This document shows positions 1 through 24,440 of a stretch of 24,440 nt of DNA, one piece after another. Source of the DNA: Candidatus Micrarchaeia archaeon (GTDB lineage: Archaea > Micrarchaeota > Micrarchaeia > Burarchaeales > JACRGF01); assembly GCA_038870455.1 (NCBI GenBank), contig JAWCPB010000017.1:1-24440 (forward strand), written 5' to 3'. Under the pieces are notes generated by a model. The model saw only the letters and a list, made by a program, of their open reading frames with translations, searched no databases and was not told where the DNA came from. Positions within the stretch are counted from its first letter, which is position 1. The number at the start of each line of letters is the position of its first letter. The translations under genes were made by a program, and so were the position numbers.

Positions 1-952
1 GGCAGGCGAAAACGTCAAGCGTGTCGTCAATGTGCGACCTCACCCTCCACGACACCACGAGATAGGATGCCAGGCCGGCCGCTATCCCGATGACTATCGC
101 GGCGTTGTTATCAACAAAGCCCGAGGCGGGCGTGATGGCCACGAGGCCCACCACGGCGCCGATGCACATTCCCACGAGCGACGGCCTCCTGTTCACGGCC
201 CACGTCGCAACCATCCACGTGAGCGCGGCTGCGGCCGCCGCAGTGTTCGTCACCACAAACGCGCTAGCCGCGAGGCCTCCCGCTCCCAGCGCGCTGCCCG
301 CGTTGAACCCGAACCAGCCGAACCACAGGAGCGCCGTCCCCAGCACGACCAGGGGGATGTCCGCTGGCTTCTCGTCGCCGCTCTTGTACCATTTTCTCCT
401 GCCGATGACTATCGCGCTCGCGAGAGCAGAGAACCCCGCGGTGATGTGCACGACCGTTCCGCCTGCAAAGTCGAGCACGCCCATGTCGCGCAGCCATCCC
501 CCGACTCCCCACACCCAGTGCGCCACCGGGTAGTAAATGAGCAGGCTCCACAGTATGATGAAAACCAGGAAAGCCGGAAAGCGGAAGCGGCCCACGAACG
601 CGCCCACGATGAGCGCAGGCGTGATGACCGCGAACTTGGCCTGGAAAATCATGAAGGCCAGGGCCGGTATGGTCGCCGAGTATTTCTCGATCGGCTCGAG
701 CCCCACTCCCTGCAGGAAAGCCCAGTCCAGCGTTCCCACGAGCCCGCCGTTCGGCGCGAAAGCCAGCGAGAACCCCACGACCACCCACAGCAGGCTGGCA
801 AGACAGAGTATGACGAAAGCGTGCATGAGAAGCGAGAGGAGATTTCTCTTATTCACCAGGCCGGCGTAGAAAAAGCCCAGGCCCGGCGTCATTATCATGA
901 CGAGCGCCGCTCCCGCGAGCACCCACGCGGTATCGCCTGTGTCTACGGCCAT
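1..952 (-). CDS. amtB: Ammonium transporter (Amt family), 3' end runs off the window
   Basis: Manual translation from ATG at 952: MAVDTGDTAWVLAGAALVMIMTPGLGFFYAGLV...DFAGGTVVHITAG...LLWFGWFGFNAGS...HIDDTLDVFAC, which are Amt signature motifs. GGTGG SD-like sequence upstream. Absent from the ORF track, presumably because it has no stop codon in the window. Confidence 0.96.
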   Translation of the reverse strand, partial: MAVDTGDTAWVLAGAALVMIMTPGLGFFYAGLVNKRNLLSLLMHAFVILCLASLLWVVVGFSLAFAPNGGLVGTLDWAFLQGVGLEPIEKYSATIPALAFMIFQAKFAVITPALIVGAFVGRFRFPAFLVFIILWSLLIYYPVAHWVWGVGGWLRDMGVLDFAGGTVVHITAGFSALASAIVIGRRKWYKSGDEKPADIPLVVLGTALLWFGWFGFNAGSALGAGGLAASAFVVTNTAAAAAALTWMVATWAVNRRPSLVGMCIGAVVGLVAITPASGFVDNNAAIVIGIAAGLASYLVVSWRVRSHIDDTLDVFAC

Positions 953-1090
953 GCAAAACCACCCGTTTTTGTTCTTCTTGGCTATGCATAAATATTTTTT
1001 CGCATTTTTTCTAGACATTCATACAAATATTTAAAAATTTTTAGACATATAATACAAAACACGGGCGTGGGCCTGCGTTCGGGTGGATGG
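953..1090. promoter_or_regulatory. AT-rich divergent promoter region between amt and the Lrp regulator, with a phased direct repeat
   Basis: Sharp AT-rich island. TAGACAT at 1012 and 1042, ATACAAA at 1021 and 1052, AAATATTT at 990 and 1025, TTTAAAAA at 1030. Confidence 0.6.
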
Positions 1091-1534
1091 ATGTTGGACG
1101 AAACAGACCTGAAAATTATCTCGGAACTCTGCCGGAATGCCAGAGGCTCTTTCAGGCAGCTTGCCGACAGGGTGGGCGTGCATCCCAGCACTCTCATAAG
1201 CAGGGTGGGCAGGCTGGAGAAAGACGGAGTGATAAAAGGCTATACCGCACGCCTTGACTTGGAGAAGCTCGGTTATGATTTCATGGCCATCGTCGAGCTG
1301 ACCATTCCCAAGAAATTGCTGGAGATACAGCACCGCTTGCGCTCGCTGCCGGGCGTCGTGGCCATATTCGATGTAACCGGCGACACGGACTCGGTTCTTC
1401 TCATCGCATGCGAGAACACGCGCGCCTTCAACAAAACCATCAAGAAAATTCACGAGATTCCGGAAGTGCAGAGGACGAACTCGCACGTCGTGCTGAACGT
1501 CATAAAAGATTGGAGCGATTTTGTCCCCGTCTAG
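1091..1534 (+). CDS. Lrp/AsnC family transcriptional regulator
   Basis: MLDETDLKIISELCRNARGSFRQLADRVGVHPSTLISRVGRLEKDGVIKGY is a typical Lrp HTH. The C-terminal RAM domain has VTGDTD. Confidence 0.95.
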   Translation: MLDETDLKIISELCRNARGSFRQLADRVGVHPSTLISRVGRLEKDGVIKGYTARLDLEKLGYDFMAIVELTIPKKLLEIQHRLRSLPGVVAIFDVTGDTDSVLLIACENTRAFNKTIKKIHEIPEVQRTNSHVVLNVIKDWSDFVPV

Positions 1535-1535
1535 C

Positions 1536-1820
1536 TCACTCGAAATCCGGTACGAGCGGCGGCCTCTCATCTATGAGCATGAAGGCATAGTAGTTGGCGC
1601 GCGAGCCGTACATGACGATGAGCCTCAGCCAGCGGTGGAGCGCCAAGTTCCGCTTGCCCGTGGCCAGCACGTGAAGCGCTTGAATGACTGCAAGCAGGCC
1701 GCCTATGGGAGTGAGAAAGCCGCTTATGATGCTCAGCGCAATGTAGTACAATACCCTAACGGGCACCTCGAGCCTGCTCGCGCTCTCTATGTAGGTCACC
1801 TCGGTCTTAAGCGTCTTCAT
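1536..1820 (-). CDS. Small membrane protein, DUF4389-like
   Basis: Likely start MKTLKTEV. Contains SRLEVPVR, a hydrophobic segment, LHVLATGKRN and a C-terminal DERPP motif resembling DUF4389 proteins. Confidence 0.7.
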   Translation of the reverse strand: MKTLKTEVTYIESASRLEVPVRVLYYIALSIISGFLTPIGGLLAVIQALHVLATGKRNLALHRWLRLIVMYGSRANYYAFMLIDERPPLVPDFE

Positions 1821-1881
1821 CCGACCACCCGTTGCTTCTCTGTGCGAAAAGCGTATTAACCCTTTTTGCATAGTGTTTTCC

Positions 1882-2958
1882 ATGCCGTTGCCGAGCGCCA
1901 GCGACTACAATGCGTTCATCGAGAAGCGCGCGTTCTGCGTGGCCCAGTTCAAGAACGGCTCGGTGGGGATGAAGAGCGGGCTGCGGGCCAGCGAATTTTC
2001 TTCCTTCATAAAAAACGCCTCGGTTGCCTGGATCGATGTGGCGGCCGCTGATTTCGACAGGGAGGCTCCGATCGCGGCCGAGTCGATGGGCTTTTCGAAG
2101 GACCTCGCCTCCCGCCTTCTCAAAAAACAGATCAGCGCGTACGAGGACTTCAACACCGAAATGGGCCTCCTCCTGCCGGCCGTGACCGTGGAGGGCTTCA
2201 AAGTGAAGACCAACCCCCTGCTCATCCTCATCAAGAGCAACCTCGTGCTGACCGTCCACAGCGCCGAGGTCGCGCGCCTCACTCGCCTCCGCCGCTATGC
2301 CGACACCTTTATGAGAAAGCTCCCGCGCAGGGCGCTGCACAAGGACAAGGTCACCCAGGTGCTCATTCGCGTCATAGACGAGAACAACGGCAGGAACTTC
2401 GACCACCTGCGCGAGATCGAGGAGAAGGGCGACAGGCTCAGCGAGCGCCTCACCGACATCAAGACCCCGAGGACTGTTCTCGGGCCAGAGATTCACAGCA
2501 TGAAGCACGCGCTCATCACCTACCTCAGCGCCATGTGGGCCACGCTCGATGTGATCAACGCCATGCGCTACGGCGATCCCGAGCTGCTGACTGACAATCC
2601 CAAAATCCTCCACAGGCTGGGCGCGCTGGCGGCTGACGTGAACAACAACATCGGCCTTGCAGAGCACCTGAGCGAGGTTCTGGCGAGCGGCCTCGAGGTG
2701 CTTCAGAGCATCTACAACAACCAGCTGCAAGTGCTCAATAACAGGTTGTCGCTCGTGGTCACTTATCTCACTATCATCGGCACTGCCGTGCTCGTGCCAA
2801 ATACGATTGCCACGGCGCTCTCAAGCCCAGTCTTCGGCCTTACCACAAAGGACGCTTGGTGGTACTTGCTCCTTCTCATCGTTTCCACCATCATCGCCAC
2901 GCTGTTCGTCTATTGGTGGGTGAAGAAAAAAGGCTGGATACCCCCTGCTCCTGAGTGA
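1882..2958 (+). CDS. corA: CorA family divalent cation transporter
   Basis: WIDV N-terminal motif, long helical stalk, and two C-terminal TM helices (NNRLSLVVTYLTIIGTAVLVPNTIA; WWYLLLL). Lacks the canonical GMN motif. Confidence 0.85.
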   Translation: MPLPSASDYNAFIEKRAFCVAQFKNGSVGMKSGLRASEFSSFIKNASVAWIDVAAADFDREAPIAAESMGFSKDLASRLLKKQISAYEDFNTEMGLLLPAVTVEGFKVKTNPLLILIKSNLVLTVHSAEVARLTRLRRYADTFMRKLPRRALHKDKVTQVLIRVIDENNGRNFDHLREIEEKGDRLSERLTDIKTPRTVLGPEIHSMKHALITYLSAMWATLDVINAMRYGDPELLTDNPKILHRLGALAADVNNNIGLAEHLSEVLASGLEVLQSIYNNQLQVLNNRLSLVVTYLTIIGTAVLVPNTIATALSSPVFGLTTKDAWWYLLLLIVSTIIATLFVYWWVKKKGWIPPAPE

Positions 2959-2960
2959 GC

Positions 2961-4058
2961 TCATCTTATTTTCAGCGCGACAGTGCAGAACAGTGCGAAC
3001 GCGAGCGCGGCCCCTGCGAACACGGGCGCGAAGCCATAGTGCTGGGCCACCCATCCCGCGCCGATGAAAGCGACGAACTCCATTACTCTGAAAGGCGCGT
3101 GCATCACGGCGATGTCGGTCGAGACCGAAGAATTTCCCACGCTCGCCCTCGCGATGACGTTCTCGAAAACGACCGCGGCAAGCCCGTCTCCGAGCGCGAG
3201 CAGCGCGAACAAGGGAAGGAACAAGCCCGGGTTCCACAGGAGAACCGCGGCAGGCGAGAACAGCAGGAAAGCCCCGGCGCACGCCCAGCCAAAAGGCAGG
3301 CGCGCTCTCACCGACAACAGCGTGACCGCAGAGCCAAGCAGGTAATACAGCGCGAACAGCGCGCCGATTTCCTTGTACCCCAGCCCCAGCTCGCTCTTCA
3401 TGAAAATCGGGAGGACGAACAACGCGTTCGCCGCGAGCCCGTAGAGAGAGACGGCGAGCGACGCCTTCCAGAAAAACGCGCTTCTCTTCCTGAAAACGAG
3501 CCTCGCCGCTTCCCCCAGGCTCCATCTTCCGGTGTCCTTCTTCAGCAGCAGGGAAGGCGGAAACAAGAGCAGCGAAAGGACGAGCAGGGCTAGCAGCGTT
3601 CCTTCGAACGACCACAGCGCAATCGCCGCGCCTGCCCCAAGCGTTCCCAGCGCTGTGGCGAGCGTCCTCACCCCTGAAAGCAACGCCGCGCTTCTCGCCT
3701 CCATCCCCCTCGCGTCCGAGAAGGCCGCGGTCCTCACCACGGCCCAGAAAGACGAGTCCTTCACTCCCTCCATGACTTTCCCGAGCGCGTACAGCGGAGG
3801 CGAGTCCGCCAAGTAATAGACGACAAGCATGCCCGCGTTGGCGGCCGCGTTCAGCAGGAAAAACCTCCTTATCCCAGCCTGGTCCGCGATGGCCGCGAAA
3901 ACAGTTCTCGCAGCCAGGAACACGACCGGCAGCGCGGCGAAAATCGCGCCTATCGTCGCGACATCAATGCCCCTCTCCAGCAGCAGCAGGGGCAGCGCGA
4001 TGGCCAGCGCGCTGCCTATGAAGTACTGCAGGAAATTGATGGCAAGGAGCTTTCTCAC
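2961..4058 (-). CDS. MFS transporter
   Basis: 365 aa with about 12 hydrophobic segments and MFS motif A-like AAIADQAGIRR. Confidence 0.9.
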   Translation of the reverse strand: MRKLLAINFLQYFIGSALAIALPLLLLERGIDVATIGAIFAALPVVFLAARTVFAAIADQAGIRRFFLLNAAANAGMLVVYYLADSPPLYALGKVMEGVKDSSFWAVVRTAAFSDARGMEARSAALLSGVRTLATALGTLGAGAAIALWSFEGTLLALLVLSLLLFPPSLLLKKDTGRWSLGEAARLVFRKRSAFFWKASLAVSLYGLAANALFVLPIFMKSELGLGYKEIGALFALYYLLGSAVTLLSVRARLPFGWACAGAFLLFSPAAVLLWNPGLFLPLFALLALGDGLAAVVFENVIARASVGNSSVSTDIAVMHAPFRVMEFVAFIGAGWVAQHYGFAPVFAGAALAFALFCTVALKIR

Positions 4059-4093
4059 AAACCTTTTTTAACGGCAAAGGCTATAATACGTTC

Positions 4094-4273
4094 ATGCCAA
4101 GCACGCACTCTTTCCCGTGCGCCCGCTGCGGGAGGCCTTACGAGACGGCAGTCACCGAGGAGTGGATTGACGGCGAGTGGGTTGCGCTGCGCAGGCACGT
4201 GTTCTGCAGCGCCGAATGCACGCGCGCGTTCGCAGAGATGACGGGCCAACCCTGGAATGGGGAAAGAAAGTAG
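4094..4273 (+). CDS. Small zinc-finger protein (CxxC...FCSxxC; TRASH/YHS/FCS-like), 59 aa
   Basis: Manual translation: MPSTHSFPCARCGRPYETAVTEEWIDGEWVALRRHVFCSAECTRAFAEMTGQPWNGERK*. Fills the intergenic gap, with TTTTTTAA about 25 nt upstream. Apparently just below the ORF-track length cut-off. Confidence 0.75.
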   Translation: MPSTHSFPCARCGRPYETAVTEEWIDGEWVALRRHVFCSAECTRAFAEMTGQPWNGERK

Positions 4274-4308
4274 CCTATTTTTTAAAAGTTTGACTCCAAT
4301 CAAGCCTC

Positions 4309-5187
4309 ATGCTCCAAGAGCTTTTCAGGAGAAATAAGTTCATCCTCACCAGCGAGGTGCATCCACCGAGAAGCGCTAGCCTCGACGGCTTGAGGAAAGA
4401 CCTCAAGCGCATGCGCGTCGATGCCATCAATGTTGTTGACATGTCGGGCGCGTACCAGATGATGTCCCCCTTGCCCGCGGCCATCGCGGTCAAGCAGGCG
4501 GGCAAGGAGCCCATCATGCAAGTGGCCTGCAGGGACCGCAACGTGCTCGCGTTACAAGGAGACCTTCTTGGTGCAGCCGCCTTTGGGATTCGCAACATCC
4601 TCGCCATAACAGGCGACTCGCCGGCCATCGGCGACGCCAAGGAAGCCAAAGGCGTTTTTCACCTCAACTCCCTGTCCCTTCTCGAGCTCATCCGCACGCT
4701 GAACTCGGGCAAGACCTTCAACGGCCACCGTCTTTTTTCGGAGCCCCCGGGCTTCTTCACAGGCGCAGGCATTAACATGAACTCTCCTCAGCTCGAGTTC
4801 GAGGCCAGGAAGACAAAGCAGAAGCTCGAGAGAGGCGCCCAGTTCTTCCAAACCCAGGTCATCTTCAATCCGGAGAATGCTGGAAGGTTCTTTGAAATTT
4901 ACGAAAAGCTGCACAAGGAGGACATCCGCAACAAGGTGCTGTTGGGCATTGTGCTTCTTCACGCCGGCTGGCTCATCGACATACTGAAGGGCCTGCCGGG
5001 CGTGAGCATTCCTCCCCAAGACGAAAAGCGCGTCAAGTCGGCCAAAGATCCCGTTGCCGAAGGCGTGGCCATAGCGCTCGAGACCTCAGACAAGCTCAAG
5101 GCCTACGGCGTGGCCGGCCTGCACGTCATCCCAGCCGAAAACATTGACGCGCTCGAGCTTTTCTGCAAGGAATACGGAAAGTGTTGA
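4309..5187 (+). CDS. metF: 5,10-methylenetetrahydrofolate reductase
   Basis: EVHPPR, IMQVACRDRNVLALQGDLLGA, ILAITGD, GAQFFQTQVIF motifs. Confidence 0.93.
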   Translation: MLQELFRRNKFILTSEVHPPRSASLDGLRKDLKRMRVDAINVVDMSGAYQMMSPLPAAIAVKQAGKEPIMQVACRDRNVLALQGDLLGAAAFGIRNILAITGDSPAIGDAKEAKGVFHLNSLSLLELIRTLNSGKTFNGHRLFSEPPGFFTGAGINMNSPQLEFEARKTKQKLERGAQFFQTQVIFNPENAGRFFEIYEKLHKEDIRNKVLLGIVLLHAGWLIDILKGLPGVSIPPQDEKRVKSAKDPVAEGVAIALETSDKLKAYGVAGLHVIPAENIDALELFCKEYGKC

Positions 5188-5188
5188 G

Positions 5189-6646
5189 ATGGCCTTTCGC
5201 ACAGAGAAGGATTTTCTCGGCAGCGTGAGGGTTCCGGCAGAGGCTTACTATGGTTCTTTCACCGCCCGCGCGCTGGCAAACTTTCAGATTTCAGGAAGGC
5301 GCGCCCCAGCGGTCTTCATACGTTCGCTCGCGCTCATCAAGCGCGCAGCGGCCGAGACGAACATGCGGCTTGGCCTGTTGGACAAAAGGCTTGGAAACGC
5401 GATTGTGCGCGCGTGCGGCGAAGTCGCTGCAGGCAAGCTCGCCGACCAGTTTCCCCTTGACGTTTTCCAGGCGGGCGCGGGCACACCCTTCAACATGAAC
5501 GCCAACGAGGTCATCGCCAACAGGGCGAACGAGCTGCTGGGCGCGCCGAAGGGTTCCTATCGTTTTGTCAACCCGAACAATCACGTGAACATGGCGCAGA
5601 GCAGCAATGACGTCATCCCGACCGCCATCCGCCTCGCCGTTCTCCTTTCGCTCCCCCGCCTGCTCGCAGAACTTGCGCTGCTCGAAAAGTCATTCCGCAA
5701 AAAAGCCCGCGCTTTCGCCCGCATCGTAAAAGTGGGAAGGACTCACCTTCAGGACGCCGTGCCCATCACGCTCGGGCAGGAGTTCGGCGCGTGGGCCGAC
5801 TCGCTGAAGGCCGACGGGAAAGCGGTTGCCGGTGCCGGCATGGAGCTGCGGGTTCTGGGAATCGGAGGGACAGCGGTGGGCACGGGCATCACAGCCCACC
5901 CTCGCTTCCGCGCGCTCATTGTAAAGCGCCTTTCCTCCCTCACGCGCCTTCCGCTCAAACCAGGCAAGCCCATTCAGCTCACCCAGGATATGGGCGCATT
6001 CGCGCGCTTCTCGGCTTCCCTGCGCGCGCTCTCCCTCTCGCTCGTGCGCATCAGCAACAACCTCGAGCTTCTGAACACGGGCCCCAGAACCGGCATCGGC
6101 GAAATCCATTTGCCTGATGTGGAGCCGGGCTCTTCCATCATGCCCGGCAAAGTCAATCCCTCTGTTCCCGAGTGCGTTGAGATGGTCGCCTTCCGCGTTC
6201 TGGCGAACGACTATGCCGTCGCGCTCTGCACTCAGGCAGGACAACTCGAGCTAAACGTGGATACGCCTCTCATCGCGCTCAGTCTTCTTGAATCCACCGA
6301 GCTCCTGTCAAACGCCTGCAGGATGTTCCGCGTCTGCTGCGTGGACGGCATTCGCGCTGACGCCGCTCGCTGCCGCGAGCTCTTCGAAGGCAGTCTCGTC
6401 ACTGCAACGGCGCTCAACCCCTACCTCGGCTATTCCGTGATGAGCGCGCTCGTTCGGGAAAGCCTTAAGAGCGGGAGTACGCTGAGGCAGACGATCAGCG
6501 TCCACAGGCTTGTGGAAGAAAAAGACCTGCAGCGCGTTCTATCACCGCAAGCGCTTACAAAATCCGTCGAAACCGATTTGAAGCTGAAAGAAAAAATTCA
6601 GAAAAACCCTGCTTTCAAGAGATTCCTGCGGCGGATTTCACGCTGA
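5189..6646 (+). CDS. aspA: Aspartate ammonia-lyase / class II fumarase family lyase
   Basis: RTEKDFLG, GRTHLQDAVP and GSSIMPGKVNP signature. AspA versus FumC cannot be settled by eye. Confidence 0.85.
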   Translation: MAFRTEKDFLGSVRVPAEAYYGSFTARALANFQISGRRAPAVFIRSLALIKRAAAETNMRLGLLDKRLGNAIVRACGEVAAGKLADQFPLDVFQAGAGTPFNMNANEVIANRANELLGAPKGSYRFVNPNNHVNMAQSSNDVIPTAIRLAVLLSLPRLLAELALLEKSFRKKARAFARIVKVGRTHLQDAVPITLGQEFGAWADSLKADGKAVAGAGMELRVLGIGGTAVGTGITAHPRFRALIVKRLSSLTRLPLKPGKPIQLTQDMGAFARFSASLRALSLSLVRISNNLELLNTGPRTGIGEIHLPDVEPGSSIMPGKVNPSVPECVEMVAFRVLANDYAVALCTQAGQLELNVDTPLIALSLLESTELLSNACRMFRVCCVDGIRADAARCRELFEGSLVTATALNPYLGYSVMSALVRESLKSGSTLRQTISVHRLVEEKDLQRVLSPQALTKSVETDLKLKEKIQKNPAFKRFLRRISR

Positions 6647-8260
6647 ACCATATTTTTTCCTCAGCTCCTCCTCTCTCTTCTCCAGCCTCTTCTCTGCATC
6701 GAGCCTCTCGAGCCCGTATTCCCTCCTGTCCACGAACACCATGCCCGCCACCAGCCCCGGATGCACTTCCTCAACTTCGGCAAGCATCCCCAACGCCATG
6801 CGCCTGTAGTCCTCGTGCCCCTGCACGCTCGTCCGAAGCTCAACAAGGTGATAGAGCTCACGCAGATTGAGCCGCACATACCACCTTATTCTATAGGCCA
6901 GCGGCACGACGTACTGGGCCTGCACGGGCGCGTCAGCCGCGATGGCCTCCCACGCCTCCCTCGCTCTCTCCATGGCATCTCTATATCCCTTCTCTAGGCC
7001 CGCCTCGCCCAATGCCTCGGGCACGTCATAACCGTGCGCGCACCCGAGCAGCTGCCTTTCCTGCGTGAGCATCCTGTGCCTGTGCAGGTCCCTGTACATG
7101 CCGAAATTTCCCAAGAGGTCAAACGTGTAATACGCGTTCTCGAAGGCCCTGCCTGGCTTGTGCCGCCTGTTTTTCCTGTGCGCGGTATAGGCGCGCACTA
7201 TCGCGGCCCTCTCCTCAGGCCGCATGCCCCTTACCCGCTCGCGCAAGGCGGAGAGCGAGGCATTTGCGTGGGGATACAGCATTGCGGCCACCACCTTCTC
7301 TTCCGCATCGGCATCAAAATCAACCAGCTCGACGGACCTATCTCCCCTGGCTTCCGCCGCGATTTTTCCAGCAATCCCCTCCATCGCCTTGTTTGTTTCC
7401 CCGATGTACGCCTGCATTTCCTTCCCCTGCGGATTGTCCGCCCGCTTGACAAAGGATGGGATAACCTTCTCGAGTTCTCCGTGAATGTTGCTTGCCAGCA
7501 CGCGCGCTTCGGCCAGCGGGCTGGCGTACAGCTTGACAAGCAAATATTCAAACGCCCGCCCGTTTCCGAAAAGGCCGACGTTGGTGAGCGTGCCGGCGGG
7601 CAGCAGGCCCCTGAGGAGATCGCACGCCTTTGCCCTCACCGCGGCCGCGTACGCTCGCTCGCTCGTCCCCTCCTCCTTTGGAAACTTCTCCTCCACAAAA
7701 GCGCTCACGGGCTCGATGAGCCTCGCGTACGTGTCGAAAAGCAAATCGCACGTTGCCTCATAGAGCCGCGCGTGTGGTCCCTGCATGAGCTCGGGATCCC
7801 TGTAGTACTTGTACCGCCCGTTTTCCTTGTGATGGAACCACACGTACCGCGTGCTCTTCTCAAGCGGGGAGACTCCTATCCTCGCGTCCTCCAGCAGCTT
7901 GCTCGCGAGGATGCTGACGTTCTCGCACGCCACGTGCGCCCCGCCGAGCTCGGCCACGCTGTCGTCGCCAAAACCCACGAGCACCCTGTCGTAGAATTCC
8001 TCCGCCTTTCTTATCGCGATGTGCTGCTCAGCCCCTGCGGCCTCGCCCACAGCCACGATTTCCTTGAAGCCCATCTCCGGCTTGAGGATGAACTCGTCGA
8101 GCAGCACCCTGCGCAGGCTCTTCTCGCTCCTCGAGTAGCGCGAGAACAGCGCGCCCTTGACAACCTCGGGCAGGTTGGTCAGGCAGAAAACATCCTTGTC
8201 AAAGTTGGTGACGAAAGGGCGCAGCAGCGCCTGTTCTTCGGGAGTGAATGCCTCGGCCAC
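6638..8260 (-). CDS. thyX: FAD-dependent thymidylate synthase, long tandem-domain form
   Basis: ALFSRYSRS, GFGDDSVAELG and EKSTRYV in the N-terminal domain. RDLHRHR...QERQ and NLRELYHLVELRT in the C-terminal domain. Confidence 0.93.
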   Translation of the reverse strand: MAEAFTPEEQALLRPFVTNFDKDVFCLTNLPEVVKGALFSRYSRSEKSLRRVLLDEFILKPEMGFKEIVAVGEAAGAEQHIAIRKAEEFYDRVLVGFGDDSVAELGGAHVACENVSILASKLLEDARIGVSPLEKSTRYVWFHHKENGRYKYYRDPELMQGPHARLYEATCDLLFDTYARLIEPVSAFVEEKFPKEEGTSERAYAAAVRAKACDLLRGLLPAGTLTNVGLFGNGRAFEYLLVKLYASPLAEARVLASNIHGELEKVIPSFVKRADNPQGKEMQAYIGETNKAMEGIAGKIAAEARGDRSVELVDFDADAEEKVVAAMLYPHANASLSALRERVRGMRPEERAAIVRAYTAHRKNRRHKPGRAFENAYYTFDLLGNFGMYRDLHRHRMLTQERQLLGCAHGYDVPEALGEAGLEKGYRDAMERAREAWEAIAADAPVQAQYVVPLAYRIRWYVRLNLRELYHLVELRTSVQGHEDYRRMALGMLAEVEEVHPGLVAGMVFVDRREYGLERLDAEKRLEKREEELRKKYGSA

Positions 8261-8307
8261 ATCCTCTTTATCTCATCCCAGCGCTTTTAAATTCTCTTTC
8301 CAAAATC

Positions 8308-9339
8308 ATGTCCGTGCTGGAATTCATTCCCTTCGACCCAACTGCCTATGCGATAGCGCTTTCCATAGTCGCGCTCGCGGCCTCGTTTGCCGCAGCGCGC
8401 GTTTTCTATTTTGTTTTCAGCGGGCTCACGAAATTCTTCACGAGCAGAACGAGAACAACGCTGGACGACCGCATCCTGGCCGCAATAAAGCGGCCGCTCG
8501 AGCTCATCCTGCTCGTGGCGTGCTTCACCTACGCCGCCTCGGTGGTCAAGGGCCTTGCTTTTTGGGCTGACTTGCTCGGTTCCTTCAGCCTTGCCATCTT
8601 CGCCCTGCTCGCCGGCTACCTGCTCTCTGAGGCCACGGGCGCGGCCCTGCGCTGGTACTACGAGGAGGGAAGCAAGAGCTCGCGCATGGTCAGGCTTGAT
8701 GTTTCGCTCATCCCTCTGCTGCGCAAGATCTCCAAAGTCCTCATCTATGCCGTTGCCGTGTCGTTTGCGCTCAGCTTCCTCGGAATAAACATAACCGCCA
8801 TCCTGGCGATCGGCAGCATCACCGGCCTCATCCTCGGCCTTGCGAGCCAGGAGACGCTCGCCAACTTTTTCGCCGGCCTCGCGCTCCTATCGGATCGGCC
8901 GTTCGAGTACGGCGACTACCTGCGCTTTCCCACCGGCGAGGTGGCCGTGCTCAAGCGCATCGGCCTGCGCTCCTCCACGCTCGAGGACGCGGATCACAAC
9001 ACCATCGTCATCTCGAACAGCGAGCTCGCCAAGCAGCGCATCACAAACCTGTGCAGGCCCTCTCACAAGACCAGGATAACGCTCACCCTCGCGGTCGCCC
9101 ACGGCCAGGATCTCGAGCGCATCGCCGCGCTCATCACCCGCACGCTCTCGGGCGCGCGTATTCCAGGAATGATAAAGGATGAGCCACCCTCTGTAAGGGT
9201 GGCAAGCTGGAGCGAGAGCGGCGTACGTTTCTCCGTCATCTTCACCATTGACGACTTCAGGAGCGCGGCCGCGGCCACCGATGCAGCATATCGCGCGCTG
9301 TACGCCGCTTTTAGGAAAAACAAAGTAAAATTGCAGTGA
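8308..9339 (+). CDS. mscS: MscS family mechanosensitive channel
   Basis: GLASQETLANFFAG, DRPFEYGD, IGLRSSTL and ISNSEL motifs, with N-terminal TM helices. Confidence 0.93.
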   Translation: MSVLEFIPFDPTAYAIALSIVALAASFAAARVFYFVFSGLTKFFTSRTRTTLDDRILAAIKRPLELILLVACFTYAASVVKGLAFWADLLGSFSLAIFALLAGYLLSEATGAALRWYYEEGSKSSRMVRLDVSLIPLLRKISKVLIYAVAVSFALSFLGINITAILAIGSITGLILGLASQETLANFFAGLALLSDRPFEYGDYLRFPTGEVAVLKRIGLRSSTLEDADHNTIVISNSELAKQRITNLCRPSHKTRITLTLAVAHGQDLERIAALITRTLSGARIPGMIKDEPPSVRVASWSESGVRFSVIFTIDDFRSAAAATDAAYRALYAAFRKNKVKLQ

Positions 9340-9343
9340 TGGC

Positions 9344-10060
9344 ATGCCTTTCGCCTGTAACTGCTGCGCGAAGTGCTGCATGCATCTCAGGCAGCCCGCT
9401 GGGACAACGGGCGCGCCGCAGAAGGGCCCCGTCTTTTTTCTCGCAAAACCAGCGGAGCGCGGACCCACCCTGTTCGAGTGGGAAAAAGAGAGGCTGGAGG
9501 CAAAGGCAGCCGAGCTGGGCCTCTCTGCCCAAATCCTTCCTCTCCAGGTCGTATTCGACGCGAGCGTTGAGGGCGGCCGCGTTGTGGCAGCGCTGTGGCA
9601 TCTGGCCATGACGTCCTGTCCATTTCTGAATGACAAAAACCTCTGCGGCGTTTACGAGAACAGGCCGCTGGCATGCCGCGCCTTCCCTCTCTTCGGCTCG
9701 CGCGTTTCATGGAACAGGTTCAAGATAAAGCCTTTCGCGAGCGCGCTGTGCCCGAAGGCGATTGAGGTGAAGGCAGGCGGCAGGGAGGAATTCTTTCACG
9801 CGCTTGCCGAAGCCTACGGCGAGTGCTATGCCGCGGCGGAGAAGATGGACCTAGCGCTCGCCTTCAAGGACATAATGCTACATCGCCTGCTCTCCACTCC
9901 ATCGCTCAAGTTCGAGCGCGGCCCGCTCGAGTCTCTAAGGGCGCGCTTTTCCTCCTCCCCCGTTGTCGGCGCGCTGTCGCTCGCGCGCTCGCTGGGGCTT
10001 CTTCAGGAAGGCGAGCTGGCCGCCTCCCTCCGTCTCATCCGAGGCGATGAAAAGCCTTAA
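9344..10060 (+). CDS. YkgJ family cysteine-cluster protein
   Basis: FACNCCAKCC and CPFL...CGVYENRPLACRAFP motifs. Confidence 0.88.
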   Translation: MPFACNCCAKCCMHLRQPAGTTGAPQKGPVFFLAKPAERGPTLFEWEKERLEAKAAELGLSAQILPLQVVFDASVEGGRVVAALWHLAMTSCPFLNDKNLCGVYENRPLACRAFPLFGSRVSWNRFKIKPFASALCPKAIEVKAGGREEFFHALAEAYGECYAAAEKMDLALAFKDIMLHRLLSTPSLKFERGPLESLRARFSSSPVVGALSLARSLGLLQEGELAASLRLIRGDEKP

Positions 10061-10096
10061 AAAGGCGTTTGCAGAAGCCCTTTAGAGGCGATCGGC

Positions 10097-10675
10097 ATGA
10101 ACGGGAAAGGCAAGTTAGCTCTCGCAGTTTTTTCGCTGGCCCTGCTCTTCGGCTGCGCGGGCGGGCCTTCGCAGGCGGATTACGACAAGCTGCGCAGCGA
10201 CTTCGTCTTTCTCCAGCGCTCGTGCGACTCGCTGAACCGCAGCTTTGCCAACCTGACCGCCGAGTGCAACGACATCCTGTCGCAGAAGGCCGCGCTCGAG
10301 GCCGAGAAAGCCACTCTCTCGAGTCAGATAAGCTCGCTCAACACGCAGCTGAACGGCAGCGATACAGCGCTCGCGGCAGAGCGCGCCAAGCAGAATGCGA
10401 GCAAGGCGAGAATGGACAGCGCGATCGTCAAGCTCAATCTCTATAATGATACAAAGACGCTTCTGGCAAAGGGTTATGCTGTCACCACGAGCGAGCTCGT
10501 GGCGCATACGATAAAAATCAACGCGCTGAACGACTCGCAGCTCAACACGGAATGGGACGACATCCTCAACTGCGGGGCGTGCGCCAATGCGTCCTCGCTC
10601 GAGAATGCGTTCTATGCGCGCCTCCTCGGCCTCGCGCGCGCCGACATAGAGGCCGCGAAAGCGCAGCTGGGTTAG
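10097..10675 (+). CDS. Putative lipoprotein with coiled coil
   Basis: Signal peptide with lipobox LLFG-C, heptad-like middle region, several N-x-S/T sequons. Confidence 0.75.
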   Translation: MNGKGKLALAVFSLALLFGCAGGPSQADYDKLRSDFVFLQRSCDSLNRSFANLTAECNDILSQKAALEAEKATLSSQISSLNTQLNGSDTALAAERAKQNASKARMDSAIVKLNLYNDTKTLLAKGYAVTTSELVAHTIKINALNDSQLNTEWDDILNCGACANASSLENAFYARLLGLARADIEAAKAQLG

Positions 10676-11430
10676 AGCCCAAGTGCACGCTCGGTTAGCT
10701 GCTGCAGTCCCACGACAAATTTTTTAGTCGCCGCCATCTGCGCGGCGAGTATCCTGCCCGGCTCGAGGTACGCTTCCCTGTGGCAAAACAGCTCTTTCGG
10801 AAGCCGCGCTCCCGTTTTCATCGTTTTCAAAAACCAGTCGAGCACTTCCCCGGACATCCTGACCACAAGCAGAAGCGCGCCGAGCGCGTCCCCGTCATAA
10901 ACGTGTGTTTCCGGCAGCCCGGTGACGGCCTCTCCAAGTATCTTCCCGTGCTGGTAGTGCTGAGCTGCCCCGCCCTCGGCGAGCCATGTCAGCGCACAGC
11001 CCGGGAGCTTTCCTCTCGAAGGGAAAACCTCCATGAACATGCCGGCCTCGGGCTTTGCTTGCGTCAGCGCGTATTTTACCAGGAACTGTTGTGCCATGTA
11101 GCCGAAGCTGCTTCTTATGGAAAAATCGATTTTAACCGCAAGCTCTTCTGTCGAAAGCGCAGGGCGCCTGAGCCTGTCCGGGTCGGCGAGATAGCCGAAA
11201 AACGCTGGGCCGCCGTTTTTCTTTTCAGAGAAAAAACACGCGTGCCCGCGGGCGTTGATTTCGCCCCTTAGCCGAAAGTCTGCGAAAGCCCCGCAATTCC
11301 CCCATGCCTTCAGCACCTCGAGGATTTTTTTCCTCTGCCTGTGCACGTGCTTCCTGTAGGAGCTGGGCGTAACGCCCTGTGGGATATCGTTTCCGGCTAC
11401 CGCGAGCTCGACTTTCCCAGTTGCGCGCAC
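10672..11430 (-). CDS. Hypothetical protein
   Basis: 252-aa ORF filling the gap. GTG start preceded by AGGAG, stop overlaps the convergent gene's stop. No family recognised. Confidence 0.65.
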   Translation of the reverse strand: MRATGKVELAVAGNDIPQGVTPSSYRKHVHRQRKKILEVLKAWGNCGAFADFRLRGEINARGHACFFSEKKNGGPAFFGYLADPDRLRRPALSTEELAVKIDFSIRSSFGYMAQQFLVKYALTQAKPEAGMFMEVFPSRGKLPGCALTWLAEGGAAQHYQHGKILGEAVTGLPETHVYDGDALGALLLVVRMSGEVLDWFLKTMKTGARLPKELFCHREAYLEPGRILAAQMAATKKFVVGLQQLTERALGL

Positions 11431-11451
11431 GCTCCTAATTTGCCGAAAGCA

Positions 11452-11460
11452 GTATATAAG
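11452..11460. promoter_or_regulatory. Shared bidirectional TATA box
   Basis: GTATATAAG lies 22-30 nt from both the 11430 (-) and 11482 (+) start codons. Confidence 0.55.
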
Positions 11461-11481
11461 TCAATCTCTATTTTAGAGCGC

Positions 11482-12258
11482 ATGCGCATCAGCCTGCGCC
11501 TGACCATGGAGAGCGGCCAGCCCCCCGAGTTCCTGTGGCAGAAAACCGAAAGGGGCTATGCGCGTAAAATAGGCGGCCGCACGTGCGAGGTGTGGAGCGA
11601 GGGCGACCGGCTCTGCTTCACACCCGGTTTCGAGAGAGAAATCAACACGCTCTTCCGCGCACAGGATGATCTCGCTGCGATAGAGGAGGCCGTCGCCACC
11701 GACCGCATCATGCGCCTCGCCTTTTCTCGCTACAGAGGCCTGCGCATCACCGAAACCAATCCTTGGGAGACGATGGTATGCTTCATCTGCTCGATAAACA
11801 ACAATATCCCGAGAATAAAGAGGATGGTGCAGGGCCTCATGCGCGATGGTTGCGTGCTCCCACCCGAGGAGATGGCGCGCGCACATCTCGCGGGGCTGAA
11901 GCTCGGCTTCCGCGAGAAGTTCCTGAAGCAGGCGGCAAAAAAGGCAATTGGGTTTGATTGGAGTGCATTGCGTTCGGCTGATTTCGACAAAGCCAAGCGC
12001 GCCCTCATGGATTTTCCGGGCGTGGGCGACAAGGTGGCCGACTGCATCCTGCTCTTTGGCCTGGGCAGGCTTGAGGCCTTTCCGGTGGATGTGTGGATTC
12101 GGAGAGCGATGCGGAGGTACTACGGGCAGCGAACTATCGGGCAAATTCATTCTTTCGCGAAAAAGAAGTGGAGCCCGCTCGCGGGCTACGCCCAACAGTA
12201 CCTGTACTGCCTAGCCCGCGCTTGCCTTCCCTCTGCCAAAAGCGAATACATACAGTAA
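11482..12258 (+). CDS. 8-oxoguanine DNA glycosylase (OGG1-like, HhH-GPD)
   Basis: TMESGQ, PWETMVCFICSINNNIPRI, HhH motif FPGVGDKVADC, AFPVDVWI, AGYAQQYLY. Confidence 0.92.
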   Translation: MRISLRLTMESGQPPEFLWQKTERGYARKIGGRTCEVWSEGDRLCFTPGFEREINTLFRAQDDLAAIEEAVATDRIMRLAFSRYRGLRITETNPWETMVCFICSINNNIPRIKRMVQGLMRDGCVLPPEEMARAHLAGLKLGFREKFLKQAAKKAIGFDWSALRSADFDKAKRALMDFPGVGDKVADCILLFGLGRLEAFPVDVWIRRAMRRYYGQRTIGQIHSFAKKKWSPLAGYAQQYLYCLARACLPSAKSEYIQ

Positions 12259-13677
12259 AAGTATGACCGCGGGAACGACTGCTGCGCACTGCTCGGGCAT
12301 ATATTTTTTAAGCTGGCTAAGCGCGAGCGCCTGCGCCTGCTCCTCGGGCGGCGTGGTGAGGATTTTCTGCGATATGATCGCCTGTCCTTCCGCAGAGATT
12401 CTCCTCAGTTCGCTCGCGTAGGGCGCGAGGTTTGCCGCGGGAACCGGCGGGCTCAACGCCGCGGCTATAGCATCATACTGCTCCTGCAGCAGCGTGAGGT
12501 TGTCGCGCAGGCTGTCGTTGGCGGAGAGCAGGGCGTCGGTCTTGTTAAGCACGTTTTCCGCTTCGGCCTTTGCTGCGAGCAGGGCAGCGTACTCGGCTTC
12601 CCGCTGGTTCAGGCTCGCGTTCAGCTCGCCGGCCTTCTGCTCAAACTCAAGCCCTTTTCTGAAAGCCTGTTCGAACAGGCCGCGGCTCTTGAGAGCAATC
12701 ACTGCATCCGAGATGTTCCGGAGTTCTGCGTACGCGTCCTCCAGACTCGGGTCGCTCACTTTTAATGCGAGCGAGGCCCTTCTGCTCCCAAAGTCGCCGA
12801 GCGTTATCGCCATGGTGGAGGCGAGGGCTGCAAGGCGCGCCGTCCTGTTCTCGACATAGCTTATCCTATCATCCCCGCGCGACTTTATGTTCGCCGCCCG
12901 GCCGGGTATTCCGCTGAGCCCGGCGAGGTCTGTCTTGAGGCTGGCCAGCTCGCTGTTGGCCTGGGCCAGCGCGGTGAGGTTGTACCTGAACCTGCAGTAC
13001 TGGATGCAGTCCGGGCAGGGAGCCACCAGCCTGCTGGATTGTATGGCGTTGACGGCGTTGCTGAGCTGAGTTATCCTCGCCCTCTGCACGTCTATCGCGC
13101 TTCCGCCCGCCGCGAGCGCGTTCGCCGAAATGTCGTCGAGCACAGAGGCGACGAGCGAGTCCATGAGCGTGAAGTTGTTCACCATGTCCCTTATCACGAA
13201 CAGCAGCGCCTCGACGCGCACCGTGGTCTCGCAGATGGGCACCGACCTGCACGCGAACAGGCAGGAGTCCCTATCCACGCACGGATACTTGTCCGTGCCC
13301 GTCTTCCTCTTGCAGTTGAATTCGCCCGTCTCCTGGTCCTCCCTTCCCCTGTCCCTCGATGCGTTGAACTCCCTGACAAGCCCCTCGATGCTCGCCTCCC
13401 TTGCGTCGTAGTTTATGCTCTTGTAGAACCTCTTCTCCAGCACCCTCTGTATTTCCGCGCCTTCCCTCACGAGGCTCGCGCCTGCCGGAGTCTCCCGGAA
13501 GAGGAACATCTCGGTGCCATCCACCGAGGCGATGACGAAACTCCCCTCATCTGTGGAAAACGCTTCCTTGGTTATGTTCTCGTCAGGCTCTGTGTAATTC
13601 TGCAGGATGTGGTCCACCGTGAGGGCGGAGGACTGAGACATAACGAGCGCCAGCACCGCAAGCACTAGAATACGCAT
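12211..13677 (-). CDS. Secreted Cys-rich, coiled-coil surface protein with C-terminal anchor (paralog A)
   Basis: Signal peptide, TGTDKYPCVDRDSCLFACRSVPIC motif, many sequons, C-terminal Cys-TM-basic tail. Confidence 0.85.
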   Translation of the reverse strand: MRILVLAVLALVMSQSSALTVDHILQNYTEPDENITKEAFSTDEGSFVIASVDGTEMFLFRETPAGASLVREGAEIQRVLEKRFYKSINYDAREASIEGLVREFNASRDRGREDQETGEFNCKRKTGTDKYPCVDRDSCLFACRSVPICETTVRVEALLFVIRDMVNNFTLMDSLVASVLDDISANALAAGGSAIDVQRARITQLSNAVNAIQSSRLVAPCPDCIQYCRFRYNLTALAQANSELASLKTDLAGLSGIPGRAANIKSRGDDRISYVENRTARLAALASTMAITLGDFGSRRASLALKVSDPSLEDAYAELRNISDAVIALKSRGLFEQAFRKGLEFEQKAGELNASLNQREAEYAALLAAKAEAENVLNKTDALLSANDSLRDNLTLLQEQYDAIAAALSPPVPAANLAPYASELRRISAEGQAIISQKILTTPPEEQAQALALSQLKKYMPEQCAAVVPAVILLLYVFAFGRGKASAG

Positions 13678-13742
13678 TTTTCCTCACGCACACCTCTTTT
13701 CTCCCGCAACTATTTTAAATGCGCCGCGAGAAGCCTCTTCGA

Positions 13743-14465
13743 ATGATTTCGGTAGTCATCCCGACCAAGAACGAGGCCAAGAACATAGAGCACTGCCTCG
13801 TCAGCCTCATCCACCAGAATTTCAAGGGAAAGTACGAGGTCATCCTCGTAGACGGGTTTTCCACCGACGGCACCGTGAAGTACGCGCGCAAGCACATCAA
13901 GAAAATCTTCCAGTACAGCATTCGCAGGCAGATTCCCCGCGGGCCCGCCGCTGCGCGCAACTACGGCGCGAAAGTCGCCAAATACCCCATCGTGGCATTC
14001 ATCGACGCCGACTGCATCGCGCGCGAGGACTGGCTGCAAAGGATTTGGGAGGATTTTGAGAAGGACAAGGAGCTGCTGGGCGTTGGGGGCATTCTCGCCC
14101 CGCGCGATGCGCGCCTCATCGACATCATCATGTTCACCCTATTCAGCGACTGGTGGGTGAAGGTTTCTTCTTGGCTCGGCATCTGGCAGCTTTACGGAAA
14201 CAACTGCGCCTACCGCCGGGCCGCCTTCCTGAAGCAAAAGGGCTTCAGCACGACAATCTCCTTCTGGGAGGACACCGAACTCAGCATGCGCATGAAAAAC
14301 ATGGGCAAGCTGCTCATCGACCGCAGCATGGTGGTCTGGACGAGCACGCGCCGCTTCCGCCAGAAGGGCTATGGCTCGGTGTTCATGGTCAACCTCAAGG
14401 CCTTCATCGACCACCTGCTTGGCAGGCCCATCACGGAAAGGTATTTCGAGGAGATAAAGCACTAG
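13743..14465 (+). CDS. Family 2 glycosyltransferase
   Basis: MISVVIPTKNE, VDGFSTDGT, GPAAARNYG, FIDAD, WED, STRRF. TTTTAAAT about 25 nt upstream supports this start. Confidence 0.95.
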   Translation: MISVVIPTKNEAKNIEHCLVSLIHQNFKGKYEVILVDGFSTDGTVKYARKHIKKIFQYSIRRQIPRGPAAARNYGAKVAKYPIVAFIDADCIAREDWLQRIWEDFEKDKELLGVGGILAPRDARLIDIIMFTLFSDWWVKVSSWLGIWQLYGNNCAYRRAAFLKQKGFSTTISFWEDTELSMRMKNMGKLLIDRSMVVWTSTRRFRQKGYGSVFMVNLKAFIDHLLGRPITERYFEEIKH

Positions 14466-14477
14466 GCAGAGCTCGCG

Positions 14478-14894
14478 TCATTCCATCACAAGCAGCACTA
14501 TGCTCGCGAGCGCGAGCAGTATGCCGACAGCGCGCAGGAGGGTGAGCTGCTCTCCGAGGAAAACCGCCCCCAGCGCCACCGCGACCACTGTTGAAAGCGC
14601 GAAGATGGGTATGGCCACGTTTATCTTCGCGTCCGGCTGGGCGAGTGCCGCATAAGGCAGGATGAACGCGAGCCCGCCTATTGCTATGAAGGCAACCGCG
14701 TACATCCATGAATTCTGGGTTGCCTTGATCGTCTTGTAGTTGGCAGCGTAATACACTCCGAGGGCGAGCGCGGCAACAACCACCACTGGGATGAGCAGCC
14801 TCCAGTCTTCCCTGTCCGCAAAGAATTTCCTGATGAGAAAATTGTACGCCCCGAGGGCGATCATCGCCCCCAGCGCCAGCACACGGTAGTCCAT
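14478..14894 (-). CDS. EamA/DMT family transporter (single domain)
   Basis: 138 aa with about 5 TM segments and the motif AVFLGEQLTLLRAVGILL. Confidence 0.85.
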   Translation of the reverse strand: MDYRVLALGAMIALGAYNFLIRKFFADREDWRLLIPVVVVAALALGVYYAANYKTIKATQNSWMYAVAFIAIGGLAFILPYAALAQPDAKINVAIPIFALSTVVAVALGAVFLGEQLTLLRAVGILLALASIVLLVME

Positions 14895-14945
14895 GCGCTG
14901 CCTTTCATCCTCCGCCTTTTAATTGATTGCCTTCGATTACCCACC

Positions 14946-16799
14946 GTGCGCGCTCTCGCCGCCCTCCTTGCCCTGCCCGCCCTGCTCGCAGCCGTTTCTT
15001 TCGATGAGTTCATTGCGAACTACACTCTTCCGGGGGAAATCATTCAGTCGCAGCTCCTCGCCTCAGCGGCGGGCGCCTACGCGCTTGTTTTCATCAACTC
15101 CCGCGAGTCGATGCTCGTGGATGTTTCCCCGCCCGGCGCGCCGTCTCTCGTCGAATCCGCTCACGCGATCGAATCCGTCCTGAGAGAGGATGCTCTCCTC
15201 AGCCTGTCCCTGCCCTCCCGCGCTGCCGACGCCGCTCTCTCACTCGACGATTTCAACGCCAGCGGGGCAGGCTGGCAGGCTCTGTGCTCGCAGTGGACTG
15301 GGACAGACCGCTTTCCTTGTGTCAATCTCTCCTCGTGCCAGCTCGCGTGCATCAGCGTTCCCCTCTGCAAAAACATGATGATGGGGATAGGCGACCCGTT
15401 CACGCTCTCCATCTGGGGCTGGAGGAACGAAACGGGCAGGCTCGATTTCAGCCTCTCACAGGCCCGCTCCGACCTCAGCCTGCTTCCGGCATCAGAAGAG
15501 CCGCGCGCGCCCCTCTCTTCCGCGCAGGCCTCACTCTCAGGCGCCCGCTCGGCCTTCCACGCCATGCGCTCAAGCGACTTGTTCAACTGCGATCCGTCCT
15601 ACCCGCGCTCTTACTGCTTCTGCAACATCACCTTCAACGAAGCGTACTTGAATGACGCGGAGGAAAAGCTGGCCTCGCTCGAGGCCGACCTGTCTGTCCT
15701 CGACGTGATTCCCGCCAGGGCGGCCGCCATCGCGGACGAGACGAGCGCACGCATCCGCGCCGCCGTGCAGCGGGGCGAGGAGGCCAACTTCAACCGGACG
15801 CTCGCCGCCGCGGTTGCCTGGCTCGCCGAGGCCGAGGCCAACGCCTCGGAAGCCCTCTCGCTGATAAGCGACGAAAACCTCTCCCTCAGCCTGGAGCGCG
15901 CGCGCTCCAAGCTCTCCGAGATGCGCAGCGCCGGAGCCGCCGGGGATTTCGAGCGCGGGAATGCTGTCGCAGGAGAGCTGTTCGCCCTCGTTCCCGAGAT
16001 TGAGGCGGAGGCCAACAGGCTAATCACAATCTATCGTTCCCTGCAGAATGCATCGGCAAACGCCTCTGCGGAAATAGCGCTCGCCAACCTCACCCTGCTT
16101 CCGGGCGACGGACCGCTTTTTGCACAGCTCGAAAACCTTTCCCTCTCGCTCAACTCGACGCGTTTTCTCCTCACCCCGCCGATTTCCAGAAACCAAACCT
16201 ATTTTCTTTCGGAGGAGTTCGCGCGCATCTCGCAGGAGGCCGGGGGCATTCGCGCGAAGGCTCTCTCCAAGCACGCTCTTGAGGACGAGGCGGCTTCGCT
16301 CGCCCTGAGGCTCTCCAACCTCTCGCTGCTCGCGGCTTCCTACAACCAACGCTTGGACTCAACGCGCTTCACCGCGCTCCTTTCCCAAGCTTCTCTGCAG
16401 CTCACGCGCATTGAGCTCGCTGAAGCCAATGCAAGCTTGTCAAGCGCGGAAGCCGAGCTCGCCTCCATCGAGTCTTCCCTGAGGCGGAAGATTTTGCAGA
16501 TTGAAGCCGCGAAGGCCGCCATTGCGGAAGCCGAGGAGGCCGTGGAAAACGCCTCGCGGGTGAGGGTGCTCTTGTTTCTCACTCCAAACCTGGAGGATGC
16601 GCGCGCCAAGCTGAATTCCTCGCGCGCCGTCCTCTACGACGACCCTGCCATCGCGCGGGAGCTTGCGGACTTGGCTCACGCGAAAGCCGATTCAGAGGCA
16701 GAGCGCGTGCAGGGAATGTGCCCGCTGGCCTTCCTTCTCGCCCTGCTTCTACTCCTTGCGGCGCAGCGCGACAAAAGCAGCAAGCGCGAGCGGAACTAG
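14946..16799 (+). CDS. Secreted Cys-rich, coiled-coil surface protein with C-terminal anchor (paralog B)
   Basis: Signal peptide, TGTDRFPCVNLSSCQLACISVPLC motif, more than a dozen sequons, tail MCPLAFLLALLLLLAAQRDK. Confidence 0.85.
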   Translation: MRALAALLALPALLAAVSFDEFIANYTLPGEIIQSQLLASAAGAYALVFINSRESMLVDVSPPGAPSLVESAHAIESVLREDALLSLSLPSRAADAALSLDDFNASGAGWQALCSQWTGTDRFPCVNLSSCQLACISVPLCKNMMMGIGDPFTLSIWGWRNETGRLDFSLSQARSDLSLLPASEEPRAPLSSAQASLSGARSAFHAMRSSDLFNCDPSYPRSYCFCNITFNEAYLNDAEEKLASLEADLSVLDVIPARAAAIADETSARIRAAVQRGEEANFNRTLAAAVAWLAEAEANASEALSLISDENLSLSLERARSKLSEMRSAGAAGDFERGNAVAGELFALVPEIEAEANRLITIYRSLQNASANASAEIALANLTLLPGDGPLFAQLENLSLSLNSTRFLLTPPISRNQTYFLSEEFARISQEAGGIRAKALSKHALEDEAASLALRLSNLSLLAASYNQRLDSTRFTALLSQASLQLTRIELAEANASLSSAEAELASIESSLRRKILQIEAAKAAIAEAEEAVENASRVRVLLFLTPNLEDARAKLNSSRAVLYDDPAIARELADLAHAKADSEAERVQGMCPLAFLLALLLLLAAQRDKSSKRERN

Positions 16800-17873
16800 G
16801 AAGAACGGGCACAGCCTCCCGGGGACAGGCGGCTGCCCCCCCGGGCTTGTGACATTCGGTCCCGTGACATTCGGCTGCGTTATCGTCACCACGCAGATGT
16901 TGCTCTCGCACGTCTCTCCAGCAGAGCAGTCCGCATCGCGCGCACAACAGCTCTGCCCTACGCTTCCAGCGCAGCAGTATTTCGTCGCCCCGCCGGCGCT
17001 TCCCGGCGCGCAGTACCTGCTTGCGCAATCCAAGTTCGTCTTGCACACCTCGCCGTTGGCCAGGTTTTTCTGCACGCACTGGAACTCGCTCGAGCACACT
17101 TGCCCCGTGGTGCAGGGCGCGGCGTCGCTTCCCGGGCTCGGGCAGCACGTCCCGCCAGGGCAGCATATCCCGCTCCTGGCATCGCAGTAGCCGCTCGCGC
17201 ACTCCTCGTCCGCCGCGCACCCCTCCCCGCTCGCTTTCTTTCTGGGAATCTCGTACGCGCAGTTGTCGCAATAATAGTTTTTGACGAAATCAGCATGCAT
17301 GATGCGCGTCTCTGCGTTGAGGATGAGGTCCTTTAGCTCCGTGCTCGAAAAACTGAATTCCCTGTTGGGCGCGGTGCACTTGTACGTTATCCTCCAGCTG
17401 GTCTCGTTGCTGGCTATGGCCTCGCTTATCTTCTGCTCGAACCCCTCGTGGCACTCCCTCGCCTCCTTTATTATCTGGTGCATGGGCGCGAGGCTCGAGA
17501 GGTGGTAGTTGAGCGCCACAGCGAGCGAGAACGCCTGGTCGCAGCAGCACTGTCCCTTTGCCCTCTCCATCCACAGGCCCGCGACCGCTGTCGCGTTGCA
17601 TGTTCTCATCTGCGTCTCACAGTAGGCTGCGTCGAAGGCCGGGCACGTTCCGAGGCCAGCCGCCATGTCGCAGTGCTGGTTGAAGCTCTCACCCAGCCTC
17701 GCGTCAAACGGCTCTACGCTGTCCGGATAAACCGCTCCCTCGTCAATCTCTGCCTTGCAATGGGGAAAATACCCGAGCAGCGTATGCTCGGCAACATACT
17801 TGTAAGTGGCGGCGTCCCAGGCGAAAGCCTGCACAGCAAGAAGCAACAGGACTGCGACAGCATGCGCGCGCAT
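16749..17873 (-). CDS. Secreted protein: degenerate Zn-dependent phospholipase C/P1-nuclease-like domain plus Cys-rich repeats and C-terminal anchor
   Basis: Likely start MRAHAV. Signal ends AFA|W, followed by YPD, PMH and HEGFE, then repeats GEGCAADEECASGYC / GEVCKTNLDCASRYC, a P/T-rich linker and the tail LCPFFLVPLALAAFVALRRKE. Confidence 0.75.
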   Translation of the reverse strand: MRAHAVAVLLLLAVQAFAWDAATYKYVAEHTLLGYFPHCKAEIDEGAVYPDSVEPFDARLGESFNQHCDMAAGLGTCPAFDAAYCETQMRTCNATAVAGLWMERAKGQCCCDQAFSLAVALNYHLSSLAPMHQIIKEARECHEGFEQKISEAIASNETSWRITYKCTAPNREFSFSSTELKDLILNAETRIMHADFVKNYYCDNCAYEIPRKKASGEGCAADEECASGYCDARSGICCPGGTCCPSPGSDAAPCTTGQVCSSEFQCVQKNLANGEVCKTNLDCASRYCAPGSAGGATKYCCAGSVGQSCCARDADCSAGETCESNICVVTITQPNVTGPNVTSPGGQPPVPGRLCPFFLVPLALAAFVALRRKE

Positions 17874-17943
17874 GCATTCACCGCACGAAATTACGTGTTC
17901 TGCTATAAAAAGGTTTTTATGTGCGGGAAGCGTTAAAAAAAGC

Positions 17944-18845
17944 ATGAGAAAACCCGTGCCAGCCGAAAAGACCACTCCTCCGACCGTGAGACAGTTTCAG
18001 AAGCGCCTCGAGGAAATGCGGACGCGCGTGCTCGTTCCACCGCGTTTCGGCAACCTGGAGCATGCGAAAGAGATAATTAATGAGGCGATAAGGGAGGGCG
18101 ATCTCAAGAGCTCGCGCGAGAAAGCCGAGCGGCTCATCACGAAAAGCAAAGTCAAGTTCTCAGAAGAGGAAACTGCTTTCATCCGCTCCTTTGTGCTTTA
18201 TCATCATTCTTTTCCCGAGGGGTGAGAGAGCACCTTGAAGACATGCTGGCATACTTGGCAGAGCTGACCGAGGGCATCAGAAAAAGTGGATTTGCTTCCT
18301 TCTGGATCGCCCTCACTCAGGGCAACAGGGCGGTGGGAATGATTTCAGGCGCCTACATTCTCGGCCCAAAAAGCCGAACTTCATTTTTATTGGTTACACA
18401 AAAGTCGATCCGGAGTGCAGGGACCCGAATGCCTCGCGCCTGCTGGAGCAGCCGCCTTCGAGTTCGCCGACAGGCTCGCCAACAGCATGGGGGCGCCTTC
18501 GCCCATCGCTTTTGTTGGTGAAATACTCCCGACAGAGCGGGCATTGGCGCGCCTGCTGAAACTGAATGGCTTCAAGCTTTTGAACTGCAAGTACATGCAG
18601 CCGTCCCTCAGAAGTTTGGAAAAAACCCAGTTGCTTTTTGTAACTAAGTCGCTGAAAAAAGGCCTCCTCCCCCAGCTGACCTACGAGCAGTGCGAGCGCG
18701 TTCTCAAAGACCTGTACGCCCACTACAACACTGGAGTCAAAGAGCCTTGGCCGCAGAATGAAATTGAGAAGTCGTCGCCTCGCTGGACAAGGAAAAGCCG
18801 GCCGTTGAGCTGACGCAGGACAACGCTGGAGCGCTTACGCGCTAG
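17944..18845 (+). pseudogene. GNAT-like protein gene interrupted by four -1 frameshifts (pseudogene or assembly error)
   Basis: Segments in successive frames join as LYHHSFPE / REHLEDM...VGMISG / FIFIGYTKVDPECR / FVGEI...NGFKLLNCKYMQPSL / VVASLDKEK...TR*, giving about 301 aa after restoring 4 nt. Confidence 0.65.
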
Positions 18846-19495
18846 TAAAACCTCGCAACCCACCTGCTGTTCTCCACCTTGACCCGCTGCCCCTCGCCCA
18901 CGAACTCCACGTTGTGCTCGTCGCCCGCCCGCCTGAGCCCATTCGCCCTCGCGTACTCAATCCAATCGCCTTCGACTCCCGCAGCAATTGCTTTCCCAAC
19001 ACGCACGAAATCAAACCCGTCTTTCCTGACTGTAAAGGGCGGCACCTTCACGAAACTCACCCCATACTTCTCCGCAGCCCGCTCGTCCCTCGGCATGTCG
19101 CCCGCGAACGACAGCACGCGAAAGCGCACCCTACGCAGGTCCTTCAGCCCCTCTTCATCCAACTCGTTGCCGTAATGAACTTCGTCGAATGCCTCGGCCA
19201 GCCCGCTTTTCCGCAGCACCTCGCCCACAAGCCTTCTGTCATCATCGGCAAAGCACGCCAGCCTGTAGCCTCTTCTCTTCTGCTCGGTCAGCATCCTGTG
19301 CGCGCCCGCCCGCGGGCCGTAATCGCCCGTAACCAAGCAGTCTGTCAGCACGAGCGTGCCGTAGAGGTCGTACACAAAGCCCTCGTTTTTCCTGGCCGGC
19401 GGTTTTCTTTCTGCGGCTCTTTTTTTCTCCGCGGCCGCCTTCTTCCTGGCGATGGCTTTCGCTCTTCCCGCAAGTCTTTTCTTTCCGGAGCGCAT
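18842..19495 (-). CDS. HAD-superfamily hydrolase with Lys-rich N-terminal extension
   Basis: Motif I-like VYDLYGTLV and motif IV-like FAGDMPRDERAA...GVSFV. Confidence 0.75.
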   Translation of the reverse strand: MRSGKKRLAGRAKAIARKKAAAEKKRAAERKPPARKNEGFVYDLYGTLVLTDCLVTGDYGPRAGAHRMLTEQKRRGYRLACFADDDRRLVGEVLRKSGLAEAFDEVHYGNELDEEGLKDLRRVRFRVLSFAGDMPRDERAAEKYGVSFVKVPPFTVRKDGFDFVRVGKAIAAGVEGDWIEYARANGLRRAGDEHNVEFVGEGQRVKVENSRWVARFY

Positions 19496-19519
19496 GCGAT
19501 TAGAACAAGTCCAGCTTTT

Positions 19520-20155
19520 TTAGGTTTTTCCGTTCGCGCTCTTCAAGGCCGCGCCGCAGTGCCCGCACCTGAACCTCGAGTCAAAAGCTTCCTCGAAAGA
19601 AATTTTTCCGCCGCATCCTTTCGCGCACAGGAAAACGCTTCCTGGCGCGTTGTCCTCCGACGCGGCGATGGTCGCCTCCTGCGCATGCAGCAGGCTCATC
19701 ACTTTTTCCTTCTCCTGCAGCAGCCCAAGCACTTCACCGAGCTTCACGTTCCAGATGTAAGAAAGCCACCCCGTGTTTTCGTCCCTCACGCGCGCGTACT
19801 CGACTATGCCGTGCGAATGCAGCTTGTTAAGGACCATTCTGACTCCGCTGACTTTGAGGTTCGCGTTTTTCGCCACCTTTTCCGCGCTGGCGGGCACGGC
19901 TATTTCGTGCAGCACTCTGGGCGCATCCGGCCCGGCCAGCTCTATGAGGAACTTTCCGATCCTCTCGTTCTCTATGGCTTCCACAATGCGCCGCCTGTTG
20001 AGCTCGGCTTCATTCGGAACAACGGTTTTCGCTGCCAGAGACTTTTTTGCTTGCAGCTTTCTTGCCTTTGCACGCGCGATTTTCTTTTTCGTTTCCGCCT
20101 TCGCTTTCCTAGCGCACGAGACCCTCTTTTTTCCAGCCGCCTTTTTTTGCGTCAT
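19520..20155 (-). CDS. tfe: Archaeal transcription factor E (TFIIE-alpha)
   Basis: Winged helix VRMVLNKLHSHGIVEYARVRDENTGWLSYIW and Zn ribbon FLCAKGC...FEEAFDSRFRCGHCG. Start uncertain (20155 or 20188). Confidence 0.9.
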   Translation of the reverse strand: MTQKKAAGKKRVSCARKAKAETKKKIARAKARKLQAKKSLAAKTVVPNEAELNRRRIVEAIENERIGKFLIELAGPDAPRVLHEIAVPASAEKVAKNANLKVSGVRMVLNKLHSHGIVEYARVRDENTGWLSYIWNVKLGEVLGLLQEKEKVMSLLHAQEATIAASEDNAPGSVFLCAKGCGGKISFEEAFDSRFRCGHCGAALKSANGKT

Positions 20156-20184
20156 TCGCTTCCCCAGCGTGCAAGGATGGTCTG

Positions 20185-20220
20185 CCATCAGCCGATTAAA
20201 GACCATCAGCCGATTGAAGA
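20185..20220. repeat. 18-bp tandem direct repeat (2 copies)
   Basis: CCATCAGCCGATTAAAGA followed by CCATCAGCCGATTGAAGA (1 mismatch). Confidence 0.9.
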
Positions 20221-20325
20221 ACAAGTTGTTATTATATGCCGCTCCTCCTATTTAAAGCTATTTTTTGCTGCGTAAAAAATTTATTTTTTCTAGGCAATAA
20301 TTTCCTGTCTCCTTGGGGTGATGGG

Positions 20326-21693
20326 ATGGCCAAGCTTGAGGAAATTCCCGCTCTCAGGGAATGGGAGAGAATAGGTTCCCACTCACATGTCAAGGGGCTC
20401 GGCATCAAGGACGGCAAGGTTGAGCGCATCGGCGGAGGGCTGGTAGGCCAGATCGCCGCGCGGCAGGCCGCGGGCGTTGTCGTTGAGCTGGTCAAGAAGG
20501 GAAGGTTCGCGGGCAGGGCCATTCTCATGGCCGGCCCCATGGGCACGGGCAAGACCGCCATCGCGCTGGCCATCGCCAAAGAGCTCGGCAGGGACGTGCC
20601 GTTCGTGCAGATTTTTGGCTCAGAAATTTATTCCTCCGAAGTGAAGAAGACAGAATTCCTCATGCGCGCGCTCAGGCGCGCCACGGGCACGCGCATTCAC
20701 GAGATGCGCACGATTTACGAGGGGGAAGTCACCCACCTCGACTTCGACATGGTGCCCCACCCGTACAATCCCTACCAGAAGATTCCCAAAAGCGCGACCA
20801 TCAAGCTGCGCACGAAAAGCGAGGAAAAACAGTTCAAGGTCGATTCAACTTTCGCCCAGGCGCTCATCCAGAACAACATAACAATTCACGATGTTGTCCA
20901 GATTGACGCCGAGACAGGCAGGATAGCCTCTCTCGGCAAGAGCGCCGACTGGAAGCCCGAGGAAAGCGAGAAGGTGGACCTCACCACCCAGCAGCTCGTC
21001 GAAGTGCCGAAGGGAAAAGTGCAGAAGGAAAAGGAGTTCGTGTACGTGCTGACCCTGCACGACCTCGACATGGCGAGGGCGCGGCGGGGAGGCGGCTTCG
21101 CCTCCTTCTTTTTCGGAGGCGGCAGGGAGGAGGAGCTGACCGAGGAGGACCGCGCGGCGGTTGACGAGGAAGTCAAGGGCATGGTGCAGTCGGGCACGGC
21201 CGAGATAATCCCCGGCGTGCTGTTCATTGACGAGACGCACATGCTCGACATAGAAGCCTTTTCCTTCCTGAACAGGGCCATTGAATCCGAGCTCGCGCCC
21301 ATCATCATTTTCGCCACGAACCGCGGCATCGCGACCATCCGCGGCACTGAACAGAAGTCGCCGCACGGCATTCCCATGGACCTGCTGGACCGCATGCTGA
21401 TAATCAACACCTATCCGTACGAGAAGGACGAGGTGGCCGAAATCATCCGCCTCCGCTGCAGGGAGGAAAAGGCCGTGCTGTCCGACAGAGCGCTGCAGCA
21501 CCTCGTGGATACAGGCTACAGGCGGAGCCCGCGCTACGCCACCCAGCTTCTCGCGCCGGCCGCTGCCATCGCCGCGGCCAGGAAGGCCGCCGAGATAGAC
21601 GTTGAGGACATAAAGCTGGCCGAACAGCTTTTCGTCGACATCGACAAGAGCGTCGAGCACGTGAAAAAGTTCGAGAAAGAGTTCGTGAGCTAA
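20326..21693 (+). CDS. TIP49 / RuvB-like AAA+ ATPase (TBP-interacting protein)
   Basis: GSHSHVKGLG, Walker A GPMGTGKT, GSEIYSSEVKKTE, Walker B FIDETH, ATNRG, SPHGIPMDLLDR. Confidence 0.96.
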   Translation: MAKLEEIPALREWERIGSHSHVKGLGIKDGKVERIGGGLVGQIAARQAAGVVVELVKKGRFAGRAILMAGPMGTGKTAIALAIAKELGRDVPFVQIFGSEIYSSEVKKTEFLMRALRRATGTRIHEMRTIYEGEVTHLDFDMVPHPYNPYQKIPKSATIKLRTKSEEKQFKVDSTFAQALIQNNITIHDVVQIDAETGRIASLGKSADWKPEESEKVDLTTQQLVEVPKGKVQKEKEFVYVLTLHDLDMARARRGGGFASFFFGGGREEELTEEDRAAVDEEVKGMVQSGTAEIIPGVLFIDETHMLDIEAFSFLNRAIESELAPIIIFATNRGIATIRGTEQKSPHGIPMDLLDRMLIINTYPYEKDEVAEIIRLRCREEKAVLSDRALQHLVDTGYRRSPRYATQLLAPAAAIAAARKAAEIDVEDIKLAEQLFVDIDKSVEHVKKFEKEFVS

Positions 21694-21732
21694 AGCTAGT
21701 AATTTAAATACCCCACATGAGAAAAATTAAGC

Positions 21733-22245
21733 GTGGCGAATGACATAGAGCAGAAGGAACTCAACGCCGTGCTGGCGGCCTGCCCGCCTGATGCCGAGCT
21801 AAAACGTCTTATCACAGAACTCAACGAGTTTAGGAAAGAAGGGTATCAACTTGTGTGTGGCGTGAGAGGAGCTGCCGAGATATACGCCGACCCGCACGAA
21901 ATGGGCACGATGGATCTGCGGAGAAAAATCGACGAATACGAGGCTGAATTGAAAAAACTTGGCTTAAGAGGATTGTTCAGCAAAAAAGGAGGCGAGCTGA
22001 GCAAGCTCATACTTGATTACAAACAAATACTTGAGGAGAAAGAGCGGAAACTCAAAGAAATCAACAAAAAGATTGAAGAAAAGAAGATGGAGATCGCCGC
22101 ACGCATCGAAAAACGATATCCCAACGTGTTCGACAAGCTCAGCGGACTCAAGAATTCCCTTGCAGACATGATTCTTGAAGGGAAGAAAATGCTCGCTAAA
22201 AAGGAGGAGGAAAAGCCGAAGCGTGGCGAGGCGCTTGCCCGCTAG
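21733..22245 (+). CDS. Hypothetical coiled-coil protein
   Basis: E/K-rich 170-aa ORF with TTTAAATA about 25 nt upstream. Confidence 0.75.
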   Translation: MANDIEQKELNAVLAACPPDAELKRLITELNEFRKEGYQLVCGVRGAAEIYADPHEMGTMDLRRKIDEYEAELKKLGLRGLFSKKGGELSKLILDYKQILEEKERKLKEINKKIEEKKMEIAARIEKRYPNVFDKLSGLKNSLADMILEGKKMLAKKEEEKPKRGEALAR

Positions 22246-22254
22246 GTCGTTTTG

Positions 22255-22500
22255 ATGCAGGGCGCTGTTAAGAACACCACGGGTTTGTGCGAGAAACTCA
22301 ACAGGCACCTTTTCGCCGCCGCGGCATTTCTCACCGTAAGCTGGCCCGGCGAGCTGGATGAAAACGCAGTGAAGTTCTTCGGCGCCGCCGCGCTCGCGAG
22401 CGCCGCAATCAAAACCGTCTCCTTCCTGCGTGCGCGCGCGGCAGAGAAGCGCATCCGGAGAGAGCTTTCGGAGCGCGTGCTCTGCGACAAAATCCGATAG
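22255..22500 (+). CDS. Hypothetical small membrane protein
   Basis: Fills the gap. Two short hydrophobic stretches and a basic tail. Confidence 0.45.
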   Translation: MQGAVKNTTGLCEKLNRHLFAAAAFLTVSWPGELDENAVKFFGAAALASAAIKTVSFLRARAAEKRIRRELSERVLCDKIR

Positions 22501-22520
22501 CCGCCGGTCGTGTCGGATTG

Positions 22521-22540
22521 ACAATTATTTTTAACTTGTT
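22521..22540 (+). promoter_or_regulatory. Putative TATA box for the tRNA-Gly transcript
   Basis: TTATTTTTAAC about 25-30 nt upstream of tRNA G1 (22559). Confidence 0.6.
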
Positions 22541-22558
22541 TTTCCAAAGCACCTATGT

Positions 22559-22696
22559 GCGGCTGTAGTCTAGCCTGGTAGGACTCGACCTTGCCATAAC
22601 TTGCCGATGGCGAGTATGCGAAAAGGTCGTAGCCCGGGTTCAAACGCGCTGCTGGCGCAGGCGGTTCCAGCAGGGCTGAAACTCCCGGCGGCCGCA
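22559..22696 (+). tRNA. tRNA-Gly(GCC) with two introns: 37/38 (22597-22623) and 59/60 (22645-22682)
   Basis: Exons 22559-22596, 22624-22644 and 22683-22696 give a 73-nt cloverleaf with anticodon at 22593-22595. Both introns form BHB motifs (central helices UUGC/GCGA and UUCA/UGAA). Confidence 0.93.
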
Positions 22697-22766
22697 TTGC
22701 TGAACCGCAGGGGCTTCAGCTCGGGCACTCCTATTTACCCGAAAGTTGCAACCGCGCCGGTGAAAA

Positions 22767-22890
22767 TCCCGGCCGCCGCATGACGGCAATGGCTCGCCCT
22801 TCAGGCCATTTGCAATCCAGCTTTGAGGGCTGCGGCGGTAGTCTAGCCTGGTAGGACTTTGGCCTTCCAAGCCAACAACCCGGGTTCAAA
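22767..22890 (+). tRNA. Circularly permuted tRNA-Gly(TCC): 3' piece (nt 60-73) at 22767-22780, 5' piece (nt 1-59) at 22832-22890
   Basis: The pieces join into a perfect 73-nt cloverleaf with anticodon at 22866-22868. Leader 22752-22766 and trailer 22891-22900 form a BHB at 59/60. Confidence 0.92.
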
Positions 22891-22902
22891 CTCGGTGCGG
22901 GA

Positions 22903-24051
22903 TTAGAGCGCGAGAAAGAAGCCAGCTGAGAAAGCATCGCCCAGGCCTACGGTGCTCCTTATGTGCCGGATGCGATGGGCGGGCAGAAGGGCAAGCGAAA
23001 AATCTCCTTTCAGCGAACTAACTCTTGCCGCGATTTCTTTTGGGAGTTTTGCGCGCGGAGGCCTGAAGCGACGCAGCTCCCGCAAGTATGGAAATGTGCC
23101 CTTCTGTGCACGGTAGGCCGCGAGGCGTGAGGCAAAGCGAAGAGCGCGTTTGAGCGAATCCTCGGGGACTCGGCGTGAGAGCGCCAGGTGAAATTCGGCC
23201 GTATGCAGGATGACTGTGGGGCATATGCCGAGGAGGCGCGGGAGCGCGGCAACGCCCTCCTCCGGAAAGGCCAGCGCTCTGCGCGCGGCTTCGAGCTCGA
23301 GCTCGTTCAGCCCCAGCGAAGTGCAGAGAGGCGCGATGGCTTTCAGCGCCTGTCTCAGGACGCTCTCGCTCTGGAAGCTCCCGAGCTCGAGATGGAGCTC
23401 CAGCTCGGGATTTAGGCTTCTCCACTTGCGGATGAGGCCGGAGAGCGCGGCAATCCTGTGCGCGCAGGCGGGGGAAAGGAGGTGAAATCCCCCGAGCGCG
23501 ATTTTGCCTATCCGCGGAAGCTCGCGCTCGAGCGCGCGCTCGAACTCTCCGTCCAAACGCATCTCGGAATTTTCTGGATCGAACGTGGCGATGAATCGGT
23601 TGGAGCGAGGAATCTTTTTCCCAAACACAGCGTCACCCTCGCTGAACTCAAAGACGAAGTGCGTTCTCGCCTCCGCCTCACGGAAGAAGCTCCGGCTCGG
23701 GACAAAGCCCTCGGAAGCGGCGAGCAGCACATTTTTGTGAAGGAGACGCGCGAGCTCGGTGCTCTTTGTGTTCGCGTGCAGAAAGCACTTGACGCCGAGG
23801 TGGGCGGCCGCCTGGGCCATATTGCCAGCCTGCCCGCCTACACGCTTTTCCGCGATAACAAAATTCCGCAGGATGAAGTCTGCGGTTGTGCGGTCGATGA
23901 CGACCTCGCGAGCCCTGCCCTGCAGCATGCAGTCAATGAGAGGCGAAAGCGGAGGGGGAAGGTTGCTCACATCGCTGCCGCGTACGCGGATAATCGCATC
24001 GATGTTTGTATTAAACACGAACGCAGCGCGCGATGGCAGCGCGGATTTCAT
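22903..24051 (-). CDS. ADP-dependent glucokinase/phosphofructokinase family protein
   Basis: FNTNIDAI, RVGGQAGNMA, HFVFEFSEG, PRSNRFI, SLGLNELE and catalytic STVGLGDAFSAG. Start taken at MKSALP because the longer ORF overlaps the tRNA. Confidence 0.93.
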   Translation of the reverse strand: MKSALPSRAAFVFNTNIDAIIRVRGSDVSNLPPPLSPLIDCMLQGRAREVVIDRTTADFILRNFVIAEKRVGGQAGNMAQAAAHLGVKCFLHANTKSTELARLLHKNVLLAASEGFVPSRSFFREAEARTHFVFEFSEGDAVFGKKIPRSNRFIATFDPENSEMRLDGEFERALERELPRIGKIALGGFHLLSPACAHRIAALSGLIRKWRSLNPELELHLELGSFQSESVLRQALKAIAPLCTSLGLNELELEAARRALAFPEEGVAALPRLLGICPTVILHTAEFHLALSRRVPEDSLKRALRFASRLAAYRAQKGTFPYLRELRRFRPPRAKLPKEIAARVSSLKGDFSLALLPAHRIRHIRSTVGLGDAFSAGFFLAL

Positions 24052-24088
24052 GAAACAATTAAAAACTGCGACATTAAAATAGTACTGA

Positions 24089-24205
24089 GCGGCCGTCATC
24101 TAGCCTGGTAGGATCTGAGCTTCCCATGACCTTTTTTCCGAAGTTAAGCGGAAAAGAAAGGGACGGAGACAGCTCATTGCCCGGGTTCAAATCCCGGCGG
24201 CCGCA
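24089..24205 (+). tRNA. tRNA-Gly(CCC) with a 44-nt canonical intron (24127-24170)
   Basis: Exons 24089-24126 and 24171-24205 give a 73-nt cloverleaf with anticodon at 24123-24125. BHB central helix UUCC/GGAG. ATTAAAAA upstream. Confidence 0.93.
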
Positions 24206-24213
24206 ACCATCCC

Positions 24214-24440
24214 GAACCCAGGGGGAGGTGTTCCTCCCCCTAGGTTTGAGGTTCCTCCGTAACCCCCTCCCTATCAGAACCGCCAGCGCGGTTCCGATAC
24301 CTCCGAACCGCGGGAACCTACGGTTCCCCCAGTTCCAGGTTCCTCCTGACCCCTCCCTTTTTCATCAATGCTTTTATCCGAGGGGGGAAGGTCCAGGACG
24401 AAGGGGGGAAACCTCCCCCCTTTGTCTTCCGAACCGCGGA
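24214..24440. repeat. Cluster of GC-rich palindromes and short repeats (REP/MITE-like), probably continuing past the window
   Basis: Hairpins at 24215-24246, 24272-24299, 24312-24328 and 24397-24426. AGGTTCCTCC..ACCCC(C)TCCCT at 24249 and 24337. TCCGAACCGCGG at 24302 and 24428. Confidence 0.7.

Follow-up and report, generated by a model that had tools for sequence, protein, structure and literature searches.

Results

A glycine tRNA cluster with a permuted Gly(UCC) gene

The whole stretch of DNA analysed here, hereafter the window, is 24,440 nt long and belongs to a hot-spring archaeon of Micrarchaeota type (ARMAN-2-like), whose genome (G000) is 1.04 Mb in 51 contigs with a G+C content of 60% and is 90% complete. 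The window carries a cluster of three glycine tRNA genes, with the anticodons GCC, UCC, and CCC, all on the plus strand, and these three genes hold the only Gly-type 5' bodies found genome-wide. The middle one, Gly(UCC), is circularly permuted at position 59/60: its tRNA positions 60-73 are encoded first and positions 1-59 after them, in the same orientation. The third gene, Gly(CCC) (24089-24205), scores 43.8 bits with Rfam and is read by ARAGORN as Gly(ccc) with a 44-nt intron; its intron is canonical only and its T loop is uninterrupted.

Gly(GCC) spans 22559-22696 and, in a base-by-base reading, is interrupted twice by introns of bulge-helix-bulge (BHB) type, once at 37/38 and once at 59/60. 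Exon 1 (positions 1-37, with G1 at 22559) covers 22559-22596 and exon 2 (positions 38-59, with A59 at 22644) covers 22624-22644, both assigned from sequence, fold, and spliced cloverleaf; exon 3 (positions 60-73) runs from T60 at 22683 to A73 at 22696 and was assigned from sequence and spliced cloverleaf. The canonical 37/38 intron (22597-22623, 27 nt) was read by hand and leaves a perfect cloverleaf after splicing; it is absent from the description in the first-pass annotation of this DNA. The 59/60 intron (22645-22682, 38 nt), which that annotation had claimed, is seen both in the sequence and in the fold: the minimum-free-energy structure of the precursor combines the cloverleaf with a strict helix-bulge-helix-bulge-helix (hBHBh') motif at 59/60. 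This motif reaches from the T stem through the T loop into the intron and comprises, besides the T stem itself, a 4-bp TTCA/TGAA helix and two 3-nt bulges. Removal of this intron restores a canonical T arm, and when the three exons are joined by script ARAGORN recognizes a 73-nt tRNA-Gly(gcc) with fully paired stems. CCA is not encoded in the gene.

A second genome, G001, is 93% identical to G000 over the locus and lacks the 59/60 intron of Gly(GCC), the difference being a clean 38-nt indel that corresponds exactly to the intron. The 37/38 intron is present in G001 as well, with a U.G pair of its hairpin changed to C-G. Both forms of the gene also appear among DNA sequencing runs: run X1 contains the intron-plus form, and a 22-kb contig of run X2 contains the intron-less form together with G001-like substitutions. 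All three runs with the locus consist of DNA contigs from one hot-spring study, so that the support from X1 and X2 for the two forms is not independent.

The permuted gene begins downstream of a linker (22697-22751) with a leader (22752-22766), in which the outer-helix strand CCGCGCCGG (22752-22760) is followed by TGAA (22761-22764), which pairs with the TTCA of the T loop, and by the bulge nucleotides AA before the 3' cleavage site. The 3' exon (22767-22780; positions 60-73, composed of T, CCCGG, CCGCCGC, and A) starts 70 nt past A73 of Gly(GCC) and can pair without any mismatch with the T-stem and acceptor strands of the 5' part downstream. A 51-nt spacer (22781-22831), closed by the acceptor stem in the fold (z 0.08), separates it from the 5' part (22832-22890; positions 1-59), which has the anticodon UCC and no canonical intron and is supported by sequence, ARAGORN, and Rfam. 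In the trailer (22891-22900), C22891 is the bulge nucleotide that follows the 5' cleavage site, and the outer-helix strand TCGGTGCGG (22892-22900) forms with the leader strand 22752-22760 an outer helix of 9 bp. One G.U pair of this helix is A-U in G001, where G22756 of the leader is replaced by A. The spacer is variable between G000 and G001 and is only 11 nt long in a third genome, G002.

In the fold of the permuted precursor (22745-22905), the acceptor, D, anticodon, and T stems form together with the leader-trailer helix. The BHB of this precursor consists of the T stem, the 4-bp TTCA/TGAA helix, two 3-nt bulges with the cleavage sites AA↓C and AA↓T, and the 9-bp outer helix; the strict BHB conformer (-65.2 kcal/mol) lies 0.4 kcal/mol above the minimum (-65.6 kcal/mol). 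Joined by script, the two parts are recognized by ARAGORN as a 73-nt tRNA-Gly(tcc) with all stems paired, and the same is true of the corresponding parts in G001 and G002. Given the raw sequence, ARAGORN places a single gene at 22831-22903 and gets its 3' end wrong, and the Rfam match is confined to model positions 8-63. No second Gly(UCC) gene was found in G000, G001, or G002 (genomes 89-95% complete), and in G000 no source of tRNA-Gly(UCC) other than the permuted gene was seen. A 'Gly tcc' reported by ARAGORN on contig C14 was considered as a second UCC gene and rejected; it is really a Thr(UGU) gene with a D-arm intron.

The geometry described by the first-pass annotation is thus reproduced: the permuted Gly(UCC) lies 70 nt downstream of Gly(GCC) and is broken at the same position, and both 59/60 junctions read as the common BHB core TTCAAA↓C...TGAAA(C/A)↓TCCCGG. 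Its proposal that different outer helices prevent the partners from cross-pairing also agrees with the calculated energies, since cognate strands (-27.3 and -27.9 kcal/mol) pair about 9 kcal/mol better than crossed ones (-18.6 and -18.7 kcal/mol). The two hairpins it had pointed out in the linker (GCTGAA/TTCAGC and TCGGG/CCCGA) are both present in the minimum-free-energy fold of 22697-22751. They are unremarkable (z -1.22; a fold at least as good arises in 24 of 200 shuffles), and their stems display neither variation nor covariation between G000 and G001; a role of these hairpins as functional elements is not supported.

Introns at 59/60 and processing genes in the host genome

A scan of the T-arm junctions in G000 classified 30 tRNA genes, 18 of them continuous, 11 with a cis 59/60 intron, and one permuted, all three counts being lower bounds because the scan detects G53-TTYRAN T loops and partners on the same contig. 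Genome-wide scans for trans partners were swamped by chance matches, and same-contig results alone were used. Position 59/60 is the commonest non-canonical intron site in this genome (at least 11 genes). The first-pass annotation had taken the coincidence of intron site and permutation junction in two neighbouring genes as a possible snapshot of how permutation arose. With at least 11 of the 30 genes carrying a cis 59/60 intron, a neighbour with such an intron is expected about once in three cases, so the coincidence by itself says little; moreover, the congeneric G001 has the permuted Gly(UCC) but a Gly(GCC) without the 59/60 intron, which also weakens the snapshot reading.

The genome contains genes with which such precursors would be processed. 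A 387-aa open reading frame on contig C25 aligns over its full length with PDB 4fz2 (residues 3-387, E 3e-135), the three-unit epsilon2 splicing endonuclease of ARMAN-2, and contains the Pfam domains tRNA_int_endo and tRNA_int_endo_N; the protein is predicted to be a three-unit epsilon2 splicing endonuclease. Endonucleases of the epsilon2 type are present in 40 of 41 relatives searched. RtcB ligase is encoded in G000, and a candidate RNase P RNA was found with 48.2 bits (E 6e-13), a score below the Rfam gathering score of 84 bits; RNase P would be needed for the permuted Gly(UCC) since the spacer precedes G1. Contig C2 encodes a second, alpha-like endonuclease of 182 aa. TIP49, considered as a marker, was dropped because it is present in only 3 of the 41 relatives.

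Gly(UCC) in related genomes

Gly(UCC) was classified from fetched loci in a sample of 29 genomes of the order, in nearly all classified members of which UCC comes immediately after GCC in the same orientation. The gene is permuted in all three genomes of family f1 (G000, G001, and G002, representing two genera), and no permuted copy was found among the 26 other genomes of the order. The first-pass annotation had suggested a search of related genomes for a non-permuted Gly(UCC) with a 59/60 intron, and such genes exist at the syntenic GCC-UCC tandem in seven sister-family genomes: G003 (intron of 19 nt), G007 (56 nt), G012 (95 nt), G016 (43 nt), G018 (44 nt), G025 (43 nt), and G017, whose gene has further introns too. 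In G021 UCC is broken at 59/60 and the contig ends before any 3' exon, and in G015 and G023 another site of the T arm is broken. A continuous T loop is present in G004, G008, G009, G013, G014, G019, G020, G024, G026, G027, and G028, with contig ends cutting inside the T arm in the last two; G005, G006, G010, G011, and G022 are left out of this classification.

The search was extended beyond the order with a pattern that consists of a BHB-type 3' exon and a Gly 5' start no more than 60 nt downstream of it. It matched 5 of 401 genomes, themselves a sample of a larger class; three of the five are the permuted genes, all in f1, and the other two (G013 and G025) are not permuted: in these, a GCC gene that has a 59/60 intron precedes UCC by 7-8 nt. 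Among 64 metagenome loci with a UCC body none is permuted: intact genes account for 49 and genes with a cis 59/60 intron for 6, and a further 9 are cut or unclassifiable, which gives 0 of 55 classifiable loci in a set from which records of the window's own genome may have been left out. In G025, GCC and UCC are 7 nt apart and both have homologous 59/60 introns, and this genome is a better living model of the pre-permutation state than the window's own pair.

The joined tRNA-Gly(UCC) is identical in G000 and G001 and differs from that of G002 at six positions, four of which make up two compensated acceptor pairs: from G000 to G002, pair 5:68 changes from C-G to U-A and pair 6:67 from G-C to U.G. 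Because both sides of each pair have changed, the 3' exon upstream co-varies with the 5' part downstream. The BHB of G002 is relaxed: its bulge at the 5' site measures 5 nt, and its outer helix is weak.

Two families of 59/60 introns

Comparison of the introns revealed a family, here called type A, of the form CGC...GCGC.TTCAGC....GCTGAANN, of which the 59/60 intron of Gly(GCC) in G000 is a member. Type A introns occupy the 59/60 site of GCC in G000, G002, and G025 and of UCC in G016, G025, and G018. Of the 14 pairs listed, 13 have z values of 4.6-17 with 0 of 200 shuffles as good, and the weakest pair (G002 GCC versus G018 UCC) has z 3.3 and p 0.010. The G000 GCC intron compared with four type A introns (G002 GCC, G025 GCC, G016 UCC, and G025 UCC) gives z 5.8-7.1, again with 0 of 200 shuffles as good, and it is the top genome-wide match of a profile made from five foreign type A introns, at a weak E value of 0.24. 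Since it belongs to a family shared across genomes, the GCC 59/60 intron would most simply be ancestral to f1 and have been lost precisely in G001. It is probable from the same comparisons that the f1 ancestor had homologous 59/60 introns in both GCC and UCC, as G025 does.

Type B introns start with TGAAATCCC, followed by a TTTTCTTT/AAAGAAAA hairpin. They fill the Gly 59/60 site in family f6, and the trailer of the permuted gene in G002 is of the same type. We also considered the linker of the window as a relic of an ancestral intron. The segment 22697-22766 has a weak similarity to the GCC intron (z 3.2, p 0.013) and to the UCC intron of G016 (z 2.4, p 0.03), both p values being uncorrected for 18 tests, and the type A profile has no match in the linker at E values up to 100; such a relic is not established. 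The trailer does not resemble type A introns (z about 0).

Transcription of the GCC-UCC pair

The first-pass annotation had found the only clear TATA box before Gly(GCC), and a promoter matrix places it there as well. The matrix is home-made, built from 26 other tRNA upstream regions with neither gene of the GCC-UCC unit included, and its only match above 6 bits in 22480-22900 is the promoter-like A/T box of TATA type at 22522-22536 (8.0-8.5 bits). The 3' end of this box lies 23-27 nt before G1, like that of most tRNA genes in G000, whose A/T boxes end about 19-28 nt before G1, and the box is identical in G001. By sequence reading, there is no run of five or more T after GCC, the UCC 3' exon, or the trailer. 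In eight relatives GCC and UCC are spaced by 3-8 nt, from which it follows that the pair was ancestrally one transcription unit. We therefore lean towards a single precursor transcribed from the GCC box and containing three BHB motifs, a reading that these sequence features make somewhat probable.

The main competitor of a single precursor is a promoter of Gly(UCC) in the linker, at TATTTA (22733-22738), from which the permuted gene would be transcribed apart from GCC. The distance of 28 nt from TATTTA to the 3' exon resembles the box-to-gene distance of other tRNA genes, a stretch of 26 nt that includes TATTTA is shared unchanged by G000 and G001 between variable flanks, and in T. pendens the passages on its permuted genes place a promoter immediately 5' of the 3' half (PMC3218864). 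A good box is also found in the longer GCC-UCC spacer of G003, G021, and G023, which means that independent promoters do evolve at this locus. However, no match above 6 bits occurs in the linker, where CTATTTACCC scores only 1.0 bit against a training median of 10.4; a transcript starting about 25 nt past TATTTA would begin within or after the leader strand 22752-22760 and lose the outer helix of the BHB; and with two sequences of 93% identity selective conservation cannot be shown. A separate linker promoter is accordingly possible but doubtful in our judgment.

Two further readings concern the nature of the gene itself. If its two pieces were made as separate transcripts and joined in trans, Gly(UCC) would be a split tRNA with adjacent halves, an arrangement with a precedent in tRNA-Asp of Aeropyrum, as mentioned in the T. 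pendens report (PMC3218864). G002 comes closest to such an arrangement: a run of 7 T lies between its UCC 3' exon and 5' part, which are just 11 nt apart, and this run could terminate transcription, making the G002 gene split rather than permuted. The 51-nt spacer of G000 and G001, on the other hand, has neither a T run nor a promoter-like box, and the precursor folds as one molecule in which the acceptor stem closes the spacer, so that for the window a split gene is quite improbable. Still less probable, to a degree that we hardly need to reckon with it, is a reading in which the gene is in decay, with the upstream 3' exon and the truncated 5' part as its remnants, and a working Gly(UCC) resides in an unassembled part of the genome. 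The incompleteness and fragmentation of G000 leave some room for a missing gene, but the same layout recurs in three genomes of two genera, none of which has another UCC copy; the joined tRNA is conserved between G000 and G001 and has the two compensated acceptor pairs relative to G002; and the BHB helix is maintained. The locus is a genuine permuted tRNA gene.

Discussion

Taken as a whole, the explanation that we regard as best, and in which we have considerable confidence, combines a two-intron Gly(GCC), a permuted Gly(UCC), the maturation of the latter through BHB cleavage, and a history in which the intron came first. For the maturation we propose that one transcript would start from the box before GCC and run through both genes, and that the endonuclease would then cut the three BHB motifs. 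RtcB would ligate the GCC exons and, in the permuted gene, join A59 to U60, giving a circular intermediate; the 51-nt spacer would afterwards be excised by RNase P and a 3' nuclease, and CCA would be added.

For the history, the f1 ancestor may have carried GCC and UCC as a dicistron, with a homologous 59/60 intron in UCC and probably also in GCC. A rearrangement would then have broken UCC within this intron and moved the 3' exon in front, either through a tandem duplication after which the outer exons were lost or through excision and reintegration, and a later, precise loss would have removed the GCC 59/60 intron in G001. The permutation of Gly(UCC) very probably arose at an existing 59/60 intron, because seven sister-family genomes keep a cis 59/60 UCC in the same tandem. 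The origin by tandem duplication and outer-exon loss, which the first-pass annotation had favoured, is the published origin model (Soma 2014, PMC3978253); the part of it that calls for an ancestral intron at the junction site is supported by the orthologues, while no outer-exon relics and no duplicated intermediate were found in the 29 genomes of the order or the 64 metagenome loci. Duplication and loss on the one hand and excision with reintegration in the intron on the other lead to the same product and could not be told apart. From the distribution of states only, which is unrooted, we infer the direction, i.e., intron first and permutation later. A tree of 30 endonuclease proteins was unusable for rooting because the families are not separated in it: 10 of its 27 inner forks are open, and G002 is not joined to G000 and G001.

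One may go further and read the GCC-UCC series as a record of the birth of a permuted tRNA. An intact tandem would have come first, followed by homologous 59/60 introns in both genes (as in G025); the second gene would then have become permuted in one family, and one species would in the end have lost the intron of the first gene precisely. The permutation would have come about through recombination between near-identical paralogous intron-exon junctions of co-transcribed neighbours, and the second cistron would have persisted without ever needing a promoter of its own. We offer this fuller scenario tentatively, as one that may well turn out otherwise.

In the literature searched, archaeal permuted tRNA genes amount to two genes in one species, Thermofilum pendens, and the present locus adds a second lineage. 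We found no report there of permuted tRNA in DPANN or Micrarchaeota, and no new archaeal case since 2019 judging by titles; the passages of PMC5829648 on permuted tRNA cite only the 2011 T. pendens report. The type of permutation is already known, and the value of the locus is in its orthologous series. What the locus further adds is a different enzyme type (epsilon2) and the comparison of orthologues, in which the same gene occurs intact, intron-containing, or permuted, and which makes the intron-to-permutation model testable with real sequences. There is also a practical consequence, namely that annotation of such archaea will list Gly(UCC) as missing or truncated.

Comparison with known systems

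The closest counterpart is the pair of permuted tRNA genes described in 2011 for T. pendens (PMC3218864). As far as the relevant passages of that report go, the likeness is extensive: both cases are archaeal, with the 3' part upstream of the 5' part on one strand, a T-loop junction at 59/60, and a BHB; in both a single-copy essential gene is concerned, for which ordinary finders give a low-scoring partial match. By the same passages, the differences are several. T. pendens is a crenarchaeon, whereas the host here is a Micrarchaeota-like member of DPANN with an epsilon2 endonuclease. The isoacceptor here, Gly-UCC, differs from those of the T. pendens genes, and CCA, which T. pendens encodes, is absent from the gene here. 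The spacer measures 51 nt in G000 and 11 nt in G002, as compared with 7 and 1 nt. Unlike those genes, the permuted gene here has no canonical intron, follows another tRNA gene in a tandem, and seems to have no promoter of its own. Sister families here have orthologues that are interrupted by a cis intron at the junction position, a situation that those passages do not report for T. pendens.

In the red alga Cyanidioschyzon merolae, Type IV permuted tRNA genes are those with a 59/60 junction (Soma 2014, PMC3978253). According to the sections of that paper that deal with them, they share with Gly(UCC) the junction position, the proposed course from BHB cleavage through a circle to end processing, and the origin model; the C. 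merolae genes, however, are eukaryotic and nuclear, and their circular intermediates were demonstrated experimentally, whereas the present gene is known from sequence. ARMAN-2 (Candidatus Micrarchaeum) offers a parallel on the side of processing: its tRNA genes have many non-canonical introns, including those at 59/60, and its endonuclease cleaves a 59/60 intron in vitro, as stated in the main-text passages of Fujishima 2011 (PMC3239211). Those passages report no permuted tRNA in ARMAN-2, with which the host of the present locus shares the type of endonuclease and the frequent 59/60 introns.

Presence and Absence of the Gly(GCC) Intron

The 38-nt tRNA intron at window positions 22645-22682, inserted at 59/60 of the tRNA-Gly(GCC) gene, is an exact presence/absence difference between the window and both the locus of the congener G001 (L002) and the DNA run X2; the two congeneric populations that differ in it are 93% identical at the locus. 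Because the family to which this intron belongs (type A) is also found in other genomes, the difference most simply reflects a recent, exact loss of the intron in G001.

A Second Family of 59/60 Inserts

A second insert family at 59/60, here called type B, begins by repeating the 3' junction (TGAAATCCC) and continues into a TTTTCTTT...AAAGAAAA hairpin. Type B inserts were located in L011, L015-L019, L033, and L034 (genomes G012, G018, G021, G007, G015, and G023), and in family f6 both Gly genes carry them. One further copy (L012:1560-1610) forms the trailer of the permuted gene in G002, a second genus of the same family as the window genome. In the metagenome contig L127, 59/60 introns are present in the GCC and UCC genes alike. 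There, the 3' exon of the upstream GCC gene likewise shows full complementarity to the UCC acceptor; in principle, therefore, the 5' part of UCC could be completed by either of the two 3' exons.

Processing Enzymes and Neighboring Genes

The window genome encodes, in addition to its epsilon2 splicing endonuclease, a short alpha-type homologue of ~182 amino acids (contig C2:65932-69174, L022; Pfam tRNA_int_endo, E 1e-13). Its match to the tRNA ligase RtcB (contig C16:7577-10399, minus strand) is split into two segments, Pfam positions 1-74 and 47-426, with ~1.4 kb between them in a single 1087-amino acid open frame, and the gap looks like an intein-sized insertion.

Within the window, a TIP49/RuvB-like AAA ATPase is encoded at 20326-21693 on the plus strand (Pfam TIP49, E 1e-137). 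With this protein as query, matches were found in only three of 41 related genomes (G000, G001, and G008), by which its distribution across the lineage is patchy. The ADP-dependent sugar kinase ORF (22903-24099, minus strand) shares 11 nt (24089-24099) with the 5' end of the plus-strand tRNA-Gly(CCC) gene, at the first start codon listed for the ORF; the true start of the ORF probably lies further in.

The Gly(UCC) Anticodon Loop

U at tRNA position 33 is near-universal. In G016 and G025 (L005 and L010), the Gly(UCC) anticodon loop reads CCTCCAA, i.e., position 33 is C, not U.

What the first reader, a model, noticed from the sequence alone, without database searches (positions are those of the whole stretch)
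22752..22900. Circularly permuted tRNA-Gly(UCC) gene with a strict BHB at position 59/60
Seen: the 5' piece (22832-22890, G1-A59, anticodon TCC) stops at GGTTCAAA and has no 3' end downstream. The missing TCCCGGCCGCCGCA (nt 60-73) lies upstream at 22767-22780, separated by 51 nt. Its acceptor strand CCGCCGC pairs 7/7 with GCGGCGG, whereas the other two Gly genes end in CGGCCGC, so this piece is specific to the UCC half. The flanks form a complete BHB: outer helix CCGCGCCGG(22752-60)/TCGGTGCGG(22892-900), 9 bp with 2 G-U; central helix TGAA(22761-64)/TTCA; 3-nt bulges AA|T and AA|C; then the T-stem. Known: permuted tRNAs are rare, described in some unicellular algae (e.g. Cyanidioschyzon merolae) and in the archaeon Thermofilum pendens, and mature through a circular intermediate. 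Inference: this is a functional permuted gene in what looks like a different archaeal lineage, and standard scanners would probably miss it. I cannot verify whether it has been reported.
Basis: partly seen in the sequence, partly recalled or inferred. Interest (0 to 1): 0.93.

Follow-up and report, generated by a model that had tools for sequence, protein, structure and literature searches.

The report
Circularly permuted glycine tRNA gene
The only gene found for one glycine tRNA of this tiny archaeon is written tail-first, so its RNA must be cut, closed into a circle and reopened to work; among archaea this rare layout is published only for Thermofilum pendens.

Summary
The 5' piece (22832-22890, G1-A59, anticodon TCC) has no usable 3' end downstream. 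The matching 3' piece (22767-22780, U60-A73) lies 51 nt upstream on the same strand. Joined by script, the pieces give a perfect tRNA-Gly(UCC) cloverleaf. Leader and trailer form a strict bulge-helix-bulge (BHB) motif at 59/60.

It is not a misassembly. Contigs from two sequencing runs span it, and two related genomes carry the same layout. In the second genus, two acceptor pairs changed on both sides, so the upstream piece co-evolves with the downstream one. Seven other relatives in the order keep the gene in normal order with an intron in the T-loop, six of them at 59/60.

No second Gly(UCC) gene was found in the three family genomes, and GGA codons are common. The genome encodes an epsilon2-type splicing endonuclease (close to ARMAN-2), RtcB, RNase Z, a CCA-adding enzyme and an RNase P RNA candidate.

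Expression, the single transcript and the 124-nt circle are inferred, because no RNA run was listed. This is a new member of a known kind: the same 59/60 permutation as in Thermofilum pendens and Cyanidioschyzon merolae. I found no published case in Micrarchaeota or DPANN, and the scan had not noted this before.

The parts
22732..22737 (+). TATA-like hexamer (TATTTA), a possible own promoter. It lies closer to the leader than the TATA boxes of other tRNA genes lie to their 5' ends.
   Evidence: Read and conserved in G001. This is weak, inference only. Co-transcription from the upstream tRNA-Gly(GCC) promoter is equally possible.
22752..22760 (+). Leader strand of the outer BHB helix (h')
   Evidence: Pairs 9/9 (2 G-U) with 22892-22900. 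The MFE fold pairs eight of these nine positions the same way. The G22756A change in the sister species turns a G-U into an A-U.
22761..22764 (+). Central BHB helix, leader strand (TGAA)
   Evidence: Pairs 4/4 with TTCA at 22885-22888. The neighbouring GCC gene's 59/60 intron uses the same TGAA/TTCA design.
22765..22767 (+). 3-nt bulge AA|U. The predicted cut is between 22766 and 22767.
   Evidence: BHB geometry. The cut position within the bulge is inferred by analogy with the GCC intron, whose predicted borders equal a natural 38-nt deletion.
22767..22780 (+). 3' piece of tRNA-Gly(UCC): U60, T-stem 3' strand, acceptor 3' strand and discriminator A73. No CCA is encoded.
   Evidence: It is identical in G001 and covaries with the 5' piece in G002.
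22781..22831 (+). 51-nt intervening spacer, to be removed from the circular intermediate
   Evidence: It has no T-run of 4 or more and no TATA-like element at the usual distance. About 9 of 51 columns differ between G000 and G001, while both tRNA pieces are identical.
22832..22890 (+). 5' piece of tRNA-Gly(UCC): G1-A59 with acceptor 5' strand, D arm, anticodon arm (TCC), variable loop, T-stem 5' strand and T-loop up to A59
   Evidence: An intact Gly(UCC) gene from a relative aligns to it only over positions 1-59.
22889..22891 (+). 3-nt bulge AA|C. The predicted cut is between 22890 and 22891.
   Evidence: BHB geometry.
22892..22900 (+). Trailer strand of the outer BHB helix (h')
   Evidence: Pairs with 22752-22760. 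Identical in G001.
22559..22696 (+). Neighbouring tRNA-Gly(GCC) gene with introns at 37/38 (22597-22623) and 59/60 (22645-22682). It is the context and a possible co-transcription partner.
   Evidence: Its 59/60 intron is exactly absent from the sister species' contig and from G001.

Best explanation
This is a functional, circularly permuted tRNA-Gly(UCC) gene with its junction at position 59/60.

The proposed pathway is as follows. One transcript runs through leader, 3' piece, 51-nt spacer, 5' piece and trailer. It starts either at a weak promoter just upstream or at the promoter of the adjacent tRNA-Gly(GCC) gene. Leader and trailer pair, and together with the T-stem they build a BHB motif. 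The epsilon2-type splicing endonuclease cuts in both bulges, after 22766 and after 22890. RtcB joins A59 to U60 and closes a 124-nt circle. RNase P cuts 5' of G1 and RNase Z cuts 3' of A73, which releases the spacer. The CCA-adding enzyme then completes the 3' end.

Shown here: the gene layout, the structure, the conservation and covariation, the DNA-level support, and the presence of the enzyme genes. Inferred: the single transcript, the cleavage sites, the circle, the order of the steps, and the in-situ origin from a gene with a 59/60 intron.
For: (1) Anatomy: a perfect cloverleaf after joining. All BHB pairs were verified, and the BHB structure lies within 0.4 kcal/mol of the MFE.

(2) Conservation: G001 (same genus) has the same layout at 95% identity. 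Both tRNA pieces are identical, the spacer is variable, and a leader change turns a G-U into an A-U. G002 (another genus of the family) also has the 3' piece upstream, with an 11-nt spacer. Its acceptor pairs 5-68 and 6-67 changed on both sides (C-G to U-A, G-C to U-G).

(3) Relatives: I read the Gly locus of 19 relatives. Two are permuted. Seven are in normal order with a T-loop intron, six of them at 59/60 and one elsewhere in the T-loop. Eight have a continuous T-arm. One is cut by a contig end. One locus was not UCC.

(4) Distribution: in 29 genomes of the order and 401 of the class, a pattern for '3' end then Gly 5' end within 80 or 60 nt' gave 15 and 16 matches. Only the three family genomes are truly permuted. 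The other matches with complementary acceptor strands are ordinary tandem genes (G003, G013, G333, G267).

(5) DNA support: a 1,666-nt contig of run X1 covers 22597-23100 without any difference. A 22-kb contig of run X2 from the sister species spans the whole locus.

(6) Need: ARAGORN, Rfam, a D-arm motif scan and an anticodon-arm scan found no other Gly(UCC) gene in G000. A search of G000-G002 with an intact relative's gene also found none, and every match stops at 59/60. GGA makes up 3,560 of 245,038 codons in 633 long ORFs.

(7) Machinery: an EndA of 387 aa matches the ARMAN-2 epsilon2 enzyme (4fz2) at E = 3e-135 over its full length. The residues that PMC12397907 names as catalytic and bulge-binding align as identical by my count. 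Also present are RtcB, RNase Z at 312 bits, a CCA-adding enzyme and an RNase P RNA candidate.

(8) Splice-site logic: the 38-nt 59/60 intron predicted in the neighbouring GCC gene, which has the same TGAA/TTCA design, is exactly the stretch missing from the sister species.
Against: - There are no RNA data. No RNA run was listed, so the transcript, the junction and the circle are unobserved.
- The assembly is 90% complete, so a second Gly(UCC) gene cannot be strictly excluded. G001 at 95% and G002 at 89% also show none.
- Folding energy of the precursor is not better than shuffles (z = -1.32).
- The strict outer helix is not conserved in G002. There the predicted motif is T-stem, 3-nt bulge and central helix, followed by a 5x5 internal loop and a distal helix. 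In a longer context the trailer instead folds on itself.
- In G002 the 3' piece is followed by a run of seven T, which could terminate transcription before the 5' piece.
- The promoter is unclear. The TATA-like hexamer sits only 15-20 nt before the leader.
- The RNase P RNA candidate scores 48.2 bits, below Rfam's gathering score of 84.
Confidence: 0.82

Rival explanations
1. This is a split tRNA with adjacent halves. The leader plus 3' piece and the 5' piece plus trailer would be made as two separate transcripts that pair in trans through the same BHB, T-stem and acceptor stem. They would be joined at 59/60 without a circular intermediate.
For: In G002 the 3' piece is followed directly by seven T, a typical archaeal termination signal. 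Adjacent split halves are published for Aeropyrum pernix and Thermosphaera aggregans (abstract of PMC3218864). The end product and the joining chemistry would be the same, so DNA alone cannot tell the two apart.
Against: The 51-nt spacer of G000 and G001 has no TATA-like element at the position seen in 13 other tRNA genes of this genome, roughly -38 to -19. It also has no T-run of 4 or more. The 11-nt spacer of G002 cannot hold a promoter at the usual distance. In the published Thermofilum case the same layout was read as one transcript with one promoter (PMC3218864, section 7).
Confidence: 0.1
2. This is a decaying relic. A truncated tRNA-Gly(UCC) gene and a leftover 3' exon lie near each other but are no longer used, and GGA is decoded by a tRNA not present in the assembly.
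For: The assembly is 90% complete. Many tRNA genes of this genome escape the scanners because of multiple introns: ARAGORN lists only 25 and Rfam 22.
Against: Both pieces are 100% identical between G000 and G001 while the spacer between them differs at about 9 of 51 columns. There are compensatory acceptor changes in G002. The layout is kept in 3 of 3 family genomes, none of which shows a second copy. Only three Gly-type D arms exist in G000, all at this locus.
Confidence: 0.05
3. This is an assembly artefact. The order of the two pieces would have been produced by a mis-join among the three similar Gly genes.
For: Three similar tRNA-Gly genes lie within 1.7 kb, which is a setting where short-read assemblers can err.
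Against: Logan contigs from two runs span the locus in the same order, one of them from the sister species with 20 substitutions. Two other genomes, G001 and G002, have the same order with different spacers. X1 may be the sample from which the window was assembled, so it is not fully independent. X2, G001 and G002 are other sequences.
Confidence: 0.02

Closest known systems
[quoted passage not shown]
   Same: It is archaeal. The 3' piece lies upstream of the 5' piece on the same strand. The junction is exactly at 59/60 with a BHB. The standard tRNA model gives a low, truncated score. It is a single-copy decoder, so processing is essential.
   Different: The isoacceptor differs: Gly(UCC). The spacer is 51 nt (11 nt in the second genus) against 7 and 1 nt. 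No CCA is encoded here, whereas CCA is encoded in T. pendens. There is no additional canonical intron in this gene. The host has an epsilon2-type endonuclease rather than the (alpha-beta)2 type. The phylum is different, and here normal-order relatives with a 59/60 intron are at hand.
Type IV (T-loop, 59/60) permuted tRNA genes of the red alga Cyanidioschyzon merolae (Soma et al. 2007, recalled; review PMC3978253, passages read)
   Same: The permutation point is the same, a BHB forms at the junction, and no CCA is encoded. The spacer falls within the reported range of 1-74 bp. The circular intermediate was shown experimentally there.
   Different: That case is a eukaryotic nuclear gene with a eukaryotic splicing endonuclease. 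There is no sequence relationship, so the origin is independent.
59/60 introns of Candidatus Micrarchaeum acidiphilum ARMAN-2 tRNAs and its epsilon2 endonuclease (Fujishima et al. 2011, PMC3239211, passages read; structures 4FZ2 and 9W2K, PMC12397907, passages read)
   Same: The endonuclease is of the same type (E = 3e-135 to 4fz2). The preferred site is the same, 59/60. That enzyme was shown to cut both strict hBHBh' and relaxed hBH motifs at 59/60 in vitro.
   Different: In the passages I read, those genes are in normal order and no permuted tRNA is described for ARMAN. The supplementary tRNA tables could not be seen.
Split tRNAs with adjacent halves (tRNA-Asp of Aeropyrum pernix and Thermosphaera aggregans, PMC3218864, abstract read)
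   Same: The pieces lie next to each other and are joined through a BHB by the splicing machinery.
   Different: There the halves are in normal order and separately transcribed. Here the order is inverted and no promoter-like element is seen before the 5' piece.

Membership tests
Circularly permuted tRNA gene (BHB-mediated, type IV junction 59/60) | The 3' portion of the tRNA is encoded upstream of the 5' portion, on the same strand and close by | tested here: met
   22767-22780 lies 51 nt upstream of 22832-22890. The order is the same in G001 and G002.
Circularly permuted tRNA gene (BHB-mediated, type IV junction 59/60) | The joined pieces give a complete canonical cloverleaf | tested here: met
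   ARAGORN on the script-joined 73-mer finds a 7-bp acceptor stem, a 4-bp D stem, 5-bp anticodon and T stems, a 7-nt T-loop and anticodon TCC. The G002 join also folds with a closed acceptor stem and T-arm.
Circularly permuted tRNA gene (BHB-mediated, type IV junction 59/60) | Leader and trailer form a BHB motif at the junction | tested here: met
   Strict hBHBh' in G000 and G001. The motif is relaxed in G002, with no helix directly after the second bulge.
Circularly permuted tRNA gene (BHB-mediated, type IV junction 59/60) | Both pieces lie on one transcript driven by one promoter upstream of the 3' piece | tested here: inconclusive
   There is no TATA-like element at the usual distance before the 5' piece and no T-run in the spacer of G000 and G001. 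The upstream TATA-like hexamer is weak and oddly placed. G002 has a T7 run after the 3' piece. No RNA data.
Circularly permuted tRNA gene (BHB-mediated, type IV junction 59/60) | Maturation passes through a circular RNA intermediate | not testable with these tools
   No RNA run was listed for this DNA.
Circularly permuted tRNA gene (BHB-mediated, type IV junction 59/60) | The host encodes a splicing endonuclease, an RNA ligase and end-processing enzymes | tested here: met
   Epsilon2 EndA, RtcB, RNase Z and CCA-adding enzyme. The RNase P RNA candidate is below Rfam's threshold.
Split (trans-spliced) tRNA | Each piece has its own promoter and is transcribed separately | tested here: inconclusive
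   No promoter-like element is seen before the 5' piece. The 11-nt spacer of G002 is too short to hold one. Transcripts were not observed.
tRNA pseudogene or relic | No selective constraint on the pieces, and a functional copy elsewhere | tested here: not met
   The pieces are invariant between species while the spacer varies. There are compensatory changes. No other copy was found in three genomes.

The most novel reading that the evidence does not exclude
This would be the first permuted tRNA gene outside Thermofilum among archaea, and the first in a DPANN or Micrarchaeota-type lineage with an epsilon2 endonuclease. It is fixed across a whole family as the sole decoder of GGA. It sits beside its likely precursor state: sister families keep the same gene, at the same locus, in normal order with a 59/60 intron. 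The neighbouring GCC gene still gains or loses such an intron within the genus. Together this would be a natural series showing that permuted genes arise in situ from T-loop-intron genes. It might also be matured from a two-tRNA precursor that needs three BHB cleavages.
Probability: 0.6. Interest if true: 0.7.

Novelty: new member of a known kind. Interest (0 to 1): 0.62.

Why it matters
The 2014 review counted 34 permuted tRNA genes, only 2 of them archaeal and both in one species (PMC3978253). How such genes arise is still argued from models. This locus adds a second archaeal lineage, with a different type of splicing endonuclease. It also brings the comparison set needed to study the origin: permuted, intron-bearing and continuous versions of the same gene, at the same locus, in related genomes.

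There is a practical side too. The gene is mis-modelled by standard scanners. Genome annotations of this family will therefore show a defective or missing tRNA-Gly(UCC), and tRNA-based completeness or decoding inferences will be wrong.

Tried and rejected
- **RNA evidence.** No RNA holder was listed for window 22300-23300, so expression could not be examined.
- **Metagenome scan.** I scanned for the leader plus 3' piece motif. It gave 108 stretches, of which 80 loci were returned and read. None was a new permuted gene. Two loci with the same sequence hold a normal-order two-intron tRNA-Gly(UCC) of another archaeon. One 'perm?' flag was a chance match in GC-rich DNA. The other 77 had no tRNA 5' piece nearby. 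Records of the window's own genome may have been left out of that scan.
- **Other permuted tRNAs in this genome at 59/60.** Two regex scans were too loose to use (190 and 438 hits). The ARAGORN-filtered version found only this locus as credible. One search crashed on parsing and was rerun. Other junction positions were not scanned.
- **Relic of a tandem duplication.** I ran local alignments of the DNA upstream of the leader against the 5' piece plus trailer, and of the DNA downstream of the trailer against the leader plus 3' piece. None scored better than shuffles in G000 or G002: 1,633, 1,713, 749 and 1,325 of 2,000 shuffles scored at least as well. The duplication model therefore has no direct sequence support here.
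- **False leads.**
  - ARAGORN's 'tRNA-Gly(tcc)' on contig C14 is a tRNA-Thr(UGU) with a D-arm intron.
  - G001:C2 is tRNA-Arg(GCG).
  - G333 and G267 have complementary acceptor strands but are ordinary tandem GCC and UCC genes.
  - G003 and G013 likewise have their own downstream 3' ends.
- **Folding z-score.** It is not significant and is not used as support.
- **Promoter.** The promoter/terminator tool models bacterial sigma-70 sites, so I did not use it. I inspected promoters by eye on 19 upstream regions.
- **Literature.** Searches found no paper describing a permuted tRNA in Micrarchaeota or DPANN. The library lacks many subscription journals, and supplements were closed. A listing in a database or in a supplementary table, such as the ARMAN tRNA tables of PMC3239211, cannot be excluded.

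Full report
**What is there.**
The window is contig C17 of a 1.04-Mb, 60% G+C archaeal assembly in 51 contigs, 90% complete. Three glycine tRNA genes lie at its right end.
- tRNA-Gly(GCC) is at 22559-22696 and has two introns: 22597-22623 at 37/38 and 22645-22682 at 59/60.
- The Gly(UCC) element under study is at 22752-22900.
- tRNA-Gly(CCC) is at 24089-24205 and has one intron at 37/38.

In the UCC element the sequence from G1 to A59 (22832-22890) is a normal tRNA 5' part with anticodon TCC. After the T-loop letters TTCAAA it runs into unrelated sequence. The 14 missing letters (U60, T-stem 3' strand, acceptor 3' strand, A73) stand at 22767-22780, 51 nt upstream on the same strand. A script listed every proposed pair:
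- acceptor stem 7/7 Watson-Crick;
- T-stem 5/5;
- central helix TGAA/TTCA 4/4;
- outer leader-trailer helix 9 bp with two G-U;
- two 3-nt bulges, AA|U and AA|C.

**Is it more than chance?**
ARAGORN folds the script-joined 73-mer as a flawless tRNA-Gly(tcc). In place, ARAGORN reports a deformed tRNA at 22831-22903 with two G.G mismatches in the acceptor stem and a 6-nt T-loop. The Rfam tRNA model matches positions 8-63 only, at 34.1 bits. This is the same low-score, truncated signature that led to the Thermofilum discovery (PMC3218864, section 7).

The structure with the full BHB plus cloverleaf is only 0.4 kcal/mol above the unconstrained minimum. The unconstrained fold already finds the leader-trailer helix, T-stem, acceptor stem, D arm and anticodon arm. 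Folding energy as such is not better than shuffles (z = -1.32), so I do not count it.

As a specificity control I made all loose '3' piece upstream of 5' piece' joins at 59/60 in the genome. There were 73,397 of them, and ARAGORN accepted 8. Three were this locus, three were ordinary tRNA genes, and two were poor folds inside coding sequence.

**Not an assembly artefact.**
Contigs that Logan assembled from public runs were laid on 22400-23100. A 1,666-nt contig of run X1 covers 22597-23100 with no difference. A 22-kb contig of run X2 spans the whole stretch with 20 substitutions and 7 small gaps, so it belongs to a sister species.

X1 may be the window's own sample. X2 is other DNA. The X2 contig lacks exactly 22645-22682, the 38-nt intron I had predicted at 59/60 of the GCC gene from its BHB, which uses the same TGAA/TTCA design. 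That natural deletion supports the way the cut sites are placed in this T-loop design.

**Relatives.**
A search of 60 related genomes with 22745-22905 found the whole element at 95% identity in G001, the same genus. Almost everywhere else only the 5' piece matched, and most of the stronger matches ended at or within a base of A59.

*G000 against G001.* Both tRNA pieces are identical (14/14 and 59/59). About 9 of the 51 spacer columns differ. The one leader change, G22756A, turns a G-U pair into A-U.

*G002, another genus of the family.* The 3' piece stands 11 nt upstream of the 5' piece. Acceptor pairs 5-68 and 6-67 have changed on both sides relative to G000 (C-G to U-A, G-C to U-G), so the stem stays 7/7. 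The upstream piece therefore co-evolves with the downstream one.

*The G002 junction motif is relaxed.* T-stem, 3-nt bulge and central helix are kept. A 5x5 internal loop replaces the clean second bulge, and in a longer context the trailer folds on itself. However, the ARMAN-2 enzyme of this type cuts relaxed hBH motifs at 59/60 in vitro (PMC3239211, passages).

*The 19 relatives' loci I read:*

| State of the Gly(UCC) gene | Number | Genomes |
|---|---|---|
| Permuted | 2 | G001, G002 |
| Normal order with a T-loop intron | 7 | G003, G007, G012, G016, G018, G025 at 59/60; G015 at another T-loop position |
| Continuous T-arm | 8 | G008, G019, G024, G026, G032, G042; also G027 and G028, cut by a contig end just after position 60 |
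| Cut by a contig end after A59 | 1 | G021 |
| Locus not UCC | 1 | G057 |

*Pattern searches.* I searched for a Gly 3' end followed within 80 or 60 nt by a Gly 5' end. This gave 15 matches in 14 of 29 genomes of the order and 16 matches in 15 of 401 genomes of the class. Only G000, G001 and G002 are permuted. The other cases with complementary acceptor strands (G003, G013, G333, G267) are ordinary tandem genes with their own 3' ends. The pattern depends on the D-arm sequence of this order, so this means 'not found in those searched', not absent.

*Synteny.* The flanking order is similar in relatives: the GCC gene, then UCC, then what looks like the same gene on the opposite strand. In G000 that gene is an ADP-dependent kinase family gene. 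This fits a rearrangement in situ. The downstream similarity was judged by eye and was not aligned.

**Is it needed?**
- ARAGORN and Rfam find no other Gly(UCC) gene in G000. The ARAGORN 'Gly(tcc)' on C14 is a tRNA-Thr(UGU) with a D-arm intron.
- Only three Gly-type D arms exist in the genome, all at this locus. The only TCC anticodon arm in a tRNA context is this one.
- An intact Gly(UCC) gene from G008 was used as the query against G000, G001 and G002. It matches positions 1-59 (7-60 in G002) and then stops. No second copy appears, and a weaker G001 hit is tRNA-Arg.
- GGA makes up 3,560 of 245,038 codons (14.5 per thousand) in 633 non-overlapping long ORFs.
- By the wobble rules (established knowledge), the GCC and CCC tRNAs cannot read GGA.

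**Machinery.**
- *Splicing endonuclease.* The genome encodes a 387-aa three-unit enzyme that matches chain 4fz2_A over residues 3-387 at E = 3e-135. PMC12397907 identifies 4FZ2 and 9W2K as the epsilon2 enzyme of ARMAN-2. The residues that paper names (Y236, H251, K282, R275, W384) align as identical by my count.
- *Ligase.* RtcB is interrupted by an intein.
- *End processing.* RNase Z scores 312 bits, above its cut-off. A CCA-adding enzyme is present. A full-length RNase P RNA candidate scores below Rfam's threshold, 48.2 against 84 bits, with E = 6e-13.
- *CCA.* None follows A73, so CCA must be added. This differs from the Thermofilum genes, which encode CCA.

**Mechanism, and what is inferred.**
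The best reading is the pathway described for permuted tRNAs. One transcript forms the BHB between leader and trailer. The endonuclease cuts after 22766 and 22890. RtcB joins A59 to U60 and closes a 124-nt circle. RNase P and RNase Z remove the 51-nt spacer, and CCA is added.

The single transcript is inferred. The spacer of G000 and G001 has no TATA-like element where 13 other tRNA genes of this genome have one, and it has no T-run. The 11-nt spacer of G002 cannot hold a promoter. A weak TATA-like hexamer lies at 22732-22737. Read-through from the GCC gene, 55 nt upstream with no T-run between, is equally possible.

The main rival is separate transcription of the two pieces, that is, a split tRNA with adjacent inverted halves. 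The T7 run after the 3' piece in G002 speaks for it. I give it about 10%. A relic and a misassembly together get well under 10%.

**Origin.**
Seven other relatives in the order carry a T-loop intron in this gene, six of them at 59/60. The neighbouring GCC gene has a 59/60 intron in G000 and G002 but not in G001. The usual model therefore fits: tandem duplication of an intron-bearing gene, followed by loss of the outer exons. I found no sequence relic of the lost exons, since the alignments score no better than shuffles. The model remains an inference.

**Comparison with what is known, and novelty.**
The 2014 review counts 34 permuted tRNA genes. Only two are archaeal, both in T. pendens and both at 59/60 (PMC3978253, passages; PMC3218864, section 7). 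The tRNAscan-SE 2.0 paper of 2021 still cites only that work for archaeal permuted tRNAs.

Five full-text searches found no report for Micrarchaeota or DPANN. The ARMAN papers describe 59/60 introns and the epsilon2 enzyme but no permuted gene in the passages I read. Supplements were closed and many journals are not in the library.

The endonuclease match agrees with that, but I did not place the genome phylogenetically. No earlier finding of the scan describes a permuted tRNA.

This is a new member of a known kind. The junction and logic are the same as in Thermofilum and Cyanidioschyzon. It is new in lineage, isoacceptor and endonuclease type, and in having its normal-order, intron-bearing counterparts at hand.

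Noticed in passing
window 22559-22696 (introns 22597-22623 and 22645-22682): tRNA-Gly(GCC) carries two introns and is missed by the Rfam tRNA model. ARAGORN mis-calls it as one gene spanning 22558-24209. Its 38-nt 59/60 intron is exactly absent from the sister species (run X2 contig; G001) but present in G002. This is a presence/absence difference of the intron within one genus, with borders at the predicted BHB cuts.
   Followed up: partly
window 24089-24205: tRNA-Gly(CCC) has a 44-nt intron at 37/38. The intron sequence resembles a repeated hairpin element (next item).
   Followed up: no
G000 contigs C39 about 4105-4221, C33 about 9142-9202, C26 about 15872, C1 about 20650: A conserved hairpin unit (ACGCT-TTTCCGA-AGCGT followed by CGGAAAAGGGTT) recurs, partly in tandem copies about 58 nt apart. 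It lies in or next to tRNA introns.
   Followed up: no
G000 contig C16, about 7574-10771 (locus L154 375-3572, minus strand): The RtcB ligase gene is a 1,065-aa ORF interrupted by an intein. The Pfam Intein_splicing match covers residues 185-678, between the two RtcB segments.
   Followed up: partly
G000 contig C2, about 67399-68457 (locus L022 1468-2526, minus strand): A second, 352-aa protein has tRNA_int_endo_N and catalytic C-terminal domains. It resembles other archaeal EndA chains only weakly (best E = 8e-14), and 4fz2 (ARMAN-2) is not among its hits. Its role beside the epsilon2 enzyme is unknown.
   Followed up: partly
G000 contig C14 7800-7922 (minus strand): A tRNA-Thr(UGU) gene has an intron of about 50 nt in the D-arm region. 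ARAGORN mis-called it as tRNA-Gly(tcc) with an intron, and Rfam matches model positions 10-63 only.
   Followed up: partly
G000 contig C8 13053-13309 (minus strand): A full-length match to the archaeal RNase P RNA model scores 48.2 bits against a gathering score of 84, with E = 6e-13. It may be a divergent RNase P RNA.
   Followed up: no
window 22699-22720: A perfect 6-bp hairpin (GCTGAA ... TTCAGC) lies directly after the GCC gene and contains the same TGAA/TTCA words as the BHB central helices. Its function is unknown, and its stem words are conserved in G001.
   Followed up: no
whole genome G000: ARAGORN finds only 25 tRNA genes and Rfam 22, many with long or non-canonical introns, including several 59/60 introns on C1, C19, C26 and C32. 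The tRNA set of this genome is heavily disrupted and under-annotated by standard tools.
   Followed up: partly
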